Part shown: one piece after another, positions 1 to 64,000 of the stretch | Layout: every line of letters starts with the position of its first letter | Position numbering within the stretch: position 1 is the stretch's first letter | NCBI RefSeq assembly: GCF_030384885.1 | Contig: NZ_CP128613.1 | Direction: 5' to 3' (one strand) | DNA length: 64,000 nucleotides | Source of the DNA: Escherichia coli | Lineage (GTDB): Bacteria > Pseudomonadota > Gammaproteobacteria > Enterobacterales > Enterobacteriaceae | Notes under the pieces: generated by a model | What the model was told of the DNA's origin: nothing | What the model saw: only the letters and a program-made list of their open reading frames with translations | Databases searched by the model: none | Made by a program: the position numbers and the translations under genes

Positions 1-915
1 TTCGACCAGCGGCTCTGCATATTGTGTCCGCGTGTAGTGCACCAGCCGGTGCCGGCTGTCGTAATGGTACCGGTGAGTCCGCTCATCATCCGTGCGGATA
101 ACCCCTTCCGGGATGAGGTCGGTTTTCTCCGTCAGCCTGCCGTGACGGTCATACCGGTAAAGATAGTGCGCGTCACGTGTTATACGGTTATCCGGCCACA
201 TGCTGAGGGTGCTGTCCGGGTGCAGCTCCGGGTCAGGCAGGCGGTTACCTGCCGGGTCCGTGGCATACGGGATGCGGATATCCAGATTTGAGGTGGTGGT
301 GTGGACGCCGGTCAGCCTGCCGGTGGTGCTGTAGCTGTAACTCCGGGTCTGGCGCGGGCTGCTGATGCGGATGAGTTCGCCGTTGTCGTTCCAGGTGTAA
401 TCGCGGTCATACTGCAGGCTGTTCAGGTGCTGGCTCTGTAACTGCCCGGCAGGGGTATAAGCGGTGGTGAGTTCATAACGGCCGAAGCTGCGCAGCGTTT
501 CCCGGTGCAGGCGGTCGCGGGTGAAATCCACCAGCGGTGTGTCGCCGAGTTTCATCCCTGCCAGGTAACCACTGCCATAAGTCAGCCATTCCACGGCGGG
601 CAGGCTGTCCGGTATACAGCGGTTCGCCAGCCCCTGCGCGTTGTACGCATGTCTGGTTTCATGCTGCCAGAGCAGTTCATTCGTCTGCGGGTGATGCACC
701 GTCTGGCGCTCACCGGTCAGGGCAAGGTCGGTTTCGCCGGGAAGGACCTTTGCACCGAGCAACGGATTGACCGGATGACCGGACGTCACCCCGCCGGGGC
801 ACACCGAACAGGCCACGCTGGTGGGGGCACCAATACGTACCCCGGCTGAACCCTGAACAATGCTACCGCCATACTGCGTCATGTCGCCCTGACGCGCCGC
901 CGGTTTTCCGCTCAT
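1..915 (-). CDS. Rhs-family core protein, N-terminal part (start codon at 915-913; 3' end runs off window start). N-terminal ~67 aa fused in frame to late-core YD-repeat sequence
   Basis: Manual reverse-strand translation gives [68 protein letters not shown] then [31 protein letters not shown]... with no stop through position 1; matches Rhs N-terminus and YD-repeat core from memory; divergent from yibF as in K-12 rhsA. Confidence 0.75.
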
Positions 916-1143
916 CTGCTCATCCTTGTTTTATCGGGTTATTTGTCTGCTGACAGGCGAAACCCTACAGATTTATAAGAAAGCCTTAAGTGAGATATCT
1001 GTCAGATAAGAACAATTAGGAAAATATTTATATCACCATGATAAATATGTGATTTATTGGGAGGTAACAAACCATCAACATTTTCTGCCCTTTTTCCCAT
1101 CACCAGGCCATACTGATATTTTTCCTCGCACAAAGGACTCGGC

Positions 1144-1752
1144 ATGAAACTCGTCGGTAGCTACACCAGCCCGTTTGTACGCAAACTTTCTATTCTGTTG
1201 TTAGAAAAGGGCATAACTTTCGAATTTATTAATGAACTGCCCTATAACGCGGACAACGGCGTGGCGCAATTTAACCCGTTAGGGAAAGTGCCGGTGCTGG
1301 TGACTGAAGAGGGCGAATGTTGGTTTGATTCGCCGATCATCGCTGAATATATTGAATTAATGAATGTCGCTCCGGCGATGTTGCCGCGCGATCCGCTGGA
1401 GTCGTTGCGAGTGCGCAAAATTGAGGCGCTGGCGGATGGCATTATGGATGCCGGGCTGGTATCGGTGCGTGAACAGGCACGTCCGGCGGCGCAGCAGTCT
1501 GAAGATGAATTGTTACGCCAGCGGGAGAAAATCAACCGCAGTCTGGATGTGCTGGAAGGATATCTGGTCGATGGCACGCTCAAAACCGATATGGTCAACC
1601 TGGCGACTATCGCCATTGCCTGTGCCGTCGGATATCTCAATTTCCGCCGCGTTGCGCCAGGCTGGTGTGTCGACCGCCCACACTTAGTCAAACTGGTCGA
1701 AAACCTGTTTAGCCGCGAAAGTTTTGCCCGCACCGAACCGCCAAAGGCTTGA
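1144..1752 (+). CDS. yibF: Glutathione S-transferase-like protein YibF
   Basis: 202-aa ORF, recognised sequence, expected position next to selA. Confidence 0.9.
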
Positions 1753-1849
1753 TGCGCGATATGTCCTCCTGACCCATCTCACGTTACAATCCGTGGTTAT
1801 GTTAAACGCCCTTCTCCGTGTGAGAGGGCCTTGATCAACCAGGTTTCCT

Positions 1850-3241
1850 ATGACAACCGAAACGCGTTCCCTCTATAGTCAACTTCCGGCTATTGATCGC
1901 TTATTGCGCGATAGCTCTTTCCTTTCTTTGCGTGATACCTATGGTCACACCCGCGTGGTGGAGTTGCTGCGTCAGATGCTTGACGAAGCGCGAGAAGTGA
2001 TTCGTGACAACCAGACGCTGCCCGCATGGTGTGAAAACTGGGCGCAAGAAGTCGATGCCCGGCTGACGAAGGAGGCGCAGAGCGCGCTGCGTCCGGTGAT
2101 CAACCTGACGGGAACCGTGCTGCATACCAATCTTGGGCGAGCTTTACAGGCAGAAGCCGCGGTGGAAGCCGTTGCGCAGGCTATGCGTTCGCCAGTGACC
2201 CTCGAGTACGATCTGGACGACGCCGGACGCGGACATCGCGATCGGGCGCTGGCACAGCTGCTGTGCCGCATTACGGGGGCGGAAGATGCCTGTATCGTTA
2301 ATAACAATGCGGCGGCGGTATTGTTGATGTTGGCGGCCACTGCCAGTGGGAAAGAGGTGGTGGTATCTCGCGGCGAACTGGTGGAGATTGGCGGCGCGTT
2401 TCGTATTCCTGATGTCATGCGTCAGGCAGGCTGCACCCTACACGAAGTGGGGACCACCAATCGCACGCACGCTAATGATTATCGCCAGGCGGTGAATGAA
2501 AATACCGCTCTGTTGATGAAAGTACATACCAGTAACTACAGCATTCAGGGGTTCACCAAAGCGATAGATGAAGCTGAACTGGTGGCGCTCGGCAAAGAGC
2601 TGGATGTTCCAGTGGTGACGGATTTAGGCAGTGGCTCGCTAGTCGATCTTAGCCAGTACGGTTTGCCGAAAGAGCCAATGCCGCAGGAGTTGATTGCGGC
2701 GGGCGTCAGTCTGGTGAGCTTCTCCGGCGACAAGCTGTTAGGCGGGCCGCAGGCAGGAATTATTGTTGGTAAAAAAGAGATGATCGCCCGCCTGCAAAGC
2801 CATCCACTGAAGCGTGCATTACGCGCGGATAAAATGACCCTCGCGGCGCTGGAAGCCACGTTGCGTCTTTATTTACACCCTGAGGCGCTGAGTGAAAAAT
2901 TACCGACCCTGCGTCTGCTTACCCGCAGCGCAGAGGTCATTCAAATCCAGGCACAACGTTTACAGGCCCCCCTTGCCGCACATTACGGCGCGGAGTTCGC
3001 GGTACAGGTTATGCCATGTCTTTCGCAGATTGGCAGTGGTTCGCTGCCGGTTGATCGCCTGCCGAGCGCGGCATTAACGTTTACACCCCATGATGGACGC
3101 GGTAGCCACCTTGAGTCATTAGCCGCCCGCTGGCGTGAATTGCCAGTGCCGGTGATTGGTCGTATTTATGACGGACGATTGTGGCTGGATTTACGCTGCC
3201 TTGAAGATGAGCAACGGTTTTTGGAGATGTTGTTGAAATGA
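1850..3241 (+). CDS. selA: L-seryl-tRNA(Sec) selenium transferase (selenocysteine synthase)
   Basis: 463-aa ORF, recognised; 4-bp ATGA overlap with selB. Confidence 0.93.
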
Positions 3242-5082
3242 TTATTGCGACTGCCGGACACGTTGACCACGGCAAAACAACCTTATTGCAGGCGATTACT
3301 GGCGTAAATGCCGACCGTCTGCCGGAAGAAAAAAAGCGCGGTATGACCATCGATCTCGGCTATGCCTACTGGCCGCAGTCAGATGGTCGCGTGCCTGGTT
3401 TTATCGACGTTCCCGGCCATGAAAAATTTCTTTCCAACATGCTGGCGGGCGTCGGGGGAATCGATCACGCGCTGTTGGTGGTGGCGTGCGATGACGGCGT
3501 GATGGCACAGACTCGTGAGCATCTGGCGATTTTGCAGCTGACCGGTAACCCGATGCTGACAGTGGCGCTGACCAAAGCCGATCGCGTGGACGAAGCGCGT
3601 GTTGATGAGGTTGAACGCCAGGTAAAGGAGGTGCTGCGGGAATACGGTTTTGCTGAGGCAAAACTGTTTATCACCGCAGCAACCGAAGGCCGGGGAATTG
3701 ATGCCCTGCGCGAGCATCTGCTTCAGTTACCAGAACGTGAACACGCCAGCCAACATAGCTTCCGCCTCGCTATCGACCGTGCTTTTACCGTAAAAGGTGC
3801 CGGGCTGGTCGTCACCGGTACGGCGTTAAGTGGGGAAGTGAAGGTAGGCGATTCACTCTGGCTGACTGGTGTAAATAAACCGATGCGCGTGCGTGCGCTA
3901 CATGCGCAAAATCAGCCAACAGAAACTGCCCATGCCGGGCAGCGTATCGCGCTTAACATCGCGGGTGATGCGGAAAAAGAGCAGATTAACCGTGGCGACT
4001 GGCTGCTTGCCGATGCGCCGCCGGAGCCGTTCACACGGGTGATTGTCGAGCTTCAAACCCATACACCGCTGACCCAGTGGCAGCCGCTGCATATTCACCA
4101 CGCCGCCAGCCACGTCACGGGACGCGTTTCGCTGCTGGAAGATAACCTTGCCGAGTTGGTGTTCGACACGCCGCTGTGGCTGGCAGATAACGATCGCTTA
4201 GTGCTACGCGATATCTCGGCCCGCAACACGCTGGCGGGGGCGCGCGTGGTGATGCTTAACCCGCCGCGTCGCGGTAAACGTAAGCCGGAATATCTGCAAT
4301 GGCTGGCGTCTCTTGCACAGGCGCAGAGCGATGCCGATGCGTTAGCTATTCATCTGGAACGCGGAGCGGTTAACCTTGCTGATTTCGCCTGGGCGCGCCA
4401 GCTCAACGGCGAAGGGATGCGTGAACTGCTGCAGCAACCGGGCTATATTCAGGCCGGTTATAGCTTGTTGAATGCGCCGGTTGCCGCTCGTTGGCAGCGT
4501 AAAATTCTCGATACCCTGGCGACTTATCATGAGCAGCATCGCGATGAACCAGGTCCTGGGCGCGAGCGTCTGCGGCGCATGGCGTTGCCAATGGAAGATG
4601 AAGCGCTGGTGCTGTTGCTGATTGAAAAGATGCGCGAAAGCGGCGACATCCTCAGTCATCACGGTTGGCTGCATCTGCCGGATCATAAAGCGGGATTCAG
4701 CGAAGAGCAGCAGGCTATCTGGCAAAAAGCGGAGCCGCTGTTTGGTGACGAGCCGTGGTGGGTGCGTGACCTGGCAAAAGAGACGGGAACCGACGAGCAG
4801 GCAATGCGTTTGACGCTACGCCAGGCGGCCCAACAGGGGATAATTACCGCGATCGTTAAAGATCGTTATTACCGTAACGATCGGATTGTCGAGTTTGCCA
4901 ATATGATCCGCGATCTCGATCAGGAATGTGGTTCAACCTGCGCGGCGGATTTCCGCGATCGCTTAGGTGTAGGCCGAAAGCTGGCAATTCAAATTCTGGA
5001 ATATTTTGACCGTATTGGCTTTACGCGTCGCCGTGGAAATGATCATTTATTGCGCGACGCATTATTATTTCCCGAAAAATAA
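3238..5082 (+). CDS. selB: Selenocysteine-specific translation elongation factor
   Basis: 614-aa ORF with N-terminal GTPase motif [11 protein letters not shown], recognised. Confidence 0.93.
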
Positions 5083-5139
5083 GGGAACGATTAATTCATA
5101 ATAAATATGAATTAATACAAAGTTCTTATTAATGTTAAG

Positions 5140-5177
5140 GAAGCACGTTATTTGATGAATGTAACGTGCTTTTTATT
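5140..5177 (+). terminator. Rho-independent terminator downstream of selB
   Basis: Inverted repeat agcacgtta / taacgtgct followed by T-run. Confidence 0.6.
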
Positions 5178-5271
5178 AAAAATATTTTAATAAACGGTAA
5201 TGTTGATCATATTTTCAAATGAAAATCCTCAGTAAGCTGCCCGCCCTTTTTTACACTTTCAGGAGTGTGTT

Positions 5272-6423
5272 ATGGCAGCTTCAACCTTTTTTATTCCTTC
5301 CGTGAATGTTATTGGTGCTGATTCATTGAATGATGCAATGAATATGATGGCAGATTATGGATTTACCCGTACCTTAATTGTCACCGACAATATGTTAACG
5401 AAATTGGGTATGGCGGGTGATGTGCAAAAAGCACTGGAAGAACGCAATATTTTTAGCGTTATTTATGATGGCACCCAACCTAACCCCACCACGGAAAACG
5501 TCGCTGCAGGTTTGAAATTACTTAAAGAAAATAATTGCGATAGCGTAATCTCCCTGGGCGGTGGTTCTCCGCACGACTGTGCAAAAGGTATTGCGCTGGT
5601 TGCAGCCAACGGCGGTGACATCCGCGATTATGAAGGCGTTGACCGCTCTGCAAAACCGCAGTTGCCGATGATCGCCATCAACACCACGGCGGGTACGGCA
5701 TCAGAAATGACCCGTTTTTGCATCATCACCGATGAAGCACGTCACATCAAAATGGCGATTGTGGATAAGCACGTCACTCCGCTGCTTTCTGTCAATGACT
5801 CCTCGCTGATGATCGGTATGCCGAAGTCACTGACCGCTGCAACGGGTATGGATGCCTTAACGCACGCTATCGAAGCGTATGTGTCTATTGCCGCCACGCC
5901 GATCACCGACGCTTGCGCACTGAAAGCGGTGACTATGATTGCTGAAAACCTGCCCTTAGCCGTTGAAGATGGCAGCAATGAGAAAGCGCGCGAAGCAATG
6001 GCTTACGCTCAGTTCCTCGCGGGTATGGCGTTCAACAATGCGTCTCTGGGTTATGTTCATGCGATGGCGCACCAGCTGGGCGGTTTCTACAACCTGCCAC
6101 ACGGTGTATGTAATGCTGTTCTGCTGCCACACGTTCAGGTGTTCAACAGCAAAGTCGCTGCTGCACGTTTGCGTGACTGCGCTGCTGCGATGGGTGTTAA
6201 CGTGACAGGTAAAAACGATGCGGAAGGTGCAGAAGCCTGCATCAATGCCATCCGTGAACTGGCGAAGAAAGTGAATATCCCGGCAGGCTTGCGTGACCTG
6301 AACGTGAAAGAAGAAGATTTCGCGGTACTGGCGACCAATGCCCTGAAAGATGCCTGCGGCTTTACTAACCCGATTCAGGCAACTCACGAAGAAATTGTGG
6401 CGATTTATCGCGCGGCGATGTAA
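5272..6423 (+). CDS. yiaY: Iron-containing (group III) alcohol dehydrogenase
   Basis: 383-aa ORF, Fe-ADH family features, recognised. Confidence 0.9.
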
Positions 6424-6623
6424 TCATCATTCCCATAATGGCTGGCTAATTGTCAGCCATTTTTTCAACTCTCTCAAAATTTGCGATTTTTGAGAGAGTT
6501 TTAGTTATCTCTGTAATCCTTGCCCGTAAATTCGTGATAGCCGTCGTAAAGCTATCACCAGCTGGCGAAGATTTCGCCAGTCACGTCTACCCTTGTTATA
6601 CCTCACACCGCAAGGAGACGATC

Positions 6624-8162
6624 ATGACCAACAATCCCCCTTCAGCACAGATTAAGCCCGGCGAGTATGGCTTCCCCCTCAAGTTAAAAGCCCGCTACGA
6701 CAACTTTATTGGCGGCGAATGGGTAGCCCCTGCCGACGGCGAGTATTACCAGAACCTGACGCCGGTGACCGGGCAGCTACTGTGCGAAGTGGCGTCTTCG
6801 GGCAAACGAGATATCGATCTGGCGCTGGATGCTGCGCATAAAGTGAAAGATAAATGGGCGCATACTTCGGTGCAGGATCGCGCGGCGATTCTGTTTAAGA
6901 TTGCCGATCGAATGGAGCAGAACCTCGAACTTTTAGCGACGGCTGAAACCTGGGATAACGGCAAACCCATTCGCGAAACCAGTGCTGCTGATGTACCGCT
7001 GGCGATTGACCACTTCCGCTATTTCGCCTCGTGTATTCGGGCGCAGGAAGGCGGTATTAGCGAAGTGGATAGCGAAACCGTGGCTTATCACTTCCACGAA
7101 CCGTTAGGCGTGGTGGGGCAGATTATCCCGTGGAACTTCCCGCTGTTGATGGCGAGCTGGAAAATGGCTCCCGCGCTGGCGGCGGGCAACTGTGTGGTGC
7201 TGAAACCCGCACGTCTTACCCCGCTTTCTGTACTGCTGCTAATGGAAATCGTTGGTGATTTACTGCCGCCGGGCGTGGTGAACGTGGTTAACGGCGCTGG
7301 TGGGGAAATTGGCGAATATCTGGCGACCTCGAAACGCATCGCCAAAGTGGCGTTTACCGGCTCAACGGAAGTGGGCCAACAAGTTATGCAGTACGCCACG
7401 CAAAATATTATTCCGGTAACCCTGGAACTGGGCGGCAAGTCGCCAAATATCTTCTTTGCTGATGTGATGGATGAAGAAGATGCCTTTTTCGATAAAGCGC
7501 TGGAAGGCTTTGCACTGTTTGCTTTTAACCAGGGCGAAGTTTGCACCTGTCCAAGTCGTGCCTTAGTGCAGGAGTCTATCTACGAACGCTTTATGGAACG
7601 CGCCATCCGCCGTGTCGAAAGCATTCGTAGCGGTAACCCGCTCGACAGCGTGACGCAAATGGGGGCGCAGGTTTCTCACGGGCAATTGGAAACCATCCTC
7701 AACTACATTGATATTGGTAAAAAAGAGGGCGCAGACGTGCTCACCGGCGGGCGGCGCAAGCTGCTGGAAGGCGAACTGAAAGACGGCTACTACCTCGAAC
7801 CGACGATTCTGTTTGGTCAGAACAATATGCGCGTTTTCCAGGAAGAAATTTTTGGCCCGGTGCTGGCGGTAACCACCTTCAAAACGATGGACGAGGCGCT
7901 GGAGCTGGCGAACGACACGCAATATGGTCTGGGCGCAGGTGTCTGGAGTCGTAACGGCAATCTGGCCTATAAGATGGGGCGCGGCATTCAGGCCGGACGC
8001 GTATGGACCAACTGTTATCATGCCTACCCGGCACACGCAGCATTTGGCGGCTATAAGCAGTCGGGCATCGGGCGCGAAACCCATAAGATGATGCTGGAGC
8101 ATTATCAGCAAACCAAGTGCTTGCTGGTGAGCTACTCGGATAAACCATTGGGGCTGTTCTGA
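6624..8162 (+). CDS. aldB: Aldehyde dehydrogenase B
   Basis: Start chosen at ATG 6624 ([18 protein letters not shown] aaggag upstream) giving 512 aa; the track ORF from 6450 is an upstream in-frame extension. Confidence 0.9.
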
Positions 8163-8193
8163 TGTAAGAAGCTGGTCGCATCGGGAGGTCATT

Positions 8194-8295
8194 GCCTGAT
8201 GCGACGCTTTCGCGTCTTATCATGCCTGGGGGGGCATATATTTACGCCTGACTCCTGACCGTAGGCCGGATAAGGCGTTCACGCCGCATCCGGCA
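8194..8295. repeat. REP/BIME palindromic units
   Basis: gcctgatgcgacgc...cgtcttatcatgcc and taggccggataaggcgttcacgccgcatccggca consensus REP sequences. Confidence 0.85.
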
Positions 8296-8411
8296 TAAAC
8301 AAAGCGCACGTTGTTACAATTTGCGTTTTAAACCTACATGCGCAATAACCCAGACTACGCCAACAGAAGTGCGTTTCTGGCGGAAGCTGCCCGGCGTGTA
8401 TTGCCGGGCGT

Positions 8412-8747
8412 TTAATCTCGCGTTTCGATGGTGAGCGGGCGGACCAGGCTGTACAGCCACAGACCAAAACAAGCGATGGTGCCAATCACCACGGTGAGGA
8501 ACACACTGACTGACAGGCCTGCAAGCAATCCCGCAGGCAGGGCCAGCAGGCCGTGGATCACGGTGTCGTTCCATCTCACCAGATCGTAGCCAAACATGCC
8601 TAAAACGCCGCAAACCAGACCGTAAATCACCATTGGTGTTCCGAGGCCAATCAGCAATAAACGGTAGATAATTGAAGGTTTAATACGCTTTATCTGTACT
8701 GTGGATGTTTTACTGGGGTTATTCATTAGTTTGGTCAATAGTTCCAT
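8412..8747 (-). CDS. Hypothetical small membrane protein (three hydrophobic segments); may be spurious
   Basis: Open frame in otherwise intergenic DNA; strongly hydrophobic helix-like segments; start uncertain (ATG 8747 or track start 8795). Confidence 0.3.
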   Translation of the reverse strand: MELLTKLMNNPSKTSTVQIKRIKPSIIYRLLLIGLGTPMVIYGLVCGVLGMFGYDLVRWNDTVIHGLLALPAGLLAGLSVSVFLTVVIGTIACFGLWLYSLVRPLTIETRD

Positions 8748-8908
8748 TATTTCAATATGATAAACCTCGACCTGTTGAAAAGCCAGGTAGCACACTTCAG
8801 AAAGTATATAAAAAACAATATGTCGTTATATAAATAAGGAAATTGCACTGCATCATGGCATTTCATAATATGCGTTAATTGTTCTTTTTTATATTCTCTG
8901 AGGGAAAT

Positions 8909-9232
8909 ATGTTCCTGGACTATTTTGCACTGGGAGTGCTTATTTTTGTATTTCTGGTGATATTCTATGGGATTATTATTTTACATGATATTCCCTACCT
9001 GATTGCTAAAAAACGTAATCATCCTCATGCCGACGCCATTCATGTTGCTGGTTGGGTGAGTCTTTTTACGCTGCATGTTATCTGGCCATTTTTGTGGATT
9101 TGGGCCACGCTTTACCGCCCGGAGCGGGGATGGGGAATGCAAAACTATGACTCCTCCGTTGTGCAACTACAACAGCGTATTGCCGGGCTGGAGAAACAGC
9201 TCGCCGACATCAAATCCTCTTCTGCCGAGTAA
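8909..9232 (+). CDS. yiaW: Inner membrane protein YiaW (DUF3302)
   Basis: 107 aa from ATG 8909 ([11 protein letters not shown]), RBS gagggaaa; 6 bp upstream of yiaV. Confidence 0.85.
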
Positions 9233-9237
9233 TACTT

Positions 9238-10374
9238 ATGGATTTACTGATTATTTTGACCTATGTGGCTTTCGCATGGGCAATGTTTAAGATCTTCAAA
9301 ATTCCTGTAAATAAATGGACCATTCCCACCGCGGCCCTGGGTGGCATATTTATTGTCAGCGGTCTAATTCTGTTAATGAACTATAACCATCCGTATACCT
9401 TTAAAGCGCAAAAAGCGGTTATTTCTATTCCTGTTGTCCCGCAGGTGACAGGCGTGGTGATCGAAGTGACGGACAAGAAAAATACGCTGATTAAAAAAGG
9501 TGAGGTGCTATTTCGACTGGACCCGACGCGTTATCAGGCGCGGGTGGATCGGCTGATGGCGGATATCGTTACCGCAGAACATAAACAGCGGGCGTTGGGC
9601 GCAGAGTTAGATGAGATGGCGGCGAATACTCAGCAGGCAAAGGCCACGCGGGATAAATTCGCTAAAGAGTACCAGCGTTACGCACGCGGCAGCCAGGCGA
9701 AAGTAAACCCGTTTTCAGAACGCGATATTGATGTGGCGCGGCAAAATTATCTGGCGCAGGAAGCCTCCGTAAAGTCATCGGCGGCGGAACAAAAACAGAT
9801 CCAGAGCCAGCTGGATAGCCTGGTGTTGGGTGAACATTCTCAAATCGCCAGCCTGAAAGCGCAGCTCGCGGAAGCAAAATATAACCTTGAGCAGACGATA
9901 GTGCGTGCGCCGAGCGATGGTTATGTGACCCAAGTGCTGATTCGTCCGGGTACCTATGCCGCATCGCTGCCGCTACGTCCTGTGATGGTGTTTATACCCG
10001 ATCAGAAACGACAAATTGTGGCGCAGTTCCGTCAGAACTCCTTGCTGCGACTGGCTCCCGGCGATGATGCGGAAGTGGTGTTTAATGCTCTGCCAGGTAA
10101 GGTATTCAGCGGTAAGCTGGCAGCCATTAGTCCAGCTGTTCCCGGCGGAGCTTATCAGTCGACCGGCACCTTACAGACGTTAAACACAGCACCGGGTTCA
10201 GATGGCGTTATAGCGACCATTGAACTGGATGAGCACACTGAGTTGAGCGCTTTACCAGACGGTATTTACGCCCAGGTGGCGGTTTACTCTGATCATTTCA
10301 GCCATGTCTCGGTGATGCGCAAAGTGCTGTTACGCATGACCAGTTGGGTGCATTACCTTTATCTCGATCATTAA
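9238..10374 (+). CDS. yiaV: HlyD-like membrane fusion-type inner membrane protein YiaV
   Basis: 378-aa ORF, N-terminal TM segment and coiled-coil region, recognised. Confidence 0.88.
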
Positions 10375-11345
10375 TCTTCGCTTTCCGCCGCTTGTTCAGG
10401 CCGCAGTTGCTGCGACTGAGCAAGCTGGTGGCGAATTTCACGCAGCATTTCATCCAGCACATACTGGACCCGCCAGGGCTGGTATTCCCGTTTACGGAAG
10501 ATAGCCACCAGATCCAGCCACCATTCATACGGTTGCTGAAAGCAGGGCACCAGCGTGCCGTCTTGCAGGTCGCTCTGCACACTTTTGTCTGGCGCAAACA
10601 CAATCCCCAGGTGATTTCGTGCCAGCTCCAGCGCCGATTGCGTGTTGTCGCAAACGTAATTTCCCTTCACGCGATAATCCCGCACCTCTTTACTCCCGGC
10701 GACGTTGAAGCGCCAGATATTCGCGTCGTCGATCATCATCGAGTCGATCAAAATACAGGAGTGATGTTCGAGTTCGTCAGGACGGCTAATGGGATGTTTC
10801 TCAAGATAGCGCTGACTGGCATAAGCGGTTACGGCATATTGCGTAATAAAACTGGCAACCAGCGATTCATCTTTTGGTGGAGCATAGCTGATTAAAACAT
10901 CACAATCATCGGGAAATTCGACACCTTCATAAAAGGCATTACGCTCAAGATTGCAGGTTTTTAGCGATAAGGTGATATCACCGATATCTTTAATTTTATC
11001 GATAACATGTTTGGATAAATAGGTAATTATGCCGGTTGGGGCGTAGATGGTGACCCGACCACGCTTCTCATGCTTATAATCTGCAATAAAATTATTAAGT
11101 TGCTCGTTTCTGTCCAGCATGTCGTTGATGTACGGTAACAGCGCGGTACCAAAAGGTGTGAGCATCAGCTGCCGGGTGGTTCGGTCAAAGACTTTTAAAC
11201 CTACTTTTGATTCAAAATCAGCAAGATATTTGCTGACGTTGGCCTGTGCGAATCCAAGTACAGTCGCGGCATGGCTGATATTTTCACTGGCAGCGATTAC
11301 CGAGATAATTTTTAACTCCCGGTACTTAAGTTGTAATTTTGTCAT
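10371..11345 (-). CDS. yiaU: LysR-family transcriptional regulator
   Basis: 324-aa ORF with N-terminal LysR HTH; divergent from yiaT. Confidence 0.9.
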
Positions 11346-11468
11346 CGCAACAGCCCAATTATATATAATTTTATATATTACTATATAAATATGAATCTTG
11401 CACCGGAGAAATTGTAAGCATTATTATGCCGACTCTTTTTTATCTTATTTTAAAATGGAATACCGGAC

Positions 11469-12209
11469 ATGTTAATTAACCGCAATATTGTGGCGTTATT
11501 TGCGTTACCTTTTATGGCAAGCGCAACTGCTTCTGAATTATCCATTGGTGCTGGTGCAGCTTATAATGAATCGCCTTATCGTGGTTATAATGAAAATACA
11601 AAGGCAATTCCGCTGATTAGTTATGAAGGTGATTCATTTTATGTTCGTCAGACCACGTTAGGTTTTATTCTGTCGCAAAGTGAAAAAAATGAACTTAGTC
11701 TGACCGCATCCTGGATGCCGCTGGAATTTGACCCTGCAGATAATGACGATCATGCCATGCAACAGCTTGATAAGCGTGATAGTACGGCTATGGCGGGGGT
11801 TGCCTGGTATCACCACGAGCGTTGGGGAACCGTGAAAGCCTCTGCGGCTGCGGACGTTCTGGATAACAGCAACGGCTGGGTGGGGGAGCTATCGGTATTT
11901 CACAAAATGCAGATAGGTCGCCTGTCGCTGACACCTGCACTGGGCGTTCTCTATTATGACGAGAATTTCAGTGACTATTACTATGGCATTTCAGAGAGTG
12001 AGTCCCGTCGTAGCGGTCTGGCAAGTTATTCCGCGCAGGATGCCTGGGTGCCCTATGTCAGCCTGACGGCAAAATACCCGATAGGAGAGCACATCGTATT
12101 GATGGCGAGTGCCGGATACAGCGAGCTGCCGGAAGAGATTACCGACAGCCCGATGATTGATCGTAATGAGAGTTTTACCTTTGTCACCGGCGTGAGCTGG
12201 CGTTTTTAA
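11469..12209 (+). CDS. yiaT: Outer membrane protein YiaT (MipA/OmpV family)
   Basis: 246-aa ORF with signal peptide, recognised. Confidence 0.88.
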   Translation: MLINRNIVALFALPFMASATASELSIGAGAAYNESPYRGYNENTKAIPLISYEGDSFYVRQTTLGFILSQSEKNELSLTASWMPLEFDPADNDDHAMQQLDKRDSTAMAGVAWYHHERWGTVKASAAADVLDNSNGWVGELSVFHKMQIGRLSLTPALGVLYYDENFSDYYYGISESESRRSGLASYSAQDAWVPYVSLTAKYPIGEHIVLMASAGYSELPEEITDSPMIDRNESFTFVTGVSWRF

Positions 12210-12218
12210 TTTACCGGT

Positions 12219-12338
12219 GGATGTCGGTGCGGCTGGCCTACGCTCTCGCACTGACCTTCAGGCTTGATAAGACGCGTTAAGCGTCGCATCAGGCAATGTG
12301 CACCCTACGTTGGATGCGGCGCGAGCGCCTTATCCAAC
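12219..12338. repeat. REP/BIME palindromic units directly abutting the stop codon of the GH127 gene
   Basis: ggcttgataagacgcgttaagcgtcgcatcaggc and ggatgcggcgcgagcgccttatccaacctac REP-type palindromes. Confidence 0.8.
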
Positions 12339-14309
12339 CTACGGATGGCAATGCTTTTCCTCATTCACCCAGATCCGCATTTCGCCTTCACCCCGGTTAG
12401 CCCAGCTAAACCACGGGATAAATGTCAGAGTTTGCGGCTGGCGTTTGGCTGGCGCGCTGTCGTAATGCCACAGCGGTTGCTGCTCTGGATAGCTCTGTTC
12501 ATACCGGTAACCCGGTGCCTGGATTAAGATCTTATGGCTGAACAATCCCTTACCTTCAAATGTCGTAAATGGCGCATCGGTGGGCAGCCACAGATTATGC
12601 AGTGACTCGCCGTTGTCGGCCTGTTCCAGGCAATACACCAGCGGGCCGCGCTGAATCGCCACTTTTCCGGCGACGTGACGCACCAGCGGGTTACCGTAAA
12701 CGCGACGTACCGGCATTGGCAACGTCAGATTCAGCGTGTCGCCCTCCTGCCATTCGCGGGTAATGTGCAAATACCCTTTACGAATATCCTGCTCGACCTC
12801 TTCCCCATTCAATGTAATCTGCGGCTGTGTGCACCAGTCCGGCAGACGTAAAGCCAGCGTATGACGCACCGGCTGGGGCGATTCAACCGCAATTGTCACC
12901 TGTTCCTGCCACGGATAGTTTCCGCTAACCCGCAGACGCAGCGTGCCATTTTCTACCGGCACTTCCATGCTGTTTCCTGCGTAGATGTTGATATACAACG
13001 CATCTTCACGCGGCGTGTAGAGATAATGACCAATCGAGGTTAGCACGCGGGCGATATTTGGCGGACAACAAGCGCAACCAAACCAACGCTGGCGGATCGG
13101 CTTAACGTGATCGTAGATATGGTTGAATTTCAGCGATTTTGGATGTACTTCCAGCGGATTCACATAGAAGAAATGTTTGCCATCCAGCGCCATGCCGCCG
13201 AGCACGGTGTTGTACAGTGCGCGCTCCATCACATCGGCATAGTGACTGTCGCCTTCCATTTCCAGCATTCGCCGGGCGAACATCATCAGGCCGATGGAAG
13301 CACAGCTTTCGGCGTATACCGTGTCATTCGGCAGATCGTAATCGCTGCTGAACGCTTCGCCGCTGCTTTGTGAGCCAATGCCGCCGGTAATATATAACTG
13401 ACGCTGGGCCATATTGTTCCACAGCCGCAGGCAGTCCTGACGCTTGCTTTCATCGTGACTTAAACGCGCGAGATGCGCGACGCCGGTCATCAGGTAGACA
13501 AAACGTACCGCGTGACCAATGGCGGTTTGCTGCTGTGCGATGGGCAAATGTGCCTGGCTGTAGGCTTTGTCTTTCACCATCCACGCCGGGCCGTAGGTGT
13601 GCCAGTGCGAGGTCTGTCCGCGCTTTTCATATTCCTGGTCGTAATAGTGCGGTTGCGCACCACGCTGTTCGACAAAATAGTTCGTCAGCGCCAGGTAGCG
13701 CGGCTCTTCGGTCACTTCATACAGGCGCATTAGTGCCAGTTCAATTTCCGGGTGACCAGGATAACCGTGTAACTTACTTTCACCTGGACCAAATACGCTG
13801 TCGATATGATCGGCCAGACGGCAAACCACTTCCAGCAAGCGCCGCTTGCCCGTGGCCTGGAAGAAGGCGACTCCGGCTTCAATCAGATGACCGGCGCAGT
13901 AAAGTTCATGACACTCCGCCAGATTGCTCCAGCGTTCTTCGGGCGCTTTTACCGTAAAGTAAGTATTGAGATAGCCATCTTCGCACTGGGCGGAAGCGAC
14001 CAGTTCGATTACCTCGTCAGCAGTTTTTTCCAGTTCGGCATCCGGCTTCTGGCACAGCGACCAGGCTACCGCTTCCAGCCATTTGGCGACGTCGCTGTCC
14101 TGAAACACCATCCCGTAAAATTCACCGTCTTGCAGTCCTGCGGCAATGCGAAAGTTTTCAATCGCATGGCTGGGTTCCGCTTCTGGGATACGATCGTTCA
14201 AGGCATCCCACTGATAAGGAATCACCACGTCGCGGACCAGTTGTTGGTACTGACCGAGGAACGGATCGCTGACCGTCAGTTTATGCAGATCGACTTCCGA
14301 AATGTTCAT
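12339..14309 (-). CDS. Glycoside hydrolase family 127 (DUF1680; beta-L-arabinofuranosidase-like)
   Basis: Start chosen at ATG 14309 (MNISEVDL) with AAGGAG RBS, about 656 aa; contains E-S-C (codons near 13298-13310) and C-A-C-C (near 13065-13076) matching the Zn/Cys catalytic motifs of GH127; 10 bp after the transporter stop. Confidence 0.8.
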   Translation of the reverse strand: MNISEVDLHKLTVSDPFLGQYQQLVRDVVIPYQWDALNDRIPEAEPSHAIENFRIAAGLQDGEFYGMVFQDSDVAKWLEAVAWSLCQKPDAELEKTADEVIELVASAQCEDGYLNTYFTVKAPEERWSNLAECHELYCAGHLIEAGVAFFQATGKRRLLEVVCRLADHIDSVFGPGESKLHGYPGHPEIELALMRLYEVTEEPRYLALTNYFVEQRGAQPHYYDQEYEKRGQTSHWHTYGPAWMVKDKAYSQAHLPIAQQQTAIGHAVRFVYLMTGVAHLARLSHDESKRQDCLRLWNNMAQRQLYITGGIGSQSSGEAFSSDYDLPNDTVYAESCASIGLMMFARRMLEMEGDSHYADVMERALYNTVLGGMALDGKHFFYVNPLEVHPKSLKFNHIYDHVKPIRQRWFGCACCPPNIARVLTSIGHYLYTPREDALYINIYAGNSMEVPVENGTLRLRVSGNYPWQEQVTIAVESPQPVRHTLALRLPDWCTQPQITLNGEEVEQDIRKGYLHITREWQEGDTLNLTLPMPVRRVYGNPLVRHVAGKVAIQRGPLVYCLEQADNGESLHNLWLPTDAPFTTFEGKGLFSHKILIQAPGYRYEQSYPEQQPLWHYDSAPAKRQPQTLTFIPWFSWANRGEGEMRIWVNEEKHCHP

Positions 14310-14319
14310 CTTGTGCTCC

Positions 14320-15720
14320 TTAAGGCTGTACATGACGCTGACGCAGGTCGCTAGCAATGCGTGACATCATAGGGTTATTGAGTTTGCAAAAGCGGATCGC
14401 CATCGCCAGCAGCAGGTGGAACAGCGCAGGCAGCAATGTTTCCATCGCCGCGATCCCGCCAAGCGAACTGGCGGTCTGGTTTTCCACGCCTGGCTGGTAG
14501 GCGACAAAAATAAACAGCAGGCTGATGATCCCGGCGCTGGAGGCCCAGGCCAGCTTGATGAAAAACAGATTGAAGGCGAAGTTCATGCCGGAAGAACGTA
14601 CGCGGGTTTTCCACTCGCCGTAGTCATCGGCAAAGGCCATCAATGAGAAGTGCAATGGCAATGTGAAGCCAAGAATCACGCCATTACCAAGGATCACCGC
14701 CAGCCACAGCGTTTGATAAGCCGGGCCAGAAGGCAGGAACCACATCAACACCGCCAGCGCGGCGAGGAGCAGGTTGGTGTAGTAGTAAATTTTGACGGTA
14801 TCGAAACGTCGCGTTAACGGGCTGACAATCACCGAGCCGATAATGGAGGCGAAGGTGACCATAGTGAAGAACAGCGACGTGTAGCCCGTACTGCCTTGTA
14901 AGACGTAGGTAATGAAGTACATATACCCACCGCCGCGAATATTAAAGACGTTAATCAGCAGGAAAGACATGACCAGCATCAGCAGCAGTTGGTCGTTGTT
15001 TCGCAGCCCGGCAAGATGTTCGCGCAGGGTAAATTTCCCCATTGTGGAGAGTGGCACCCGTTCACGAACCCAGAAGAAACAGCACAGGAACATCACCACA
15101 GCGATGGCGCACAGCACGCCGACGCCCAGTTGATAGCCGCGCGCGGCATTACCCTGACCGAAGAGATCTACCATCCACGGCAGGCCAACCGAAACCAGAA
15201 ATCCCGCTACGCCGCAGAGAACGAATCGCCAGGACTGGCAGGAGATCACTTCATTGTGGCGGGTGGTCATGGTGTTGATCAGCGCGCAGTACGGCACGTT
15301 GATGGCGGTATAACCGACTGAAAGGAGCAGGTAAGTGCCGAACGCCCAGGCGATTTTTACTCCCATGCTGGCATCTGGCACGGTGAACGTCAGGATGCCG
15401 ATAATGCCGATGGGAATGGCAATCCACAACTGCCACGGACGAAAGCGCCCCCAGCGACTTTGCGTCCGGTCGGCAATGACGCCCATCACCGGGTCGGAGA
15501 TGGCATCAAACACGCGCAGTGCAATAAACAGCGTGCCGACCAGCGCCGGAGTTAAGCCAAAAACGTCGGTGTAGAAAAAGGTGAGAAAGTTCATGATCAG
15601 GCAGGTTATGACGGTGCCGCCAGCGTCACCCAGGCCGTAGCCTATTTTTTCCCGTACAGATAACGCGTCGTCAATTTTACCTTTAGCGATATCAGCGGTA
15701 GTAATCGGTGTAGAGGTCAT
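14320..15720 (-). CDS. GPH-family (glycoside-pentoside-hexuronide) cation symporter, MFS superfamily
   Basis: About 466 aa from ATG 15720 ([16 protein letters not shown]); multi-TM; GPH signature [13 protein letters not shown]; track start at 15735 is TTG. Confidence 0.8.
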
Positions 15721-15945
15721 AGATATTCCTCGCAAATAGAGAGCATTTTTTTGTTTTATTGCAATGACCTGATTAATTTCGCCGTTATCTGGAATATCAA
15801 CAAGGCGAGAAAAGAGTAAAAAAAGGTGACGATTCCGACCTGAATTTAAAAGTGTGAATTGGATCAGGTGAAATTAATGTTTTTGATTAATAATCAAAAG
15901 GTAATGTGTTTAATCATTAATGAATAAGCGGGAAATTACATATCA
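15721..15945. promoter_or_regulatory. AT-rich divergent promoter region between GPH/GH127 operon and AraC gene, with palindromes
   Basis: 225-bp intergenic; palindromes ttttgattaataatcaaaa (15881-15899) and tcattaatga (15914-15923). Confidence 0.45.
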
Positions 15946-16761
15946 ATGCTCGAATTATCCATGACGTTACCGATTAAAGTGCAAAATGGTGGATTATTTA
16001 TTTCCCGTGGCGTAGGGAGGCATCCGGCAAGGCGGCTGGAGTCATGGGAAATTATCTTTGTCGAAAAAGGTCGATTAGCGATTCAGGAAGAAGAGCGGAT
16101 ATTTCTGGTCGATGCGGGAGAGAGTTTATTACTCTGGCCGAACCGACAGCATGTTGGGGTAGAGGATTTTCCCGCCGATCTCAAATTTTACTGGCTGCAT
16201 TTTGAGGTTAAAGCGCCGGATAGCGACCCGCGCTGGCTCACTCATCTTAGCGTGCCGCAACAAACGAAGGTTGCCGATCCGCAGGCGCTGGTGGCCCTGT
16301 TTCGCCAGTTCTTAAGCGAACAGGAAAAGCATCAACGCACTCCGGCGCTGGAGTTTATTGTGCTGCTGATTTTGCAGCAACTCACCCGTGACGCGCGTCT
16401 TGATGAACAGGCCGATGCCGCAGGTACCACGCTTGCCTGGAAAGCGCAGAAACTGATCCGCACGCAATATCATCGCCCGCTTTCCACTGCGCTTTTAGCC
16501 CGCGAGCTGTACTGCAATGCCGATTATCTTGGGCGCGTCTATCGGCGGGTGTTTCATCTGACGTTAACAGAAGCAATCCACCGCCAGCGGGTGCGCGAAG
16601 CCGAAAAGCTGTTAATTAGCGACGCGCGCTCGCTCACGGAAGTGGCGGCGTTGTGCGGGTTTAATGACGTTGGCTATTTCCGGCAGATTTTTCGCAAACA
16701 CACCGGATTAACGCCAGCTGCGTGGAAGCGACGTTACAGCAAGGAACATATCAATTCGTAG
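15946..16761 (+). CDS. AraC/XylS-family transcriptional regulator
   Basis: 271-aa ORF; C-terminal dual HTH (LTEVAALCGFNDVGYFRQIFRKHTGLTPAAWK); N-terminal sugar-binding-type domain. Confidence 0.8.
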   Translation: MLELSMTLPIKVQNGGLFISRGVGRHPARRLESWEIIFVEKGRLAIQEEERIFLVDAGESLLLWPNRQHVGVEDFPADLKFYWLHFEVKAPDSDPRWLTHLSVPQQTKVADPQALVALFRQFLSEQEKHQRTPALEFIVLLILQQLTRDARLDEQADAAGTTLAWKAQKLIRTQYHRPLSTALLARELYCNADYLGRVYRRVFHLTLTEAIHRQRVREAEKLLISDARSLTEVAALCGFNDVGYFRQIFRKHTGLTPAAWKRRYSKEHINS

Positions 16762-16792
16762 TGTCGGGGCAATGAAGCCCCGGCGTGAGAGA

Positions 16793-17488
16793 TTACTGCC
16801 CGTAATAGGCATTGGCCCCATGCTTACGCAGGTAGTGCTTATCCAGCAGTTCGTTTTGCATGGCAGGGAGCTGTGGTGCAAGCTGGCGCGAGAACAGGCC
16901 CATATAGGCGCACTCTTCCAGCACTACGGCATTATGCACCGCATCGGCGGCATTTTTTCCCCAGGCGAACGGGCCGTGAGAATGCACCAGTACCGCCGGG
17001 ATTTGTGCCGGACTCCTGCCACGTTCTTCGAAGGTTTCAATGATCACTTTGCCGGTCTGGTATTCATACTCGCCGTTAATCTCCGCTGCGGTCATCTGTC
17101 GCGTGCAGGGGATTGCGCCATAGAAATAATCGGCGTGAGTGGTGCCCCAGGCGGGGAGATCCAGCCCGGCCTGCGACCAGATGGTGGCGTGGCGCGAGTG
17201 GGTATGCACAATACCACCGATTTCGGCATAGCGACGGTAAAGCGCCAGATGCGTTGGCGTATCGGACGAGGGCTTTTTGCTACCTTCCACCACCTTGCCG
17301 CTGGCTATCTCAACCACCACCATATCGTCGGCGGTCATCACGTCGTACTCGACGCCGGAAGGTTTGATTACCATCCATTGCCGCGTTTCGTCTACCGCGC
17401 TGACATTGCCCCAGGTAAACGTCATCAGATGGTGAGCGGGAAGCGCCAGATTTGCCGCCAGCACGTCGGCTTTCAGTTGCTCTAACAT
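16793..17488 (-). CDS. sgbE: L-ribulose-5-phosphate 4-epimerase
   Basis: 231-aa ORF, AraD-like class II aldolase fold, recognised. Confidence 0.9.
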
Positions 17489-18342
17489 ATAAAACCTGCC
17501 TCCTGCATACGCGCTTCAATCCAGCGCCGCGCCTGAATAATCTCCAGCACCGGCTCTTTGGCTTTTTCGGTCCACATCTCAATCAGAAATGATCCGCGAT
17601 AGTTCAGTTCATGCAGCGTTTTGAAGATACCAACGAAATCGACGCAGCCTTCGCCAAACGGCACGTCGCGGAACTGTCCGGGGCTATGCTCGGTCACTGG
17701 CTGGGTATCTTTCAGGTGGATGGCGGCGATACGGTCAATGCCCAGTTTCAGTTCAGCGGGAACATCATTGCCCCAGGCGCTAAGGTTACCGACGTCCGGG
17801 TAGACGGTGAACCACGGCGAGGCGAGTATCTCGTCCCACTTTTTCCATTTGCTGATGGAGTTCATAAACGCGGTATCCATAATCTCCACCGCCAGCATTA
17901 CTTGTGATGCCGCCGCCTGTTCGACAGCCCACGTCAGCCCTTCAGCAAAACGTTGCCGGGTACCTTCGTCATGGTCTTCGTAATAGACGTCGTAGCCCGC
18001 CAGTTGAATGGTGCGAATACCGAGATCGCGCGCCAGATGAATTGCTTTGCTCATGATCTCCAGTGCTCGCTGGCGTACCGCGTCGTCACGGCTACCAAAG
18101 GGAAAACGACGATGTGCGGACAGGCACATCGACGGGATCCCAACACCCGTTTCGATCATCGCGGCAACCAGCGAAGTCCTTTGTGCGGCGCTCCAGTCAA
18201 GGCGCGACAGACGCTCGTCAGTTTCATCCACCGACATTTCGACAAAATCAAAGCCACAGCTTTTCGCCAGCACCAGCCGCTCCGGCCAGGAGAGATCTTT
18301 CGCCAGCGCTTTTTCATAAATCCCTAACGGATGATTACGCAC
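17482..18342 (-). CDS. sgbU: L-xylulose-5-phosphate 3-epimerase
   Basis: Recognised; start set at GTG 18342 (286 aa); alternative ATG at 18375 would overlap sgbH by 41 bp. Confidence 0.85.
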
Positions 18343-18997
18343 GTGCGCCTCCCCAGATAGCGTCGATTTGCGCATGGAAGTCGGCAGCTACCTGTGCCGG
18401 ATTTGCTGCGCCTGCCAGCGCCCGCCCGGCAATAAACGCTTTCACGCGGATATCTTTAAACAGCGGCAGGTCAGCAGGCGTAATCCCGCCGGTAATGGAA
18501 AGCTCAAGGCCGATATCGGAAAGCGCCTTCATGCGTGCCAGATCGGCTTCGCCCCACTGTTGCCCGCTGGCCTGCGCGTCACGACCACGATGATAAATCG
18601 CCTGCCGCACGCCAATACGATGCCAGTCGTGGGCGTCGTCCAGCGTCCAGTTACCAAAAAGCTCTATCTGGATTTCACCACCGCAGCGTTGCGCCATTGC
18701 GTGGCCTTTTTCTACCGTCGCGAGCGGCGCAGCGCAGATGATGGTCATCCAGTTAGCGCCTGCGCCAAACGCCTGTTGCGCGAGCGTTTCACCAGCATCG
18801 GCGACCTTCCAGTCAGCAACGATGATTTTGTCCGGGCACTGTTCGCGCAAGGTTTTCACCGCGCCAAGCCCTTCGTTTAAACAGAGAATGGTGCCCGCTT
18901 CGACGATATCGACGCTGTCTTTTAACAGCGTAACGTCGCGCTGTGCGGCTTCAAGTGATGAGTGGTCGAGGGCCAGTTGCAGAAGTGGTCTGCTCAT
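18335..18997 (-). CDS. sgbH: 3-keto-L-gulonate-6-phosphate decarboxylase
   Basis: 220-aa ORF, recognised. Confidence 0.9.
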
Positions 18998-20490
18998 AAT
19001 GTGTTCTCCTTAACGCGGGCATGAAAGCCCTGTAGTGCGGCAATGAGGTGCTGATAGCGTTGGTATTTTTGTTGGTAAAGCTGATGGGCGGTCATATCCG
19101 GTAACAGGGTGCGCACCGGGTGCTGTTGATCGCGCTGGGCTTCGCTGAAATCGCGATAAACACCGGTGCCGACGCGGGCAGCAAGCGCCGCGCCAAAACA
19201 GCCGGTTTCTTCCACCTGTGGCAGCTCGATACGTAAGCCGCTAACGTCCGCCAGCATTTGCATCCAGACATCGGAGTGCGCCGGGCCGCCAGTCACGCGC
19301 AGGGTGTGCACATCAGTAAAACGTTCGCGCATCCGGTTGAGGTGGGTCATATGGCTGAACACCACGCCTTCATAAATGGCCTGCAACAGGTGTGCGCGGG
19401 TGTGAATGGCCTGCATCCCGTAGAAACCGCTGGTCATCTCGAGTCCGGCGTTGCTGCCGTACAGGAACGGCAGGAAAAAGAGATCGCCACCGGCTTTCGG
19501 TAAGCTGGCAACAGCCTGGTTGATCTCAGCAAACGAGATTTCTCCCCACTGCGCGGTAAACCATTCGAGATTGCCGGAAGAGGTAGGGCTGGCTTCGTGA
19601 ACGATAAATTCACCGTCGTTAACGTAGCGGCCATAGACATACGGATGCGCTTCACCGCCACCTAAACCGCAGGTTATGCCGCTGGTCACCGCCCAGGTCC
19701 CCATCACCGCATTGAGGGTAAATTCGTCTTCGATTCCGGCGCAGAGTGCGGTAGAAACCACATCAAACAGGCCGCCGACAACGGGCGTACCCGCTTTCAG
19801 ACCGGTCAGTACGGCTGTCTGAGCGGTGATTTCCCCGCAGATTTCGGCAGATCCGACAACAGGCGGCAGGGCGTGATTGATTTCACTGATCCCCAGCCAG
19901 TCGGTGAGGCACGGGTCATATTCCCCAAGACTCATGTTGTAGAGATTGGACTCAGAAATATTGCTCTCTTCACAACCTTTGACACCGGTTAAACACCAGC
20001 GCAGGTAGTCGTGCGTCATCATCACGCAGCCAATTTGCGCGTAGCGTTCTGGTTCGTGTTCTTTCAGCCAGCGTAACAGCGACACCGGATGCCCGGTCCA
20101 CAAGGTTTGTCGGGTCAGCGGGTAGAGTTTTTCCGGGATGCTATCTTCCTGCCAGCGACGAACGATTTCCATCGCCCGGCGATCCGAGGACAAAATGGCG
20201 TTACCGAGCGGCTTGTCGTTTTTATCCAGCAAAAACAAGCCCTTTCCCTGTGCGGAGATACCGATGCCGACAATTTGCTCCCCGCTAACGCTGGAATGGG
20301 TAAGCAGGGAGCGAATGACAGCCATGCAGCATTGCCACAGTTCTGCCATATCGCGCTCTGCCCAGCCTGGCTGCGGGCTTAATGCGCACAGCGGCAGGCG
20401 CTGCACGCCTGCCTCCCGGCCTTCGCGGTCATACAGGCCGGCTTTCAGCCAGCTACCGCCACAATCTAACCCCAGCCAGTATTGCGTCAT
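18994..20490 (-). CDS. lyxK: L-xylulose/3-keto-L-gulonate kinase
   Basis: 498-aa ORF, FGGY kinase family, recognised. Confidence 0.9.
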   Translation of the reverse strand: MTQYWLGLDCGGSWLKAGLYDREGREAGVQRLPLCALSPQPGWAERDMAELWQCCMAVIRSLLTHSSVSGEQIVGIGISAQGKGLFLLDKNDKPLGNAILSSDRRAMEIVRRWQEDSIPEKLYPLTRQTLWTGHPVSLLRWLKEHEPERYAQIGCVMMTHDYLRWCLTGVKGCEESNISESNLYNMSLGEYDPCLTDWLGISEINHALPPVVGSAEICGEITAQTAVLTGLKAGTPVVGGLFDVVSTALCAGIEDEFTLNAVMGTWAVTSGITCGLGGGEAHPYVYGRYVNDGEFIVHEASPTSSGNLEWFTAQWGEISFAEINQAVASLPKAGGDLFFLPFLYGSNAGLEMTSGFYGMQAIHTRAHLLQAIYEGVVFSHMTHLNRMRERFTDVHTLRVTGGPAHSDVWMQMLADVSGLRIELPQVEETGCFGAALAARVGTGVYRDFSEAQRDQQHPVRTLLPDMTAHQLYQQKYQRYQHLIAALQGFHARVKENTL

Positions 20491-20493
20491 GGC

Positions 20494-21480
20494 TTATTGC
20501 ACCTCATCCACGGCTTTCAGCAGTTCATCGCCCTGCGGAACATCTTTTACAAACATGTCGCGGACCTGAGTACCCAGTACGTCGCTAAAGGCTTTGCGAT
20601 CAAGTTCGGTGATGACTTCCACGCCAGCGTCTTTCATGCCGTCGATGATTTTTTGCTGATTTTCGGCGACCAATTTGCGCTGGTAATTACCCGCTTCTTG
20701 CGCAGATGAAATTAGCGCTTGCTGGAACTCCGGGCTTAAGCCATCAAACTTCGCTTTGTTGATCACCACCAAAAGCGGGGAATAGGCATGGTGCGTCAGA
20801 GAAAGGTACTTCTGCACTTCATAAAATTTGGCTGACCAGACGACGTTGATCGGGTGTTCCTGAGCGTCGATAGTGCGCGTTTCCAGCCCGGTATAGACTT
20901 CGGCAAACGGCATCGGGATCGGGTTAGCGCCAAAGACTTTGAATGCGGCGATATTCATCGGGCTATTGTTGGTGCGTATTTTCAGCCCTTTCAGGTCGGC
21001 AGGTGTTTTAACTGGCTGGCGTGAGTTGGTGACATCGCGCCAGCCGTTTTCCCAGTAGGCCAGTACTTTCAGTCCCTTACCTTCAAGGGAGGCCTTCAGT
21101 TCATCGCCGACTTTGCCGTCGAGTGTTTTATGCGCGTGGGCGGTATCGCGGAACAGGAAAGGAACATCAAGCAGGTTCATCACAGGTGATAACCCGGCAA
21201 AGTTATTCGAGCCGGACATTTCCATATCGATGGTGCCGCCACGTACGCCGCTGATCATCGCCTGCGCGTTACCGAGAGTGCTGTCCGGGAACAGTTTTAA
21301 TTTCAGCTCGCCTTTGGTTCTCTCCTGCAATAAATCATTAAATTTTTTCGCCGCAATATGTTGAGAGTCGGTTTGTGAGGTTTCATAACCGAAACGTAAT
21401 GATTGTGCCGCCAGAGAAGATGTGCTGAACGCCGCCACTCCGGCAATTAATAAAGCGTAGGTTACAGAGCGTAATTTCAT
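20494..21480 (-). CDS. yiaO: TRAP transporter periplasmic solute-binding protein (2,3-diketo-L-gulonate)
   Basis: 328-aa ORF with signal peptide, recognised. Confidence 0.9.
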   Translation of the reverse strand: MKLRSVTYALLIAGVAAFSTSSLAAQSLRFGYETSQTDSQHIAAKKFNDLLQERTKGELKLKLFPDSTLGNAQAMISGVRGGTIDMEMSGSNNFAGLSPVMNLLDVPFLFRDTAHAHKTLDGKVGDELKASLEGKGLKVLAYWENGWRDVTNSRQPVKTPADLKGLKIRTNNSPMNIAAFKVFGANPIPMPFAEVYTGLETRTIDAQEHPINVVWSAKFYEVQKYLSLTHHAYSPLLVVINKAKFDGLSPEFQQALISSAQEAGNYQRKLVAENQQKIIDGMKDAGVEVITELDRKAFSDVLGTQVRDMFVKDVPQGDELLKAVDEVQ

Positions 21481-21492
21481 TATATTTTCCTT

Positions 21493-22770
21493 TTAATTAA
21501 TCCATTTCAACGGGAGGATGATGAGATCGGGAATAAAAACAAATAAGGCTAATAAGGAATATAAAACCAGGACGTAAGGGAAAACGCCTCTGACTGCATC
21601 ATCGAATTTGAGTTTAGCCACCCCTGAAATAACGTTAAGCACATTACCGATAGGCGGTGTAATTAAGCCGATTGAGCAGTTGATGATAAACATGACTCCG
21701 AAGTAAATCGGATCGATTCCTGCCTCTTTAACTAAAGGCATTAATACCGGGGTAAGAATTAACACCGTCGGCGTTAAATCCATTACCATACCGACTATCA
21801 AAATCGCCAGCATAATAACGATAAACAGCAGACGCGGTGATTCCACTAACGGTTGCAGTAAATCAGAAACCATCATTGGCAGTTCAGCAATGGTAATTAG
21901 CCAGGCGGAAACTTGTGCCGAAGCCACCAGAAACATTACCACTGAGGTGGTTTTCGCCGCGCCAATAAGTACATGCCAAAGTGTGGCGAATGTCATTTCA
22001 CGGTAAATAACCGTGGCGACAAATAACGCATAGAAAGCAGCAACGGCCCCGGCTTCGGTAGGGGTAAACAGACCGGAGCGAAAGCCGCCAATAATAATGA
22101 CCGGAAGAAATAGCGCCCAGATACCGGAAACAAAAGAGTGCCAGATTTCTCGTTTCGTTGCTTTTTGCTGACGGGGTAAATTAAGACGACTGGCCTGCCA
22201 CCACCATGTGAGCATCAGCGTTGCGCCCATCATAATGCCTGGGGCAATGCCCGCCATAAACAACTTACTGATGGATAATCCGCTGGAAACACCGAAGATA
22301 ATAAATGGAATGGAAGGGGGAATAATTGGCGCGATAATCCCGCCAGAGGCAATCAGCCCCGCAGCACGGTTGACCGGGTAGTTAGCGCTGCGCATCATCG
22401 GCACCAGTAGCGCGGCAACGGCGGCGGTATCCGCAACAGCAGAACCGGAAAGGCTCGCCATAATCATTGCCGCCAGCACGCCTACGTAGCCCAACCCGCC
22501 TGGTTTATGCCCGACCAGTTTCATCGGCAGGTCAACAATGCGTTTTGATAAGCCGCCCGCATTCATGATTTCACCCGCCAGTACAAAGAACGGAATCGCC
22601 AGCAGGGAGAAGCTATCAGCACCGTTTACCAGCGTTTGCGCCATGATCTGGACATCAAACATATCCAGCCAGAACATAAGCGCCGCCCCGCACAACAGTA
22701 GCGACCAGGCAATAGGCAAACCGATAGCAATGCCACCCAACAGGCAGCCCAGAAAAATCAGCACAGCCAT
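21493..22770 (-). CDS. yiaN: TRAP transporter large permease
   Basis: 425-aa polytopic membrane ORF, recognised. Confidence 0.9.
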   Translation of the reverse strand: MAVLIFLGCLLGGIAIGLPIAWSLLLCGAALMFWLDMFDVQIMAQTLVNGADSFSLLAIPFFVLAGEIMNAGGLSKRIVDLPMKLVGHKPGGLGYVGVLAAMIMASLSGSAVADTAAVAALLVPMMRSANYPVNRAAGLIASGGIIAPIIPPSIPFIIFGVSSGLSISKLFMAGIAPGIMMGATLMLTWWWQASRLNLPRQQKATKREIWHSFVSGIWALFLPVIIIGGFRSGLFTPTEAGAVAAFYALFVATVIYREMTFATLWHVLIGAAKTTSVVMFLVASAQVSAWLITIAELPMMVSDLLQPLVESPRLLFIVIMLAILIVGMVMDLTPTVLILTPVLMPLVKEAGIDPIYFGVMFIINCSIGLITPPIGNVLNVISGVAKLKFDDAVRGVFPYVLVLYSLLALFVFIPDLIILPLKWIN

Positions 22771-22772
22771 GA

Positions 22773-23246
22773 TTAAGCTCCTTGCGGTGGCGGCGTTAGA
22801 GAATTGCTACGCGTGATGAGTTGATATAAAAGGCGCAGCTCAAAGAATGCGATAACGAGGCTGGTGGGCAGACAAGCGGCATACATCAGGCCGATGGGCA
22901 AGCCGAGGATCGGTGAATAATCGCTCCAGTCCTGAATTGTTTTTAGCGTTGCGCCCCAGGCCAGAGCGCCACAAATAAATAAGATTAAGGAATGGGTAAC
23001 CAGAGCGACTCGCCGCTGCCACGCGGGGGAGAGTTTCTCCACCAGAAAGGTAACCTGAACGTGGGCGTTATCCATAAAAGCCACAATCGCGCCAATAAAG
23101 GTTAACCAGACAAATAAATAACGCGACAATTCATCTACAGATAAAATACTTGTCTGAAAACCATATCTTAAAATAATGTTTATAAACACAATACAGGAAA
23201 GTACGGCGAGATTAATCGCCAGTATTGCTTCAAGTATTTTTTTCAT
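22773..23246 (-). CDS. yiaM: TRAP transporter small permease
   Basis: 157-aa membrane ORF, recognised. Confidence 0.9.
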
Positions 23247-23363
23247 AGCTATTCCTTGAGGCTATGTTTGTCATAATTCAAGTTGCATGTGCAGCAACCT
23301 GAATTATTAATATAGTTAGAGCAATAACATTACCCAGGCGTTCTGGCGTAGACGATTATTCGA

Positions 23364-23834
<471 letters not shown>

Positions 23835-23842
23835 TTATCTCC

Positions 23843-24841
23843 TTATAACGCCTGGATTTTTGCCCATACGCTGTCATCAACGGTAATACCGTTACGGCGG
23901 TTTTCTGCCAGCAGGGTGGTAAATTCGTGGCCGGGTAAGCGAATGGCCTGGTTTTCATCGGCGCGTTCAGCGGTGGTAATGTAATCCATGATACGTTGTA
24001 GCTTGGCATCGCGGGTGGCGCCGTCGATAAGCTTGTCCACTTCAACGGCGATAAAGATTTGCGAAACGCCATATTCGTCGCTGTTATCCTGGGTGACTTC
24101 GGCAACGGATGCGCCGTCGGAAAGGAGAGTAGCGATCATATCCAGCACGATCGACATACCAGAACCTTTCCAGTAGCCCATCGGCAAAATGCGGCGATTT
24201 TTTTCGATAATGCCAGGTTCTTTGGTCAAATTGCCCTTATCATCAAAGCCACCATCGACCGGGAGCTGACGACCTGCAAGGCGGTTAACTTCTAACATGC
24301 CGTAGGAAAACATCGACATCGACATATCGACCATAGTGATCGGCGTGGAAGGAATCGCGACGATCAGCGGGTTAGTGCCGATACGACACTCTTTTGCGCC
24401 CCACGGCGGCATTACGGCGATGGAGTTGGTCCAGCAAATGCCAATATAGCCTTTTTCCGCCGCCTGCCAGCCGTAGCTGCCGCCGCGCATCCAGTGGTTG
24501 GCATTACGCAACGCCACCAGACCAATACCGTGATCGGCAGCCAGTTCAATGGCGCGATCCATCATCTTTTTCGCTGTCAGGTTACCGATCGAACGCTGGG
24601 CGTCCCACTGTTCAATTGCGCCGAGGCTGGTTATACGTTTGGCTTGGGCATCAGGAATGATATCGCCGTTTTCCAGTTGTTGAATGAAACGAGGGAAACG
24701 GTTGACGCCGTGAGAATAAACGCCGGATTCGGTGGTGCGGGCGAACATTTCGGCACAGGCATCAGCCGTTTCGCTGTCAACGCCGCGTGAAATTAAGACT
24801 CGATTAAAGGCTGCTTTTAACTGCTCAAATGTCACTTTCAT
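23843..24841 (-). CDS. yiaK: 2,3-diketo-L-gulonate reductase
   Basis: 332-aa ORF, first gene of the yiaK-sgbE operon, recognised. Confidence 0.9.
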
Positions 24842-25041
24842 CCCTGGCTTCCTTGTTTTTTTGATCGCTTTTTTGGCTTAAAATTTCAATATGCGAAATC
24901 TGATTTCAAATATATCGATCGCTTTTTAACAAAGCAATCTGATTAATGAATTTCAAAAGACTTAAAAATCAATTGGTTATAAATTATCTGTCGAGATCGT
25001 GAACTACGGCACACTTTGCGCTACCATCAGGACGCGACAAA
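24842..25041. promoter_or_regulatory. Divergent yiaK / yiaJ promoter-operator region
   Basis: AT-rich 200 bp; repeated gatcgcttttt and atttcaa motifs; IclR-type regulator encoded adjacently. Confidence 0.5.
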
Positions 25042-25890
25042 ATGGGGAAAGAAGTGATGGGAAAAAAAGAGAACGAGATGGCGCAGGAAAAAGAGCGTCC
25101 AGCCGGAAGCCAGAGTCTGTTTCGCGGGTTGATGCTGATTGAGATTTTGAGCAACTATCCAAACGGTTGTCCGTTGGCGCATCTTTCGGAGCTGGCTGGT
25201 TTAAATAAGAGTACCGTCCATCGCTTATTGCAGGGATTACAATCCTGCGGCTATGTGACCACCGCGCCCGCCGCAGGGAGTTACCGCCTGACTACCAAAT
25301 TTATTGCCGTCGGGCAGAAGGCGCTGTCTTCGCTGAATATCATTCATATCGCCGCTCCGCATCTTGAGGCACTGAACATCGCCACTGGTGAAACCATTAA
25401 CTTCTCCAGCCGCGAAGACGATCACGCTATTTTGATTTATAAGCTGGAACCTACAACCGGGATGCTGCGAACCCGAGCTTATATAGGCCAGCATATGCCG
25501 CTCTACTGTTCCGCAATGGGCAAGATCTACATGGCGTTTGGTCACCCGGACTACGTGAAGTCATACTGGGAAAGCCATCAGCATGAGATCCAGCCGTTAA
25601 CCCGCAATACCATTACCGAGCTGCCCGCGATGTTCGACGAACTGGCGCACATTCGTGAAAGCGGAGCGGCGATGGACAGAGAAGAAAACGAACTCGGCGT
25701 CTCCTGTATTGCTGTTCCGGTGTTTGATATTCATGGGCGGGTGCCGTACGCCGTGTCGATTTCTCTTTCGACATCACGTCTGAAACAGGTGGGGGAGAAA
25801 AATCTCCTGAAACCACTGCGTGAAACCGCGCAGGCTATTTCTAATGAACTGGGATTTACTGTCAGGGACGACCAGGGCGCGATCACATAA
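25042..25890 (+). CDS. yiaJ: IclR-family transcriptional repressor of the yiaK-sgbE operon
   Basis: 282-aa ORF with IclR HTH, recognised. Confidence 0.9.
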   Translation: MGKEVMGKKENEMAQEKERPAGSQSLFRGLMLIEILSNYPNGCPLAHLSELAGLNKSTVHRLLQGLQSCGYVTTAPAAGSYRLTTKFIAVGQKALSSLNIIHIAAPHLEALNIATGETINFSSREDDHAILIYKLEPTTGMLRTRAYIGQHMPLYCSAMGKIYMAFGHPDYVKSYWESHQHEIQPLTRNTITELPAMFDELAHIRESGAAMDREENELGVSCIAVPVFDIHGRVPYAVSISLSTSRLKQVGEKNLLKPLRETAQAISNELGFTVRDDQGAIT

Positions 25891-25991
25891 CGCTCTGGAC
25901 AAGTGCCAAAACTTTAACATTTCCTTCGTTGGATCAAAGCAGTAGAGACGCGCTCTCTGGCACTCTGCTGTTTTAGTGCAAAGGAGTGATC

Positions 25992-26465
25992 ATGAACCGG
26001 TTTATTATTGCGGATGCGACGAAATGTATCGGTTGCCGTACCTGTGAAGTGGCTTGCGCAGTGTCGCATCAGGAGAATCAGGATTGCGCTGCGTTGTCAC
26101 CCGGTGAGTTTATTTCGCGTATTCGTGTCATTAAAGATCATACTTACACCACGGCAGTAGCCTGTCATCAGTGTGAAGATGCACCGTGCGCAAATGTGTG
26201 CCCTGTTGACGCGATAAGTCGCGAACATGGGCATATTTTCGTTGAACAATCACGTTGTATTGGCTGTAAAAGCTGTATGCTGGCTTGCCCGTTTGGTGCG
26301 ATGGAGGTCGTTTCTTCACGCACAAAGGCGAGGGCGATAAAGTGCGATCTGTGCTGGCATCGGGCGACGGGACCGGCTTGTGTTGAAGCTTGCCCAACAC
26401 AAGCGTTGCAATGCATGGATGTCGAGAAAGTGCAGCGGCATCGGCTACGGCAGCAGTCTGTTTGA
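25992..26465 (+). CDS. ysaA: 4Fe-4S ferredoxin-type protein
   Basis: 157 aa from ATG 25992 (MNRFIIADATKCIGCRTCEVAC); multiple CxxCxxC cluster motifs. Confidence 0.88.
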   Translation: MNRFIIADATKCIGCRTCEVACAVSHQENQDCAALSPGEFISRIRVIKDHTYTTAVACHQCEDAPCANVCPVDAISREHGHIFVEQSRCIGCKSCMLACPFGAMEVVSSRTKARAIKCDLCWHRATGPACVEACPTQALQCMDVEKVQRHRLRQQSV

Positions 26466-26512
26466 AACGTTTTTCCGGCGTTTTTTAACGCAGGAATAGT
26501 GCGCTTTGTTTA

Positions 26513-26613
26513 TGCCGGATGCGGCTTAAACGCCTTATCCGGCCTACAAATTCTTCCAAATTCAATATATTGCAGAAATGATGTAGGCCTGATAAGCGTA
26601 GCGCATCAGGCAA
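26513..26613. repeat. REP/BIME palindromic units
   Basis: gccggatgcggcttaaacgccttatccggcctac and gtaggcctgataagcgtagcgcatcaggc. Confidence 0.85.
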
Positions 26614-26616
26614 TTT

Positions 26617-27870
26617 TTAATGACTTTCAGCCCAGGCGCGTTCAATCTCTTCCGCCAGAATCTTCACCCCCGCTTCAATTTTATCCGGCTCCGGCACGTA
26701 GTTCATACGCATACATTGATGTGTATGTGGCCACGGTTTATCCAGCCCTGGGAAGAAGTTGTGCCCCGGCACCATCAGCACGCCCCGTGCTTTCAGGCGC
26801 TGGTAGAGCTGCTCGGTCGTAATTGGCAAATCCTTAAACCATAGCCAGAGGAAAATGGCTCCTTCCGGTTTATGAATCAGGCAGCGATCTTCCGGTAAAT
26901 AGCGGCGAATGATAGCGATAGTTTCCTGAACACGCTGGTAGTAAAACGGTTTGATGACTGTTTCAGACAGGCGCAGCAGATCGTTACGCTTAATCATTTC
27001 ACACATCATCGCTGGACCAATACCGCCAGGTGCCAGGCTGATAATGCCGTTCATATTGGTGATGGCGGTGATGATTTTTTCATTGGCGATGATAATGCCG
27101 CAGCGCGAACCCGGTAGTCCCAGCTTGGAAAGACTCATGCACAGTACAATATTCGGATTCCACAGCGGGCGCGCTTCGCTGAAGATGATGCCTGGGAACG
27201 GGACGCCATAAGCGTTATCAATCACCAGCGGAATACCGTGCTGATTCGCCAGTGCGTCCAGTTTCAATAATTCTTCGTCAGTAATCACATTGCCTGTTGG
27301 ATTCGTCGGTCGGGAGACGCAAATCATCCCGGTCTCTTCGCCAATATGCAGATGCTCAAAATCGACGTGGTATTTAAACTGGCCTTCCGGCAGCAGTTCA
27401 ATATTCGGACGCGCAGAGACAAACAGATCTTCTTCCAGTCCGGCGTCAGCGTAGCCAATGTATTCCGGTGCCAGCGGAAACAGCACTTTTTTGATCCGAC
27501 CATCGGCACGGCGTCCGGCGAACAGATTAAATAAGTAGAAAAACGCGCTCTGGCTGCCGTTTGTTAGTGCAATATTCTGTGGTTCGATATCCCAACCCAA
27601 CTTCTCGCGTAGCATTCCGGCAAGCAGTGTGAGTAGCTCCGTTTTCCCCTGTGGACCGTCGTAATTGCACAGTGCATCAGTCGCTTTGCCACTTTCCAGC
27701 ATGTCGGTCAGTAGCGTCTGGAAGTAGTCCTGCATTTCCGGGATCTGCGCTGGATTACCGCCGCCGAGCATAATCGCGCCAGGCGTGCGTAAACCGTCGT
27801 TCAGATCTTCCATCAGCAGCGTAATGCCGGAGTGGCGGGTAAATTTGTCACCAAAAAGGGAGAATGTCAT
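26617..27870 (-). CDS. avtA: Valine-pyruvate aminotransferase
   Basis: Start chosen at ATG 27870 (MTFSLFGDKF) giving 417 aa; track ORF from 27975 is an upstream extension. Confidence 0.9.
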   Translation of the reverse strand: MTFSLFGDKFTRHSGITLLMEDLNDGLRTPGAIMLGGGNPAQIPEMQDYFQTLLTDMLESGKATDALCNYDGPQGKTELLTLLAGMLREKLGWDIEPQNIALTNGSQSAFFYLFNLFAGRRADGRIKKVLFPLAPEYIGYADAGLEEDLFVSARPNIELLPEGQFKYHVDFEHLHIGEETGMICVSRPTNPTGNVITDEELLKLDALANQHGIPLVIDNAYGVPFPGIIFSEARPLWNPNIVLCMSLSKLGLPGSRCGIIIANEKIITAITNMNGIISLAPGGIGPAMMCEMIKRNDLLRLSETVIKPFYYQRVQETIAIIRRYLPEDRCLIHKPEGAIFLWLWFKDLPITTEQLYQRLKARGVLMVPGHNFFPGLDKPWPHTHQCMRMNYVPEPDKIEAGVKILAEEIERAWAESH

Positions 27871-28047
27871 AGCGGGATATCTGTCGAACTCTGTAGCAAG
27901 GAAGGTAACAATAACGCTACATTTGCTGGGGTGCAAATCGCTCTGTTGAAGTGGGAGCGGTGCTTTATCCTGCAACTCTGATTAGGGCTGACATTTTATC
28001 CTGGTTGGCGGCTTCCCGAGGTACTGACGAACGGGAAGCCGAAAACG

Positions 28048-30078
28048 TTACTGTTGCCCCGCCCAGACGACCAGCACTTTATCGTCGTCATGCTCACGAA
28101 CAAAGCCGTAGCCCTGCTTCAGCGAAAGTGTCGTTTGTTTGCCCGCGCCAATTGCGGGATGGCGGGCGCGGAACTGGCTGATTTTCTGCCAGTGCGCGAC
28201 GCTAGCGGCAGATTTACCGTTAACATCCTGCCAGTTCATATCCGAACGCGTGCCTTGCAGCGGATCAGAACCGGTAGGACCGAACGGACGAGAGGATTCA
28301 TCACCATAAAAGATTTGTACTGCACCTGGCGCTAATAACAATAACTCTGCTGCTTTGTCGCCCCCTTCACGGAACAGGCGGGTATCATGCGACGAAAGAT
28401 AGCTCAACACGTTGAAATCCTGCAATTTCTCTGCCATTTGCTGCCAGGTCGTATCCATCTGCGCCAGACAATCGACCGCTTTCGCCGCCTGCTCCTGATA
28501 ATCGAAATTGATCATCGCATCGAAGCCGTGGCGATAGTAGTCACTTTGCATCACGCCGTGGCCCCAGGCTTCACCGGTCATCCAGAAAGGTTTGTCATCT
28601 AATGCTTTGTCGGGATTCGCTTTTTTCCATTCGCGAAGTGCGGCGCTGGCTTCGGTTTTCAGTTGCTGCCAGGCGGGCAACTCAACATGCCTGGCGGTAT
28701 CGACCCGAAAACCATCAATTCCGTAGTCACGGACCCACTGGCTTAACCAATGGGTTAAGTAATCTCGAGGGGTAAAGCCGTCAATGGCTTTAGCGTGGGT
28801 ATCCGTTTTGTTGTTATAGAACACTGGCAGGCCAGAAGCGGTCGTTGATTCGGTTTTGATATCCGGTAAAAAGGCCAGCGACATGGTGAGATCGTCAAAT
28901 CCAGGATTGTCGTAGTCGCCGATATCCGTTCTGATCCAGTTTTTTCCCCACCATTTATCCCAGCCTGTTTTGTCGCTGAAATTAATGTAATCGTTAAAGC
29001 TATGCCAGGTTTGCCCGGCGGCGGGCTTCCAGTCGCTCCAACGGTCACCTAACGTTTTTTTCAGCTCATCACCAGAAAGGTATAACGCGCCAAACTGATA
29101 CTCCTGCATATCCGCCAGCGTGGCATAACCGGAGTGGTTCATCACTACATCAAAGAGAATACGAATACCGCGCTGATGCGCGCTATCAACCAGCGTCCGG
29201 AGATCGGCTTCGTTGCCCATATTGGCATCCAGATTCGTCCAGTCCTGGGTGTAGTAACCGTGGTAGGCATAATGCGGGAAATCGCCTTTTGTTCCGCCGC
29301 CGACCCAGCCGTGAATTTGCTCAAATGGGGCGCTTATCCATAAAGCATTGACGCCCAGCTGCTGGAGATAATCCAGTTTGTTGGTCAGGCCGCGTAAATC
29401 GCCGCCGTGAAAAGTGCCAATTTCTGCCATACCGTCTTTATGACGTCCGTAACTCTGGTCATTACTGGGATCGCCGTTTTCGAAACGATCTGTCAGCACA
29501 AAGTAAACTGTGGCGTTATGCCAGTCGAAAGGGGCGGATGTGTCAGTTTCTGCCCGTTCCAGCAGGAGTAAACCCTTGCTGGTGGCAGCGGGTTGTAACG
29601 TTATTTGACCGTTCTTCACTATCGCAATTTGCTGGCTGTAATAATCCCGGACTGCGGCTCCCTCCGGAAAAGTGGCGCTGACATCCAGAGTGAGCGGTAA
29701 TCCATCCCATTTCGGGCATTCACGGACCAGGTTTGCTACCGGTTCGACGGCGTTCTGGATGGAAATCATCAATGTTGGTGTACCGGAGCGGGTGTCTAGT
29801 TGCAGCTTATATTCGCCGTCCCTGAACAATCGCCATTGAGGTGGCGTGTTGCTACAAGGTTGCAGGGAAAGCATCTGATTGAGTTTTATCGCATCCGCAG
29901 GCTGCCAGCACTGTTGGTCAAAATTTAGCGTGAGTGGACGCGTACCTTTGGGCAACTGCGCGTGGCTGACAAATGTTCCCGTTCCCTGTTCGCTAAAGGC
30001 AGGGAACCCCGGAGAAGTCCAACTGGCGGCAACGGCGAAGCCAGGAAGGAGTGTCAGAAAACAGGCGGCGAGTTTCAT
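28048..30078 (-). CDS. malS: Periplasmic alpha-amylase
   Basis: 676-aa ORF with signal peptide and GH13 motifs, recognised. Confidence 0.92.
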   Translation of the reverse strand: MKLAACFLTLLPGFAVAASWTSPGFPAFSEQGTGTFVSHAQLPKGTRPLTLNFDQQCWQPADAIKLNQMLSLQPCSNTPPQWRLFRDGEYKLQLDTRSGTPTLMISIQNAVEPVANLVRECPKWDGLPLTLDVSATFPEGAAVRDYYSQQIAIVKNGQITLQPAATSKGLLLLERAETDTSAPFDWHNATVYFVLTDRFENGDPSNDQSYGRHKDGMAEIGTFHGGDLRGLTNKLDYLQQLGVNALWISAPFEQIHGWVGGGTKGDFPHYAYHGYYTQDWTNLDANMGNEADLRTLVDSAHQRGIRILFDVVMNHSGYATLADMQEYQFGALYLSGDELKKTLGDRWSDWKPAAGQTWHSFNDYINFSDKTGWDKWWGKNWIRTDIGDYDNPGFDDLTMSLAFLPDIKTESTTASGLPVFYNNKTDTHAKAIDGFTPRDYLTHWLSQWVRDYGIDGFRVDTARHVELPAWQQLKTEASAALREWKKANPDKALDDKPFWMTGEAWGHGVMQSDYYRHGFDAMINFDYQEQAAKAVDCLAQMDTTWQQMAEKLQDFNVLSYLSSHDTRLFREGGDKAAELLLLAPGAVQIFYGDESSRPFGPTGSDPLQGTRSDMNWQDVNGKSAASVAHWQKISQFRARHPAIGAGKQTTLSLKQGYGFVREHDDDKVLVVWAGQQ

Positions 30079-30397
30079 GGCGGATGAGTCCTTATTGCTG
30101 CGATTTCAGACAGTTTGCCAGCGATAAGCCAGACAAAACTCATCCCTGAGCGGTAAGTCCACAGGATGAGAAGCAAGGGTGAGCGATCGCGCGCAAAAAA
30201 CGGCTGAATTTTGCGATAAACCCCACATTTTCTGCGATTTAGAGCCAATCTGAATCGTTAACACGTGACATAGTTTCAGATTTGGACTATTCCTTGGGGT
30301 GCTCTTGACGGCTATTTTTGATATGATTTGAGATTCAACTCTCAAATTTGTGAAAAATATAAGGTGTTGGAATGATTAAATCCGACCAGGAGACCTG

Positions 30398-31222
30398 ATG
30401 ATTTTGACTCCCATACGACGATATGGGGCGATGATTCTTATGTTACTCACTCTGGTGTTTTCGAGTGAGGTGTTAGCGAAGACGCACACAACAACAGCGA
30501 GTCAAAAGTCCCACTTAACTAAAGCTAGTAATAAACAGGTAAGCAGTAAACAAGAGTATTCTCGCAATAGTGCAAAGAGTAGTTCACTTCCTGATTTGCG
30601 AAAATACCCTTCCGGAACACCAAGGAAAAAAGCGTTTCTCCGGACCGTAATGCCTTACATTACCAGCCAAAATGCGGCCATTACTGCGGAACGTAACTGG
30701 CTCATTTCAAAACAGTATCAGGGCCAATGGTCACCTGCTGAGCGTGCGCGTCTTAAAGACATCGCCAAACGCTACAAGGTGAAGTGGTCCGGTAATACGC
30801 GAAAAATCCCGTGGAATACCTTGCTGGAACGCGTAGACATTATTCCTACCAGTATGGTGGCGACGATGGCTGCAGCAGAAAGCGGTTGGGGAACGTCGAA
30901 GCTGGCGCGTAGCAACAACAACCTATTCGGCATGAAGTGCATGAAAGGACGTTGTACCAATGCGCCGGGTAAAGTGAAGGGGTACTCACAGTTCAGTTCT
31001 GTCAAAGAATCGGTGAGCGCCTATGTCACTAACCTGAATACTCACCCGGCTTACTCTTCGTTCCGTAAATCGCGTGCACAACTGCGTAAAGCGGATCAGG
31101 AAGTGACTGCCACAGCGATGATTCACAAGCTGAAGGGCTACTCGACCAAAGGGAAGAGTTATAACAACTACCTGTTCGCAATGTACCAGGATAACCAACG
31201 GTTAATCGCGGCGCATATGTAA
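30398..31222 (+). CDS. bax: Bax protein (putative glucosaminidase-domain protein)
   Basis: 274-aa ORF, recognised. Confidence 0.88.
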   Translation: MILTPIRRYGAMILMLLTLVFSSEVLAKTHTTTASQKSHLTKASNKQVSSKQEYSRNSAKSSSLPDLRKYPSGTPRKKAFLRTVMPYITSQNAAITAERNWLISKQYQGQWSPAERARLKDIAKRYKVKWSGNTRKIPWNTLLERVDIIPTSMVATMAAAESGWGTSKLARSNNNLFGMKCMKGRCTNAPGKVKGYSQFSSVKESVSAYVTNLNTHPAYSSFRKSRAQLRKADQEVTATAMIHKLKGYSTKGKSYNNYLFAMYQDNQRLIAAHM

Positions 31223-31237
31223 TTGTATTCCCTGAAG

Positions 31238-31315
31238 CCTTATCCGACTTGTTGGTCGGATAAGGCGTTCACGCCGCATGCGACAACCACGCAGCGTTGC
31301 CTGATGCGACGCCGA
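31238..31315. repeat. REP palindromic units
   Basis: gccttatccgacttgttggtcggataaggcgttcacgccgcatgcgac. Confidence 0.85.
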
Positions 31316-31330
31316 CAATTCTCATCATCG

Positions 31331-32509
31331 CTACAACATGACCTCGCTATTTACATCGCGATACTCTTTTGGCGTCGTGTCATATGCTTTTTTAAAAACA
31401 GAGTAGAAATATTGCAGCGATGGATAACCGCACATTTGCGATATCTCATTGATCGACAAGGTGGTTGAAATCAGCAGACTGCGCGCTTTCTCCAACTTCT
31501 CGGCATGAATCATGGCATGGATGGTTTCACCCACCTCTTCTTTAAAACGCTTCTCAAGATTGGAGCGAGAGATCCCGACGGCATCGAGTACCTGATCCAC
31601 TTTAATCCCTTTACAGGCGTGATTACGAATGTAATGCATGGCCTGAATAACGGCGGGATCGGTCAGCGAGCGGTAATCTGTTGAGCGCCGTTCAATGACG
31701 CGAACTGGTGGGACCAAAATCCGCTGTAGCGGCATTTCTTCTTTATCTAATAATCGATGCAACAGTTTTGCCGCCTGATAGCCCATTTGCCGTGCGCCCT
31801 GAGCGACCGAAGAAAGGGCGACACGCGACAGATAGCGGGTCAGTTCTTCGTTATCGATGCCAATCACGCATAATTTTTCCGGTACGGGAATGTGTAGATG
31901 TTCACATACTTGCAGAATATGCCGTGCCCGGGCGTCAGTAACGGCAATAATCCCGGTTTGCGGTGGCAGCGTTTGTAGCCAGTCTGCCAGCCGATTTTGC
32001 GCGTGTTGCCAGTTCTCTGGCGCGGTTTCTAACCCCTGATAAACCACTCCGCGATACTTTTCTTCGGCGACAAGCTGACGAAATGCATATTCGCGTTCAG
32101 TGGCCCAACGTTTGCCGCTGGATTCCGGAAGACCATAAAAAGCAAAGCGGTTAACGCCTTTCTCTTTTAAATGCAAAAATGCGCTTTCAACCAGTGCATA
32201 GTTATCGGTGGCAATGTAATGAACGGGTGGGTAACTTTCGGCAAGGTGATACGAGCCACCAACCCCAACAATGGGGACGTCGACATCAGCTAGCGCTTGC
32301 TCGATTTGTTTGTCGTCGAAGTCGGCAATGACGCCATCTCCTAACCAGTCCTTGATTTTATCAATGCGGGCGCGGAAATCTTCTTCAATGAAAATATCCC
32401 ATTCCGATTGTGACGCCTGTAAATATTCCCCTACGCCTTCTACTACCTGACGGTCATAGGCTTTATTAGCATTGAACAGCAATGTGATGCGGTGACGTTT
32501 AGTAAACAT
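31331..32509 (-). CDS. xylR: Xylose operon regulator (AraC family with periplasmic-binding-protein-like domain)
   Basis: 392-aa ORF, recognised. Confidence 0.92.
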   Translation of the reverse strand: MFTKRHRITLLFNANKAYDRQVVEGVGEYLQASQSEWDIFIEEDFRARIDKIKDWLGDGVIADFDDKQIEQALADVDVPIVGVGGSYHLAESYPPVHYIATDNYALVESAFLHLKEKGVNRFAFYGLPESSGKRWATEREYAFRQLVAEEKYRGVVYQGLETAPENWQHAQNRLADWLQTLPPQTGIIAVTDARARHILQVCEHLHIPVPEKLCVIGIDNEELTRYLSRVALSSVAQGARQMGYQAAKLLHRLLDKEEMPLQRILVPPVRVIERRSTDYRSLTDPAVIQAMHYIRNHACKGIKVDQVLDAVGISRSNLEKRFKEEVGETIHAMIHAEKLEKARSLLISTTLSINEISQMCGYPSLQYFYSVFKKAYDTTPKEYRDVNSEVML

Positions 32510-32544
32510 GGTTCTTTTCCTGCTGAATCATGCAAAAACTCAAA

Positions 32545-32577
32545 ACCGGTAATAAGTTACCGGTTTTGAGAAAATTT
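32545..32577 (-). terminator. Rho-independent terminator after xylH
   Basis: Perfect hairpin aaccggtaa-taag-ttaccggtt flanked by A/T runs. Confidence 0.6.
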
Positions 32578-32586
32578 TTATCAAAA

Positions 32587-33768
32587 TCAAGAACGGCGTT
32601 TGGTTGCGGAGTCCATCCATACTGCCAGCAACAGAATCGCACCTTTAACGATATACTGCCAGAAGGTCGGTACATCCATCATACTCATGCCGTTATCCAG
32701 TGAAGCCATGATGAATGCCCCCATTACCGCTCCAGCCACGCTCCCGACGCCGCCTGCCAGACTGGTGCCGCCAATCACACATGCTGCAATTGCGTCCAGC
32801 TCGGCGATATTTCCCGCAGAAGGTGAACCAGCGCCAAGTCGAGAACTGAGGATTAATCCGGCGATGGCTACCATTAATCCGTTAATAGCGAACACGGCAA
32901 GTTTGGTGCGTTCAACGTTAATCCCGGAGAGCCGTGCTGCTTCCAGATTGCCGCCGATGGCATAAATGCGTCTTCCAAATGCCGTCCGCGTTGCCATAAA
33001 CATTCCGCCGAGTAACAGCAACGTCAGCAGCAGAACAGGAGTGGGAACGCCACGGTAATCATTCAAAAGCCAGATTGCGCCTAAGACGATAATCGCCGTT
33101 AATGCCTGGCGGCCGACAACTGCGGTAGAGGCCGGAGACTGCAAACCCAAAGCCTGACGGCGCATTCTTCCGCGCCATTGCCAGCCAACAAAAGCCATTA
33201 AGCCAAGCGCGCCAATGATGAAGCCGGTGCTTGCAGGTAGATAGCTTTGCCCAATTTGTGACATCGCGGCACTGGTGGGGGAAACCGTCGTGCCGTTGGT
33301 GATGCCAATGAGTATGCCGCGAAATGCCAACATGCCCGCAAGGGTGACAATAAATGAAGGGACTTTGCGGTACGCGACCCACCATCCGTTCCAGGCACCG
33401 AGAAGCAGTCCCAGAACCAACGTCACAATGATGGTAAGTGGCAAAGGCCAGCCTAGCCAGACGTCACAAATCGCCGCGACGCCACCTAATAGCCCCATCA
33501 TTGAGCCGACGGAAAGGTCGATTTCAGCAGAAATTATGACGAACACCATTCCTACCGCGAGGATGCCGGTAATCGCGGTCTGGCGTAACAGGTTGGAGAC
33601 GTTACGGGCGCTTAAGTAGGCACCATCGGTGGTCCAGGTAAAGAACAGCATGATTGCGATGATAGCTGCAATCATCACGAAGACCTGCAAATTCAGTGAC
33701 TTCAGCCCGGAAAAGCCACCGGATGTCGGTACGGCCAATTTCACTTCAGACGGATTGCTTTTCGACAT
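32587..33768 (-). CDS. xylH: D-xylose ABC transporter permease
   Basis: 393-aa membrane ORF, recognised. Confidence 0.92.
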
Positions 33769-35287
33769 GATGTTCGCTCCTCAATGCGGCTTCCATCACC
33801 TGCTCCTGAGTCAGGTTATGATTTATCAGGTTGGCTTTTAGTTTCCCTTCATGCATCACCAGTACACGATCGCTAAGGCCGAGCACTTCAGGTAATTCGG
33901 AAGAGATGACAATAACGGCAATACCCTGCTGGACGAGTTGGTTAATTAATTTGTAGATCTCGTATTTCGCGCCAATATCGATACCCCTGGTAGGTTCATC
34001 AAGAATGAGAATGCGCGGGTTGAGTAACAGACAGCGAGCGAGGATCGCTTTTTGCTGATTGCCGCCGCTCAAACGTCCAATAGCAAGGTCGGGGGACGAC
34101 GTTTTAACTTTGAGTTGCTGGATTGATTCCAGAATACATTTTTGCTCTGCCGCGTCATCAAGCTGGCTAATACCGCCGGTAAATTTATTGAGTGCGGCGA
34201 GGGTAATATTTTTACCAACCGCCATTACCGGAACGATGCCGTCGCGCTTTCTGTCTTCGGGTACCATCGCAATCCCCTGGGCGATGGCTTGCTGACAGTT
34301 ACGAATATCTACCTGTTTGCCATCAATATAAATTTTTCCTTCCCATTGTCCGGGCCACACGCCAAACAGGCACTGAATGGTCTCGGTACGTCCGGCACCA
34401 ACGAGTCCGGCAATACCCAGTATTTCGCCACGTTTCAGGGAAAACGAGACATCATTAACTCGTTTAATATGACGATTAACCGGATGCCATGCCGTCAGAT
34501 GTTCAATACGTAATATTTCATCTCCGGTGGTATGTGGTTCATTAGGGTAAAGCGCGGTTAACTCTCGCCCGACCATCATGGTGATAATATCGTCTTCACT
34601 CATTCCGGCAGCATCACGCGTACCAATGTGCTGACCGTCGCGAATAACGCAAATCGTATCGGAAATCGCTTTGACTTCGTTGAGCTTGTGCGAAATATAA
34701 ATACAGGCGATACCGTGCTGTTGTAGATCGCGAATAATATCCAGTAAAACCGACGTTTCCTGCTCAGTTAATGAGGCTGTCGGCTCATCGAGAATTAACA
34801 AGCGCACCTGTTTATTAAGTGCCTTAGCAATTTCAACCAGTTGTTGTTGCCCTAGCCCTAAATCGCCAACGCGGGTATCTGGTGAAATAAGTAAACTGAC
34901 CTGTGCGAGCAGCTTCTGACAGCGTAGCGTCATCAGATCATAGTCCATAATACCATTGTGGGTTATTTCGTTACCCAGGAAAATATTTTCCAGTACGGTC
35001 AATTCTTTCACCAGGGCCAATTCCTGGTGAATGATAGCGATACCTTTGCGTTCGGTATCGCGGATGTGACTCGCCTGAATCTCTTCTCCCGCAAAAATAA
35101 TGTCGCCTTCGTAGGAGCCATGGGGATAAATACCACACAGCACTTTCATCAGCGTTGATTTACCAGACCCATTTTCCCCGCAGAGTGAGACGATTTCGCC
35201 GGCATTCAACCGCAAGCTAACGTTATCAATTGCCTTCACACTGCCGAAGGTTTTGGTAATGTTCTTCATTTCAAGTAGATAAGGCAT
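33746..35287 (-). CDS. xylG: D-xylose ABC transporter ATP-binding protein
   Basis: Start at ATG 35287 ([12 protein letters not shown]) giving 513 aa; duplicated Walker A motifs. Confidence 0.92.
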
Positions 35288-35363
35288 AACGACTCCACCT
35301 AAGCCAATTAATTTACACGGCATGGAGAGAAATCACGCCCCGCTCTGTGCCGGGGCGTAACGC

Positions 35364-36356
35364 TTACAGCTCGCTCTCTTTGTGGAATCCGTCTTTAACT
35401 ACCGTATCTTTGATGTTGTTTTTATTCACATCGATCGGTGTCAGCAGGCGGGAGGGAACATCTTTCAGACCATTATTCAGTGTGGTATCTGCTTTTGGTT
35501 CCTGACCATTGCCCAACTCAACGGCAATTTCTGCGGCAGTATTTGCCAACAATGTAATAGGTTTATACACCGTCATAGTTTGCGTACCGGCAGCAATACG
35601 TTTAATACCTGCGAGATCCGCATCCTGGCCGGATATTGCTACTTTCCCTGATAAACCTTGCGCACTTAATGCCTGAATTGCCCCACCTGCGGTGGCATCG
35701 TTTGAGGCAACTACAGCATCAATTTTGTTATTATTGGCGGTTAGCGCGTTTTCCATAATTTTCAATGCGTTTTCCGGTAACCAGCCATCAACCCATTGGT
35801 CACCAACGACTTTAATTTTTCCGGAATCAACGTAAGGTTTTAACACTTTCATTTGTCCGGCGCGGAACAGCTTAGCGTTGTTATCTACCGGCGAACCGCC
35901 CATCAGGAAGTAATTACCTTGCGGAACAATATCGACCAGGGCTTTTGCCTGCAGTTCACCGACTTTTTCATTATCGAAAGAAATATAAAAATCGATATCC
36001 GCATCGTTAATCATACGGTCGTAAGCTAATACTTTAATACCTTCTTGTTTGGCTTCTTTTACAACGTTACTTAATACCTGACCGTTATACGGAATAATGA
36101 CAAGAACATCGACACCCCGGTTAATCATGTTTTCAATCTGCGACATTTGTGTTTCTTCATTGCCATTTGCAGACTGTACAAATACTTTCGCGCCGAGAGA
36201 TTCTGCCTTTTTCACAAAGATATCTCGATCTTTTTGCCAGCGTTCAAGACGGAGATCATCAATCGCCATACCTATTTTGACTTCTTTGGCGTGCGCCGCA
36301 ACGTTGGTAAGCAGAAGTGAGGTGCAAAGGGTGAGTAGAATGTTCTTTATTTTCAT
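35364..36356 (-). CDS. xylF: D-xylose ABC transporter periplasmic binding protein
   Basis: Start at ATG 36356 (MKIKNILLTL) giving 330 aa; signal peptide. Confidence 0.92.
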   Translation of the reverse strand: MKIKNILLTLCTSLLLTNVAAHAKEVKIGMAIDDLRLERWQKDRDIFVKKAESLGAKVFVQSANGNEETQMSQIENMINRGVDVLVIIPYNGQVLSNVVKEAKQEGIKVLAYDRMINDADIDFYISFDNEKVGELQAKALVDIVPQGNYFLMGGSPVDNNAKLFRAGQMKVLKPYVDSGKIKVVGDQWVDGWLPENALKIMENALTANNNKIDAVVASNDATAGGAIQALSAQGLSGKVAISGQDADLAGIKRIAAGTQTMTVYKPITLLANTAAEIAVELGNGQEPKADTTLNNGLKDVPSRLLTPIDVNKNNIKDTVVKDGFHKESEL

Positions 36357-36721
36357 GGTGTAGGGCCTTCTGTAGTTAGAGGACAGCTTTAATAAGTAAC
36401 AATCACCGCGATAAACGTAACCAATTTTTAGCAACTAAACAGGGGAAAACAATTACAGATTTTTATCTTTCGATTACGATTTTTGGTTTATTTCTTGATT
36501 TATGACAGAGATCTTACTTTTGTTGCGCAATTGTACTTATTGCATTTTTCTCTTCGAGGAATTACCCAGTTTCATCATCCCATTTTATTTTGCGAGCGAG
36601 CGCACACTTGTGAATTATCTCAATAGCAGTGTGAAATAACATAATTGAGCAACTGAAAGGGAGTGCCCAATATTACGACATCATCCATCACCCGCGGCAT
36701 TACCTGATTATGGAGTTCAAT
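36357..36721. promoter_or_regulatory. Divergent xylF / xylA promoter region (XylR and CRP control)
   Basis: Intergenic position between divergent xylFGH and xylAB; regulation known from E. coli literature; individual sites not mapped here. Confidence 0.6.
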
Positions 36722-38044
36722 ATGCAAGCCTATTTTGACCAGCTCGATCGCGTTCGTTATGAAGGCTCAAAATCCTCTAACCCGTTAGCATTCCGTCACT
36801 ACAATCCCGACGAACTGGTGTTGGGCAAGCGTATGGAAGAGCACTTGCGTTTTGCCGCCTGCTACTGGCACACCTTCTGCTGGAACGGGGCGGACATGTT
36901 TGGTGTGGGGGCGTTTAATCGTCCGTGGCAGCAGCCTGGTGAGGCACTGTCGTTGGCGAAGCGTAAAGCAGATGTCGCATTTGAGTTTTTCCACAAATTA
37001 CATGTGCCATTTTATTGCTTCCACGATGTGGATGTTTCCCCTGAGGGCGCGTCGTTAAAAGAGTACATCAATAATTTTGCGCAAATGGTTGATGTTCTGG
37101 CAGGCAAGCAAGAAGAGAGCGGCGTGAAGCTGCTGTGGGGAACCGCTAACTGCTTTACAAACCCTCGCTACGGCGCGGGCGCAGCGACGAACCCAGATCC
37201 TGAAGTCTTCAGTTGGGCGGCGACGCAAGTCGTTACGGCGATGGAAGCAACCCATAAATTGGGCGGTGAAAACTATGTTCTGTGGGGCGGTCGTGAAGGT
37301 TACGAAACGCTGTTAAATACCGACTTGCGTCAGGAGCGTGAACAACTGGGCCGCTTTATGCAGATGGTGGTTGAGCATAAACATAAAATCGGTTTCCAGG
37401 GCACGTTGCTTATCGAACCGAAACCGCAAGAACCGACCAAACATCAATATGATTACGATGCTGCGACAGTCTATGGCTTCCTGAAACAGTTTGGTCTGGA
37501 AAAAGAGATTAAACTGAACATTGAAGCTAACCACGCGACGCTGGCAGGTCACTCTTTCCATCATGAAATTGCCACCGCCATTGCGCTTGGCCTGTTCGGT
37601 TCTGTCGACGCCAACCGTGGCGATGCACAACTGGGCTGGGACACCGACCAGTTCCCGAACAGTGTGGAAGAGAATGCGCTGGTGATGTATGAAATTCTCA
37701 AAGCAGGCGGTTTCACCACCGGCGGTCTGAACTTCGATGCCAAAGTACGTCGTCAAAGTACTGATAAATATGATCTGTTTTACGGTCATATCGGTGCGAT
37801 GGATACGATGGCGTTGGCGCTGAAAATTGCAGCGCGCATGATTGAAGATGGCGAGCTGGATAAACGCATCGCGAAGCGTTATTCCGGCTGGAATAGCGAA
37901 TTAGGCCAGCAAATCCTGAAAGGCCAAATGTCACTGGCAGATTTAGCCAAATATGCTCAGGAACATAATTTGTCTCCGGTGCATCAGAGTGGTCGCCAGG
38001 AGCAACTGGAAAATCTGGTAAACCATTATCTGTTCGACAAATAA
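36722..38044 (+). CDS. xylA: Xylose isomerase
   Basis: Start at ATG 36722 ([16 protein letters not shown]) giving 440 aa, recognised. Confidence 0.95.
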
Positions 38045-38115
38045 CGGCTAACTGTGCAGTCCGTTGGCCCGGTTATCGGTAGCGATACCGGGCATTTTTT
38101 TAAGGAACGATCGAT

Positions 38116-39570
38116 ATGTATATCGGGATAGATCTTGGCACCTCGGGCGTAAAAGTTATTTTGCTCAACGAGCAGGGTGAGGTGGTTGCTTCGCAAACGG
38201 AAAAGCTGACCGTTTCGCGCCCGCATCCACTCTGGTCGGAACAAGACCCGGAACAGTGGTGGCAGGCAACTGATCGCGCAATGAAAGCTCTGGGCGATCA
38301 GCATTCTCTGCAGGACGTTAAAGCATTGGGTATTGCCGGCCAGATGCACGGTGCAACCTTACTGGATGCCCAGCAACGGGTATTACGCCCTGCCATTTTG
38401 TGGAACGACGGGCGCTGTGCGCAAGAGTGTACTTTGCTGGAAGCGCGAGTTCCGCAATCACGGGTGATTACCGGTAACCTGATGATGCCCGGATTTACTG
38501 CGCCTAAATTGCTATGGGTTCAGCGGCATGAGCCGGAGATATTCCGTCAAATCGACAAAGTATTATTACCGAAAGATTACTTGCGTCTGCGTATGACGGG
38601 GGAGTTTGCCAGCGATATGTCTGACGCAGCTGGCACCATGTGGCTGGATGTCGCAAAGCGTGGCTGGAGTGACGTCATGCTGCAGGCTTGCCACTTATCT
38701 CGTGACCAGATGCCCGCATTATACGAAGGCAGCGAAATTACTGGTGCTTTGCTACCTGAAGTTGCGAAAGCATGGGGTATGGCGGCAGTGCCAGTTGTCG
38801 CAGGCGGTGGTGATAATGCAGCTGGTGCGATTGGTGTGGGAATGGTTGATGCTAATCAGGCAATGTTATCGCTGGGGACGTCGGGGGTCTATTTTGCTGT
38901 CAGCGAAGGGTTCTTAAGCAAGCCAGAAAGCGCCGTACACAGCTTTTGCCATGCGCTACCGCAGCGTTGGCATTTAATGTCTGTGATGCTGAGTGCAGCG
39001 TCGTGTCTGGATTGGGCCGCGAAATTAACGGGCCTGAACAATGTCCCAGCTTTAATCGCGGCTGCTCAACAGGCTGATGAAAGTGCCGAGCCAGTTTGGT
39101 TTCTGCCTTATCTTTCCGGCGAGCGTACACCACACAATAATCCCCAGGCGAAGGGGGTTTTCTTTGGTTTGACTCATCAACATGGCCCCAATGAACTGGC
39201 GCGAGCAGTGCTGGAAGGCGTGGGTTATGCGCTGGCAGATGGCATGGATGTCGTGCATGCCTGCGGCATTAAACCGCAAAGTGTTACGTTGATTGGTGGC
39301 GGGGCGCGTAGTGAGTACTGGCGTCAGATGCTGGCGGATATCAGCGGTCAGCAACTCGATTACCGCACGGGGGGGGATGTGGGGCCAGCACTGGGCGCAG
39401 CAAGGCTGGCGCAGATTGCGGCGAATCCAGAGAAATCGCTCATTGAGTTGTTGCCACAACTGCCGTTAGAACAGTCGCATTTACCAGATGCGCAGCGTTA
39501 TGCCACTTATCAGCCACGACGTGAAACGTTCCGTCGCCTCTATCAGCAACTTCTGCCATTAATGGCGTAA
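38116..39570 (+). CDS. xylB: Xylulokinase
   Basis: 484-aa ORF, FGGY kinase, recognised. Confidence 0.95.
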   Translation: MYIGIDLGTSGVKVILLNEQGEVVASQTEKLTVSRPHPLWSEQDPEQWWQATDRAMKALGDQHSLQDVKALGIAGQMHGATLLDAQQRVLRPAILWNDGRCAQECTLLEARVPQSRVITGNLMMPGFTAPKLLWVQRHEPEIFRQIDKVLLPKDYLRLRMTGEFASDMSDAAGTMWLDVAKRGWSDVMLQACHLSRDQMPALYEGSEITGALLPEVAKAWGMAAVPVVAGGGDNAAGAIGVGMVDANQAMLSLGTSGVYFAVSEGFLSKPESAVHSFCHALPQRWHLMSVMLSAASCLDWAAKLTGLNNVPALIAAAQQADESAEPVWFLPYLSGERTPHNNPQAKGVFFGLTHQHGPNELARAVLEGVGYALADGMDVVHACGIKPQSVTLIGGGARSEYWRQMLADISGQQLDYRTGGDVGPALGAARLAQIAANPEKSLIELLPQLPLEQSHLPDAQRYATYQPRRETFRRLYQQLLPLMA

Positions 39571-39737
39571 ACGTTATCCCCTGCCTGACCGGGTGGGGGA
39601 TAATTCACATCTATATATATCAGTAATTAATTAATATTTAGTATGAATTTATTCTGAAATCATTTGTTAATGGCATTTTTCAGTTTTGTCTTTCGTTGGT
39701 TACTCGTAATGTATCGCTGGTAGATATGGAGATCGTT

Positions 39738-40079
39738 ATGAAAACCTCAAAGACTGTGGCAAAACTATTATTTGTTGTCGGGGCGCTGGTTTATCTGCTT
39801 GGGCTATGGATCTCATGCCCATTGTTAAGTGGAAAAGGCTATTTTCTTGGCGTGTTAATGACGGCAACTTTTGGCAACTATGCATATCTTCGTGCTGAAA
39901 AACTCGGGCAACTGGATGATTTTTTTATCCATGTCTGCCAGTTGGTAGCGTTAATCACAATCGGTCTCTTGTTTATCGGTGTTTTAAATGCGCCTATCAA
40001 TGCTTATGAAATGGTGATTTATCCCATCGCCTTTTTTGTTTGCTTGTTTGGTCAAATGCGTTTGTTTCGCTCGGCATGA
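39738..40079 (+). CDS. yiaB: Inner membrane protein YiaB (YiaA/YiaB family)
   Basis: 113 aa from ATG 39738 (MKTSKTVAKLLFVVG); paralogous to the next ORF. Confidence 0.8.
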   Translation: MKTSKTVAKLLFVVGALVYLLGLWISCPLLSGKGYFLGVLMTATFGNYAYLRAEKLGQLDDFFIHVCQLVALITIGLLFIGVLNAPINAYEMVIYPIAFFVCLFGQMRLFRSA

Positions 40080-40124
40080 GCAACATAAAGCTCTTACACA
40101 TTCAGGAATGAAAGGAATACTGTG

Positions 40125-40562
40125 ATGGACAACAAAATATCAACCTATTCTCCGGCATTTAGTATTGTGTCATGGATAGCTCTTGTTGGTGGTATCGTTA
40201 CCTATCTATTAGGGCTATGGAATGCAGAGATGCAGTTAAATGAAAAAGGATATTATTTTGCCGTGCTGGTGCTAGGACTGTTTTCTGCGGCATCTTATCA
40301 AAAGACCGTTCGGGACAAGTATGAAGGCATACCGACCACCTCCATTTATTATATGACCTGCCTGACTGTCTTTATTATCTCTGTTGCGTTATTGATGGTA
40401 GGTCTGTGGAATGCGACGTTATTACTCAGCGAAAAAGGTTTTTATGGGCTGGCTTTCTTCTTAAGCTTGTTTGGTGCAGTAGCGGTGCAGAAGAATATTC
40501 GTGATGCCGGAATAAACCCACCAAAAGAAACACAGGTTACCCAGGAAGAATACAGCGAATAA
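40125..40562 (+). CDS. yiaA: Inner membrane protein YiaA (YiaA/YiaB family)
   Basis: 145 aa from second ATG ([10 protein letters not shown]); duplicated two-TM modules; terminator hairpin gcccggtca/tgaccgggc at about 40571-40604. Confidence 0.82.
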
Positions 40563-40603
40563 TTCACATAAGCCCGGTCAGTCCAATGTGACCGGGCTTT
40601 TAT

Positions 40604-41599
40604 TTAACTCACTAGTCTGTTTCTGTCGATTCGTTGTACCAGCATAGAAAGTAACAAACTCGCTGCCAACGTCGCGCAAAAGAGCCAAATAATATCGAGT
40701 ATTGGCCAGTTTTTAAGCTCAATCCCCCGGGTACGCAGTGCATGGATAATCAAGGCGTGGAATCCGTATATACCCAACGAATGGCGGGAGATTAAGCCAA
40801 GTCCGCGAATGGTACGCGTATCCAGCATGTTTTTAACCAGAGTCAATAGCGTGATTGCGCAGATAAAAACCATCGGCCCACAGTAAAGATACCAGGTATC
40901 GGCAAAATTTCCGCGCCACTGCAATTCATATAATGTCCCGCGAGAGATAATAAAAACCCCCGTCGCAAACAGTGCGGCGCACACCCACGACAGTGCTTTA
41001 TGCTGTGTGTCCATCATGCCAACGGCGCGCCCCAACATGCCATACAGGATGTAGTAAAAAGTATCGCCATTGATATATAAGTTAATTGGCAGCCATTCAA
41101 AACCGTCAATTTTCTGCGGCACTGTGTTTGGGTTAGCGATAATACCAATCACCACCATTAGTACCAGCAACATTTTTCCGCCGACGTTCTTCACCTGAAT
41201 CAGCGGTGAAACCAGATAAATCACCGCAATCGCGAAGAAAAACCATAAGTGGTAAAACACTGGCTTTTGCAGCAGGTTTTTCAGCGCTAACTCCACATTG
41301 ATGGAGGTAAACAGCGCAATGTAGAGCAGTGCGATTGCGCTATAAAAAAGCAGACATAAGCCGATACGTAAGAAATGGCGCGGCTGGGCGCTGCGTTCGC
41401 CAAAAAAGAGATAGCCGGAAATCATGAAAAATAGCGGCACGCTGACACGAGAGGCAGAATTCAGAACATTGGCGATATCCCAGGTGACGGGGCTAACACT
41501 ATGAGCATTGGTCACATACCAGGTAGTGGTGTGAATCATCACCACCATTAAACACGCTATACCTCGCAGGTTATCAATCCAGTAAATTTTGGGCTGCAT
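40604..41599 (-). CDS. wecH: Membrane O-acetyltransferase (acyltransferase family 3)
   Basis: 331-aa polytopic ORF, recognised (yiaH). Confidence 0.88.
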
Positions 41600-41773
41600 C
41601 TGTGTCTCTGTATCTGGTTAAAAAAAGTCTGACCGATAAATCATTCGGTTGGCGCACTGGAATAATCTGAGTTTTATCACTACAGCTTATAGAGGCTTAA
41701 GGAAATTCGTAAGATATCAGCCACTATACCGATATAAATAATAAGACTCACCTGCAAACCAGACGGTAATTTA

Positions 41774-42073
41774 ATGATGATGAACTCTTTCTTTCTGGCA
41801 ATGGCGCTTGTAGTGTTAGTGGGATGCTCGACACCGCCACCCGTGCAGAAAGCACAACGGGTAAAGGTTGATCCTCTGCGTTCGTTGAATATGGAAGCGT
41901 TATGCAAGGATCAGGCGGCAAAACGTTATAACACCGGCGAGCAAAAAATCGACGTCACCGCCTTCGAACAGTTCCAGGGAAGCTACGAAATGCGCGGTTA
42001 TACCTTCCGGAAAGAGCAGTTTGTCTGTTCTTTTGACGCGGATGGCCATTTTTTGCATCTTTCCATGCGTTAA
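41774..42073 (+). CDS. ysaB: Lipoprotein YsaB
   Basis: 99-aa ORF with lipobox LVGC. Confidence 0.85.
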   Translation: MMMNSFFLAMALVVLVGCSTPPPVQKAQRVKVDPLRSLNMEALCKDQAAKRYNTGEQKIDVTAFEQFQGSYEMRGYTFRKEQFVCSFDADGHFLHLSMR

Positions 42074-42167
42074 GCCCTGCTTTTTCCCGTTTCGTACTGT
42101 ATATCTTCCATCCAGCGGGTATACTGATCCCTTCCTTTAAATCCACACGTATCCAGCACGAAATAAT

Positions 42168-43079
42168 ATGCAAAAGTTTGATACCAGGACCTTCCAGGGC
42201 TTGATCCTGACCTTACAGGATTACTGGGCTCGCCAGGGCTGCACCATTGTTCAACCATTGGACATGGAAGTCGGCGCGGGAACCTCTCACCCAATGACCT
42301 GTCTGCGCGCGCTGGGGCCAGAACCGATGGCGGCTGCTTATGTTCAGCCTTCTCGTCGCCCGACCGATGGTCGCTACGGCGAAAACCCCAACCGCTTACA
42401 GCACTACTATCAGTTCCAGGTGGTCATTAAGCCATCGCCGGACAATATTCAGGAGCTGTACCTCGGTTCCCTGAAAGAGCTGGGCATGGATCCGACTATC
42501 CACGATATCCGTTTCGTGGAAGATAACTGGGAAAACCCGACTTTGGGTGCCTGGGGGCTGGGCTGGGAAGTGTGGCTGAACGGCATGGAAGTGACGCAGT
42601 TCACTTACTTCCAGCAGGTTGGTGGTCTGGAGTGTAAACCGGTTACCGGCGAGATCACCTACGGTCTGGAACGTCTGGCCATGTACATTCAGGGCGTAGA
42701 CAGCGTTTACGACCTGGTCTGGAGCGACGGTCCGCTGGGTAAAACCACCTACGGCGACGTGTTCCATCAGAACGAAGTGGAGCAGTCCACTTACAACTTC
42801 GAATACGCGGATGTGGACTTCCTGTTCACCTGCTTCGAGCAATACGAGAAAGAAGCGCAGCAGCTGCTGGCGCTGGAAAATCCGCTGCCGTTGCCAGCCT
42901 ACGAGCGTATTCTGAAAGCCGCCCACAGCTTCAACCTGCTGGATGCGCGTAAAGCCATCTCCGTCACTGAGCGTCAGCGCTATATTCTGCGCATTCGCAC
43001 CCTGACCAAAGCAGTGGCAGAAGCATACTACGCTTCCCGTGAAGCCCTCGGCTTCCCGATGTGCAACAAAGATAAGTAA
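42168..43079 (+). CDS. glyQ: Glycine--tRNA ligase alpha subunit
   Basis: 303-aa ORF, recognised. Confidence 0.95.
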
Positions 43080-43088
43080 GAGGCGGCT

Positions 43089-45158
43089 ATGTCTGAGAAA
43101 ACTTTTCTGGTGGAAATCGGCACTGAAGAGCTGCCACCAAAAGCACTGCGCAGCCTGGCTGAGTCCTTTGCTGCGAACTTTACTGCGGAGCTGGATAACG
43201 CTGGCCTCGCACACGGCACCGTTCAATGGTTTGCTGCTCCGCGTCGTCTGGCGCTGAAAGTAGCTAACCTGGCGGAAGCGCAACCGGATCGTGAAATCGA
43301 AAAACGTGGCCCGGCAATTGCTCAGGCGTTCGATGCTGAAGGTAAACCGAGTAAAGCGGCAGAAGGTTGGGCGCGTGGTTGCGGTATTACCGTTGACCAG
43401 GCTGAGCGTCTGACTACCGATAAAGGCGAATGGCTGCTGTATCGCGCCCACGTGAAGGGCGAAAGCACTGAAGCACTGCTGCCGAATATGGTCGCCACTT
43501 CGCTGGCGAAGCTGCCGATCCCGAAACTGATGCGTTGGGGCGCAAGCGACGTGCACTTCGTGCGTCCGGTTCACACCGTGACCCTGCTGCTGGGCGACAA
43601 AGTCATTCCGGCAACCATTCTGGGCATTCAGTCCGATCGCGTGATTCGCGGCCACCGCTTTATGGGCGAGCCGGAATTTACTATCGACAATGCCGATCAG
43701 TATCCGGAAATTCTGCGCGAGCGCGGGAAAGTTATCGCCGATTACGAAGAACGTAAGGCGAAGATTAAAGCCGATGCCGAAGAAGCCGCGCGTAAGATTG
43801 GCGGTAACGCTGACTTAAGCGAAAGCCTGTTGGAAGAAGTCGCTTCGCTGGTGGAATGGCCGGTTGTGCTGACCGCAAAATTCGAAGAGAAATTCCTCGC
43901 GGTGCCGTCTGAAGCGCTGGTTTACACCATGAAAGGTGACCAGAAATACTTCCCGGTGTATGCGAACGACGGCAAACTGCTGCCGAACTTTATCTTCGTT
44001 GCCAATATCGAATCGAAAGATCCGCAGCAAATTATCTCTGGTAACGAGAAAGTCGTTCGTCCACGTCTGGCGGATGCCGAGTTCTTCTTCAACACCGACC
44101 GTAAAAAACGTCTGGAAGATAATCTGCCGCGCCTGCAAACCGTGTTGTTCCAGCAACAGCTGGGTACACTACGCGACAAAACTGACCGCATCCAGGCGCT
44201 GGCTGGCTGGATTGCTGAACAGATTGGCGCTGACGTTAACCACGCAACCCGTGCGGGCCTGCTGTCTAAGTGTGACCTGATGACTAACATGGTCTTCGAG
44301 TTCACCGACACTCAGGGCGTTATGGGTATGCACTACGCGCGTCACGATGGTGAAGCGGAAGATGTCGCAGTGGCGCTGAACGAGCAGTATCAGCCGCGCT
44401 TTGCCGGTGATGACCTGCCGTCTAACCCGGTAGCCTGTGCGCTGGCGATAGCTGACAAGATGGATACTCTGGCGGGTATCTTCGGTATCGGCCAGCATCC
44501 GAAAGGCGACAAAGACCCGTTTGCGTTGCGTCGTGCCGCACTTGGCGTGCTGCGTATTATCGTTGAGAAGAACCTCAATCTTGACCTGCAAACCCTGACC
44601 GAAGAAGCAGTGCGTCTGTATGGCGATAAGCTGACTAATGCCAACGTGGTTGATGATGTTATCGACTTTATGCTCGGTCGCTTCCGCGCCTGGTATCAGG
44701 ACGAAGGTTACACCGTTGACACCATCCAGGCGGTACTGGCGCGTCGTCCGACTCGTCCGGCTGATTTCGATGCCCGAATGAAAGCGGTATCGCACTTCCG
44801 TACCCTGGATGCAGCTGCAGCACTGGCGGCGGCGAACAAGCGTGTATCTAACATTCTGGCGAAATCTGACGAAGTGCTGAGCGACCGCGTGAATGCCTCT
44901 ACTCTGAAAGAGCCGGAAGAAATTAAACTGGCGATGCAGGTTGTGGTGCTACGTGACAAGCTAGAGCCGTACTTTGCTGAAGGTCGTTACCAGGATGCGC
45001 TGGTCGAACTGGCTGAGCTGCGTGAACCGGTTGATGCCTTCTTCGATAAAGTGATGGTCATGGTTGATGACAAAGAATTGCGAATCAACCGTCTTACCAT
45101 GCTGGAGAAACTGCGCGAATTATTCCTGCGAGTTGCGGATATTTCGCTGTTGCAGTAA
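43089..45158 (+). CDS. glyS: Glycine--tRNA ligase beta subunit
   Basis: 689-aa ORF, recognised. Confidence 0.95.
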
Positions 45159-45174
45159 TAACGTCGTTATTAAA

Positions 45175-45203
45175 AAGCCTGCCATCTGGCAGGCTTTTTT
45201 ATC
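45175..45203 (+). terminator. Rho-independent terminator of glyQS
   Basis: aaaaagcctgccatctggcaggctttttt hairpin plus T-run. Confidence 0.75.
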
Positions 45204-45419
45204 GCTAAATAATAGAGCAACCTTTAATAATCTTCTGATGAATAAAGATTGTCTCATATATTAATTTTATGAGATTTTTTTAGGATTATATCAAGGAGAA
45301 GAAAAGAACTTATTAAGCTAGAATAGCTGCGGGTGCTTGAGACTGTTTGTCTCAGGTATTCACCGAAAGGCAGACAGAGAAAAGCCCCACCTGACTATAA
45401 ATCAAAGTGAGGCTACCCT

Positions 45420-45632
45420 ATGCCTGAACACCATAAGGTTAGCCTCTTACTCGTTAGAAATCAACACAGGAGGCTGGGAATGCCGCAGAAATATAGATTA
45501 CTTTCTTTAATAGTGATTTGTTGCACGCTTTTATTTTTCACCTGGATGATAAGAGATTCACTGTGTGAATTGCATATTAAACAGGGGAGTTATGAGCTGG
45601 CGGCATTTTTAGCCTGCAATTTGAAAGAGTAA
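45420..45632 (+). CDS. hokA: Hok-family type I toxin locus: mokA reading frame (45420-45632) with nested hokA toxin ORF (45480-45632, 50 aa)
   Basis: MPQKYRLLSLIVICCTLLFFTWMIRDSLCELHIKQGSYELAAFLACNLKE is a Hok-family small TM toxin; AGGAGG RBS before the hok ATG; overlapping upstream mok frame. Confidence 0.8.
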   Translation: MPEHHKVSLLLVRNQHRRLGMPQKYRLLSLIVICCTLLFFTWMIRDSLCELHIKQGSYELAAFLACNLKE

Positions 45633-45820
45633 GAGTCTTCGGCGGGAAGTTATTCCCGCCTTTCTTACGGCGTTGCGCATTCTCATTGCACCCAAATTTA
45701 TTCTTCACAAAAATAATAATAGATTTTATTACGCGAACGATTATTTATTTCCTGAATAAACAAATAAAAAAATCCCCGCCATTTGGCAGGGATCTTAGAT
45801 TCTGTGCTTTTAAGCAGAGA

Positions 45821-46033
45821 TTACAGGCTGGTTACGTTACCAGCTGCCGGGCCTTTAGCGCCGCTTTCGATGGTGAAGGACACTTTCTGACCTTCGTCCA
45901 GAGATTTGTAACCATCGTTCTGGATAGCAGAGAAGTGTACGAACACGTCTTTAGAGCCATCGTCAGGAGTGATGAAGCCGAAGCCTTTGTCAGCGTTGAA
46001 CCATTTTACGATACCAGTCATTTTACCGGACAT
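45821..46033 (-). CDS. cspA: Major cold shock protein CspA
   Basis: 70-aa [24 protein letters not shown], recognised; terminator hairpin at about 45784-45812. Confidence 0.95.
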
Positions 46034-46193
46034 AGTGTATTACCTTTAATAATTAAGTGTGCCTTTCGGCGATATGGCGTGCTTTACAGATTTTGAAGCG
46101 TTAAAGGAATGTGCACTACGAGGGGTATCAACGATAACTCTTGAAGGGACTTGCCTTACTACACTGCTTTAATGGTCTGTACGTCAAACCGTT
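46034..46193 (-). promoter_or_regulatory. cspA long 5' untranslated leader (cold-box region) and promoter
   Basis: About 160 bp upstream of the cspA ATG; the long structured leader is known from the literature; boundaries approximate. Confidence 0.55.
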
Positions 46194-46313
46194 GATGTGC
46201 ATTAAGCCACGCATTGGCGGGTGATGCAACAATTATTTTTCATATTTATGATTAATCGGTTGGAAAACGGTCCTGTCATCAGGACCGTAAACAGCAATAA
46301 AGTGGATAAAAGT

Positions 46314-46604
46314 CTATTCCATCAACTGCTTACTTAACGCTGGGTTAGCTTGAATCAGACGCATCAATTTTAGTTCGGCACTTGAAGGCTTAACGCGTCG
46401 GGATTCCCATTCCTTTACCATGGCGACGGAAACGCCCAAAACCCGAGCGAAATCATCGATTTTTAACCCCGTACCTTTACGTAACTGCTCAATCTCGGTA
46501 CAGGACGTTGTTCTATGCGTCAGAGTAATCTTCTGCGTTTCATCTTTAAAAACAATCTGTTCCAGGCTGCTCAACAGCTCATGCATGGGATCTTTATATT
46601 CCAT
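46314..46604 (-). CDS. yiaG: XRE-family HTH transcriptional regulator YiaG
   Basis: 96-aa ORF with HTH (IDDFARVLGVSVAMVKEWE). Confidence 0.85.
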   Translation of the reverse strand: MEYKDPMHELLSSLEQIVFKDETQKITLTHRTTSCTEIEQLRKGTGLKIDDFARVLGVSVAMVKEWESRRVKPSSAELKLMRLIQANPALSKQLME

Positions 46605-47037
46605 TGAAAACTCCTCAAATCACACTGCGGGATCGTGAATTGCATCGAAGCTCATTAAGAATAGTCGGGAAAAGCAGACACAGCGGGAGTAAGGCAGGGC
46701 ATGCTCTGCCTGTGATTCGATTCAGCCTGACACTTAGCGTGACTTATAGCGACCTAACGATCTGATAAATGCCGATATATCTTTTACCACTCCGGGATTG
46801 TAAAGATTTCGAAAATATGGCGTTCTGTAAAGACGTAAATCTCTGGCTAGAAAAAAGGCAACTGCAATGTCATTTTTTATCAATGAAACAACAAATTAAC
46901 CTTGTTTCGTTTTCTCCATTATTTTACCAGGAAGATTACGTAGAAAGGGTATCCTGCAAGCCTGTCCTGGACTATCCTTGTCACGTCAGACACGCGTGTG
47001 TCGTTGTGCGCTTTTTTTGGGTGAAAGGAGTAAGAAA

Positions 47038-47748
47038 ATGGCGACAGGAAAGTCCTGCTCTCGCTGGTTTGCGCCTCTTGCGGCGTTATTAATGGTAGTT
47101 AGCCTGAGTGGGTGTTTTGATAAAGAAGGCGATCAGCGTAAAGCGTTTATCGACTTCCTGCAGAATACAGTGATGCGTAGCGGTGAACGTCTACCAACCC
47201 TGACTGCCGATCAGAAAAAACAGTTTGGTCCTTTTGTCTCTGATTACGCGATTCTGTATGGTTATTCACAGCAGGTGAATCAGGCGATGGATTCCGGTCT
47301 GCGCCCGGTTGTAGACAGCGTTAACGCAATTCGCGTACCGCAGGATTACGTTACGCAAAGCGGCCCACTGCGTGAAATGAACGGTTCTCTGGGTGTGCTG
47401 GCGCAACAGCTGCAAAATGCGAAGTTGCAGGCCGATGCTGCGCACTCTGCGCTAAAACAGAGCGATGACCTGAAACCGGTCTTTGATCAGGCATTCACCA
47501 AAGTGGTAACGACGCCAGCTGATGCTTTGCAACCGTTGATTCCGGCGGCACAAACTTTCACGCAACAACTGGTGATGGTTGGAGATTACATTGCTCAGCA
47601 AGGTACTCAGGTGAGTTTTGTCGCAAATGGCATCCAGTTCCCGACTTCGCAGCAGGCAAGTGAATATAACAAACTGATTGCGCCATTACCGGCACAGCAT
47701 CAGGCGTTTAATCAGGCCTGGACTACAGCAGTCACTGCAACCCAATAA
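47038..47748 (+). CDS. yiaF: Lipoprotein YiaF (DUF3053)
   Basis: Start at ATG 47038 (MATGKSCSRWFAPLAALLMVVSLSGC, RBS aaaggag) giving 236 aa; lipobox. Confidence 0.88.
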   Translation: MATGKSCSRWFAPLAALLMVVSLSGCFDKEGDQRKAFIDFLQNTVMRSGERLPTLTADQKKQFGPFVSDYAILYGYSQQVNQAMDSGLRPVVDSVNAIRVPQDYVTQSGPLREMNGSLGVLAQQLQNAKLQADAAHSALKQSDDLKPVFDQAFTKVVTTPADALQPLIPAAQTFTQQLVMVGDYIAQQGTQVSFVANGIQFPTSQQASEYNKLIAPLPAQHQAFNQAWTTAVTATQ

Positions 47749-47796
47749 AGAGTAAAAGCCCGAGCGATTATCGGGCTTTACTTCCCGCAGTCGCGG

Positions 47797-48771
47797 TTAT
47801 TCCGCGACGTGCGGATTCACACAGTTCTTCTCAACTTTTCCCTGTAACGCATTAATCAAATTATCCACGGCGCAGGCGGCCATGCCATAACGCGTCTCAT
47901 GAGTGGCTGAACCAATATGCGGTACCGCGACGACATTTGCCATTGAGAGCAACGGCGAATCTACAGACAGTGGCTCTTGTTCGAATACATCCAGCCCGGC
48001 AGCGTGAATTTCCCCTTTCTGCAATGCTGCAATCAGTGCATTTTCGTCAACCACTGGACCACGTCCGGCATTAATGAAAATGGCGGAGGATTTCATTTTG
48101 GCGAATTGTTCTGCGCCAAACAGATGATGCGTTTCATCAGTTAACGGCAGGATCAGGCAAACGAAATCTGACTCTTGTAACAGTGTATCCAAATCGCAGT
48201 AGCGGGCGTTGAAGCGTTCTTCTGCTTCTTTATGGTGGCGGCGCGCGTTATAGAGGATGGGCATATTGAAGCCAAAGTGCGCACGTTGTGCCAGCGCCAT
48301 GCCGATCCGTCCCATCCCGATAATGCCCAGTGTTTTATGGTGAACGTCAGTGCCGTACCAGTCCGGGCCTATGCTCGCGGTCCATTCGCCTGCTTTTACC
48401 CGTTCTGCTACCTCCACAACCCGACGAGCGGTAGACAACACCAGCGCCATCAGCGTATCGGCGACGGTTTCCGTTAATACGGTTGGCGTGTGCATCAGCA
48501 GGATTTTTCGAGCATTAAGGGCATCGACATCAAAATTGTCATAGCCTACGGAGATCGTTGATGTGGCCCGCAGTTTCGGCATTTTTTCCAGCAATGCGGC
48601 ATCAACATTCTCATTTGAACCCAGTAAACCTTCAGCTTCGGCAAAAATTGCTGCATTTTGTTCGATGGTTTGTGGGCTGAGGTTTGCCACCTGATGAACG
48701 GTGAAATGCTCTTGCAGGCGTTGCAGTAAATCATCAGGTAAGGCTTTGTAGAGGATAACGGACGGCTTCAT
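47797..48771 (-). CDS. ghrB: Glyoxylate/hydroxypyruvate reductase B (2-ketoaldonate reductase)
   Basis: Start at ATG 48771 (MKPSVILYK) giving 324 aa; D-isomer 2-hydroxyacid dehydrogenase family. Confidence 0.9.
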
Positions 48772-48874
48772 TCTTCTCTCCATTCACTGATAAGGCGATC
48801 ACCTTAGCCTGAAATATGATGAAGGAAAACTGAAGAATGCCAGGTGATTTTTGCATCACCTGGCATGAAAGGGA

Positions 48875-49534
48875 TTACAGCGGGCTTAAGGTAATTTCTA
48901 CACGGCGGTTTTGCGCCTTACCTTCTGCGGTGCTGTTGCTGGCGATTGGGTTAGCCGGGCCAAGGCCCTGAGTACGGATGCGGCTGGCGTCCACGCCCTG
49001 GGTGATCAACGCGCTGGCAACGGAATCCGCACGCTGCTGGGAGAGACGCATGTTCAGGTCGTGACCACCCGTGCTGTCGGTATAACCAATCACGTTAACC
49101 GCCGTTTTCGGATACTCTTTCAGCACCATTGCCACGCCGGTTAGGGTGTTAGCGCCTGCCGGTTTCAGGGTCGCGCTGCTGCTGTCGAAGGTTACATTGT
49201 TCGGCATATTGAGGATAATGTTATCCCCGCTGCGGGTTACGCTAACACCAGTGCCGCGCATTTTGTCACGTAGCTTCGCTTCCTGCACATCCATGTAATA
49301 ACCAACGCCGCCGCCCAGAGCTGCACCCGCTGCTGCGCCAATCAGCGCGCCTTTACCGCGATCTTTCTTCGAAGAAGAGAGCGCACCAATACCCGCGCCA
49401 ACGAGAGAGCCCAGACCTGCACCGATAGCAGATTTACCTGCTTCGCGTTCACCTGTGTAAGGGTTAGTGGTGCAGCCAGATACCGCCAGAGCGCCACTCA
49501 CTACGGCGGCAATAAGATAAACACGTTTCTTCAT
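48875..49534 (-). CDS. yiaD: OmpA-domain outer membrane lipoprotein YiaD
   Basis: 219-aa ORF, lipobox AVSGC, C-terminal OmpA-like domain. Confidence 0.9.
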   Translation of the reverse strand: MKKRVYLIAAVVSGALAVSGCTTNPYTGEREAGKSAIGAGLGSLVGAGIGALSSSKKDRGKGALIGAAAGAALGGGVGYYMDVQEAKLRDKMRGTGVSVTRSGDNIILNMPNNVTFDSSSATLKPAGANTLTGVAMVLKEYPKTAVNVIGYTDSTGGHDLNMRLSQQRADSVASALITQGVDASRIRTQGLGPANPIASNSTAEGKAQNRRVEITLSPL

Positions 49535-49686
49535 TGTTAATCCTTAATAACCTTTTTATTCTTTGCCACGGGTTCCGTGGCGGGAGATTATGCCGCGTGA
49601 ACATGAAGATTATTCCTGGGAATACTCGGAAATTTGTAAGTAATATTTAACTGCTCAATACATCTAACCTTTCAGGAGCCTTCGGT

Positions 49687-52020
49687 TTGGCCAACTCATC
49701 CTCACGATATTCCGTTCTGACTGCCGCTCACTGGGGGCCCATGCTGGTTGAAACCGACGGCGAAACCGTGCTTAGCTCGCGTGGCGCGTTAGCCACAGGA
49801 ATGGAAAACTCCTTGCAGAGCGCGGTTCGCGACCAGGTTCACAGTAATACGCGGGTACGATTTCCAATGGTGCGCAAAGGCTTTCTTGCGTCACCGGAAA
49901 ACCCGCAAGGCATTCGTGGGCAGGATGAATTTGTTCGTGTGAGTTGGGATGAGGCGCTGGAGCTTATTCACCAACAACATAAACGTATTCGTGAGGCTTA
50001 TGGTCCGGCATCGATTTTTGCTGGTTCCTACGGCTGGCGTTCAAACGGCGTGCTGCATAAGGCCTCGACATTATTACAACGCTATATGGCGCTGGCAGGC
50101 GGTTATACCGGGCATCTGGGGGATTATTCGACCGGTGCAGCACAGGCGATCATGCCGTATGTCGTGGGGGGCAGCGAAGTTTATCAACAGCAAACCAGTT
50201 GGCCGTTGGTATTGGAACATAGCGATGTCGTGGTGCTATGGAGTGCTAACCCACTCAATACGCTGAAAATTGCGTGGAATGCATCCGATGAGCAGGGGCT
50301 TTCTTACTTTTCCGCACTGCGTGACAGCGGGAAAAAGCTGATCTGCATTGATCCAATGCGATCGGAAACCGTCGATTTCTTTGGCGATAAAATGGAGTGG
50401 GTGGCACCGCACATGGGCACCGATGTTGCGCTGATGCTGGGGATCGCCCATACGCTGGTGGAAAATGGCTGGCACGACGAAGCGTTTCTGGCGCGTTGCA
50501 CCACAGGTTATGACGTCTTCGCCTCTTATTTGCTGGGCGAGAGTGACGGAATAGCGAAAAATGCCGAATGGGCGGCAGAGATTTGTGGGATTAACGCAGA
50601 GAAAATCCGCGAACTGGCGGCTATTTTTCATCAAAATACCACCATGCTGATGGCTGGCTGGGGAATGCAGCGCCAGCAGTTTGGTGAGCAAAAACACTGG
50701 ATGATCGTCACCCTGGCAGCAATGTTAGGGCAAATCGGCACGCCTGGCGGGGGCTTTGGTCTTTCTTACCATTTTGCCAATGGTGGTAACCCTACGCGCC
50801 GCGCTGCGGTGCTTTCATCTATGCAGGGCAGCTTGCCAGGTGGCACCGATGCGGTAGATAAAATCCCTGTAGCCCGTATGGTTGAAGCTCTGGAAAACCC
50901 TGGCGGTGCATACCAACACAATGGCATGAACCGTCACTTCCCGGATATTCGTTTTATCTGGTGGGCGGGCGGCGCCAACTTTACTCATCATCAGGATACC
51001 AATCGCCTGATTCGTGCCTGGCAAAAACCGGAGCTGGTGGTGATCTCCGAATGCTTCTGGACGGCAGCGGCGAAACACGCCGATATCGTCCTCCCTGCAA
51101 CCACCTCGTTTGAGCGTAATGACCTCACCATGACCGGCGATTACAGTAATCAGCATCTGGTGCCGATGAAGCAAGTGGTGCCTCCACGTGATGAAGCGCG
51201 TAATGATTTTGCTGTCTTTGCCGAGTTGAGTGAACGTTGGGAGAAGGGCGGCTATGCGCGGTTTACGGAAGGAAAAAGTGAGCTGCAATGGCTGGAAACG
51301 TTTTATAACGTTGCACGGCAGCGCGGGGCAAGCCAGCAGGTTGAATTGCCGCCATTTGCTGAGTTCTGGGAAGCCAACCAGTTAATTGAGATGCCGGAAA
51401 ACCCGGACAGCGAGCGGTTTATTCGCTTCGCCGATTTTCGCCGCGATCCGCAGGCGCATCCATTAAAAACCGCCAGCGGCAAGATTGAAATCTTCTCGCA
51501 GCGTATTGCCGATTACGCTTATCCGGATTGCCCTGGGCATCCAATGTGGCTGGAGCCGGACGAATGGCAGGGCAATGCCGAACCGGAACAGTTGCAGGTA
51601 CTTTCTGCTCATCCGGCACATCGTCTGCACAGCCAGCTGAATTACAGTTCTCTGCGCGAATTGTACGCGGTGGCAAATCGTGAGCCTGTCACCATTCATC
51701 CTGACGATGCCCAGGCGCGCGGCATACAAGATGGCGATATTGTTCGGTTGTGGAACGCACGCGGGCAAATTCTTGCCGGAGCGGTCATTAGCGAGGGAAT
51801 TAAACCTGGCGTGATTTGCATTCATGAAGGGGCATGGCCGGATCTGGATTTAACCGCTGACGGTATTTGTAAAAACGGCGCGGTGAACGTTCTGACCAAA
51901 GATCTCCCCAGCTCGCGGCTGGGGAATGGCTGTGCGGGTAATACGGCGCTGGCATGGCTGGAAAAATACAACGGTCCGGAACTGACACTTACAGCGTTTG
52001 AACCACCGGCCAGCTCATAA
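49687..52020 (+). CDS. bisC: Biotin sulfoxide reductase (molybdopterin oxidoreductase)
   Basis: 777-aa ORF beginning at TTG 49687 with AGGAG about 10 nt upstream; recognised. Confidence 0.88.
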
Positions 52021-52429
52021 TCCAGGTGGGTAGTTGGGTTTCATCCTGCCATGCGCAGTCGACAATGTGAAAACCCTGCGCATGGTAAAAATCTATCGCC
52101 GGTTGATTTTTTTGATAAACCTCCAGCATCAGATGGGGATGGCGCTGCTGCACATACTGCATTAGCGCCTTACCAATACCGCGTCTGACGGCCTTCGGTG
52201 CGACAAACATTGCAGCCAGAAATCGGCCTTCCATAATGCTGACAAAACCGAGAAGCTTACCGTCTTCTTCCCAGACCCAGTTTTGCGCGTTGGCAAGATA
52301 GGCATCCCGCACCAGCGGAATGCAATCACGCCAGTAATTCGCTTTTATAAAGGGATGCCCCCAGGTTGTACTTTCCAGCCACAATTCGAGGATCGCGGGG
52401 AGTTCTGAACGTTGCGCTTCCCGAATCAT
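51989..52429 (-). CDS. yiaC: GNAT-family N-acetyltransferase YiaC
   Basis: 146-aa ORF; 3' end overlaps the bisC 3' end by 32 bp (convergent). Confidence 0.88.
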
Positions 52430-52989
52430 GGTTTATTTCCCGGATAGCAACAGCAGCCAACCACATGATCATTCACCAGCCCACATGCCTGCATAAAGGA
52501 GTAACAGATTGTGGTACCAACAAACTTAAAACCACGCTTTTTCAGGGCTTTAGATAGAGCGTCGGAGGCGGGCGTAGATGTAGGGATTTCGCTCAACGTT
52601 GTGGCTTGTGTCACCTGTGGTTGATGATTGACAAACGACCAAACAAAGTCGGCAAACGGTTCGCCGTTCTGTTCCATTTGCAGGTACGCTCGCGCATTGC
52701 CAATAATTGCCTGAATTTTCCCGCGATGGCGGATAATCCCGGCGTCCTGTACCAGTCTTTCGACGTCCTCTTCCTGCATTGCAGCCACCTTCACCGGATC
52801 GAACTGATGAAAGCTGGCGCGATAGTTTTCGCGTTTTTTGAGGACGGTGATCCACGATAATCCAGCCTGCTGCCCTTCAAGGCAGATCATTTCGAACAGT
52901 TTTTTACTGTCAGTTTCAGGCACGCCCCATTCATTATCATGGTAGGCAATATAAAGCGGGTCCTGACTCACCCAGCCGCAACGTTCCAT
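52426..52989 (-). CDS. tag: DNA-3-methyladenine glycosylase I
   Basis: Start at ATG 52989 (MERCGWVSQDPLYIAYHDNEWG, RBS agggaa) giving 187 aa. Confidence 0.92.
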   Translation of the reverse strand: MERCGWVSQDPLYIAYHDNEWGVPETDSKKLFEMICLEGQQAGLSWITVLKKRENYRASFHQFDPVKVAAMQEEDVERLVQDAGIIRHRGKIQAIIGNARAYLQMEQNGEPFADFVWSFVNHQPQVTQATTLSEIPTSTPASDALSKALKKRGFKFVGTTICYSFMQACGLVNDHVVGCCCYPGNKP

Positions 52990-53146
52990 ACTTTCCCTCG
53001 CTATGTACCCGATCGTAAAAATTTCAGCCGCTTTTCTTGACGCATCGGTGAAAAAGTCAATATTTAATACAGGGCTACTATGCCCGATATCCTTCATACA
53101 ATGACAATAATATTGCCGAATTCGGCTCTTCCCTGGAGTCGTGTTA

Positions 53147-53845
53147 ATGATCATAAAAAAAAGCGGTGGTCGCTGACAGTTAAGCCTGCTGGCGAGCGTG
53201 GTAATCAGTGCCTTTTTTCTCAACACAGCTTACGCCTGGCAACAAGAATATATCGTTGATACGCAACCCGGACATTCCACAGAGCGCTACACCTGGGATA
53301 GCGATCATCAACCTGATTACAACGATATTCTGTCGCAACGTATTCAAAGTAGCCAAAGGGCGCTGGGACTGGAAGTCAATCTGGCGGAAGAAACCCCTGT
53401 GGATGTGACCAGCAGTATGAGTATGGGCTGGAATTTTCCTTTATATGAACAGGTTACAACCGGCCCGGTCGCGGCATTACATTACGATGGTACAACCACC
53501 TCGATGTATAACGAGTTTGGCGACAGTACTACTACACTGACTGATCCGTTATGGCATGCCAGTGTGAGTACCTTAGGCTGGCGTGTTGACTCCCGGCTTG
53601 GCGATCTCCGACCCTGGGCGCAAATCAGCTATAACCAGCAATTTGGCGAGAATATCTGGAAGGCGCAATCAGGCTTAAGCCGGATGACGGCGACAAACCA
53701 GAACGGCAACTGGCTGGATGTCACGGTAGGTGCTGATATGTTGCTCAATCAAAATATTGCCGCCTACGCTGCGTTATCTCAGGCAGAAAATACCACGAAC
53801 AATAATGACTATCTGTATACGATGGGGGTTAGTGCCAGATTTTAA
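53147..53845 (+). pseudogene. yhjY: yhjY (autotransporter beta-domain protein) with in-frame TGA at codon 10 (53174-53176); possible pseudogene or reinitiation at GTG 53198
   Basis: ATG 53147 to stop 53845 is 232 codons in one frame except the TGA; reading TGA as a sense codon restores a canonical signal peptide MIIKKSGGR-x-QLSLLASVVISAFFLNTAYA. Confidence 0.65.
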
Positions 53846-54073
53846 CGTTATAGAAACAATTGAAACCCATAAATAACAACTAATGTGGCGATAGTGGGGA
53901 CTAACTTACTAAATAATAAATTTGGTGAATAATTGTCGAGTCATTCATTCCTGAACTAATGCATTTCATTCCGTTCTGATGGCATTTCATGCCGTTTTTC
54001 CCCAGGCATAAAGTGCACTTCGTTATGGTTGTCAGCAGAGATTTTTCCTTTTTATTACTGCAGGAATACTGCC

Positions 54074-55282
54074 ATGACACCTTCAAATTATCAGCGTACT
54101 CGCTGGCTGACACTCATCGGTACTATCATTACCCAGTTTGCCCTGGGGTCGGTTTATACCTGGAGTCTGTTTAACGGCGCGCTTTCTGCCAAGCTGGGGG
54201 CTCCGGTAAGCCAGGTTGCTTTCTCTTTCGGCTTGTTAAGTCTGGGGCTGGCAATTTCGTCTTCTGTTGCGGGCAAATTGCAAGAACGTTTTGGTGTTAA
54301 ACGCGTCACTATGGCTTCCGGCATTTTGCTGGGATTAGGTTTCTTCCTGACAGCACATTCCAACAACCTGATGATGCTGTGGTTAAGCGCCGGTGTGTTG
54401 GTTGGTCTGGCGGATGGTGCGGGTTACCTGTTGACGCTCTCTAACTGCGTGAAGTGGTTCCCGGAGCGTAAGGGACTCATCTCTGCTTTCGCTATTGGTT
54501 CTTATGGACTTGGTAGTCTGGGTTTCAAATTTATCGATACGCAACTGTTGGAAACGGTCGGTCTGGAAAAAACCTTTGTTATTTGGGGCGCGATTGTACT
54601 GGTGATGATTATCTTTGGCGCAACGTTAATGAAAGATGCGCCGAAACAGGAAGTGAAAACCAGCAATGGTGTGGTGGAGAAGGATTACACGCTGGCAGAG
54701 TCGATGCGTAAACCGCAGTACTGGATGTTAGCAGTTATGTTCCTGACTGCCTGCATGAGTGGCCTGTATGTGATTGGCGTGGCGAAAGATATCGCTCAAA
54801 GTCTGGCGCATCTTGATGCAATTTCCGCAGCCAATGCTGTGACGGTTATTTCCATCGCCAACCTTTCTGGTCGTCTGGTGCTGGGCATTCTGTCTGACAA
54901 AATCGCCCGTATCCGTGTTATCACCATTGGTCAGGTCATTTCGCTGGTGGGCATGGCGGCCCTGCTGTTTGCACCATTGAATGCAGTGACGTTCTTTGCA
55001 GCGATTGCCTGCGTGGCATTTAACTTCGGCGGCACTATCACGGTGTTCCCGTCACTGGTCAGTGAGTTCTTCGGCCTAAATAATCTGGCAAAAAACTACG
55101 GTGTGATTTACCTCGGTTTCGGAATCGGCAGCATTTGTGGTTCGATTATCGCTTCACTGTTTGGCGGATTCTATGTGACATTCTACGTGATTTTCGCCCT
55201 GCTGATTCTGTCACTGGCGCTTTCTACGACGATTCGCCAGCCAGAGCAGAAAATGTTGCGTGAGGCGCATGGCTCCCTTTAA
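54074..55282 (+). CDS. yhjX: MFS transporter YhjX (oxalate/formate antiporter family)
   Basis: Start at ATG 54074 (MTPSNYQRTRWLTL) giving 402 aa. Confidence 0.9.
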   Translation: MTPSNYQRTRWLTLIGTIITQFALGSVYTWSLFNGALSAKLGAPVSQVAFSFGLLSLGLAISSSVAGKLQERFGVKRVTMASGILLGLGFFLTAHSNNLMMLWLSAGVLVGLADGAGYLLTLSNCVKWFPERKGLISAFAIGSYGLGSLGFKFIDTQLLETVGLEKTFVIWGAIVLVMIIFGATLMKDAPKQEVKTSNGVVEKDYTLAESMRKPQYWMLAVMFLTACMSGLYVIGVAKDIAQSLAHLDAISAANAVTVISIANLSGRLVLGILSDKIARIRVITIGQVISLVGMAALLFAPLNAVTFFAAIACVAFNFGGTITVFPSLVSEFFGLNNLAKNYGVIYLGFGIGSICGSIIASLFGGFYVTFYVIFALLILSLALSTTIRQPEQKMLREAHGSL

Positions 55283-55605
55283 TGACCTGCCGCGAGCTAC
55301 TGGGCTTTAGCCTTAGTGTGAATCAAACGCTTCAACGCAATGTATAAACAATGACGCGTAAAATTTGGGCCAGTGAACTGGCCCTTTTTACTGCTTTTTG
55401 TAACGCTAAAGTCTCTTTTCAAACTTGCATTTTTGTAAATTTGTGCTTCATGCACACTCTTTCCCCACACTTTTTCCCTTTGCTGTGGTCTACTTATTCG
55501 CGCGTGTAGATTTTACTTATCTGACTACCTCCGCACTTTTCCCCTGCCGGGCCTGAAAAGCCACTAAGCAGGGTGTTATCACCTGTTTGTCCAGGGTTTG
55601 TTTGC

Positions 55606-57297
55606 ATGAGATACATCAAATCGATTACACAGCAGAAGCTGAGCTTTTTGCTTGCAATCTATATTGGCCTTTTTATGAATGGCGCGGTTTTTTACCGCCG
55701 CTTCGGCAGCTATGCGCACGATTTTACCGTCTGGAAAGGCGTTTCTGCTGTTGTTGAACTGGTCGCTACCGTACTGGTGACCTTCTTTTTACTGCGTCTG
55801 CTTTCGCTGTTTGGCCGCCGCAGCTGGCGAATTCTGGCATCGCTGGTGGTGCTCTTTTCTGCAGGTGCCAGCTATTACATGACTTTCCTTAATGTGGTCA
55901 TTGGTTATGGCATCATCGCATCCGTCATGACCACCGATATCGACCTGTCAAAAGAAGTTGTTGGTCTGAACTTTATTCTCTGGTTAATCGCCGTAAGCGC
56001 ATTGCCTCTTATCCTTATCTGGAATAACCGCTGTCGCTACACCTTGCTCCGACAACTGCGAACCCCAGGGCAACGTATTCGGAGTCTGGCGGTCGTCGTA
56101 CTGGCAGGTATTATGGTTTGGGCACCGATTCGTTTGCTGGATATCCAGCAGAAGAAAGTGGAGAGGGCGACAGGTGTTGATTTGCCGAGTTATGGTGGCG
56201 TTGTCGCGAACTCTTATCTGCCATCAAACTGGCTTTCGGCGTTAGGTCTTTATGCCTGGGCGCGGGTCGATGAATCTTCCGATAACAATTCTCTCCTTAA
56301 CCCTGCGAAGAAGTTTACGTACCAGGCTCCACAAAACGTTGATGATACATATGTCGTTTTCATTATTGGTGAAACCACGCGCTGGGATCATATGGGCATT
56401 TTCGGCTATGAACGCAATACCACACCGAAACTGGCTCAGGAGAAAAATCTGGCGGCGTTTCGTGGCTATTCTTGTGACACGGCGACCAAACTTTCTCTGC
56501 GTTGCATGTTTGTGCGTCAGGGTGGAGCAGAAGATAATCCGCAGCGCACATTAAAAGAACAGAACATTTTCGCGGTATTGAAGCAGTTAGGATTCAGTTC
56601 TGATCTCTACGCTATGCAAAGCGAAATGTGGTTCTACAGCAATACGATGGCGGACAATATTGCTTATCGTGAGCAGATTGGTGCGGAACCGCGTAACCGC
56701 GGCAAGCCGGTAGATGATATGTTGCTGGTAGACGAAATGCAGCAATCGCTGGGGCGTAACCCGGATGGTAAGCATCTGATCATTCTGCATACCAAGGGGT
56801 CGCACTTTAACTACACCCAGCGTTACCCGCGCAGCTTTGCGCAGTGGAAGCCAGAATGTATTGGTGTTGATAGCGGCTGTACCAAAGCGCAGATGATCAA
56901 CTCCTACGACAACTCGGTGACCTATGTGGATCACTTTATTTCCAGCGTGATTGATCAGGTTCGCGATAAGAAAGCGATTGTGTTCTACGCAGCTGACCAC
57001 GGTGAGTCAATTAATGAACGCGAGCACCTGCACGGCACACCGCGTGAACTGGCACCGCCGGAGCAGTTCCGCGTACCGATGATGGTCTGGATGTCGGATA
57101 AATATCTGGAAAATCCAGCCAACGCGCAGGCATTTGCGCAGCTGAAAAAAGAAGCCGACATGAAAGTGCCACGCCGTCACGTAGAGCTGTACGACACCAT
57201 CATGGGTTGTCTTGGCTATACTTCACCGGACGGTGGTATTAACGAAAACAACAACTGGTGCCACATCCCGCAGGCAAAAGAGGCAGCGGCTAACTAA
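55606..57297 (+). CDS. eptB: Kdo(2)-lipid A phosphoethanolamine transferase
   Basis: Start at ATG 55606 ([10 protein letters not shown]) giving 563 aa; N-terminal TM domain plus sulfatase-like domain. Confidence 0.9.
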
Positions 57298-57388
57298 GAA
57301 GCCTGCTGACTTTCTCGCCGATCAAAAGGCATTTTGCTATTAAGGGATTGACGAGGGCGTATCTGCGCAGTAAGATGCGCCCCGCATT

Positions 57389-57465
<77 letters not shown>

Positions 57466-57471
57466 AATTCG

Positions 57472-57500
57472 AAAAGCCTGCTCAGCGAGCAGGCTTTTTT
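57472..57500 (+). terminator. Rho-independent terminator of proK
   Basis: aaaagcctgctcagcgagcaggctttttt. Confidence 0.8.
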
Positions 57501-57515
57501 GCATTTGAAGCCCAT

Positions 57516-57787
57516 GAGGATGAGAACCTCCGGGGGCGGGGAGGTTCGACTCGAGCGAAGCGAGAGAACGTTGCGCCAGCAACGGCCCGCAGGGCGAGCC
57601 ACGAAGTGGCGAGTAATCCTCTATCACCGACCAATTTAGAAAAACCAGCCTACGGGCTGGTTTTTTGCTTTCTGCGACCTGAAGAGGATAAGAACCTCCG
57701 GGGGCAGGGAGGTTCGACTCGAGCAAAGCGAGAGAACGTTGTGGCAGCAACGGCCCGCAGTGGCGAGTAATCCTCTGGCACCGACCA
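57516..57787 (+). repeat. Two tandem degenerate repeat units (57516-57633 and 57681-57787), each ending in a tRNA-Pro 3'-end-like sequence, separated by a terminator-like hairpin (57640-57668)
   Basis: Units share gagaacctccggggg(c/a)ggggaggttcgactcgagc...gcgagagaacgttg...cagcaacggcccgcag...tggcgagtaatcctct(a/g)(t/g)caccgacca; final 19 nt resemble the proK 3' end. Confidence 0.7.
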
Positions 57788-58414
57788 AAACGGCCCCGCA
57801 TTCATTGTCGGATACAGCGTACCTGTCTTATCCGATCTAAACGGCAACACACCACATATTTCCCTGCCAAATTTGCGCCCCACATCTCACTATCCATTAA
57901 CGGATTTGTGACAGAATCCATTGTCTTTTTTTATATTTGCTTAAATCTTTTTTTGCGTTACTTATGGCTGGCGCTGGCATTTTCCGCTGTGCGTTTTAGC
58001 GTTCATGGTATTAATCGCTCAGATATCCATCTTTTCCTCAGATTTTTTTCATTAAATGCATAAAACTTAATCACCAAATGTTGCTAAATATTAAGCTGAT
58101 TGTTCTGGTTATGTTGGCGTAGCACAAATTTCTCTGCTGCAAATAGCTGTTTGAAGTTTTTTTAATCTTTGTTTGTGGATTCTCACCGTTGGTGTAAATC
58201 CCGGTTGGCTGTATTGACGTTTTCACATTCTGTTGACAGATTGTAGGTCACGAGGGGCATTTTATGGAGGATCCGCACTGTTACACTGATGTTAATTAGT
58301 ACGGCATCCCCACCTCATAACGTTGACCCGACCGGGTAAAAAACAAAAAAGGTCAGGCAGCGACAACCCACTGCAAAGGGTTAAAACAACAAACATCACA
58401 ATTGGAGCAGAATA

Positions 58415-60022
58415 ATGCGTATTTCCTTGAAAAAGTCAGGGATGCTGAAGCTTGGTCTCAGCCTGGTGGCTATGACCGTCGCAGCAAGTGTTCAGGCTAA
58501 AACTCTGGTTTATTGCTCAGAAGGATCTCCGGAAGGGTTTAACCCGCAGCTGTTTACCTCCGGCACCACCTATGACGCCTCTTCCGTACCGCTTTATAAC
58601 CGCCTGGTTGAATTTAAAATCGGCACCACTGAAGTGATTCCGGGCCTCGCTGAAAAGTGGGAAGTCAGCGAAGACGGTAAAACCTATACCTTCCATCTGC
58701 GTAAAGGTGTGAAGTGGCATAACAACAAAGAATTCAAACCGACGCGCGAACTGAATGCCGATGACGTGGTGTTCTCGTTCGATCGTCAGAAAAACGCACA
58801 AAACCCGTACCATAAAGTTTCTGGCGGCAGCTACGAATACTTCGAAGGTATGGGCTTGCCGGAGCTGATCAGCGAAGTGAAAAAGGTGGACGACAACACC
58901 GTTCAGTTCGTGCTGACTCGCCCGGAAGCGCCGTTCCTTGCTGACCTGGCAATGGACTTCGCCTCTATTCTGTCAAAAGAATATGCTGACGCGATGATGA
59001 AAGCCGGTACGCCGGAAAAACTGGACCTCAACCCAATCGGCACCGGCCCGTTCCAGTTACAGCAATATCAAAAAGATTCCCGTATTCGCTACAAAGCGTT
59101 TGATGGCTACTGGGGCACCAAACCGCAGATCGATACGCTGGTCTTCTCTATTACTCCTGACGCTTCCGTGCGTTACGCTAAATTGCAGAAGAACGAATGC
59201 CAGGTGATGCCGTACCCGAACCCGGCAGACATCGCTCGCATGAAGCAGGATAAATCCATCAACCTGATGGAAATGCCGGGGCTGAACGTCGGCTATCTCT
59301 CGTATAACGTGCAGAAAAAACCACTGGATGACGTGAAAGTTCGCCAGGCACTGACCTATGCGGTGAACAAAGACGCGATTATCAAAGCGGTGTATCAGGG
59401 CGCTGGCGTATCAGCGAAAAACCTGATCCCGCCAACCATGTGGGGCTATAACGATGATGTTCAGGACTACACCTACGATCCTGAAAAAGCGAAAGCCTTG
59501 CTGAAAGAAGCGGGTCTGGAAAAAGGCTTCTCTATCGACCTGTGGGCAATGCCGGTACAACGTCCGTATAACCCGAACGCTCGTCGCATGGCAGAGATGA
59601 TTCAGGCAGACTGGGCGAAAGTCGGCGTACAAGCGAAAATCGTTACCTACGAATGGGGTGAGTACCTCAAGCGTGCAAAAGATGGCGAGCACCAGACGGT
59701 AATGATGGGCTGGACTGGCGATAACGGGGATCCGGATAACTTCTTCGCTACCCTGTTTAGCTGCGCTGCCTCTGAACAAGGCTCCAACTACTCAAAATGG
59801 TGCTACAAACCGTTTGAAGATCTGATTCAACCGGCGCGTGCTACCGACGACCACAACAAGCGTGTTGAACTGTACAAACAAGCACAGGTCGTGATGCACG
59901 ATCAGGCTCCGGCACTGATCATCGCTCACTCCACCGTGTTTGAACCGGTACGCAAAGAAGTTAAAGGCTATGTGGTTGATCCATTAGGCAAACATCACTT
60001 CGAAAACGTCTCTATCGAATAA
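58415..60022 (+). CDS. dppA: Dipeptide ABC transporter periplasmic binding protein
   Basis: 535-aa ORF with signal peptide, recognised. Confidence 0.95.
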   Translation: MRISLKKSGMLKLGLSLVAMTVAASVQAKTLVYCSEGSPEGFNPQLFTSGTTYDASSVPLYNRLVEFKIGTTEVIPGLAEKWEVSEDGKTYTFHLRKGVKWHNNKEFKPTRELNADDVVFSFDRQKNAQNPYHKVSGGSYEYFEGMGLPELISEVKKVDDNTVQFVLTRPEAPFLADLAMDFASILSKEYADAMMKAGTPEKLDLNPIGTGPFQLQQYQKDSRIRYKAFDGYWGTKPQIDTLVFSITPDASVRYAKLQKNECQVMPYPNPADIARMKQDKSINLMEMPGLNVGYLSYNVQKKPLDDVKVRQALTYAVNKDAIIKAVYQGAGVSAKNLIPPTMWGYNDDVQDYTYDPEKAKALLKEAGLEKGFSIDLWAMPVQRPYNPNARRMAEMIQADWAKVGVQAKIVTYEWGEYLKRAKDGEHQTVMMGWTGDNGDPDNFFATLFSCAASEQGSNYSKWCYKPFEDLIQPARATDDHNKRVELYKQAQVVMHDQAPALIIAHSTVFEPVRKEVKGYVVDPLGKHHFENVSIE

Positions 60023-60057
60023 TTAAAAGCCATACAAGGTTGATGGCAAACGCAAAA

Positions 60058-60158
<101 letters not shown>

Positions 60159-60329
60159 TGACCAAAGCGTACTTTGTCAACAATCTGCATACCCGGTGGT
60201 GCTGTGCCTTTAAGTGCAGCGCCATCCGGCAGCAATACTTAATTCCTTGTCCTATAAGGGCGGGAATTGATTTGTGAGCAATACAGACTCGCAGTTCCAG
60301 GCTGCGGGTCACTACAGAGAATCCGGGTT

Positions 60330-61349
60330 ATGTTGCAGTTTATTCTCCGACGTTTGGGACTCGTCATCCCCACGTTTATCGGTATTACCCTTCTCACATT
60401 TGCCTTTGTCCACATGATCCCGGGCGATCCGGTGATGATCATGGCGGGTGAACGTGGGATCTCCCCAGAGCGTCACGCACAATTGCTGGCAGAACTCGGC
60501 TTGGATAAACCGATGTGGCAGCAGTATCTCCATTACATTTGGGGTGTAATGCACGGTGATTTAGGCATTTCGATGAAAAGCCGCATCCCGGTTTGGGAAG
60601 AGTTCGTGCCGCGCTTCCAGGCCACGCTGGAACTTGGCGTCTGCGCGATGATTTTTGCGACCGCGGTCGGTATTCCGGTTGGTGTGCTGGCTGCGGTTAA
60701 ACGCGGTTCTATTTTCGATCACACGGCGGTTGGTCTGGCGCTGACCGGCTACTCCATGCCGATCTTCTGGTGGGGCATGATGTTGATCATGCTGGTTTCG
60801 GTGCACTGGAACCTGACGCCTGTCTCCGGTCGCGTGAGCGACATGGTGTTCCTCGATGACTCCAATCCGTTAACCGGTTTTATGCTAATCGACACCGCCA
60901 TCTGGGGTGAAGACGGTAACTTTATCGATGCCGTCGCCCATATGATCCTGCCCGCCATTGTGCTGGGTACTATCCCGCTGGCGGTCATTGTACGTATGAC
61001 GCGCTCCTCGATGCTGGAAGTGCTGGGCGAGGATTACATCCGCACCGCGCGTGCCAAAGGGCTGACCCGCCTTAGGGTGATTATCGTCCATGCGCTGCGT
61101 AATGCCATGCTGCCGGTGGTGACCGTTATCGGCCTGCAGGTGGGAACATTGCTGGCAGGCGCGATTCTGACCGAAACCATCTTCTCGTGGCCAGGTCTGG
61201 GGCGCTGGTTGATTGACGCGCTGCAACGCCGCGATTATCCGGTAGTGCAGGGAGGCGTATTACTGGTGGCGACGATGATTATCCTCGTCAACCTGCTGGT
61301 CGATCTGCTGTACGGCGTGGTGAACCCGCGTATTCGTCATAAGAAGTAA
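60330..61349 (+). CDS. dppB: Dipeptide ABC transporter permease
   Basis: Start at ATG 60330 (MLQFILRRLGLVIPTFIG) giving 339 aa. Confidence 0.92.
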   Translation: MLQFILRRLGLVIPTFIGITLLTFAFVHMIPGDPVMIMAGERGISPERHAQLLAELGLDKPMWQQYLHYIWGVMHGDLGISMKSRIPVWEEFVPRFQATLELGVCAMIFATAVGIPVGVLAAVKRGSIFDHTAVGLALTGYSMPIFWWGMMLIMLVSVHWNLTPVSGRVSDMVFLDDSNPLTGFMLIDTAIWGEDGNFIDAVAHMILPAIVLGTIPLAVIVRMTRSSMLEVLGEDYIRTARAKGLTRLRVIIVHALRNAMLPVVTVIGLQVGTLLAGAILTETIFSWPGLGRWLIDALQRRDYPVVQGGVLLVATMIILVNLLVDLLYGVVNPRIRHKK

Positions 61350-61358
61350 GGGGACATC

Positions 61359-62261
61359 ATGTCACAGGTTACTGAAAATAAAGTGATTAGCGCACCGGTG
61401 CCGATGACCCCGTTACAGGAGTTCTGGCACTATTTTAAACGCAACAAAGGCGCGGTTGTCGGGCTGGTTTACGTCGTCATCGTGCTGTTTATCGCGATCT
61501 TTGCCAACTGGATTGCACCCTATAACCCAGCGGAACAGTTCCGCGATGCACTGCTCGCCCCGCCAGCCTGGCAAGAAGGCGGCAGTATGGCGCACTTGCT
61601 GGGCACCGATGACGTAGGTCGTGATGTGCTGTCGCGGCTGATGTACGGCGCGCGCTTGTCGCTGCTGGTTGGCTGTCTGGTAGTGGTGTTATCGCTGATT
61701 ATGGGCGTTATTCTCGGCCTGATCGCTGGTTACTTTGGCGGCCTGGTCGATAACATCATCATGCGCGTGGTCGATATCATGCTGGCGCTGCCAAGTCTGC
61801 TGCTGGCGCTGGTGCTGGTGGCGATTTTCGGCCCGTCGATTGGTAACGCCGCGCTGGCGCTAACCTTCGTTGCGCTGCCGCACTATGTGCGCTTAACCCG
61901 CGCCGCCGTGCTGGTGGAGGTGAATCGCGATTACGTCACCGCGTCTCGCGTGGCGGGGGCCGGGGCGATGCGTCAGATGTTTATTAACATCTTCCCGAAC
62001 TGCCTTGCGCCGCTGATTGTTCAGGCGTCGCTCGGTTTCTCTAACGCCATTCTCGATATGGCTGCTCTTGGTTTCCTCGGCATGGGAGCGCAGCCGCCAA
62101 CACCGGAGTGGGGCACCATGCTCTCCGATGTGTTGCAGTTCGCGCAAAGCGCCTGGTGGGTCGTAACCTTCCCCGGTCTGGCGATCCTGCTGACGGTGCT
62201 GGCATTTAACCTGATGGGTGACGGTCTGCGTGACGCGCTCGATCCCAAACTGAAGCAGTAA
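61359..62261 (+). CDS. dppC: Dipeptide ABC transporter permease
   Basis: 300-aa membrane ORF, recognised. Confidence 0.93.
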
Positions 62262-62271
62262 GAGGTTCGAG

Positions 62272-63255
62272 ATGGCGTTATTAAATGTAGATAAATTATC
62301 GGTGCATTTCGGCGACGAAAGCGCACCGTTCCGCGCCGTAGACCGTATCAGCTACAGCGTAAAACAGGGCGAAGTGGTCGGAATTGTGGGTGAGTCTGGC
62401 TCCGGTAAGTCGGTCAGTTCACTGGCGATTATGGGGCTGATTGATTATCCGGGCCGCGTGATGGCAGAAAAGCTGGAGTTTAACGGCCAGGATTTGCAGC
62501 GTATCTCGGAAAAAGAGCGCCGCAACCTGGTGGGTGCCGAAGTGGCGATGATCTTTCAGGACCCGATGACCAGCCTCAACCCGTGTTACACCGTAGGTTT
62601 CCAGATTATGGAAGCAATTAAAGTGCATCAGGGCGGTAATAAGAGCACTCGCCGTCAGCGGGCGATTGATCTGCTGAATCAGGTCGGTATTCCCGATCCG
62701 GCATCGCGTCTGGATGTTTACCCGCATCAGCTTTCTGGCGGCATGAGCCAGCGTGTGATGATCGCCATGGCGATTGCCTGTCGGCCAAAACTGCTGATTG
62801 CTGATGAGCCGACCACCGCGCTGGACGTGACCATTCAGGCACAAATCATCGAACTGCTGCTGGAGCTGCAGCAGAAAGAGAACATGGCGCTGGTGTTGAT
62901 TACCCATGACCTGGCGCTGGTGGCGGAAGCGGCGCATAAAATCATCGTCATGTATGCAGGCCAGGTGGTGGAAACGGGCGATGCCCACGCCATCTTCCAT
63001 GCACCGCGTCATCCGTATACTCAGGCATTGCTGCGCGCGCTGCCGGAATTTGCCCAGGACAAAGAACGTCTGGCGTCATTGCCTGGCGTCGTTCCTGGCA
63101 AATACGACCGACCGAATGGCTGCCTGCTTAACCCGCGTTGCCCCTATGCCACTGACAGATGCCGTGCTGAAGAACCGGCGCTGAATATGCTCGCTGACGG
63201 GCGTCAGTCCAAATGCCATTACCCACTTGATGATGCCGGGAGGCCCACACTATGA
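62272..63255 (+). CDS. dppD: Dipeptide ABC transporter ATP-binding protein
   Basis: 327-aa ORF with Walker A GESGSGKS, recognised. Confidence 0.93.
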
Positions 63256-64000
63256 GTACGCAAGAGGCCACCCTGCAACAACCGCTGTTGCAGGCTATCG
63301 ACCTGAAAAAACATTATCCGGTGAAGAAAGGCATGTTCGCGCCGGAACGTCTTGTAAAGGCGCTGGATGGCGTTTCGTTTAATCTTGAACGTGGCAAAAC
63401 GCTGGCAGTAGTGGGTGAATCTGGCTGCGGTAAGTCGACCCTCGGTCGGTTGCTGACGATGATTGAAACGCCCACCGGCGGCGAACTGTATTACCAGGGG
63501 CAGGATCTGCTCAAGCACGATCCGCAGGCGCAGAAGTTGCGTCGGCAGAAAATCCAGATCGTCTTTCAGAATCCCTATGGCTCGCTGAATCCGCGTAAAA
63601 AAGTCGGGCAAATTCTTGAAGAGCCGCTGCTTATTAACACCAGTTTAAGCAAAGAACAGCGTCGGGAAAAAGCGTTGTCGATGATGGCAAAAGTTGGCCT
63701 AAAAACCGAGCATTACGACCGCTACCCGCATATGTTCTCCGGCGGTCAGCGTCAGCGTATCGCCATTGCCCGTGGTCTGATGCTCGACCCGGATGTGGTG
63801 ATTGCCGATGAACCGGTTTCCGCGCTGGACGTTTCAGTGCGTGCGCAGGTGCTGAATCTGATGATGGATTTGCAGCAGGAGTTGGGGCTGTCTTATGTCT
63901 TTATCTCGCACGACCTGTCGGTGGTGGAGCACATTGCTGATGAAGTGATGGTGATGTACCTGGGCCGCTGCGTGGAGAAGGGAACGAAGGACCAAATCTT
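63252..64000 (+). CDS. dppF: Dipeptide ABC transporter ATP-binding protein, 5' part (runs off window end)
   Basis: ATG 63252 overlapping the dppD stop (ATGA); Walker [10 protein letters not shown]; open to the window end. Confidence 0.9.

Follow-up and report, generated by a model that had tools for sequence, protein, structure and literature searches.

The nearest described counterparts of the control region analysed here are those of araC-araBAD (P_C / P_BAD) and melR-melAB, in which an AraC-family regulator is transcribed divergently from a catabolic operon, the latter coding for a glycosidase and a GPH-family symporter. The CRP site of P_BAD lies at about -93.5, and melR is transcribed from a class II-type CRP-dependent promoter. 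In the layout shared by P_BAD and P_Rha the half-sites of the activator overlap the -35 element and CRP is bound upstream (PMC11983282). CRP at -40.5 is in an experimentally activating position (PMC12825309); our literature search on deoP2 and -40.5 found nothing. An 18-bp symmetric overlap of -10 elements occurs commonly in E. coli, with an enrichment in DNA that was acquired horizontally (Warman et al., bioRxiv 10.1101/2020.01.31.928960).

The locus lies in a 64,000-nucleotide stretch of Escherichia coli DNA, which we call the window. An earlier note on this DNA placed a 225-bp AT-rich spacer at 15721-15945, between a transporter/GH127 operon and an AraC gene, and proposed two palindromes and a further GATTAAT copy within it as candidate binding sites for a regulator or a global factor. 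Its description of the spacer is correct: the G+C content is 31% compared to 51% in the window, and the spacer is bounded by two divergent start codons (15720 on the minus strand and 15946 on the plus strand). The flanking genes are as follows.

12339..14309, minus strand: GH127 glycoside hydrolase gene, second gene of the operon (Pfam and RefSeq annotation)
14320..15720, minus strand: gene for a GPH-family (MFS_2) sugar:cation symporter, first gene of the operon (Pfam MFS_2, E 2.7e-73; NCBIfam GPH/YagG-like)
15946..16761, plus strand: AraC-family regulator gene, ATG at 15946 (Pfam AraC_binding, HTH_18 and HTH_AraC)

The ATG of the transporter gene is preceded by GAGGAA on the minus strand. 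The GH127 product carries the catalytic, middle and C-terminal domains of its family (Pfam GH127, E 1.6e-111), but its top NCBIfam match, aceric acid hydrolase, falls far under the cut-off of that family. The regulator combines a cupin ligand domain with two helix-turn-helix motifs and is AraC-like over its full length. It is not an AraC ortholog, since its closest NCBIfam model, AraC, scores 61 bits where the cut-off is 208. Together the three genes make up an accessory insert of the E. coli chromosome, with yiaT on one side and the sgbE/araD-like end of the yiaK-S operon on the other. Of 5426 complete E. coli genomes, 2323 (43%) carry the insert, once each and never on a plasmid; O157:H7 has it, and about 80 other Enterobacterales species have the module as well. 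Literature searches found no published characterisation of it. In E. coli O157:H7 MB9-1 (L082 4043-4183) the yiaK-sgbE operon that lies downstream of the AraC-family gene in the window is deleted, and only a fragment of the IclR-type gene yiaJ adjoins the module. A few orthologous loci (L062, L073 and L081) look degraded, namely that of Kosakonia arachidis, which is without a GH127 match, and those of Buttiauxella massiliensis and Kluyvera genomosp. 3, where the transporter or regulator matches are truncated.

To compare orthologous spacers we used a profile built from 19 regulator homologs, which led to 80 loci in different Enterobacterales species. In 77 of these a divergent transporter-GH127 operon and a regulator gene flank a spacer of 215-383 bp. 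The alignment set comprised 78 spacers, 77 from other species plus that of the window, and was anchored on one invariant motif. Its main features, together with the assignments that we propose for some of them, are listed here in window coordinates.

15721..15765, minus strand: probable leader of the transporter mRNA, which varies in sequence and length between species
15766..15782, minus strand: block a, consensus ACCTGATTAATTCTGC, of high information content, which holds the third GATTAAT copy
15798..15805, minus strand: block b, CAACAAGG, more than 90% conserved, reading TTGTTG on the minus strand 16 bp upstream of the block-a hexamer
15807..15843: blocks c and d, consensus GGGAAAAGTATAAAAAGATGACGATTCCGACCTGA (…AAGTATAAAAAG.TGACGATTCCGACCTGA), near-invariant, the strongest footprint of the spacer
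15849-15868: CRP-like site AAAnTGTGA-N6-TCAGG, with its core at 15853-15868 (centre 15860.5) matching at 8 of 10 positions
15887-15897, plus strand: conserved asymmetric core TTAATAATCAA (block f), constrained more weakly than blocks a-e
15901..15903, plus strand: predicted transcription start zone of the regulator gene, 7-9 nt after T15894

All 78 spacers are gap-free from 15756 to the regulator ATG, and the blocks keep nearly fixed distances to each other: 22 bp from a to b (63 of 63 spacers), 16 bp from b to c (65 of 65), 17 bp from c to d (69 of 69) and 22 bp from block d to TGTGA (65 of 69). The distance from the transporter ATG to block a varies from 45 to 91 bp among 69 species. Two stretches, 15869-15883 and 15898-15927, are at the neutral background, and the Shine-Dalgarno region AGCGGGAAA is constrained across the orthologs. 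The strongest footprints, 15766-15782, 15798-15805 and 15807-15843, lie outside the palindromes and probably correspond to the core promoter of the transporter gene and the operators of the regulator. From 15776 to 15945, 170 bp in all, about 65-78 species show zero indels, the unconserved 15898-15927 included. Length is here constrained while sequence is not, possibly owing to helical phasing or looping.

Other kinds of element were looked for as well. An Rfam scan of 15600-16050 with E-values up to 1 gave no RNA family and a terminator scan in E. coli gave none. A 5-codon mini-ORF on the plus strand at 15826-15843 (ATG/GTG ACG ATT CCG ACC TGA) was rejected, its start codon being unconserved (AGG, ATA or GTA in several species). 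Thus no RNA family, terminator or conserved small ORF accounts for any of the blocks. A search near the module for extra copies of the conserved blocks, which could have marked possible regulon members, found none.

The palindromes themselves exist as claimed. The 19-bp palindrome at 15881-15899, TTTTGATTAATAATCAAAA, has perfect 9-bp arms around A15890 (9+1+9), the 10-bp palindrome at 15914-15923, TCATTAATGA, is a perfect 5+5, and the further GATTAAT copy is at 15771-15777. The longer 8-mer TGATTAAT is present twice (15770-15777 and 15884-15891), although the repeat search flags 8-mers with two copies as frequent chance matches. When the spacer was shuffled 20,000 times with its dinucleotides preserved, arms of at least 9 (spacer 0-1) arose in 0.6% of the shuffles, which is a P of about 0.006 per spacer, and the 19-bp palindrome is the longest of its kind in the 64-kb window. 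Rare as a 9+1+9 palindrome is for one spacer, some are nevertheless expected across the few thousand intergenic regions of a genome. The 10-bp palindrome is at chance level because arms of at least 5 appear in 58% of the same shuffles. Further long perfect palindromes of the window are TAATAACGTCGTTATTA at 45156-45172 (8+1+8), TGCTGGATATCCAGCA at 56135-56150 (8+8) and GGCACAGCTGCTGTGCC at 2251-2267 (8+1+8). A 23-nt direct repeat in the spacer (15875-15897 and 15902-15924, 78% identical) was rejected as its second copy is unconserved and polymorphic.

Whether the dyad is conserved depends on where one looks. The 19-bp palindrome is unchanged in seven sampled E. coli strains, in E. whittamii and also in C. 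amalonaticus, and 2133 of 2299 E. coli genomes (93%) have the same sequence over the surrounding 50 bp. This identity within E. coli says nothing on constraint, because the 50-bp region of the 10-bp palindrome and leader, which is not constrained, is equally identical (91% of the genomes). Across orthologs the symmetry falls apart. Among the 60-61 core-bearing spacers, every position from A15889 to A15896 is 100% conserved, T15894, C15895 and A15896 included, but their partners in the left arm are not: G15885 is found in 25% (C is commoner) against 100% for C15895, and A15886 in 52% against 100% for T15894. Perfect arms of at least 6 are found in 12 of 63 spacers, and most spacers have arms of 1-4. 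The GA dinucleotide that completes the dyad is observed 12 times where column frequencies predict 8.4, the arms pair in 77.1% of cells against 75.5% in shuffles, with no covariation, and the G-C pair of the arms forms in 15 of 51 sequences. The dyad symmetry is thus present in E. coli, but across the orthologs we found neither conservation of both arms nor covariation between them. Because the arms are unequal, GA is near expectation and covariation is absent, it appears that selection keeps the asymmetric 11-mer TTAATAATCAA and not the dyad. The 10-bp palindrome, besides being at chance in shuffles, is polymorphic: E. whittamii and other strains of E. coli read TTACTAATGA, TTATTAATGA or TCTTCACCAG at this place, and its conservation in other species (18-49%) does not stand out from the neutral baseline of 36%. 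We judge it to be a chance feature of what would be the untranslated leader of the regulator gene.

The conserved core has the properties expected of a promoter element for the regulator gene. AATAAT at 15889-15894 shares five of six bases with the -10 hexamer, among them the critical second-position A and sixth-position T, and 78% of species have it at this point of the alignment. A generic promoter scan of the Enterobacter mori ortholog picked the same hexamer as a -10. AATAATC is present in 63 of the 78 spacers, in 60 of which it begins 36 bp past the first base of TGTGA, and AATAAT lies 56-58 bp ahead of the regulator ATG. A15903, in the predicted start zone, is invariant in 61 of 61 spacers. 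We therefore read TTAATAATCAA as the selected element, with AATAAT as the likely -10 of a regulator promoter that would have no usable -35 (the -35 position reads GGTGAA). Promoter prediction, a check that the earlier note had suggested, returned no consensus sigma-70 promoter on either strand of the E. coli spacer, which is expected if the promoters are activator-dependent. In 15 distant species (Buttiauxella, Cedecea, Atlantibacter, Hafnia and Mangrovibacter; loci L049, L063, L066, L067, L069-L071, L073, L076-L079 and others) blocks a-e are kept without TTAATAATCAA, and TACACT is found about 19 bp further downstream. This replacement fits a relocatable promoter element that serves the regulator gene alone, unlike an operator of the regulator.

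The motif scan for CRP sites, also suggested earlier, did yield a candidate, but at 15849-15868 and so outside both palindromes, and its 8/10 core is at chance level on its own (P about 0.11 per spacer). The AAA, TGTGA and GATC of block e (AAAnTGTGA-N4-GATC, 15849-15866) are each more than 90% conserved in the 78 species, with only GATC kept in the second half of the CRP-like site. The conserved GATC at 15862-15865 is also a Dam methylation site. TGTGA-N6-TCAGG ends 20 bp upstream of the proposed -10. With a start at 15901-15903 its centre would lie between about -40.5 and -42.5, where CRP would activate as at class II promoters. The canonical gap, as measured at melR in K-12, is 21 bp, where CATAAT follows the CRP-like core.

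On the other side of the spacer, block a would be the -10 and start region of the transporter promoter. The -10-like hexamer on the minus strand (15781->15776) reads CAGAAT or CAAAAT in 95% of the 78 species, and the length-variable DNA starts directly downstream of it. The GATTAAT copy, regarded earlier as a further operator copy, would then lie at -1 to -8; it does sit within a conserved block, but one that reads as a promoter. TTGTTG of block b is a candidate -35 for this promoter. A second-ranked alternative uses TATACT on the minus strand (15820->15815), a hexamer that 83% of species have. It is ranked second because the clade of Escherichia, C. amalonaticus and Salmonella reads TTTACT and lacks the key A. 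The strain of the window has a rare allele at 15733-15797, which departs from the allele of most E. coli by about 10 differences, and its spacer is matched at 99% identity or more over the spacer in only 3 of 2321 genomes. Within this allele TC replaces CT at 15779-15780 and turns the conserved CAGAAT into a rare CGAAAT, a variant that may weaken the transporter promoter. The leaders of many Klebsiella, Raoultella, Citrobacter, Pantoea and Kosakonia carry a GC-rich hairpin between the MFS start and block a (L041, L044, L052, L056, L062, L068 and others), for example CCCGCTGAAGTGCGGG, which E. coli does not have.

The near-invariant 47-bp block at 15797-15843 would lie at about -28 to -74 of this promoter, where activators of the AraC/RhaS type bind. 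Within it, blocks c and d, at about -38 to -74 of the putative start, are most probably the binding region of the AraC-family regulator. The sequence GATTCCGAC occurs in 57 module spacers and just once elsewhere in about 750 kb. We place the likely operators of the regulator at 15797-15843 because the layout of the blocks matches that of P_BAD and P_Rha. This region, like the CRP-like site, is outside the palindromes. Comparison of the position weight matrices of the conserved blocks with themselves, the 47-bp block included, gave no convincing direct or inverted half-site repeat. A match resembling AraC I1 near 15741-15757 was rejected, as it lies in the unconserved leader and has no TCCATA box. 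Counted from the transporter promoter, the one CRP-like site would lie at about -91.5.

Taking these observations together, we favor, at a probability of roughly 0.55, the reading that the spacer is a compact AraC plus CRP control region of fixed spacing, in which the 19-bp palindrome lies over the -10 region of the regulator gene and is not an operator. The protein-DNA assignments and both transcription starts are inferred here from conservation and geometry. The symmetry itself would have a simple origin. AT-rich -10 elements are intrinsically pseudo-symmetric, and the hexamers on the two strands would pair in the 18-bp bidirectional arrangement. In Escherichia the unconstrained flanking bases (TTTTGA on the left and AA on the right) would then happen to complete a perfect palindrome, and the longer dyad of Escherichia, C. 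amalonaticus and scattered lineages would come from a T-rich left flank, with its centre 2 bp further left. Some observations count against this reading. At 11 bp the conserved core exceeds the length of a -10 hexamer and may overlap a protein site; the gap from the CRP-like core to the hexamer is 1 bp short of the canonical distance; the CRP core is not significant alone and its second half keeps only GATC; and the 9+1+9 palindrome is improbable by chance and invariant in E. coli. On the transporter side, the well-conserved TATACT hexamer would give a different promoter, and the 47-bp block has no half-site repeat.

The comparison with the described systems follows the same lines. As at araC-araBAD, a cupin-plus-HTH regulator of the AraC family diverges from a catabolic operon, a conserved block is present where the activator half-sites overlap the -35, both core promoters look weak and a CRP-type site lies further upstream, at about -91.5 in this spacer. 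Unlike there, the regulator is not an AraC ortholog, the conserved block has neither a half-site of the TAGC-N7-TCCATA type nor a direct repeat, the 225-bp region has no room for the 210-bp O2-I1 loop, and the single CRP-like site is apparently class II in its placement relative to the regulator gene. With melR-melAB the locus shares an AraC-family regulator divergent from a glycosidase and a GPH-family symporter, but the transporter comes first and the hydrolase, a GH127 enzyme, second, the CRP gap is 20 bp rather than 21, the spacer is shorter, and no MelR-like 18-bp repeats were found in it.

The same evidence bears on what else the 19-bp palindrome could be. The idea that it is a genuine operator, at least in Escherichia, seems unlikely to us. 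A dimeric protein would bind it, either the AraC-family regulator in negative autoregulation or another repressor, and as the palindrome spans -20 to -2 of the proposed regulator promoter, binding would shut the regulator gene off. AraC does repress its own promoter, via araO1, but AraC-type monomers use bipartite half-sites of roughly 17 bp and not 9-bp arms (PMC11983282), and the core has no similarity to blocks b-d, the likeliest binding region of the regulator. The perfect 9+1+9 arms (P about 0.006 per spacer), their invariance in the sampled E. coli, E. whittamii and C. amalonaticus, the recurrence of arms of 6-10 in some Enterobacter, Yokenella, Kosakonia and Pantoea species and a conserved core that exceeds a -10 hexamer all speak for an operator. 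They are countered by a left arm that is not selected (G15885 in 25%, C15895 in 100%), by arms that do not covary, by a GA frequency near the expectation for independent sites, and by an identity within E. coli that is equally high for the unconstrained region of the 10-bp palindrome. The proposal that the palindromes are candidate operators is hence supported in part only: the longer one overlaps an element under purifying selection in a region that is the divergent control region of the module, but an operator role for the palindromes themselves is not supported, as the arms of the longer one are neither both conserved nor covarying and the matches to known regulator consensus sequences are at chance. 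The other half of that proposal, binding by a global factor (the FNR or CRP family, Fur, ArgR, IHF, or H-NS coating of AT-rich acquired DNA), we consider very improbable. H-NS prefers AT-rich acquired DNA and the spacer, at 31% G+C, sits within an accessory module. TTGAT-TAATA-ATCAA in the palindrome also contains two perfect FNR-type half-sites, yet these are 5 bp apart where the FNR box (TTGAT-N4-ATCAA) needs 4, and the left half-site is not conserved in the orthologs. True FNR matches in the spacer reach 7/10 at best, a chance-level value, and the exact 13-mer has no other occurrence in the roughly 750 kb of enterobacterial sequence examined and is thus not a dispersed regulon motif. In a scan of the spacer for the consensus sequences of 15 regulators, which is only indicative, all matches apart from the CRP core were at chance level, and this includes Fur, ArgR, IHF, ArcA, LexA, PurR, NagC, Lrp, Fis, H-NS and FNR at the palindromes.

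The core could instead be a bidirectional promoter that also fires leftward, with GATTAT as the -10 and initiation near 15883, so that the transporter operon would have a transcript with a long leader; the palindrome would then result from selection for symmetry in both directions. We hold this to be rather improbable. The core does resemble the bidirectional promoters described by Warman, Grainger and colleagues: each strand carries a -10-like hexamer (plus, AATAAT; minus, GATTAT at 15895->15890; together in 78% of species), positions 2 and 6 of the two hexamers pair as in the 18-bp configuration (bioRxiv 10.1101/2020.01.31.928960), and their predicted starts are 18 bp apart, in AT-rich, horizontally acquired DNA. 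T15883 would moreover give an A start on the minus strand. The palindrome, though, is centred on 15890, 2 bp off the symmetry centre of the paired hexamers (15892), and the transporter gene has better-placed promoter candidates. CRP lies upstream for the rightward direction only, which is expected to disfavor the opposite one (PMC12825309).

A more ambitious reading, which we regard as quite doubtful, joins a lineage-specific operator over the regulator -10 to a phased nucleoprotein assembly, formed across the Enterobacterales by a new AraC subfamily that senses the substrate of the GH127 enzyme. It rests on the 170 bp without indels, where length is kept and sequence is not, and on the invariant 47-bp block without AraC-like repeat symmetry. 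If it were true, the sensed substrate could be, for example, a plant oligosaccharide of the beta-L-arabinofuranoside type.

Returning to the favored AraC plus CRP reading, the regulator encoded beside the spacer has a ligand domain of the AraC type and a double helix-turn-helix, and the divergent arrangement is kept in about 78 species. On the basis of conservation, fixed spacing and promoter geometry the spacer is best filed, as an uncharacterised member, among the familiar control regions of sugar operons in which an AraC-type activator acts together with CRP. The GH127-AraC-family-GPH module to which it belongs is widespread, being carried by 43% of complete E. coli genomes including O157:H7, and we found no published characterisation of it. 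The 19-bp palindrome would be a case of a statistically rare, perfect palindrome to which an AT-rich -10 region gave rise with no selection on its symmetry. Conspicuous as they are, the palindromes are then poor experimental targets; the operators are likeliest at 15797-15843 and catabolite control is likeliest to act at 15853-15868.

Follow-up and report, generated by a model that had tools for sequence, protein, structure and literature searches.

The KdgR operator of Dickeya and E. coli, which serves a regulator of the IclR family, is an inverted repeat of the AATRAAAYRNYRTTTYATT type. For the paralogous regulator YiaJ (PlaR) of E. coli, Ibanez et al. are said to have observed in 2000 that the protein binds an EMSA fragment running from -50 to +121, that the promoter depends on both CRP and IHF, and that IHF modulates yiaK-S. 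The plaR-yiaK spacer is among the highest gSELEX peaks and is the strongest EMSA target of purified PlaR/YiaJ; there, a palindromic PlaR box of 21 bp, given as ATnTGAAACnnnGTTCAnTT, overlaps with the mapped promoter of yiaK (PMC6958661). The likeness of this box to the KdgR box was pointed out by Shimada et al. in 2019 (PMC6958661). ChIP-exo places two YiaJ peaks in the spacer, one of them at the position of RNA polymerase on the yiaK promoter, and deletion of yiaJ strongly derepresses the operon (Gao et al., 2018; PMC6237786). Published work also indicates that L-ascorbate or galacturonate releases the repressor.

The window analysed here is a 64-kb stretch (64,000 nucleotides) of E. coli DNA, in which yiaK and yiaJ (plaR) diverge from a 200-bp control region at 24842-25041, according to the open reading frames, the RefSeq annotation and Pfam. 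The earlier note had named this gene pair correctly, including the IclR-family assignment of yiaJ. The region is the known control region of the yiaKLMNO-lyxK-sgbHUE operon and of the repressor gene, and its genic landmarks are as follows.

23843-24841, minus strand: yiaK coding sequence (Pfam Ldh_2, E 9e-104).
24839-24841, minus strand: yiaK start codon, from the list of open reading frames and RefSeq annotation in E. coli genomes.
24848-24854, minus strand: yiaK Shine-Dalgarno sequence AAGGAAG, read off the sequence, 6 nt before the ATG.
25042-25890, plus strand: yiaJ/plaR coding sequence as annotated, IclR family (Pfam HTH_IclR and IclR_C).

A 451-bp query around the locus finds matches, annotated as yiaK and yiaJ, in 4991 out of 5426 complete genomes of E. 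coli, strain 2013C-4282 being 100% identical. The spacer (34.5% G+C) is 98% identical to that of K-12 MG1655, with no indels. Where yiaJ is annotated to begin, with the ATG at 25042, the species-representative genome of E. coli, other Escherichia and other genera have AAG or AGG, and the sequence there resembles a Shine-Dalgarno element (AGGGGA). The true start of yiaJ is probably the ATG at 25057, which is Met6 of the annotated protein.

The segment of the spacer that compares most directly with the described boxes contains the following elements, with positions relative to the predicted yiaK start.

24891-24911: candidate 21-bp YiaJ/PlaR box ATGCGAAATCTGATTTCAAAT, about -10 to +11 of the yiaK promoter.
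24894-24899: half-site B, CGAAAT, the left arm of the dyad.
24900-24902: CTG, the spacer at the centre of the dyad.
24903-24908: half-site C, ATTTCA, the right arm of the dyad, contained in the second copy of ATTTCAA.
24883-24888, plus strand: half-site A, ATTTCA, contained in the first copy of ATTTCAA, +14 to +19.

The element CGAAAT-CTG-ATTTCA (24894-24908) is a KdgR-type inverted repeat and is likely to be the YiaJ/PlaR operator, predicted to sit on the yiaK start. Half-sites B and C span about +8 to -7, and the box abuts a conserved TATATT while covering the predicted start at about 24901. In a scan with the symmetrised PlaR consensus (GTTTCA, final AT), 24891-24911 agrees at 13 of 16 specified positions and is the only site of its kind in the spacer. 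When the printed consensus is read as ending in TT, there is no match at three or fewer mismatches, the window site having four. At yeeO/asnU, the second-best gSELEX target, the best match in 4.5 kb is AAAG-TGAAAC-CAC-ATTTCA-AATA (GTGAAAC-CAC-ATTTCAAATA), which is almost identical to the K-12 yiaK operator. The published forward EMSA primer maps upstream of this box, and no match to the reverse primer occurs in the locus, which leaves the end of that probe unconfirmed. The sequence AAAGTGAAACCACATTTCAAATA at 2681-2695 of locus L082 falls inside K-12 yeeO, some 150 bp into the coding sequence. At yiaK itself the published EMSA probe is 500 bp long and corresponds to 24542-25041 of the window. 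It spans all the candidate elements and so does not discriminate between models.

By composition the dyad is unremarkable. Centred on 24901, the inverted repeat ATATGCGAAATC-T-GATTTCAAATAT has arms matching at 10 of 12 positions, which spacer shuffles reach with p of about 0.11. It is, however, the element that is conserved. GAAAT-N3-ATTTC occurs exactly just once in the 64 kb. To assess conservation, 80 yiaJ-orthologue loci of Enterobacterales were collected, one genome per species (73-100% protein identity). The divergent neighbour is yiaK in 59 of the 80, where the spacers can be aligned, and motif counts were made over 58 species. Conservation along the spacer is sharply uneven, with near-invariant blocks at 24881-24920, at the AAATCA..TT core of 24965-24979 and at 24994-25031. 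Anchored on the palindrome, the ungapped pattern ATTTCA-N5-yGrAAT-N3-ATTyCAAA (24883-24910) is kept in 77 of 80 loci, where it lies 140-340 bp upstream of yiaJ.

Within this block, CGAAAT (24894-24899) is conserved in 48 of 58 species and the ATTTCA of half-site A is exact in 54. Among 71 distinct sequences the half-site bases are almost all invariant and the 3-nt centre varies between CTG, TCA, TCG and TTG; the half-sites carry 1.4-2.0 bits, versus about 1.0 bit at 24900-24902. For half-site A, five of six positions are invariant in these 71 sequences, loci with an ABC-transporter neighbour included. Two single bases, G24863 and C24877 (about +25), are invariant in 71/71 and stay in ungapped register with the operator. 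Their invariance holds beside an ABC ATPase gene too, though the surrounding bases are unconserved, and they are possibly distal contacts of a YiaJ tetramer. The site thus combines inverted-repeat form, co-inheritance with the regulator gene, and conserved half-sites around a variable centre. One exception is the uncultured Klebsiella MAG locus L028, where the yiaK-yiaJ spacer is about 150 bp and the whole operator/-10 block is absent; this is either an artefact of assembly or a natural deletion, which would remove control by YiaJ and perhaps the promoter as well.

The loci that lack yiaK separate the contribution of the regulator gene from that of its target. In 18 such loci that have the block, the core at 24881-24912 is 78-97% identical to the window (mean 90%), whereas the 32-bp flanks holding both copies of the 11-mer GATCGCTTTTT, a direct repeat considered below, drop to about 37%. 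This indicates that the conserved element follows yiaJ and not yiaK, and that it leaves out the 11-mers and the third ATTTCAA. The no-yiaK loci include those of Phytobacter and Raoultella; the upstream open reading frame was read in 11 loci of other genera and encodes an ABC-transporter ATPase in 10 of them. The genera with an ABC neighbour are Kosakonia, Affinibrenneria, Pectobacterium, Yersinia, Brenneria, Serratia and Edwardsiella (L022, L039, L051, L068-L081; 10 loci read). The operator is kept in most of these loci and is absent in L051. ABC sugar-transporter ATPase neighbours with a kept operator imply a different gene set under the same regulator.

Since the box lies on a promoter, its conservation has to be weighed against promoter function. 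The following elements were assigned to yiaK.

24909-24914, minus strand: putative yiaK -10, TATATT, conserved in 51 of 58 species.
24932-24937, minus strand: putative yiaK -35, TTGCTT, whose TTG (plus-strand CAA, 24935-24937) is present in 57 of 58 species.

Their spacing of 17 bp gives a predicted start at about 24901-24902, in agreement with the yiaK 5' end that Ibanez et al. reportedly placed 60 bp upstream of the ATG in 2000. A scan for a strict sigma-70 consensus promoter returned none, as expected for a CRP-dependent promoter. Between -10 and -35, GATTGCTTT-GTTAA-AAAGCGATC (24917-24939, minus strand) was flagged as terminator-like, its 9-bp inverted repeat running into a T-rich stretch. 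It includes the second copy of the 11-mer and is probably incidental, being limited to spacers of the Escherichia, Kluyvera and Pseudocitrobacter type.

Because the block overlaps the start site and the discriminator, part of its conservation could reflect promoter function. A stronger form of this argument holds that the block is conserved mainly as core promoter, or as the target of another regulator such as the paralogous KdgR, with YiaJ bound elsewhere in the spacer. The block does adjoin the -10 and cover the predicted start site, the PlaR and KdgR boxes are reportedly similar, each of the two regulators affects the mRNA levels of the other, and there are two YiaJ ChIP-exo peaks (PMC6237786). 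However, conservation reaches +19 and takes the form of a dyad with a variable centre, neither of which a core promoter requires. The block also travels with yiaJ when the divergent gene changes, and the spacer holds no other operator-like box to which YiaJ could be assigned, which makes this alternative very unlikely.

The consensus scan gave one strong YiaJ box and no convincing second one in the spacer. The repeat AATCTGATT (24897, 24936) was considered as a degenerate second box over the -35 and rejected, being unconserved even in the species-representative E. coli. Outside the spacer, TCAAAT-GTCA-CTTTCA (24825-24840) spans the yiaK start codon and is an operator-like dyad with a 4-nt centre and two mismatches. 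It could be a weak second YiaJ site, fitting the second ChIP-exo peak or the binding reported for -50 to +121. Its conservation is confounded by coding constraint (MKVTFE).

The position of the block downstream of the start also allows an RNA reading, in which ATTTCA...CGAAAT (24883-24899) would form a stem-loop at the 5' end of the yiaK mRNA and act on its stability or its translation. The pair falls at about +3 to +19 of the transcript, a stem of 6-7 bp can be drawn, and over 48 distinct sequences 93% of the cells are paired. Yet compensatory double changes are absent, the covariation score is reached by 495 of 500 column shuffles, and the A-to-G change at 24896, found in six sequences, breaks a base pair and is uncompensated. 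The E. coli 5' UTR moreover folds worse than its shuffles (MFE -3 kcal/mol, z = +1.4), and no Rfam match appears at E up to 1. A functional stem-loop is therefore extremely improbable. A cis-regulatory RNA, whether riboswitch or leader, was likewise set aside on the Rfam result, the weak fold and the absent covariation.

The most visible pattern in the spacer is one of direct repeats, and the earlier note had offered these as candidate half-sites for YiaJ and accessory factors. Apart from the two ATTTCAA copies that contain half-sites A and C, the repeats are placed as follows.

24863-24873, plus strand: first copy of the 11-mer GATCGCTTTTT, in the yiaK 5' UTR at about +29 to +39.
24917-24927, plus strand: second copy of GATCGCTTTTT, within the 17-bp spacer between -10 and -35, about -16 to -26.
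24950-24956, plus strand: third copy of ATTTCAA, in an A/T-rich tract upstream of the -35, about -49 to -55.

As a description of the letters, the earlier account was largely accurate. Both 11-mers are exact, at 24863 and 24917, with starts 54 bp apart and not about 60 as it had given; ATTTCAA occurs three times, at 24883, 24903 and 24950, and the three longer strings around it are exact at 24881-24892, 24901-24913 and 24947-24959. Both patterns are mildly beyond chance for an AT-rich spacer (shuffle p about 0.01-0.02): when the 200-bp spacer was shuffled 2000 times with its dinucleotides preserved, 1.6% of the shuffles had an exact direct repeat of 11 nt or more and 1.1% had three copies of any 7-mer within 80 bp. 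Across the 64-kb window ATTTCAA is found 14 times against 14.3 expected, without enrichment. A third GATCGCTTTTT in the window, at 34043 within a coding open reading frame, looks like chance.

That the two GATCGCTTTTT and the three ATTTCAA units are themselves half-sites for YiaJ or accessory proteins would be in keeping with their being real and locally over-represented, and with every one of them falling within the published EMSA probe. Parts of the 11-mers are also conserved. Copy 1 overlaps a moderately conserved GyTTTTT tract and its first base is the invariant G24863; it is exact in 16 of 58 species, with GATC in 21 and GCTTTTT in 35. Copy 2 retains GATC in 47 of 58, but the whole 11-mer there is exact in just two, and its GCTTTTT part, likewise present in 2/58, has a mean identity of 57%. 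Within E. coli (about 4990 genomes), copy 2 reads GATCACTTTTT, a 10/11 match, in K-12 and 78% of genomes (3899), versus 953 with GATCGCTTTTT, so that the exact repeat is a minority allele. The species-representative E. coli genome has GAACGCTTTTT at copy 1. The third ATTTCAA is exact in 1 of 58 species, other genera having TTTTCAA, TTTTTTA or TTTTTAA, and the spacer contains no partner half-site for it at operator spacing. The two 11-mers are not conserved as a unit in related genomes, and in no-yiaK loci with an ABC neighbour the flanks bearing them are at background identity. Furthermore, the boxes of IclR-family regulators, the published PlaR box among them, are inverted and not direct repeats (PMC6958661).

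Judged from sequence, then, the 11-mer repeat and the third ATTTCAA are lineage-specific AT-rich sequence and not operator units, and direct repeats acting as such are highly improbable. What survives of the earlier proposal is its assignment of the first two ATTTCAA copies to YiaJ, these being part of the block kept in 77 of 80 loci. The third copy and the 11-mer do not share in this, and the operator itself has the form of an inverted repeat rather than of direct repeats; its left half, CGAAAT (24894-24899), had been missed. Nor do the repeats coincide with sites for accessory factors, since the IHF and CRP sites both lie outside them.

Upstream of the yiaK -35, three further elements were located.

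24967-24979, plus strand: predicted IHF core AATCAATTGGTTA (consensus WATCAANNNNTTR, 9/9), about -66 to -78.
24995-25016: CRP site GATCGTGAACTACGGCACACTT, centred at 25005.5, about -104.5 from the predicted start.
25015-25031, plus strand: conserved TTTGCGCTACCATCAGG, mean identity 0.89 across 58 species, near operator level.

The centre of the yiaK CRP site is said to have been published as -106. The site in the window matches the CRP core TGTGA-N6-TCACA at 8 of 10 positions (24998-25013), is the only one in the spacer to reach at least 7/10, and is strongly conserved across genera. A second CRP site, reported in vitro, was not located by consensus in the spacer. The predicted IHF site consists of a perfect core preceded by TTAAAA, and its AAATCA..TT is conserved across genera. 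Price et al. (2008; PMC2395238) give an identical 22-mer for CRP at yiaK, with a score of 9.1 bits. The adjoining TTTGCGCTACCATCAGG is probably the yiaJ core promoter, with -10 TACCAT at 25022-25027 and a -35 overlapping the CRP site. A yiaJ -35 inside the CRP site would explain the reported repression of yiaJ by CRP. GATC is conserved at 24995 in 50 of 58 species, at 24917 in 47 and at 24863 in 21. More remotely, the conserved GATCs at -17 and at the CRP flank might make the switch Dam-sensitive; a literature search on Dam/GATC at this promoter returned nothing relevant.

The operator is polymorphic within E. coli at 24899-24900. The window allele GAAAT-CTG-ATTTC, which other genera share, occurs in 579 genomes; GAAAC-TTG-ATTTC, the allele of K-12, occurs in 3105 and changes T24899, and about 1300 genomes carry a different 33-mer. 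T24899 is conserved in 69 of 71 distinct sequences across genera, which makes the common K-12 allele the derived one. The K-12-type and ancestral-type operators are therefore a natural polymorphism that may affect repression.

A mechanism consistent with this layout can be outlined for the predicted B/C operator. A YiaJ dimer on the dyad would occlude the yiaK start and the edge of the -10 and so block RNA polymerase. The yiaK promoter would be weak and dependent on CRP and IHF, with CRP activating from 24995-25016 and an IHF bend at 24967-24979 placed between the CRP site and the promoter; the same CRP site would overlap the putative yiaJ -35. Half-site A shares a helical face with half-site C and follows it downstream at a distance of 20 bp, or two helical turns. 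No partner half-site for it is recognisable in the spacer, and its role as a YiaJ contact is thus one that we infer: most likely it would contact the second dimer of a YiaJ tetramer, the operator reaching into the early transcribed region. Taken further, and only tentatively, YiaJ might occupy an extended asymmetric operator of ~50 bp from the -10 hexamer to about +39, comprising the dyad, the third half-site, and C24877 and G24863 flanking the T-tract. A tetramer would then wrap the early transcribed region, and the K-12 allele would be a naturally weakened variant. This fuller model is possible but rather doubtful.

The system is already published, and what is added to it here is the third half-site, the two invariant bases and the operator polymorphism. 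For a promoter that is well studied but poorly mapped, the YiaJ/PlaR operator is thereby pinned, as a prediction, to specific bases, a matter of low wider importance. The eye-catching direct repeats appear not to be under selection, and the putative operator consists of an inverted repeat beside which a further half-site is conserved. For the ascorbate/2,3-diketogulonate operon, the base-level map could help in designing reporters or choosing point mutations.

With the PlaR box of K-12, the window site has in common the locus, the type of palindrome (TGAAAC-N3-GTTTCA-like), the repressor and, as predicted, the overlap with the yiaK promoter. It differs in that GAAAT-CTG-ATTTC is a perfect dyad shared with other genera, whereas K-12 has GAAAC-TTG-ATTTC. 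Half-site A, G24863 and C24877 receive no mention in the accessible part of the text on the K-12 PlaR system. The KdgR operator resembles the window site in its GAAAY-N3-RTTTC arrangement, its AT-rich flanks and its use by a repressor that is released by a sugar-acid ligand and that overlaps its promoter, as predicted for the window site. However, the window half-site ends in T and not in C as in the KdgR operator, and the regulator is a different IclR paralogue; against the KdgR consensus, the window site falls below 13/19 and no match reaches at least that score. Finally, the arrangement upstream follows that of catabolic promoters co-dependent on CRP and IHF, which likewise have a distal CRP core (here at about -104.5) and an IHF core between CRP and the promoter.

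Follow-up and report, generated by a model that had tools for sequence, protein, structure and literature searches.

The closest described systems to the locus reported here are the hok/mok/sok locus of plasmid R1 and the chromosomal hokA loci of Escherichia coli. An IS-free hokA was reported in the AIEC strain NRG857c (PMC7232551), sokA of MG1655 is disrupted by IS150 (PMC11551753), and hokA, hokC and hokE of K-12 were described as inactivated by insertion elements (PMC12214031). The K-12 HokA peptide is reported to be toxic when overexpressed (bioRxiv 10.1101/2025.08.07.668861), and according to the same preprint, citing Pedersen & Gerdes 1999, neither post-segregational killing nor activation by rifampicin was obtained with the chromosomal hokA locus in E. 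coli C. An IS-free hokA locus is of a known kind, and represents the commoner and ancestral configuration in E. coli. Since hokA, its disruption by IS150 in K-12 and its natural IS-free copies are all documented already, the present copy means little as a discovery; the gain is an intact reference copy in which all regulatory elements are mapped to coordinates, and joint annotation of hokA, mokA and sokA is warranted in this strain.

The window (the whole stretch of 64,000 nucleotides of E. coli DNA that was analyzed) carried the locus between glyS, which ended at position 45158, and cspA, on the minus strand at 45821–46033, as determined by inspection of the sequence and its ORFs. Based on the presence, position and conservation of its elements, and on the absence of an IS element or a disabling mutation, all of which were observed directly, the region is very probably a structurally complete chromosomal hokA/mokA/sokA type I toxin–antitoxin locus of the R1 type. 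The sequence-only reading had proposed alignment with characterized hok/sok loci as a check; alignment with an R1-like copy (from pMTY1886_IncFII, used for all R1 comparisons), together with folding and cross-species comparison, placed every element of the R1 model. The elements on the hokA mRNA and its two reading frames were as follows.

45319–45324, plus strand: putative hokA promoter -10 box TAGAAT, 7 nt upstream of the conserved leader start and without a good -35 box.
45331–45342, plus strand: predicted 5' end of the hokA mRNA and tac, GGGUGCUUGAGA, at the start of the Rfam RF01794 match, pairing with fbi in the minimum free energy (MFE) and 17-sequence consensus folds.
45343–45377, plus strand: leader hairpin CUGUUUGUCUC...GGCAGACAG, found in Rfam, the MFE fold and the consensus fold.
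45384–45394, plus strand: ucb, or anti-SD, GCCCCACCUGA, the partner of SDmok while the mRNA is full-length and of tac once it is truncated (folds and Rfam consensus structure).
45402–45413, plus strand: dcb and SDmok region UCAAAGUGAGGC, with GAGG at 45410–45413; helices 4 and 5 of the consensus fold.
45415–45439, plus strand: hairpin with the mok AUG in its 5' arm, the predicted sokT-like target of the Sok 5' tail; helix 6, with 2 compensatory pairs.
45420–45632, plus strand: mokA frame of 70 codons with an ATG start, in the same frame as hokA.
45468–45473, plus strand: hokA Shine-Dalgarno sequence AGGAGG, read from the sequence.
45480–45632, plus strand: hokA toxin ORF of 50 aa, nested in mokA, with C14, C29 and C46 present and a private F15C change.
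45600–45617, plus strand: 3' coding segment of hok, pairing with the hok SD/AUG region at 45469–45486; helix 9, with 16 pairs, 2 of them compensatory.
45627–45635, plus strand: GAGUAAGAG, containing the hok stop codon and pairing with CUCUUACUC at 45444–45452; helix 7, with a CG to UA compensatory change in 6 sequences.
45641–45660, plus strand: post-stop G+C hairpin GGCGGGAA-GUUA-UUCCCGCC, followed by UUUCUU; helix 12, with 2 pairs showing 8 and 3 compensatory changes.
45681–45693, plus strand: fbi, UCUCAUUGCACCC, complementary to the mRNA 5' end; helix 1.

The layout claimed at first sight, an intact mok frame with a nested hok preceded by AGGAGG, was found exactly so, and its assignment to hokA/mokA was borne out by NCBIfam, Pfam and Rfam alike. 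The 50-aa product matched the NCBIfam HokA equivalog NF007290 over its full length (1–50) at 126.5 bits, well above the cut-off of 89 (E 2.8e-37), and scored 53 bits with the generic Hok NCBIfam subfamily, under the cut-off of 73. The 70-aa Mok product matched Pfam HOK_GEF (PF01848) with an E value of 4.7e-22. In the leader, Rfam RF01794 matched 45331–45482 on the plus strand at 123 bits, the gathering score being 59 (E 3e-29); the family is named 'sok', and the strand matched here is that of the hok mRNA leader. The HokA translation had the conserved cysteines C14, C29 and C46, all required for the toxicity of HokB (PMC12214031), and an extra C15. The mok ATG at 45420 had its own SD, GAGG, 6–7 nt upstream. 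In each of the 12 loci whose coding part was readable, the mok start preceded that of hok by exactly 60 nt and shared its frame. Being in frame with hokA, mokA encodes an N-terminally extended Hok, and translation of hok is probably coupled to that of mok.

The hokA locus and R1 had the same order of elements, from a weak promoter with a good -10 box through tac, the leader hairpin, ucb, SDmok and mok, to a Sok promoter inside mok, hok, the post-stop hairpin and fbi. The motifs GCUUGAG, AGCCCC and AGCCUCUUAC were common to the R1-like hok/sok and hokA. HokA and R1 Hok belong to the same Hok/gef fold family, although their sequences have diverged. The two loci differed in that mok is in frame with hok in the hokA locus, whereas mok of R1 is out of frame with hok. 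In addition, fbi lay ∼20 nt past the hairpin in hokA compared to ∼30 nt in R1, hokA had no dedicated terminator after fbi, and hokA is chromosomal, syntenic and vertically inherited while R1 is plasmid-borne. A canonical terminator directly after fbi was absent in E. coli, unlike in the Klebsiella and Kluyvera loci. The sole strong hairpin downstream of fbi, found by hairpin scan and Rfam, was that of cspA, which could be an additional end point for hokA transcripts. The sequence-only reading had placed about 215 bp of unique sequence behind the glyS terminator; this agrees with an A+T-rich spacer of ∼219 bp between that terminator and the mokA ATG. The flanking features were the following.

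45177–45200, plus strand: intrinsic terminator of glyS, GCCTGCC-ATCT-GGCAGGC and a T-run, symmetric owing to an A-run flank; terminator-like Rfam matches to this region were sub-threshold, on both strands.
45609–45680, minus strand: ysaE-like ORF of 23 codons on the strand opposite the 3' end of hokA, with an annotation in K-12 as well as in the source strain; an NCBIfam profile search with it gave no match.
45769–45796, minus strand: cspA terminator, within the Rfam match to the full cspA thermoregulator mRNA (45766–46193).

The antisense Sok RNA and its promoter had been expected on the minus strand around the mok start, and a predicted promoter, a hairpin and a U-tract were located there.

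45436–45464, minus strand: predicted Sok promoter, with -35 TTGATT (45464–45459), a 17-bp spacer and -10 TAACCT (45441–45436).
About 45429–45432, minus strand: predicted Sok start (G).
45376–45431, minus strand: predicted SokA RNA of ∼55 nt, its 5' tail antisense to the mok AUG, with putative ends, placed by positional homology to R1 Sok.
45413–45384, minus strand: Sok terminator hairpin followed by the U-tract UUUUCUCU, conserved and positionally homologous to R1.

The predicted fold of SokA had a z-score of -4.6, and the Sok -35 box and positions T1, A2 and T6 of the -10 box were invariant in 17 loci. The Sok -10 box TAACCT of the window aligned with TATCCT of the R1-like Sok, and was assigned from the promoter positions of R1 Sok. 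Each of the two promoters, hok and Sok, has one weak hexamer and was for that reason missed by a simple sigma-70 consensus scan; the promoter calls rest instead on positional homology to R1 and on cross-species invariance, and the hokA -10 box TAGAAT was kept in every cross-species locus compared.

Scanning one genome per species with a 22-nt leader pattern recovered 15 loci. Thirteen, all from Enterobacteriaceae, lay directly 3' of glyS, with cspA and yiaG next where the DNA extended far enough. The other two matches were unrelated to the locus, one being K-12 contamination in a 'Methylobacillus' contig and the other a chance match in a Cytophagales MAG. The glyS-linked loci came from E. albertii, Escherichia sp. 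E1V33, Pseudocitrobacter (two species), Kluyvera (two species), Klebsiella oxytoca, K. michiganensis, K. grimontii and two further Enterobacteriaceae, and Salmonella enterica subsp. arizonae had a decayed, IS-interrupted hokA remnant at glyS. Synteny of glyS and hokA in several genera implies that the arrangement is older than the genus Escherichia and that the IS-free state is ancestral; the suggestion that the window holds the ancestral configuration was thus upheld by the same glyS-hokA(-cspA) order across Escherichia, Pseudocitrobacter, Kluyvera and Klebsiella.

An alignment of 17 intact mRNAs, from eight E. coli alleles, Pseudocitrobacter, Klebsiella, Kluyvera and two further Enterobacteriaceae (five or more genera), gave a consensus fold of the same architecture as the MFE fold of the window, with 97.5% of cells forming standard pairs. 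Alignment columns 5–26 correspond to the search pattern and are conserved by construction, so that conservation of the leader hairpin is partly forced by the leader scan. Compensatory double changes occurred at 12 pairs, a number reached in 0 of 500 shuffles, with slid controls giving 0–5, and were located in the mok-AUG hairpin, two long-range helices and the post-stop hairpin. The pairing of tac with fbi consisted of 11 pairs with 98.9% of cells paired and only G-U variation; it had no double compensatory change because its 5' side is invariant. Helices 4 and 5, at SDmok, had no compensatory changes and one unpaired cell in the 17-locus consensus. In the full-length hokA mRNA the 5' end was clamped to fbi in the predicted fold (MFE -136.7 kcal/mol, z = -7.3). 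The truncated mRNA (45331–45664) folded with tac paired to ucb, leaving SDmok and the mok AUG unpaired, and this is the structure encoded in the RF01794 consensus.

By analogy with these features, the hokA locus most likely works as hok/sok of plasmid R1 does; where transcription begins and ends, how the mRNA is processed, how Sok acts and whether the peptide is toxic in this strain are inferred from that model. A weak constitutive promoter with the -10 box TAGAAT would produce a stable mRNA from near 45331, in which tac would be clamped to fbi (45681–45693), the mok SD hidden by the anti-SD, and the hok SD/AUG paired with the 3' coding region. Slow 3' trimming to the post-stop hairpin, which is likely the 3' end of the processed hokA mRNA, would remove fbi, whereupon the 5' end would pair with ucb and expose the mok ribosome-binding site and the mok-AUG hairpin. 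SokA, transcribed from the minus strand (about 45431 to 45376), would bind the exposed region and block translation of mok, and also that of hok because of their coupling. Once SokA was gone, mok and hok would be translated, and the 50-aa membrane peptide would depolarize the cell.

A locus that is structurally intact may nevertheless be physiologically silent, a slowly decaying relic that kills under no natural condition, and we consider this a real possibility, if somewhat short of probable. It is compatible with the R1-type identity, one reading concerning what the locus is and the other what it does. The negative results for killing and rifampicin activation of E. coli C hokA, and the suggestion that chromosomal hok loci are inactive, as far as the cited literature presents them, are in its favor. 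Dispensability is indicated by the IS150-disrupted copy in about 48% of E. coli genomes, and decay by a frameshifted hok in Escherichia sp. E1V33, a nonsense codon in Kluyvera genomosp. 3 and deletion of hok in Salmonella arizonae, to which a weak hokA -35 and the missing dedicated terminator past fbi can be added. Against this stand a glyS-adjacent position kept in five or more genera, long-range helices maintained by compensatory base changes, the invariant Sok -35 box and mok spacing, and a HokA peptide that is reportedly toxic on overexpression. The conserved position, the compensatory changes and the invariance of the Sok -35 box and mok spacing point to ongoing purifying selection on regulated expression.

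The hokA/sokA of E. coli C has the same glyS-cspA position and IS-free state, the same Sok/mok core allele GCTACCCTATGCCTGAAC, and identical tac, fbi, ucb, SDmok and Sok -35 and -10 sequences. Across 662 positions the two showed 20 differences, of which 6 fell within the mRNA; these 6 spared tac, fbi, ucb and SDmok as well as the mok ATG and the Sok hexamers. E. coli C has a GGGGG hok SD, F15 and G45456, whereas the window has AGGAGG, C15 and A45456, and positions 45675–45676 were GC in the window and A- in E. coli C. Strain ATCC 8739 was rejected as a stand-in for E. coli C, as it carries a K-12-type IS150 remnant (the last 41 bp) and a second IS3-family element. Reportedly, then, a near-identical allele was tested and found negative for plasmid-type killing, going by that preprint, and function of the window copy is putative. 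With its AGGAGG hok SD and HokA F15C, the window provides a natural variant for comparison with that of E. coli C, with which earlier tests reportedly saw no killing.

The window was also compared with eight other IS-free E. coli intervals along with E. coli C, and only two private changes were found in its mRNA, A45456 and G45523. The first, G in all others, lies in the spacer between the two Sok promoter hexamers and turns Gly at mok codon 13 into Arg, and the second changes F15 of HokA to C; each disrupts one base pair of a small local hairpin. Inactivating mutations in the sok promoter or hok regulatory elements had been named as what would count against a functional locus, and the alignment with the IS-free alleles and E. 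coli C revealed no inactivating change in any regulatory element: tac, fbi, ucb, SDmok and the mok ATG were untouched, as were the Sok hexamers and the conserved cysteines. The hok SD was AGGAGG in the window, K-12 and strain S21EC. It was GGGGG in E. coli C, and also in five of the six further IS-free alleles of the alignment. Over 14 kb, the window was 100% identical to E. coli 2013C-4282, the next-closest genomes being 98.7% identical. E. coli had two diverged Sok-target alleles, one of them identical to the Pseudocitrobacter sequence.

The interrupted state was compared using K-12, in which the sequence-only reading had placed an IS150 beside hokA. This was correct, both in the MG1655 record and by alignment: a 1443-bp IS150 (3720633–3722075) lies between glyS and hokA (b4455), and mokA (b4647) and sokA (b4614) are annotated as pseudogenes. 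The element replaces 39 bp without a target-site duplication and splits the hok promoter and leader from the coding part. With these 39 bp K-12 has lost the mok ATG, the Sok -10 box and the 5' end of Sok, which explains the pseudogene annotation of mokA and sokA. The K-12 hokA ORF, post-stop hairpin, fbi, leader and promoter were ∼95–97% identical to the window, with the same hok SD AGGAGG, and K-12 HokA had F15, E36 and K47. In the window, the glyS-cspA interval contained no IS element, as had been claimed, and aligned end to end with other IS-free E. coli intervals; neither an IS150 end abutting 45407/45408 nor a junction next to 45448 was present, and the sequence was collinear across 45400–45450. 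Two sites relate the window to the interrupted alleles.

45405–45407: IS150 target trinucleotide AAG, unoccupied in the window but present twice, as a duplication, at the type-2 insertions of E. coli and at the Salmonella arizonae remnant.
45409–45447: 39 bp missing in K-12, where IS150 takes their place, comprising the mok ATG, Sok -10 box and Sok 5' end.

Of 5425 complete E. coli genomes, 2827 had the uninterrupted interval and 1663 the K-12-type IS150 junction, while about 930 had a second, independent insertion (type 2), so that IS150 interrupts hokA in about 48% of the genomes. The type-2 count was obtained by subtracting the 1663 K-12-type genomes from the 2589–2592 genomes with either type, found with a 140-bp query; an 80-bp type-2 junction query (1133 genomes) was discarded as an over-count, the three classes then exceeding the genome total. 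The type-2 IS150 is inverted relative to the K-12-type copy and follows …ATCAAAG; it duplicated the 3-bp AAG cleanly and caused no deletion.

IS150-group elements were found to have inserted repeatedly at the same spot in the Sok terminator. Salmonella arizonae carried a diverged, internally deleted IS150-like element (translated similarity to IS150 ∼58%) at the same AAG and the same position, the mok/hok coding part behind it being deleted, and K. grimontii had an IS3-family end at the same junction. In ATCC 8739, the second IS3-family element lies within the K-12-type remnant. Insertions of IS150 during laboratory evolution were reported at position 16,972 of REL606 (PMC5419217), which is the equivalent point in the leader of the paralog hokC, immediately 5' of SDmok. 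The REL606 hokE and mokB insertion coordinates from the published PeerJ table did not fall on hok loci, leaving only hokC usable. Attraction of IS150 by hok/sok loci is known in outline; the exactness of the site across genera was not found stated in the literature examined. Tentatively, we propose a reading that we consider possible but unlikely as a whole, in which glyS-hokA would be an old, vertically inherited chromosomal toxin–antitoxin locus, still selected for regulated expression in several genera, and the 10–20 bp around the Sok terminator and SDmok, at the junction of …ATCAAAG and TGAGGC…, would be a sequence-specific landing site for IS150-group elements, independently hit in E. coli (two orientations), Salmonella arizonae, Klebsiella grimontii and the paralogous hokC. 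If true, the polymorphism of IS-free and IS-occupied alleles would represent a recurrent on/off switch of a toxin locus through IS target choice, rather than random decay. Cross-genus conservation and recurrent insertion of IS150 at one site have a modest bearing on whether chromosomal hok loci are functional and on why they so frequently carry IS elements.

The IS-free state of the window could in principle be secondary, with IS150 inserted once and later excised, and this we regard as very improbable. An O145 allele (L013) carried an extra 8 nt, TGTACTGC, identical to the IS150 terminus and exactly at the insertion hot spot, suggesting that footprints can remain. An excision footprint in the window was rejected on sequence, as 45400–45450 had neither a footprint nor a duplicated AAG and was identical to E. 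coli C, E. albertii and Escherichia sp. E1V33. A chance origin of the ORFs and hairpins within an A+T-rich intergenic spacer, for which only the small size of the ORFs speaks, was ruled out for practical purposes by profile E values of 1e-22 to 1e-37, the Rfam E value of 3e-29, fold z-scores near -7 and cross-genus conservation. Among the species scanned, Pseudocitrobacter faecalis had three copies of hokA in tandem.

Insertions of IS150-group elements (IS3 family) at hokA were found at an identical point, after …ATCAAAG at window 45405-45408, which lies within the terminator of the predicted antisense Sok RNA and immediately 5' of the mok Shine-Dalgarno sequence. The elements found there were as follows:

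E. coli genomes with IS150 opposite to its K-12 orientation (L003 2059/2060 and 3502): AAG duplicated at the insertion point
Salmonella arizonae (L018 4248 and 6869): diverged remnant of an IS150-like element, flanked on each side by the same AAG
Klebsiella grimontii (L026, start of the locus): IS150-group element at the same point
K-12 (L001 1557/1558): IS150 in the opposite orientation, with a 39-bp deletion

The sequence directly 3' of this point, TGAGGCTACCC, loosely resembled the IS150 left end, TGTACTGCACCC. A laboratory evolution experiment with REL606 provided two further IS150 insertions, at positions 16,972 and 16,989 (PMC5419217). These were located in the leader of hokC (L034), 71 and 88 nt upstream of its ATG, and the first of them aligned to the hokA hot spot (…CAACC|CGAGGCCCCC in hokC vs …CAAAG|TGAGGCTACCC in hokA). 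This alignment suggests that a target preference, and not selection alone, lies behind the presence of IS150 at the matching spot of the two loci.

Partial IS150 sequences were also observed at the hot spot. The allele of E. coli O145 RM8843-C1 (L013) was otherwise IS-free and carried an additional TGTACTGC at about window 45409, identical to the IS150 terminus, which may be the footprint of an excision or recombination event. In E. coli ATCC 8739 (L030 32786-34021), a K-12-type junction retained no more of IS150 than its last 41 bp. A different element of the IS3 family, about 1.2 kb long with the ends TGGACTGACCCC…GGGGTCAGTCCA, had taken the place of the rest and adjoined the same left flank, …ATCAAAGTT.

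Just downstream, the segment containing the Sok target and the mok start (window 45414-45428; the same columns were compared in L011-L014, L016, and L028) occurred in E. coli as two sharply diverged alleles, GCTACCCTATGCCTGAAC vs GCCCCTCTATGCATAGAC, with 6–7 changes across about 15 nt. The second allele, GCCCCTCTATGCATAGAC, was identical to the Pseudocitrobacter sequence, and the pair could be a long-standing polymorphism or the product of gene conversion or transfer. The glyS-cspA interval of Pseudocitrobacter faecalis (L016 948-2330) contained three complete hokA-type loci in tandem, spaced about 453 bp apart, each with a leader, mok, hok, and the 3' fold-back inhibition element (fbi) of the hok mRNA. 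Independent decay of hokA was seen in several species:

Escherichia sp. E1V33 (L023): 1-nt insertion at codon 8-9
Kluyvera genomosp. 3 (L024): TAG at codon 19
S. arizonae (L018): mok/hok deleted
E. albertii type strain (L015): break at window-equivalent 45469/45470, …AACACAG|TGTATGGGT, where the sequence compared ends

Several features neighbored or overlapped the locus. The block TTTTAGGA(A/T)T (window 45281-45290), which precedes the -10 box of hokA by about 30–40 nt, was kept across genera at the equivalent position in all upstream-aligned loci, while the stretch between the block and the -10 box was not conserved; the block is a possible UP-like element or binding site. A 23-codon ORF on the minus strand (window 45609-45680), antisense to the 3' end of hokA, overlapped the post-stop hairpin and ended one base short of the fbi (45681). 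The K-12 annotation calls it ysaE and that of the source strain lists it as hypothetical, and a family search with this ORF returned no match. In E. coli Nord122 (L006 2137-2508), about 390 bp were inserted between hokA and cspA, including an ORF whose annotation reads YidD-like membrane protein insertion efficiency factor, and the HokA protein was the same as that of the window. Finally, a 454-bp contig labeled Methylobacillus sp. MM3 (L025) matched the E. coli K-12 junction between the hokA leader and IS150 except for one leader base, and almost certainly represents contamination of that assembly by E. coli K-12.

Follow-up and report, generated by a model that had tools for sequence, protein, structure and literature searches.

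The bisC gene of Escherichia coli raises the question of whether its translation indeed begins at a TTG codon, and of why such a weak start codon should have been kept. We analysed the gene in a window of 64,000 nucleotides of E. coli DNA, which represents an ordinary stretch of the chromosome (rhs-selAB-...-xyl-glyQS-yiaD-bisC-yiaC-tag-...-dpp) and shares about 98% identity with most E. coli genomes and 99.9% with that of strain 2013C-4282. A previous sequence-only reading of this DNA had let bisC start at TTG 49687 with a frame of 777 codons, preceded by AGGAG about 10 nt upstream, and had pointed out that the next in-frame ATG lies farther downstream and would shorten the protein. This assignment was borne out by the geometry of the open reading frame, the Shine-Dalgarno motif, the agreement of annotations and the conservation of the locus, which together form the basis for the TTG start. 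The distance from the last G of AGGAG to the T of TTG was measured as 8 nt, which is close enough to the earlier estimate and, falling within 5-9 nt, is a normal, indeed optimal, spacing for a Shine-Dalgarno motif, and a start at the next in-frame ATG (codon 19) would yield a protein of 759 amino acids. On these sequence data, TTG 49687 is very probably the main start of bisC (probability about 0.93). The coordinates of the gene, its start region and its convergent neighbour are given in Table 1.

Table 1. Positions of bisC, its start region, the rejected alternative starts and the convergent gene yiaC in the window.
Feature	Position	Strand	Remarks
bisC CDS	49687..52020	+	cytoplasmic molybdopterin (bis-MGD) S-oxide reductase; 777 codons plus TAA (52018-52020)
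bisC TTG start codon	49687..49689	+	same codon in the annotations of K-12 and of the nearest genome; TTG in 77/81 sequences
Shine-Dalgarno motif AGGAG	49674..49678	+	8 nt 5' of the start codon; GGAG in 81/81 sequences
In-frame TAA	49648..49650	+	shuts the bisC frame upstream; also the stop of the 15-codon leader ORF 49603-49650
ATG codon 19, rejected alternative start	49741..49743	+	759-aa version of some annotations
ATG codon 39, rejected alternative start	49801..49803	+	739-aa version, AAB18528.1
yiaC CDS (N-acetyltransferase)	51989..52429	-	convergent with bisC; stop TAA 51989-51991
bisC/yiaC tail-to-tail overlap	51989..52020	.	32 bp; identical in the K-12 annotation

From the in-frame TAA that closes the frame upstream to codon 19, TTG 49687 is the sole ATG, GTG or TTG codon, and the two CTG codons in the same stretch (49651 and 49717) both come without a Shine-Dalgarno motif. 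Further possible in-frame starts follow 3' of the TTG at codons 19 (ATG 49741), 28 (GTG 49768) and 39 (ATG 49801). Because AGGAG is rare in the window, with 59 sites on both strands corresponding to 4.6e-4 per position, its chance occurrence at the spacing observed before bisC is unlikely.

The same start is used in the current annotation of the gene in E. coli K-12. In the RefSeq record of strain MG1655 (b3551; 3714061..3716394; NP_418007.3; BISC_ECOLI), bisC codes for 777 amino acids in the same frame and opens with this TTG, preceded at an unchanged distance by the identical Shine-Dalgarno motif, and the PGAP annotation of the genome nearest to the window also starts the gene at this codon. 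The BisC proteins of the window and of K-12 differ in 18 of 777 residues, while the start regions show a single difference in the base beside the Shine-Dalgarno motif (AGGAGC in the window, AGGAGT in K-12). An exact-sequence look-up revealed that K-12 BisC exists in three lengths in public databases. The version of 777 residues is that of UniProt (BISC_ECOLI) and of the RefSeq MULTISPECIES entry, a version of 759 residues starting at Met19 appears, e.g., in the annotation of K-12 DH10B and was found on 516 contigs, and a version of 739 residues starting at Met39 is represented by AAB18528.1, an early MG1655 entry. A homologue search with a 150-aa fragment, used to see how start calls vary among metagenome and MAG data, returned mostly fragments and frameshifted calls; Met19 was frequent as a start among these gene calls, e.g., in P0007 (257 members) and in the JGI and NCBI MAG calls P0016 and P0018. 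The TTG start of bisC is therefore already known, being the current curated choice that was adopted after earlier shorter calls, and what is new is the near constancy of this weak start over about 80 enteric species. With three N-termini in the databases and gene callers often choosing Met19, the comparative data presented here are of value for annotation, as they clearly favour the TTG. Literature searches for the start codon of bisC, or for TTG or UUG in connection with this gene, returned nothing relevant, and bisC goes unmentioned in the supplements of TRAINSPOTTER, INRI-seq, a Salmonella riboproteogenomics paper and the Stringer Ribo-RET preprint. Likewise, no N-terminal sequencing, N-terminomics or initiation-site ribosome profiling of bisC was found in searchable papers and supplements.

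Comparing BisC N-termini across species, as the sequence-only reading had proposed, we found that conservation begins upstream of both downstream ATG codons rather than at one of them. The protein scored 1095.2 bits with the profile TIGR00509 (bisC_fam; cut-off 1017.55), in which positions 1-768 of 772 were covered by residues 13-775, and it contains the Pfam domains PF18364 (Molybdopterin_N, residues 12-52), PF00384 (Molybdopterin, 56-517) and PF01568 (Molydop_binding, 636-741), the first of which was matched completely over all 41 positions. The AAHWG motif at the beginning of this region occupies residues 13-17. The mature chains of the structurally solved DMSO/TMAO reductases (1EU1, 1DMS and TorZ 7L5I) begin at positions aligned to BisC residues 7-10, and in homologues with a Tat signal the alignment with BisC begins directly past the signal peptide, at their residues 33-49. 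The periplasmic enzymes DorA (1EU1/1DMS), TorZ (7L5I) and TorA (1TMO) belong to the same fold family as BisC and align with it over essentially the whole chain, but they carry a twin-arginine signal peptide of 30-45 residues, which BisC lacks. Because BisC contains just 12 residues ahead of its first conserved strand, AAHWG, and no RRxFLK motif, it is cytoplasmic. All of 12 distant full-length cytoplasmic relatives start 2-22 residues before the corresponding (S/T/A)HWG motif. Farther into the chain, the sequence GDYS(148)T of BisC was aligned to GDYS(147)T of DorA (1EU1); Ser147 of the DMSO reductase of R. sphaeroides is the Mo ligand, and the GDYST context of this serine is conserved in BisC.

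These alignments bear directly on the two shorter versions of the protein. If the real start were the ATG at codon 19, the TTG would represent nothing but the mechanical left end of an open reading frame. Many public gene calls have made this choice (DH10B, P0007, P0016, P0018), and a GGGGG run is present just 5' of the ATG; however, this run lies only 3 nt from the codon and is itself coding sequence for Trp-Gly-Pro. The 759-aa protein would lack the AAHWG strand, which all homologues retain, close and remote alike, and its PF18364 domain would be short of 7 of 41 positions. Moreover, Met19 is replaced by Ile, Val or Leu in Citrobacter and other genera that contain no ATG nearby, and the triplet-type conservation expected of a coding sequence already begins right after the TTG. 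We therefore consider codon 19 very improbable as the real start, although it may serve for some minor extra initiation in E. coli. A start at the ATG of codon 39 is still harder to believe and was practically dismissed. It has on its side that AAB18528.1 from MG1655 exactly equals the 739-aa version and that ATG is the commonest start codon, opening 53 of the 55 annotated CDS in the window, compared to one GTG (sgbU) and one TTG (bisC). On the other hand, the N-terminal domain would shrink by 27 of its 41 positions, 26 positions would be lost from the TIGR00509 match, Met39 is missing in most species including Citrobacter, no Shine-Dalgarno motif is present upstream, and this start was given up by the current versions of RefSeq and UniProt. 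Both downstream ATG codons are rejected as main starts because they would cut into the conserved protein, which leaves TTG 49687 as the preferred start.

To follow the start codon across the Enterobacteriaceae, one genome per species was scanned, yielding 80 loci from more than 25 genera with 79-96% protein identity, and each locus was anchored together with the window (81 sequences) on the invariant AAHWGP motif. All 81 sequences contained an in-frame start position behind GGAG, located 11-15 codons before His15, and GAG was invariant in the alignment. The start codon was TTG in 77 sequences, GTG in two (Leclercia), CTG in one (a MAG) and TTA in one (a draft assembly), and it was never ATG. 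Upstream in-frame stops occurred at variable distances, the nearest at 12 nt, and the upstream translations were not conserved. Conservation was highest at second codon positions right behind the TTG, whereas upstream of it the Shine-Dalgarno motif alone stood out, and all indels between the start and His15 comprised whole codons. Among 5426 complete E. coli genomes, the exact 81-nt haplotype of K-12 with TTG was found in 4145 and that of the window in 165, while none contained the K-12 haplotype with its start changed to ATG or GTG. A more distant cytoplasmic homologue starts at ATG, indicating that a TTG start is not a property of the enzyme family as such.

From these data, we infer the use of TTG 49687 by ribosomes, the efficiency of initiation there and a possible selection on the codon. 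In the proposed mechanism, AGGAG would position the 30S subunit 8 nt 5' of UUG 49687-49689, and the initiator fMet-tRNA would read this UUG as a near-cognate start, so that BisC would begin with Met. Removal of this Met is probable, as judged from the Ala residue that follows it. The product would be the full cytoplasmic biotin/methionine-S-sulfoxide reductase of 777 residues including the N-terminal AAHWG strand. The UUG should be weaker than an AUG, which the strong and invariant Shine-Dalgarno motif would partly compensate. Gene starts in E. coli consist of 83% AUG, 14% GUG and 3% UUG; relative to AUG, initiation at these three codons reaches 10-100%, and the first residue is Met (bioRxiv 10.1101/063800). 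Non-AUG starts generally tend toward stronger Shine-Dalgarno motifs (PMC5622118).

As to selection on the weak codon itself, we counted parsimony changes on a neighbour-joining tree of the 81 sequences, using as a control 69 four-fold degenerate sites at which the amino acid was invariant. If all changes were counted, the first base of the start codon had changed twice, which is below every one of the four-fold sites (4-35 changes, median 20). The fairest control is a count of transversions only, the type of substitution that leads to ATG or GTG; here, the first base had changed once, whereas the four-fold sites had a median of 10 and three of the 69 were equally static. The first base had thus changed less often than about 95% of the synonymous sites (empirical p of about 0.05), which is borderline and refers to a single site.

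Given TTG as the start, its retention in the Enterobacteriaceae may simply be a historical accident without any selection for a weak codon, and we give this explanation even odds. It is in line with the three equally static control sites and with the observation being one of a single site, with the generally slow evolution of start codons, most changes of which destroy them, and with the GTG that replaces the TTG in Leclercia without apparent harm. What an accident explains less well is that ATG is absent from all 81 sequences although the generally preferred codon is one T-to-A change away, that the first base is more static than all 69 control sites if every type of substitution is counted, and that the 5426 complete E. 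coli genomes contain no ATG or GTG variant of the K-12 haplotype. In addition, UUG starts give way to AUG or GUG genome-wide faster than the same triplets change in non-coding DNA, with UUG-to-AUG switch rates of 0.0174 vs. 0.0061, i.e., about three times faster (PMC5622118). The lack of any change from TTG to ATG, combined with the invariant GGAG and the ATG of the distant homologue, hints that selection favours a restricted rate of initiation. The near-total retention of UUG across the Enterobacteriaceae suggests that a modest rate may have been selected. The more specific proposal that selection actively keeps the UUG, paired with an invariant strong Shine-Dalgarno motif, and thereby caps or conditions the synthesis of a cofactor-costly molybdoenzyme is put forward tentatively, at somewhat short of even odds. 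If the UUG were actively maintained, a change from TTG to ATG would be deleterious. With its weak codon kept almost universally behind a strong Shine-Dalgarno motif, bisC is a further candidate for the small set of genes whose non-ATG start is possibly selected to limit expression.

The situation resembles that of lacI, the GTG start of which is also a sub-optimal start codon kept across genera of the Enterobacteriaceae (PMC11445065). In either case, the codon is just one base away from ATG, yet ATG was not seen. The two cases differ in that lacI codes for a regulator with a GTG start, whereas bisC codes for an enzyme with a TTG start. Moreover, a fitness benefit has been measured in vivo for the GTG of lacI, and the codon varies between lineages (PMC11445065), lacI being the measured precedent for the selection proposed at bisC.

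Some loci of the comparative set showed deviations of their own. The TTA start (L003:1501-1503) stems from a draft assembly labelled E. coli SCPM-O-B-8794 and would abolish normal initiation. It is shared by no complete E. coli genome, and the nearest one (CUPF09) contains TTG; the TTA is either a private null mutation or a sequencing or assembly error. In Phytobacter, one Kosakonia sp. (L021) and Salmonella diarizonae (L019, L021, L071 and L030), an extra in-frame ATG is present 18 nt or 6 codons 5' of the TTG. It is not preceded by a Shine-Dalgarno motif, and the usual motif lies inside the extension, so automatic annotation may over-extend BisC in these species. Finally, two loci (L066 and L072) have an early break in the bisC frame, Kluyvera georgiana with 630 codons and Kosakonia oryziphila with 313, and possibly represent pseudogenes or assembly errors.

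The leader of bisC contains a 15-codon ORF in the bisC frame (49603-49650; MKIIPGNTRKFVSNI followed by the stop codon) which is not annotated and whose TAA bounds the bisC ORF. Beyond Escherichia, an ATG-initiated counterpart (MKKIPGKTLKFVSNIERHNK followed by a stop codon) was found only in Citrobacter and Salmonella. A leader peptide was rejected, as the ORF lacks a Shine-Dalgarno motif, its ATG is confined to Escherichia, Citrobacter and Salmonella, and the block contains 1-nt indels elsewhere. Judging from this pattern, the ORF is probably not a gene, and the leader block at this position is more likely a DNA-level element than a peptide. The block itself, AAATTTGTAA(A/G)TAACATTGAAC, is conserved across genera and lies at 49630-49651 in the window and, in loci L005-L082, some 65-45 nt 5' of the start; it may represent the -35 region of a bisC promoter. 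We also compared it with the BirA operator bioO and observed that 15 of 20 bases agree with the left half and centre of bioO. A BirA operator in the bisC leader was rejected because the right half-site is absent and the match is at chance level (rough expectation about 0.3); no paper linking bisC to BirA was found.

In most of the species outside Escherichia (L005-L082), a short hairpin is located about 45-20 nt 5' of the bisC start and is followed by ACACCTGCA. Its stems differ between species and yet stay complementary (ACGGC/GCCGT, CAGCC/GGCTG, GGTC/GACC, GATG/CATC), and it is absent in E. coli (window 49652-49672), E. albertii and Salmonella. The folding energies are modest (median z = -1.1), and the hairpin was not recovered by RNAalifold from the MAFFT alignment of the leaders, which yielded no consensus pairs. 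A structured leader in E. coli was rejected, as the initiation region folds no better than shuffled sequences (z = -0.08). No Rfam match was obtained for window positions 49400-52600 or for 10 orthologous loci.

At the opposite end of the gene, the sequence-only reading had described an overlap of 32 bp between the 3' ends of bisC and yiaC. Its coordinates proved correct, and K-12 shows the same overlap. As in other convergent overlapping bacterial gene pairs, the two genes share their last 10-12 codons on opposite strands. The overlap comprises 32 nt in 39 sequences, including the window, and 38 nt in another 33, together accounting for 72 of 80 informative sequences (79 loci and the window). 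No convincing intrinsic terminator was detected in or near the overlap, where only one weak hairpin appeared, at chance level. This G+C-rich hairpin of 9 bp with a weak T tail (51904-51926, minus strand) is situated in the last part of bisC, some 63 nt beyond the stop of yiaC. It could end transcription of tag-yiaC, but 0.8 sites of this kind are expected by chance in the terminator scan. Just beyond the bisC stop, yiaC contains a perfect inverted repeat of 10 bp (52049-52058 and 52076-52085). The tag and yiaC genes overlap by 4 nt at 52426-52429 (ATGA), with the TGA stop of tag lying over the ATG of yiaC, an arrangement that is the usual sign of translational coupling.

A further observation concerns the gene yhjY, which codes for an outer-membrane beta-barrel protein. 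Its codon 10 (53174-53176) is TGA in the window, compared to TGG (Trp) in K-12 and in the 99.9%-identical strain 2013C-4282, and the gene is consequently cut after 9 codons, with a GTG-initiated ORF of 215 aa starting at 53198 as its remnant.

Follow-up and report, generated by a model that had tools for sequence, protein, structure and literature searches.

A premature UGA at codon 10 of the outer-membrane protein gene yhjY in an Escherichia coli lineage: probably a recent null or knock-down allele

The window, which is the whole stretch of 64,000 nt of Escherichia coli DNA that was analysed, contains the gene order bisC-yiaC-tag-yhjY-yhjX, and the same order is found in the compared genomes. 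A 901-nt probe of the region has a match in 5,422 of 5,426 complete E. coli genomes, which is always located on the chromosome. The locus is composed of the following features:

52426..52989, minus strand, tag (3-methyladenine DNA glycosylase I), intact, upstream of yhjY and divergent from it
53147..53845, plus strand, yhjY frame of 232 codons and a terminal TAA, with codon 10 turned into a stop
53174..53176, plus strand, premature stop TGA at codon 10 of yhjY, next base C (UGA-C context)
54074..55282, plus strand, yhjX (MFS transporter), intact, downstream of yhjY with 228 nt between it and the yhjY stop

By sequence and synteny, the interrupted frame is assigned as the yhjY orthologue. The translation of 53147-53845 reads MIIKKSGGR*QLSLLASVVISAFFLNTAYAWQQ... 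and harbors a single internal stop, the TGA at 53174-53176, as had been described in an earlier, sequence-only reading of this DNA. In RefSeq, yhjY is found at the equivalent coordinates with a length of 699 nt and 232 aa in the strains 2020CK-00188, MC4100 (K-12), R4, and 2013C-4282, which matches the product length that the earlier reading had given for K-12. The annotated ATG of these four genomes corresponds to window position 53147, and codon 10 is TGG in all of them. Tryptophan, put forward in that reading as one example of a sense codon, is thereby supported as the original residue. The comparison with other E. coli identifies the mutated base as the A at 53176, where a G→A change turned the ancestral TGG (Trp) into TGA. 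Apart from codon 10, the YhjY protein of the window is identical to WP_000584470.1. The two further nucleotide differences to the nearest alleles are both synonymous, and W10* is the sole amino-acid change. The stop does not simply lie in a frame without constraint, where it could occur by chance: the 5′ end of the frame is unbroken in about 98 % of complete E. coli genomes, and the frame is conserved across the Enterobacteriaceae.

YhjY is a small protein of the outer membrane, and profile matches assign it a β-barrel domain of the autotransporter type. The domain, the signal peptide, and the ribosome binding site are encoded as follows:

53135..53138, plus strand, Shine-Dalgarno sequence GGAG, 8 nt upstream of ATG 53147
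53147..53236, plus strand, signal-peptide coding region of 30 codons (n-region, h-region, AYA, then WQQEY)
53408..53773, plus strand, autotransporter β-domain match (PF03797, residues 88-209, E 9.1e-12)

The PF03797 match covers only model positions 119-253 of 255, which is the C-terminal half of the profile, and TIGR01414 is matched over residues 88-232 with 21.7 bits (cut-off 16). The C terminus ...GVSARF is conserved, and F232, the C-terminal aromatic residue of the β-signal, is invariant. No passenger domain was found N-terminal to the barrel, where about 57 residues lie between the signal peptide and the profile match. YhjY is accordingly predicted to be a barrel-only relative and not a full autotransporter. 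AlphaFold2 models of the protein have a low pLDDT (31 with 16 orthologues, 37 with 70 orthologues), and a PDB sequence search returned no relative. YhjY is included in a curated compilation of K-12 outer-membrane proteins, with homology models that are described as poor and deformed (PMC7383365). The gene is expressed and is among those under RpoS control in O157:H7 (PMC2907692).

Of the first 10 candidate starts scored in the frame, ATG 53147 has the strongest anti-Shine-Dalgarno duplex (-5.9 kcal/mol). The signal peptide of the window frame carries three K/R residues in its n-region (K4, K5, and R9) and an h-region of 16 residues; cleavage would be expected after the AYA motif, in front of WQQEY. 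This three-part n/h/c layout, as judged by sequence rules, agrees with the Sec signal peptide that had been anticipated for a frame with a sense codon at position 10. Orthologues of 226-235 aa are present in E. albertii, E. fergusonii, Salmonella, Citrobacter, Superficieibacter, Enterobacter, Kosakonia, and Pseudenterobacter and cover 90-100 % of the full query. An N-terminal pattern of M-x-I-K-K-x-S-G-R, a hydrophobic stretch, A-x-A, and WQQEY is common to 70 orthologues, and A28, A30, and W31-Y35 are nearly invariant among them. Residue 10, on the other hand, is unconstrained and variable in the family, with a gap in 26 of these orthologues, R in 19, H in 10, Q in 7, and W in 6. ATG 53147 is the authentic start of yhjY, since the GGAG lies 8 nt upstream of it and the N terminus is conserved in the 70 orthologues. 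The suggestion that orthologues might place the start downstream of the TGA was not borne out: other genera keep the same N terminus, and no orthologue begins near the CTG or GTG codons described below, except for truncated calls in other broken alleles.

The TGA is present in further assemblies of the same lineage. With 0 differences from the window, it is carried by the Logan assemblies of SRR28813876 (over 6,648 nt) and SRR34938331 (over 2,398 nt) and by the NCBI assembly GCA_025828115.1 (over a compared stretch of 1,000 nt and over the 660-nt CDS). The window allele is thus present in at least three of the assemblies checked, and look-ups grouped 8 and 6 further similar places with them. 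The truncated 215-aa product (P0001) is found in a public protein collection on 13 contigs. The frequency of 5′-end variants was counted with exact 58-61-nt probes against complete E. coli genomes:

Wild-type 5′ end (A8, TGG, CAG): exact matches in 5,232 of 5,361 matched complete genomes
TGA at codon 10: 1 full-coverage exact match (STEC309) among 5,361 matched complete genomes
A7: 46 complete genomes (≥99 % band)
A9: 28 complete genomes (≥99 % band)
A6: 1 full-coverage complete genome, 2 in the ≥99 % band

In the ≥99 % band, the TGA probe additionally matched six other records with partial coverage, which may represent an allele with TAG at codon 11. The one full-coverage match, STEC309, is not a close relative of the window. 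The two differ at 196 of 4,060 positions around yhjY (4.8 %), including 23 differences in the last 660 nt of the gene. Because STEC309 already diverges from the window 4 nt downstream of the mutated base, its TGA is most simply explained by an independent G→A event; a recombination end point within those 4 nt is a second possibility.

The window lineage itself is absent from the complete-genome set, in which the best match reaches 99.8 % over 901 nt and 99.6 % over 24.9 kb. The similarity to strain 2013C-4282 (NZ_CP027579.1) is mosaic, with 6 SNPs in 713-52000 and 104 SNPs in 52000-63900. The divergence starts within tag, and this jump in SNP number suggests that a recombination boundary adjoins yhjY. 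At the other end of the window, nt 1-712 do not align to 2013C-4282 (515 of 712 ungapped mismatches), which has the tip of an Rhs core protein gene there.

The stop at codon 10 is one of several lesions that are found in the 5′ end of yhjY, many of which affect a homopolymer:

53155..53162, plus strand, A8 homopolymer in codons 3-6, with A6, A7, and A9 variants among natural and laboratory E. coli

On the window-type allele, other lesions are A9 (places L004 and L012) and A6 (L006 and L008). On the STEC309-type allele, which is the common K-12-like form of yhjY, A6 (L013, L015-L020) and A9 (L014) occur together with a CAG→TAG change at codon 11 (window 53177-53179; L021 and L022). The complete genomes with A9 include K-12 derivatives (CV601, PG2018005x) and O157:H7 strains. 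A7 fuses the upstream out-of-frame ATG 53101 to yhjY, giving a 247-aa product (P0036). A 254-aa protein (P0002) starts from ATG 53080, keeps the upstream frame, and rejoins yhjY near codon 18 by two compensating frameshifts across codons 6-17. Truncated forms of YhjY are common in Shigella flexneri. At the opposite end of the gene, a frameshift replaces the conserved ...GVSARF in three 242-aa proteins (P0021, P0027, and P0028).

The A8 run appears to be a minor hot spot for yhjY lesions. Part of the variation in the tract may be caused by homopolymer length errors, which occur in long-read assemblies. The apparent accumulation of lesions at the 5′ end is in part due to ascertainment, since the look-up of 215- and 219-aa products detects only lesions upstream of codon 14. 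The several independent routes to a lesion indicate that yhjY is dispensable and lost now and then. As in phase-variable genes, the length of the 5′ repeat is variable among isolates. Eight A's are short for known contingency tracts, and with a wild-type 5′ end in about 98 % of complete genomes, yhjY is not a classical phase-variable locus.

In the window allele, ribosomes would start at ATG 53147 and meet the UGA after nine codons, where RF2 would release MIIKKSGGR, a peptide of nine residues. Of the 222 codons that follow, most would remain untranslated, and YhjY would be largely or wholly missing. Residual YhjY would mainly arise from near-cognate reading of the UGA by Trp-tRNA(Trp), which restores the original residue, at a level of probably a few percent or less. 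As residue 10 is variable and located in the cleaved signal peptide, any read-through product should mature to wild-type YhjY. A restart at CTG 53186 or GTG 53198 may occur but would be weak, and the signal peptide of its product would be crippled.

UGA read-through is determined by the competition between Trp-tRNA(Trp) and RF2; reporters in K-12 gave a level of about 2 % at 37 °C, which rose to 4 % at 25 °C, and read-through depends on temperature and cAMP and differs between individual cells (PMC10570021). A C at position +4 is a poor context for UGA termination in bacteria, but the misreading of UGA by tRNA(Trp) was reported to be strongest with +4A, not +4C (PMC5289835). The RF2 gene prfB is located outside the window. 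The RF2 variant of K-12 is unusually weak, so natural isolates probably read through less than the K-12 figures.

With a probability of roughly 85 %, the TGA marks a recent, lineage-specific W10* allele, a knock-down or null and an incipient pseudogene of a dispensable gene rather than a recoding device. The null or knock-down status is predicted from the sequence. The 222 codons downstream of the stop show no further damage. This fits a recent mutation and would also fit selection on a read-through or restart product. The presence of the TGA on the STEC309 background could hint at selection for this particular change over neutral decay.

It is unlikely that the allele was selected for its leakiness, with UGA-C read-through supplying wild-type YhjY in small amounts that depend on conditions and differ between cells, and this hypomorphic state being maintained. 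The variable decoding of UGA by tRNA(Trp), the termination-weakening +4C, and the recreation of the original sequence by Trp insertion would all suit such an allele, as would the recurrence of the TGA on a 4.8 %-diverged background and the lack of secondary decay behind the stop. Against it stands the rarity of the TGA (1 of 5,361 matched complete genomes). Moreover, the non-leaky A6 and A9 frameshifts and the TAG at codon 11 affect the same 5′ end on the same backgrounds, and these lesions, together with the truncated forms in Shigella flexneri, point to a dispensable gene that is simply being lost. Among spontaneous mutations, G:C→A:T transitions are the most frequent, and two TGA events among many thousands of sequenced lineages are therefore unremarkable. 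Unlike a dedicated read-through site, the yhjY UGA bears no sign of selection for read-through.

Somewhat less probable is a functional restart of translation, in which a 219- or 215-aa product reaches the outer membrane and the gene stays functional. Two codons come into question:

53186..53188, plus strand, CTG (codon 14), start of the 219-aa CDS of the NCBI pipeline, 10 nt after the stop
53198..53200, plus strand, GTG (codon 18), first ATG/GTG/TTG past the stop, start of the 215-aa ORF reported by gene callers, 22 nt after the stop

The open frame past the stop is fully intact, the NCBI pipeline calls a CDS in it, and the CTG product retains a hydrophobic stretch of 12 residues as well as the AYA motif for cleavage. 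In E. coli, lacI and the rpoS amber-33 alleles of K-12 provide known examples of translation that restarts behind an early nonsense codon. The initiation signals, however, are weak. The anti-Shine-Dalgarno duplex amounts to -2.2 kcal/mol for CTG 53186 (spacing 14 nt) and -2.7 kcal/mol for GTG 53198 (spacing 0-1 nt), compared to -5.9 kcal/mol at the real start. A Shine-Dalgarno-like GGCGAG ends 1 nt before GTG 53198 and is too close to serve as such (RNAduplex spacing 0). Initiation at CTG is very inefficient in E. coli. Both products are left without a K/R in the n-region, where orthologues of several genera share a KK..GR motif, and apart from the truncated calls mentioned above, no orthologue starts at either codon. 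Of the 16 core residues, 4 are lost from CTG 53186 and 8 from GTG 53198, so that 12 and 8 h-region residues are left. The GTG had been named in the sequence-only reading as a restart site without the charged n-region, and it does head the 215-aa ORF as the next start in the ORF list. The missing charges were confirmed, but the cost was understated, as half of the hydrophobic core is lost as well.

CTG 53186 was absent from the sequence-only reading and is the start that the NCBI pipeline assigns to the TGA allele. The yhjY of STEC309 is annotated from this codon as the 219-aa WP_094185497.1, which is found on 111 contigs, and the 219-aa product of the window lineage (P0046, from GCA_025828115.1) is called from it on 8 contigs. 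The pipeline (PGAP) proceeds alike for TGA10, TAG11, A6, and A9, annotating a 219-aa CDS from CTG and not a pseudogene. At least four different 5′ lesions are thus masked by a normal-looking product name, and because the CTG-start call hides the lesion, these strains would count as yhjY-positive in a pan-genome presence/absence analysis. Proteins of 215 aa with a GTG start are found on 545, 163, and 159 contigs, but these numbers were not used as a measure of disruption, since older pipelines may choose the GTG start in intact genes.

Less probable again is the more far-reaching idea that the 5′ end of yhjY acts as a tunable on/off/low switch, in which lineages repeatedly gain either A-tract frameshifts and TAG at codon 11 as hard-off lesions or the leaky UGA-C, with a read-through that changes with temperature and cAMP and from cell to cell. 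Selection for these lesions might come, for instance, from a phage or a host factor that targets YhjY. If it were true, the recurrence of the TGA in two unrelated backgrounds would represent selection for heterogeneous low expression.

A sequencing or assembly error in an isolate that truly carries TGG is very unlikely. Such an error would have to explain one base only, but the identical TGA with identical flanks is present in the one NCBI and two Logan assemblies from other run accessions. A substitution away from a homopolymer is also atypical of systematic error, and STEC309 shows the same change, apparently independently. The remainder of the window agrees almost completely with a finished genome: over 713-38999 there are 3 substitutions and no gaps compared to 2013C-4282, which implies a high sequence quality. 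None of 21 other genes checked over 39000-63900 has an internal stop. The TGA at codon 10 is hence regarded as a genuine allele that is reproduced in independent assemblies. Among the options that the sequence-only reading had listed, sequencing error is disfavoured by these assemblies, and a strain-specific nonsense mutation near the N terminus is favoured by the ancestral TGG, the authentic ATG, and the occurrence of the allele in a small lineage and one unrelated complete genome.

The use of the UGA as a selenocysteine codon, or its bypass by a programmed frameshift, can practically be dismissed: Sec machinery is present and UGA-C is the context of the prfB frameshift, but the UGA is a derived single-base change at a position that holds W, R, H, Q, or a gap and never a conserved Cys/Sec in orthologues, the 60 nt from the UGA fold at -11 kcal/mol and no better than shuffles (z 0.70), so no SECIS-like fold is seen, no Rfam match lies within 52900-54100, and for a prfB-type +1 frameshift the P-site codon is CGC and not the slippery CUU, with a +1 frame (GAC AGU UAA) that closes after two codons. 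By collinearity with 2013C-4282, selA and selB are located at about 1850-5082 of the window. Their sharing a window with the yhjY UGA is judged to be a coincidence.

The creation of a promoter by the mutation was likewise considered and rejected. On the minus strand, the -35-like CTGTCA (53179-53174) matches at 4 of 6 positions with either allele. On the plus strand, CTGACA matches at 5 of 6 positions, but no -10 element is found at a spacing of 16-18 nt. A promoter scan returned 2 sites versus 2.7 expected.

The 5′ stretch of yhjY contains a further candidate element next to the stop:

53159..53170, plus strand, putative RybB pairing site of 12 nt, complementary to RybB nt 1-12

The duplex of this site with the 5′ end of MG1655 rybB has an energy of -17.5 kcal/mol, which is equalled by 14 of 852 control windows. 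In TRIC-seq, the yhjY mRNA was captured with RybB as a new RybB partner (bioRxiv 10.1101/2025.09.11.675593). Between the putative site and the TGA codon lie 3 nt, and the mutation leaves the pairing bases unchanged. RybB pairing could help to explain the strong nucleotide conservation of the yhjY 5′ stretch. A synonymous S21S change in YhjY was found in five independent populations in a study of rifampicin-resistance compensation, with no measurable fitness effect (bioRxiv 10.1101/2023.01.13.524028). S21 corresponds to codon 21, AGT, at 53207-53209 of the window, and this codon is possibly a mutational hot spot or a regulatory site.

The yhjY TGA allele is ordinary biology and a known kind of event. 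It adds one more dispensable outer-membrane protein gene that appears to be knocked out in a minor E. coli lineage, and its biological weight is small. Its practical value lies in the annotation of broken alleles. In addition, the TGA10, TAG11, and A-tract strains constitute a natural allelic series for studying YhjY function or chromosomal UGA-C read-through in a wild isolate.

The allele can be compared with several known systems. It resembles the frameshift site of prfB (RF2) in having an in-frame UGA followed by C early in the gene. The prfB site, however, has a slippery CUU and a Shine-Dalgarno-like stimulator at the correct distance, whereas yhjY possesses neither and its +1 frame is closed. 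The restarts in lacI and rpoS amber-33 are similar in that the yhjY stop lies within the first 10 codons and is followed by an in-frame CTG and GTG 10-22 nt downstream. They differ in two respects: the LacI and RpoS proteins are cytoplasmic and tolerate N-terminal loss, while the lost N terminus of YhjY is its export signal, and the yhjY restart codons have no Shine-Dalgarno sequence before them.

UGA read-through by wild-type tRNA(Trp) (Engelberg-Kulka 1981; PMC10570021) involves the same codon, the same competitors, and the weak +4C context. The known cases were measured in reporters or at natural gene ends, whereas read-through at the yhjY UGA is a prediction. The closest parallel is provided by natural nonsense and frameshift polymorphisms that produce pseudogenes of dispensable E. 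coli and Shigella genes, with which the yhjY allele shares a single derived base change in a conserved ORF of a small lineage. As in these, the yhjY lesion leaves the neighbouring genes and the synteny untouched, and other independent lesions are present in the species. The only difference to ordinary pseudogene alleles, and not an essential one, is that the yhjY UGA arose from UGG, so that near-cognate read-through would restore the original residue.

Follow-up and report, generated by a model that had tools for sequence, protein, structure and literature searches.

What lies downstream of proK, the gene for tRNA-Pro(CGG), in the Escherichia coli DNA examined here is very probably a two-copy tandem array of a known element, the RtT RNA or tRNA-linked repeat (TLR). 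The element was found in a stretch of 64,000 nucleotides (hereafter the window). The repeat as such is already known from Rfam, from NCBI annotation and from the 1999 catalogue of Rudd as used in a later study (PMC8144298), and the finding itself means little because the NCBI pipeline labels the element automatically. What is added here is a correction of the structure of the second unit, a series of E. coli alleles and the wide reach of the rule by which each copy ends in its own gene's 3′ end. An inverted-repeat anatomy and an extra covarying hairpin are added as well, although these may already be contained in Rudd's catalogue. The RtT/TLR family is conserved across Enterobacterales and beyond, with compensatory changes, and its units always copy the 3′ end of whichever stable-RNA gene they adjoin.

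Organization of the proK locus

The proK gene occupies positions 57389-57465 of the + strand, as judged by ARAGORN, by the Rfam tRNA model (60.7 bits) and by the RefSeq annotation of an identical locus. A promoter-like site composed of TTGACG, a 17-nt spacer and TAAGAT (57348-57376, + strand) ends 12 nt upstream of the tRNA; this candidate comes from a consensus scan only, in which it matched 9 of 12 positions. The region is 100% identical to that of E. coli strain 2017-02-2CC, for which RefSeq gives the gene order eptB, tRNA-Pro, RtT sRNA, RtT sRNA, dppA. The genes eptB and dppA are annotated beside proK at eight of eight E. coli proK loci that we compared, two of the stretches ending short of dppA.

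Two modules follow downstream of proK. Each opens with an intrinsic terminator, continues with about 100 nt of structured body and closes with a copy of the 19 nt that end tRNA-Pro. Tandem Repeats Finder reports a period of 168 with 1.9 copies (57447-57767), and the two modules are 87% identical. The 19-mer AATCCTCTATCACCGACCA forms the end of the tRNA gene itself (repeat copy 0, 57447-57465) and recurs exactly at 57615-57633 (copy 1) and with two mismatches at 57769-57787 (copy 2). The match to the proK 3′ end is thus 19 of 19 positions in the first unit (unit A) and 17 of 19 in the second (unit B), compared with a chance expectation of 0; 100 dinucleotide-preserving shuffles of the window yielded no match to the 19-mer. 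Copy 1 follows the structured body of unit A (57516-57614), and copy 2 follows a body that begins near 57684. A hairpin formed by GAACCTCC and GGAGGTTC, together with the T-arm-like segment GGAGGTTCGA, is found in units A and B alike.

Each unit is preceded by a predicted intrinsic terminator on the + strand. The terminator of proK, T1 (57471-57500), has a 13-bp stem, the loop AGC and a U run, with a computed fold of -19.6 kcal/mol for 57471-57499 (z -6.07). The second, T2 (57639-57667), folds at -18.5 kcal/mol over 57639-57666 (z -6.02) and is also followed by a U run. The two can be aligned, and T2 remains a strong hairpin whose stem sequence has diverged but whose architecture is kept. A simple consensus scan for terminators reported none between 57200 and 58400, which we treat as a false negative because folding predicts two strong hairpins in this interval. 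No third terminator was predicted after unit B in the fold of 57788-57850. The window array is unusual in this respect, as a REP-like palindrome (57807-57836) is found there instead, directly past the array; it appears as a hairpin in the same fold but is not significant relative to shuffled sequences. The initial annotation had described tandem tRNA-3′-like units with interleaved terminators after proK, and every feature that it described is present where it was placed.

Both units belong to the RtT/TLR family

A scan of the whole window with Rfam assigns both units to the RtT RNA family (RF00391, gathering score 45 bits), with each spanning model positions 1-130. Unit A (57500-57633, + strand) scores 100.4 bits and is a canonical full unit, annotated by RefSeq as an RtT sRNA at the same position. 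Unit B (57667-57787, + strand) is degraded and scores 69.3 bits; its assignment is also supported by RefSeq and by alignments. At the identical locus, two RefSeq ‘RtT sRNA’ genes lie between eptB and dppA.

[quoted passage not shown] According to that article, the repeat came to light at tyrT in 1978, Rudd's catalogue followed in 1999, and an early claim that the tyrT RNA acts in the stringent response was withdrawn in a 1994 retraction (via PMC8144298). The units described here lie directly downstream of a stable-RNA gene on the same strand, beginning 35 nt and 202 nt past proK. Furthermore, their core aligns with that of the tyrT, serX, arg, lysV and lysT units of K-12 and of units sampled in more than 20 genera. 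The K-12 copy at proK is termed rpK and is represented by a 168-bp deletion at 3706471-3706638 (PMC8144298, supplementary strain table). That length corresponds to exactly one array period, and proK is located at 3708616-3708692 in the current K-12 record. With the offset between versions of the K-12 coordinates taken into account, the rpK interval appears to adjoin proK directly.

A transcribed small-RNA or repeat family had been one of the two origins initially offered for these units, and it proves to be the right one as regards family identity (Rfam RF00391, RefSeq, PMC8144298). It had also been considered that the units might be an already catalogued repeat of known origin. The cataloguing is borne out by the same three sources; the known origin is not.

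Unit B has lost 14 nucleotides

Alignment with unit A and with all full-length relatives shows that unit B is missing 14 nt, GGCGAGCCACGAAG, between positions 57760 and 57761. The deletion takes one strand from each of two hairpins, the 3′ strand in the case of CCC/GGG and the 5′ strand in that of the final hairpin. Unit A carries the canonical family sequence with no duplication. The length difference had previously been attributed to an extra duplication of roughly 11 bp in unit A, but alignment with full-length relatives reveals that it is really a 14-nt loss in unit B. Given this deletion with its two lost hairpins, the two mismatches that repeat copy 2 carries and the lack of a terminator behind it, unit B is most likely a copy in decay.

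Variation in unit number within E. coli

The proK region was matched in 5422 of 5426 complete E. coli genomes. In contrast, at least 80% of the two-unit arrangement is covered in only 292 of the 5426, and a proK-type body is covered to at least 80% in 2678. About half of the genomes therefore lack a full proK unit, which makes the unit dispensable.

Four alleles illustrate this variation. The window carries units A and B, whereas strain 47538 has a single unit that combines an A-type body with a B-type terminal repeat. In K-12, a single full unit is followed by a second, identical terminator and by a 5′ half-unit that a REP sequence truncates, and in strains Ec1120 and KOr019 only the REP-truncated half-unit is present. 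In K-12-type alleles, the REP element sits at the position homologous to the palindrome of the window and takes the place of the last unit's 3′ half; Escherichia albertii seemingly shares this arrangement. The number of full units at proK thus ranges from none to two. Such a series fits the outcome expected from unequal exchange or slippage, and we infer that the direct repeats (154-168 bp) let the arrays grow and shrink, either by recombining unequally or through slippage during replication. The two-unit allele, existing beside strains with zero or one unit, would be a handy natural variant with which to test processing and read-through.

Each unit ends in the 3′ end of its own stable-RNA gene

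In K-12, we searched downstream of each gene for the 17-nt sequence that ends in the CCA of its tRNA. The own-3′-end rule holds at tyrT, serX, argQZYV, lysV, lysT and proK. The tyrT-tyrV locus has two tRNAs and four units, serX has one tRNA and three units spaced at 181 bp, and the arg operon has four tRNAs and three units. Scores on RF00391 vary among these copies: the lysT unit reaches 54.4 bits, the lysV unit and two serX units are barely over the threshold, and the third serX unit and one arg unit fall under it.

To follow the family further, the core pattern CGTTG..CAACGRCCCGNAGKG was scanned in one genome per species, which gave at least 120 loci as a sample rather than a census. Among the matches listed, most are from Enterobacterales, including Citrobacter, Enterobacter, Klebsiella, Pantoea, Erwinia, Serratia, Rahnella, Pectobacterium, Yersinia, Hafnia and Tatumella, and Gilliamella and Marinobacterium are represented too. 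Units of Marinobacterium, the best of which reaches 100.7 bits on RF00391, lie behind tRNA-Arg(CCG) with no evident terminator. Some pattern matches, for example in Stenotrophomonas, Streptomyces and several metagenome bins, are either not RtT by Rfam or chance-like.

Among the matches listed, 112 core matches have an upstream tRNA on the same strand, and 100 of these show at most two mismatches to the last 17 nt of that tRNA. When tRNAs for other amino acids were compared instead, none of 1189 comparisons gave fewer than four mismatches (again among the matches listed). The core matches listed that have no tRNA are mostly cut by contig ends or are units linked to 5S rRNA that end in ...AACTGCCAGGCAT. 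The core of about 70 nt follows tRNAs for Tyr, Lys, Arg and Ser, two tRNA-Pro species and 5S rRNA, and each such copy ends in the 3′ end of the local gene. This answers the question of whether the unit recurs beyond proK, as raised in the initial annotation: it does so behind at least six tRNA species and 5S rRNA.

Loci of tRNA-Pro(CGG) and tRNA-Pro(UGG), sampled from genera of Enterobacterales and from Gilliamella, form a subtype. Among the matches listed, 19 of 20 such loci have at least one delimited unit. Arrays at the 20 loci contain one to three units, every delimited unit opens with a terminator, and most arrays close with one more terminator copy. The Pro-linked subtype has thus kept its interleaved terminators across genera, whereas the units at tyrT, arg and lysT have no terminator inside the unit.

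Anatomy and predicted fold of RtT units

The plan of the unit is constant across loci and can be divided into five parts. The first, at the 5′ end, corresponds in reverse complement to the local T arm together with 3-7 nt of the acceptor 3′ strand, with the loop changed from ATTCGAA to ATGAGAA. A short loop forms the second part, and the third is the 5′ strand of the T stem in forward orientation followed by TTCGA. The fourth part is the core of about 70 nt that is common to the loci and contains the hairpins CTCG/CGAG, CGTTGC/GCAACG, CCC-GNA-GGG and GCCAC-GNA-GTGGC. The fifth, at the 3′ end, is nt 58-76 of the tRNA in forward orientation. Alignment of the first part with the local tRNA yields scores of 26-36, compared with means of 11.5-13 for shuffled sequences; the real score exceeds every shuffle for the Tyr unit, unit B of the window and Marinobacterium, but not for unit A of the window or lysV.

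Unit A is predicted to fold into a multi-hairpin junction that is closed by GAGGAU/AUCCUC and in which every family helix is present. Structure prediction, a check proposed at the outset, thus gives the complete set of helices for unit A; by alignment, unit B lacks two of the hairpins. In a MAFFT alignment of 25 sequences, 93.6% of the cells are paired under the structure drawn from unit A, compared with 37-49% when partners are slid, a percentage that is somewhat favoured by taking the structure from a sequence that is itself in the alignment. Nine pairs are changed on both sides, compared with 2.9 in shuffles, a control that ignores phylogeny. The 3′ hairpin, which is unpaired in the Rfam consensus, shows compensatory changes at four of its five pairs. 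RNAalifold did not predict this hairpin, which was added by hand from unit A and tested by pair counts. Cells with G-U and with A-C in the proposed helices number 19 and 20, respectively, counts that favour neither strand as the one that folds. Taken as a model, the predicted RtT fold is conserved across genera with compensatory changes.

A putative route of transcription and processing

The primary transcript of proK in K-12 is about 113 nt long and ends at T1, and RNase E cleaves it between GACCA and AAUUCG (PMC5291269). TLRs linked to 5S rRNA are transcribed via read-through of T1. Their 5′ end coincides with the RNase E site that follows 5S rRNA; the 3′ end is located 3 nt past the repeated 18-mer, a position that the authors ascribe to recognition of the repeat by RNase E (PMC8144298). 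Discrete RNAs are known for rttR and for RrA, RrB and RrF (literature including PMC8144298).

The end of unit A reads GACCA AUUUAG and is AU-rich after the repeat. By analogy with proK and with the 5S-linked TLRs, a similar scheme can be proposed for the proK unit. RNA polymerase would occasionally read through T1 and thereby transcribe unit A, whose RNA would fold into the multi-hairpin junction with its 5′ segment paired to the tRNA-like 3′ segment. RNase E could then cut after the repeated GACCA and before AUUUAG, as it does at proK and as has been proposed for the 5S-linked RrB, and T2 would halt the polymerase. Read-through of T1 may be rare because the detected K-12 proK primary transcript ends at that terminator.

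Terminators, structured body and possible function

In the TLR study, no function is reported for any tRNA-linked TLR (PMC8144298). Perhaps only the repeated terminators function, shielding dppA from the strong tRNA promoter, while the RtT body is a neutral or selfish hitch-hiker. The regular placement of terminators at the start of each Pro-linked module and at the end of most arrays is consistent with this possibility, as is the absence of a full unit from many E. coli genomes. The T1-TLR-T2 arrangement of rrn operons is likewise a well-known dual terminator, and the supplementary strain table of the same study lists a presumably viable strain with all 22 TLRs deleted (PMC8144298). The text searched gives no phenotype for this strain, and no phenotype is known from it for TLR deletions. 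However, a role for terminators alone fits poorly with the conservation of the body across genera as far as Marinobacterium, with compensatory changes in several helices, and with the way in which the 5′ segment of the body tracks the local tRNA sequence. Nor does it suit the TLRs of tyrT, arg and lysT, in which an internal terminator is lacking, or the array of the window, in which no terminator follows unit B. We therefore regard an insulating function of this kind as possible but unlikely.

The RtT body may, on the other hand, be an RNA whose structure is under selection and adapted to each locus. Its 5′ segment matches, in reverse complement, the T arm and the start of the acceptor 3′ strand of the local tRNA, and its 3′ end repeats the last 19 nt of that tRNA, so that it would present a tRNA-like 3′ end on a foreign scaffold. 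It could act in cis on tRNA 3′ maturation or on read-through, or as a decoy for RNase E, CCA-repair enzymes, toxins or phage factors. This proposal is speculative and, in our estimation, quite unlikely to be correct. If true, it would supply these repeats with the function that they have lacked since 1978.

Other explanations for the repeats

The T-arm-like segments and the exact tRNA 3′ end in the units could suggest that they are decayed tandem duplicates of proK, and the arg operon does have TLRs and tRNA genes in alternation, with comparable intervals of 133-141 nt. In the whole window, however, ARAGORN finds no second tRNA and the Rfam tRNA model matches 57389-57462 only, so that both call the true tRNA alone. 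The units are devoid of a D arm, an anticodon arm and an acceptor 5′ strand. Moreover, they share a non-tRNA core with loci for different amino acids, which independent decay would not produce, making descent from proK by duplication very unlikely.

The 3′ ends of tRNA genes are classical integration sites, and integration duplicates the 3′ segment of the tRNA. The 19-nt direct repeats resemble att cores, and the initial annotation had put forward, as one possibility, that the units are scars left at the proK 3′ end by recurrent site-specific integration and excision. This explanation can be set aside as highly improbable. The interval is the ordinary one from eptB through proK to dppA that nearly all E. 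coli genomes match, and apart from these genes and the RtT units nothing is annotated there, neither an integrase nor an island. A single integrase cannot yield a common core with local 3′ ends behind Tyr, Lys, Arg, Ser and two Pro tRNAs and 5S rRNA, and the period of the array is regular and includes a terminator. In the phage and plasmid collections, no genuine phage or plasmid carrying an RtT unit was found: the matches there are fragments or chromosomal records filed in error, and the 39 records from the plasmid collection are all typed as non-mobilizable.

Finally, that the units encode small basic peptides, as might be suggested by a 46-codon arginine-rich ORF with a TTG start that spans unit A (57499-57639) and by the annotation of tpr, a ‘protamine-like protein’, within the rttR repeat at tyrT in K-12, is extremely unlikely and was rejected, given that RefSeq has no coding sequence at the locus, most frames of this GC-rich repeat contain ORFs, the 14-nt deletion of unit B is a frameshift, and substitutions preserve base pairs as in RNA pairing and not codons.

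Comparison with known systems

The RtT array of the window is most directly compared with rpK of K-12, with which it shares its locus, its family and its 168-bp period, unit A differing at few positions. K-12 has one full unit with an identical terminator and a REP-cut 5′ half-unit, whereas the window has two full-length units, the second with the 14-nt deletion and neither disrupted by REP.

The rttR element of tyrT-tyrV (RF00391), described as a 178-bp repeat by Egan and Landy in 1978 according to a later account (PMC8144298), has its core and closing helix in common with the proK units. Like them, rttR units end in the last 19 nt of the local tRNA and form tandem arrays. They differ in carrying the 3′ end of tRNA-Tyr, in having no internal terminator and in placing one unit between two tRNA genes. 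Bosl and Kersten reportedly worked on the RtT RNA, or rttR, of the tyrT-tyrV operon in 1991. The rttR RNA has been detected experimentally, whereas the proK units are known here from sequence.

RrA, RrB and RrF lie between T1 and T2 of rrnA, rrnB and rrnD, a layout that corresponds to that at proK: a stable-RNA gene, a terminator, a TLR with an 18-nt copy of the gene's 3′ end and a second terminator (PMC8144298). In other species, 5S-linked units share the core CGTTG..CAACGGCCCG with the proK units. Unlike the latter, RrA, RrB and RrF carry the 3′ end of 5S rRNA and GGA motifs and bind Hfq and CsrA in vitro, and tRNA-linked TLRs score below 0.01 in a predictor of CsrA binding (PMC8144298).

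A functional analogy, offered as a possibility only and not as a claim of sequence relationship, may exist with 3′ETS-leuZ, an sRNA sponge that RNase E releases from the 3′ external transcribed spacer of glyW-cysT-leuZ (PMC8144298). In contrast to the proK units, 3′ETS-leuZ precedes its terminator, is not repeated and has no copy of a tRNA 3′ end. The attL/attR remnants at tRNA genes resemble the proK units in being direct repeats of the 3′ part of the tRNA. They differ in that the proK units have no such element between the repeats and no integrase, and share their core with units at many stable-RNA genes.

Architecture of RtT units

Every long RtT unit opens with a 5′ segment that is the reverse complement of the T arm and first acceptor 3′-strand nucleotides of the local tRNA. 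Sequence comparison places these segments at 57516-57555 and 57684-57723 in the window, and also in four loci from other records (L005, L010, L012 and L033). The loop of the reverse-complemented T arm now reads ATGAGAA, where it was ATTCGAA. Because of this 5′ match, a long RtT unit can be described as the 3′ third of a tRNA presented as an inverted repeat around a common core. As read from sequence, this layout could have arisen as a palindrome, or the segment could have followed changes in the tRNA by compensation.

Two hairpins of the RtT core (window 57558-57614; columns 46-55, 92-100 and 104-116 of A2, our alignment of RtT units) carry C(GNA)G triloops whose middle base is free to vary among species. 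The variants seen across species in A2 are CCCG[A/C/T]AGGG for the first hairpin and CACG[A/C/G/T]AGTG for the second. A mini-hairpin, GCG[N]AGC (GCGAAGC in unit A), has the same appearance when the alignment is judged by eye. Compensatory changes are most numerous in the 3′ hairpin, though this lies outside the Rfam consensus structure.

Allelic forms and surrounding features

The second unit is undisrupted in the window, unlike in K-12-type alleles, where it breaks off after GGTTCGACTCGA and is followed by a REP sequence (K-12 locus L002 1834-2000 versus window 57634-57840). In MG1655 the REP sequence after this break is an Rfam naRNA4 match of 69 bits (L009 976-1055). The truncated second unit is apparently also present in E. 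albertii, and therefore both the undisrupted and the REP-truncated allele types may be old.

A consensus terminator scan of window 57200-58400 returned zero sites. This interval contains two textbook intrinsic terminators (57471-57500 and 57639-57667), both missed by the scan, and its negatives there are therefore not to be trusted. Elsewhere in the window, the Rfam hits that pass threshold comprise the sok antitoxin RNA (45331-45482, plus strand), the cspA thermoregulator (45766-46193, minus), naRNA4, a REP-derived RNA (12261-12339, minus), and two ES036 elements (26548-26590, plus; 60081-60123, minus), all ordinary content for this E. coli region.

A 150-kb record named 'plasmid pE100181_149' (L007, NZ_JBRERE010000002.1) contains genes of the chromosome, namely tolB-pal-cpoB, nadA-pnuC and the lysT tRNA operon together with the short TLR of that operon. 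The record represents an F-prime-like plasmid or else an artefact of assembly or labelling.

RtT-like units in other genera

In Marinobacterium, a genus outside Enterobacterales, units downstream of tRNA-Arg(CCG) match RtT strongly, with scores reaching 100.7 bits (L033 8770-9071; L069; L115). The terminal repeat is identical to the tRNA 3′ end in L069 and L115 and has diverged from it in L033.

Pectobacterium carries tandem units of ~74 nt (L052 3276-3448; also L051, L092, L093 and L095), in which the RtT hairpin (CGTTGC..GCAACGGCCCG) precedes a second one (TGACGGACAAGGATGTCCGTCA) and a tail that is rich in A and looks like a terminator. None of these five loci has a tRNA upstream of the units, and an Rfam scan, run on L052 alone among them, gave no RtT match at threshold. 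The Pectobacterium units look like 5S-linked TLRs from which the 5S 3′ end has been lost.

Follow-up and report, generated by a model that had tools for sequence, protein, structure and literature searches.

The dppA leader and its surroundings

The window, by which we mean the whole 64-kb stretch of Escherichia coli chromosomal DNA analysed here, contains dppA, the first gene of dppABCDF; a collinear genome has eptB, tRNA-Pro, two RtT repeats and dppABCDF around the site. The tRNA-Pro gene (57389-57465, plus strand) lies between eptB and the dppA promoter region, and it is followed on the same strand by the two tandem RtT-family repeats at 57500-57633 (100 bits) and 57667-57787 (69 bits). The start of dppA falls on the same base (58415) in the PGAP annotation of a 99.9% identical genome, and in 5422 of the 5426 complete E. 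coli genomes the segment 57900-58700 has a match of at least 95% identity, in a region that is annotated with dppA. The leader and the beginning of the operon are laid out as follows, with positions relative to the dppA start in brackets.

58250..58414, plus strand: dppA 5' untranslated leader, 165 nt (the 5' end at -165 follows the E. coli dppA::gfp fusion described by Urban & Vogel 2007, PMC1807950)
58325..58354, plus strand: second conserved leader island (-90..-61) with an A-rich loop, from the conservation profile and alignment; candidate Hfq site
58385..58401, plus strand: predicted core pairing site for GcvB R1, AACAACAAACAUCACAA (-30..-14), from the IntaRNA-like search and co-folding
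58386..58400, plus strand: 15-nt segment with four ACA motifs, ACAACAAACATCACA, unique in the window and matching the description of Salmonella dppA (PMC3879156)
58404..58407, plus strand: Shine-Dalgarno sequence GGAG, 7 nt before the ATG (-11..-8), read directly from the sequence
58415..60022, plus strand: dppA coding sequence, dipeptide-binding periplasmic protein of 535 aa, from the open reading frame list and E. coli annotation

Upstream of the leader, a promoter candidate could be recognised by eye, consisting of TTGACG at 58214-58219, a 17-nt spacer and CAGATT at 58237-58242, and its distance fits a transcript start at -165; a strict sigma-70 promoter scan made no call for the promoter expected from this start.

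The initial annotation had pointed to a CA-rich leader segment just upstream of dppA, which is indeed present: a string search of the window found aaaacaacaaacatcacaattggagcag as an exact match at 58383-58410, and the proposed span of 58370-58414 ends 1 nt before the ATG. The C/A-rich element is real, but the pairing core described below occupies only 58385-58401/04 and not the whole of that span. A or C stands at 18 of the 19 positions of 58383-58401. Composition alone does not make this segment unique, as seven such A/C-rich clusters occur on the two strands of the window, compared with about 2.9 expected. The arrangement of four non-overlapping ACA triplets within 15 nt is far rarer: 58386-58400 is its sole occurrence in 128 kb (both strands), and a first-order Markov model gives an expectation of 0.12 for the window.

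Directly 5' of the C/A-rich block, we also noticed a small hairpin, AACCCACTGCAAAGGGTT, at 58365-58382 (plus strand). In other genera the CCC/GGG stem is retained and extended by a fourth G-C or C-G pair (CCCG..CGGG, CCCC..GGGG), at which position E. coli has an A/A mismatch, and the hairpin is absent from many other Enterobacterales leaders. Several RNA-type features lie elsewhere in the window. The 300-nt spacer between dppA and dppB contains a match to the Rfam family ES036/CssrF at 60081-60123 (minus strand) and a sub-threshold match to naRNA4 at 60127-60162; these spacer matches (60081-60162) may be REP-type repeats, with other copies at 12261-12339 and 26548-26590. A cspA thermoregulator leader was found at 45766-46193 on the minus strand (501 bits), where PGAP names the cold-shock gene cspE, and a sok/hokA type I toxin-antitoxin locus lies at 45331-45632.

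Predicted duplex between GcvB and the dppA leader

A search of the 64-kb window showed that gcvB is absent from it, and our query was the 206-nt GcvB that lies between gcvA and ygdI in an E. coli genome (L001:1501-1706, 100% identical to this intergenic region) and scored 199 bits against Rfam RF00022. Of 5426 complete E. coli genomes, 5425 have the gene, and in 5389 of these 5425 it is at least 99% identical to the query. One genome, NZ_AP018488.1, carries both the exact query GcvB and the exact dppA leader of the window. Relative to the Rfam consensus, the R1 region of E. coli GcvB holds an 8-nt insert, uuguguug (nt 73-80, L001:1573-1580), which contributes to the part of the dppA duplex formed by nt 73-82; an 8-nt R1 deletion has been described in the endogenous gcvB of the laboratory strain Top10F' (Tree et al. 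2014).

The initial annotation had proposed an interaction prediction between GcvB and this leader as the check, and both approaches that we used placed the top interaction here, with R1. When GcvB was co-folded with an RNA comprising the 165-nt leader and 36 nt of coding sequence, a continuous intermolecular helix was predicted between 58385-58404 and GcvB nt 62-82, with G75 bulged and pair probabilities of 0.7-1.0, in which the first G of the Shine-Dalgarno sequence pairs with C62. Our own IntaRNA-like search, which adds the opening energies of both RNAs to the hybridisation energy, gave as its best site 58385-58401 (-30..-14) with GcvB nt 65-82 at E=-12.25 kcal/mol, composed of -18.4 kcal/mol for the hybrid, 0.6 kcal/mol for opening the target and 5.5 kcal/mol for opening the sRNA. 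The predicted duplex thus comprises 17-20 bp with the G/U-rich R1 (nt 62/65-82) and a single bulged G, and duplexfold on the fragments returned -22.1 kcal/mol for 19 bp with one bulge. Because the target opening cost is so low, the prediction is of an unstructured C/A-rich block, and 58385-58401 is likewise unpaired in the predicted minimum free energy structure of the leader. RNAduplex on the full-length leader and GcvB yielded an end-to-end hybrid of -98 kcal/mol, which we discarded as meaningless because the program ignores intramolecular structure.

How far the prediction stands out

The energy of the site is only moderately distinctive. Dinucleotide shuffles of the leader reached the observed energy in 16 of 300 cases (z=-1.9), and in an unrestricted scan of 1276 chunks from both strands the dppA site came about 15th, with some 14 others equal or better; those that outscored it lie mostly within genes or antisense to them. 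Perfect 10-mers complementary to GcvB are not in excess in the window (33 versus 28.6 expected). When the comparison is confined to annotated start regions in the window, dppA ranks first of 56 (-12.5, against a mean of -4.4 and a standard deviation of 2.6). Energy alone is therefore insufficient to establish or single out the dppA site, as is usual for sRNA target prediction; it is singled out by position, conservation and published experiments.

Close behind dppA for R1 are the start regions of wecH (41599, minus strand; -17..+8, E=-11.65) and xylA (36722; -54..-38, E=-11.2), neither of which is mentioned in the GcvB regulon paper of 2021 (online)/2022. The top site of the whole-window scan lies in yhjX at 54646-54659 (plus strand; E=-15.8), where ACAGGAAGTGAAAA is perfectly complementary over 14 nt to GcvB nt 131-144, the conserved R2 region. 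A 14-mer match to GcvB is expected in about 7% of Markov-random windows, no link between GcvB and yhjX was found in the open literature, and we treated this site as a chance match.

Conservation of the site

To compare leaders across species, dppA loci were fetched by a degenerate pattern on the coding motif CSEGSPEGFNPQ, so that the selection was independent of the leader itself. Of the 120 loci returned, all named ones belong to the Enterobacterales, and there was in addition one unclassified Proteobacteria MAG. With E. coli GcvB standing in for the GcvB of each species, the best site used R1 and fell over -40..-5 in 94 of 102 distinct Enterobacterales leaders. Predicted pairing was weakest in a group of leaders that includes two from Xenorhabdus (L037, L103) and two from Providencia (L079, L082), together with those of a Pantoea stink-bug symbiont (L004) and of Arsenophonus (L031), neither of which has an evident C/A-rich block.

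An alignment of 109 distinct Enterobacterales leaders shows low conservation at -60..-32, followed by a sharp rise at -31..-15 that continues through the Shine-Dalgarno sequence, where the GGAG positions are 97-100% conserved. At -30..-21 the A+C fraction exceeds 0.9 across species, including where exact identity drops. In the CAUCACA core (-21..-15), the positions -20..-15 are 80-97% conserved and C-21 is poorly aligned (21%). U-19, the only base in the core other than A or C, is 80% conserved; its partner, A70, is the only A in R1 and lies within the R1 motif UGUGAUG, which is written in upper case, that is, as conserved, in the Rfam consensus. Within E. coli, the 61 nt at -50..+11 show no difference in 5409 of 5422 genomes, although identity over the surrounding 801 nt is only 95-99% in 3733 genomes. 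Conservation is accordingly stronger support for the site than energy. Its sequence, predicted duplex, accessibility, rank among start regions and conservation were all obtained directly in this work.

A second conserved island in the leader

The island at -90..-61 (58325-58354), GACCGGGTAAAAAACAAAAAAGGTC, is common to many Enterobacteriaceae. It is predicted to form a GACC/GGUC stem enclosing the A-rich loop GGGUAAAAAACAAAAAA, and the stem reads GGCC/GGCC in Citrobacter. We tentatively propose that this stem-loop could be a high-affinity docking site for the distal face of Hfq that makes dppA a strong GcvB target, such a site being implied by the tight binding of Hfq to the dppA 5' 166 nt, although we regard this as rather unlikely. 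Co-folding also paired R3 of GcvB (nt 148-158, next to the R3 seed) with the complementary GACCGGGUAAA at 58330-58340 (plus strand), and this contact was rejected: in an R3-restricted test, 42 of 300 shuffles reached the score, which is not above chance, and the GGGTAAA of this segment is kept in only 16 of 108 leaders.

Discussion

We are highly confident that the block at -30..-14, a C/A-rich translation enhancer, represents the canonical site at which GcvB targets E. coli dppA mRNA; a duplex with R1 would mask it, with translation blocked as a result. The proposal that this CA-rich element is the documented pairing target of the GU-rich region of GcvB is borne out by the predicted R1 pairing, by the conservation of the site and by the literature. 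In PMC9299463, dppA is listed as an R1 target with the status 'Verified' in E. coli and Salmonella (Table 1), and RIL-seq, CLASH and MAPS all gave high counts for the pair. GcvB repressed an E. coli dppA::gfp fusion that starts at -165 about 3-fold, an effect that shrank to 1.6-fold in a delta-hfq background (PMC1807950). PMC4104026 describes direct R1 pairing as 'rigorously demonstrated' by a GcvB deltaR1 mutant and footprinting, crediting Sharma et al. 2007, and also reports a ternary complex of Hfq, GcvB and dppA. Such published work is our source for repression in vivo, for its dependence on R1 and Hfq, for the footprinting and for the enhancer activity, and we infer that the mechanism would be unchanged in the present strain.

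The proposed mechanism can be outlined as follows. The block at -30..-14, which is C/A-rich, unstructured and directly adjacent to the Shine-Dalgarno sequence on its 5' side, would promote translation initiation through its ACA motifs. In glycine- or nutrient-rich growth, GcvB would be made under activation by GcvA, and its single-stranded G/U-rich R1 (nt ~62-82) would anneal, assisted by Hfq, to the C/A block. The duplex so formed, 17-20 bp long, would abut or overlap the Shine-Dalgarno sequence and may reach its first G. It would thereby mask the enhancer and block 30S binding, and DppA synthesis and dipeptide uptake would fall.

A refinement of the initial annotation is that the C/A block itself enhances translation. 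This comes from experiments with Salmonella dppA, whose GcvB target was described as a 15-nt stretch with four ACA motifs close to the Shine-Dalgarno sequence (PMC3879156). Deletion of the 15-nt ACA segment lowered dppA-lacZ expression by 96%, and randomisation of the ACAs caused up to about 100-fold loss, independent of predicted structure. From these results, the authors concluded that the ACAs are essential for dppA translation and that the C/A block is an enhancer silenced by GcvB; both the ACA-enhancer and the footprinting experiments were done with the Salmonella leader and not with the present E. coli leader. The same losses, together with the A+C richness at -30..-21 that persists across species despite lower exact identity, would also fit the explanation that the block is conserved mainly as an ACA-dependent, ribosome-recruiting enhancer, with GcvB pairing being secondary, or irrelevant in the present strain. 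However, an enhancer function is compatible with GcvB targeting, and PMC3879156 itself has GcvB silencing this enhancer. Moreover, U-19 and the CAUCACA core are conserved and complement the family-conserved UGUGAUG of R1, which is more specific than A/C richness, and GcvB is present in all but one of the 5426 E. coli genomes; we therefore consider the enhancer as the main reason for conservation to be very improbable.

It is scarcely credible that the main role of the element is to bind the distal face of Hfq (A-R-N repeats) or to pair with another sRNA, with incidental complementarity to GcvB: AAAACAACAAAC can be read as consecutive A-R-N triplets, PMC4104026 reports that the 5' 166 nt of Salmonella dppA bind Hfq with high affinity in gel-shift assays, about 10-fold tighter than GcvB does, with the distal face as an inference from AgvB competition, and 5% of the shuffled leaders reach the observed energy, but the ternary complexes and the R1-dependent repression, including the deltaR1 and footprinting evidence (PMC9299463 and PMC4104026), speak against it, a more A-rich candidate Hfq site lies upstream at -83..-62, and no other sRNA partner for the site was found in the literature examined. 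Both explanations are poorly supported as sole explanations, and neither is incompatible with targeting by GcvB R1.

[quoted passage not shown] There is no substantive difference; the window carries the E. coli allele, and the likeness to Salmonella is one of description. The only Salmonella leader in our set, that of subsp. arizonae (L101), reads ACAATATACATCACAA and has three ACAs. Other mRNAs for amino-acid and peptide transporters, namely oppA, gltI, argT, livJ/K, yifK and sstT, have an element of the same kind, C/A-rich and unstructured, within the ribosome-binding site or a short way upstream of it; the consensus target of R1 is given as CACAACA in PMC4104026, and enhancer activity has also been reported for the gltI and yifK elements. 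These R1 targets differ from the present site in that they belong to other genes, that the distance between site and Shine-Dalgarno sequence varies (it is far upstream in gltI) and that none lies within the window. The anti-sRNA AgvB, encoded by EHEC prophages, carries a C/A-rich mimic of such targets and pairs with the same R1, as described in PMC4104026, but it is a trans-acting decoy RNA and not an mRNA leader, and it is absent from the window.

The initial annotation had recorded the site as known control and not as a novelty, which agrees with its prior publication: the dppA site of GcvB is already known, and its confirmation here adds nothing new biologically, although it shows that the earlier reading of the sequence was accurate. 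Docking of Hfq at -90..-61, if true and unmapped so far, would be a modest new detail of this known system. The dppA site is a textbook case in which a C/A-rich translation enhancer is silenced by an sRNA, and through it the GcvB regulon couples dipeptide uptake to amino-acid availability.
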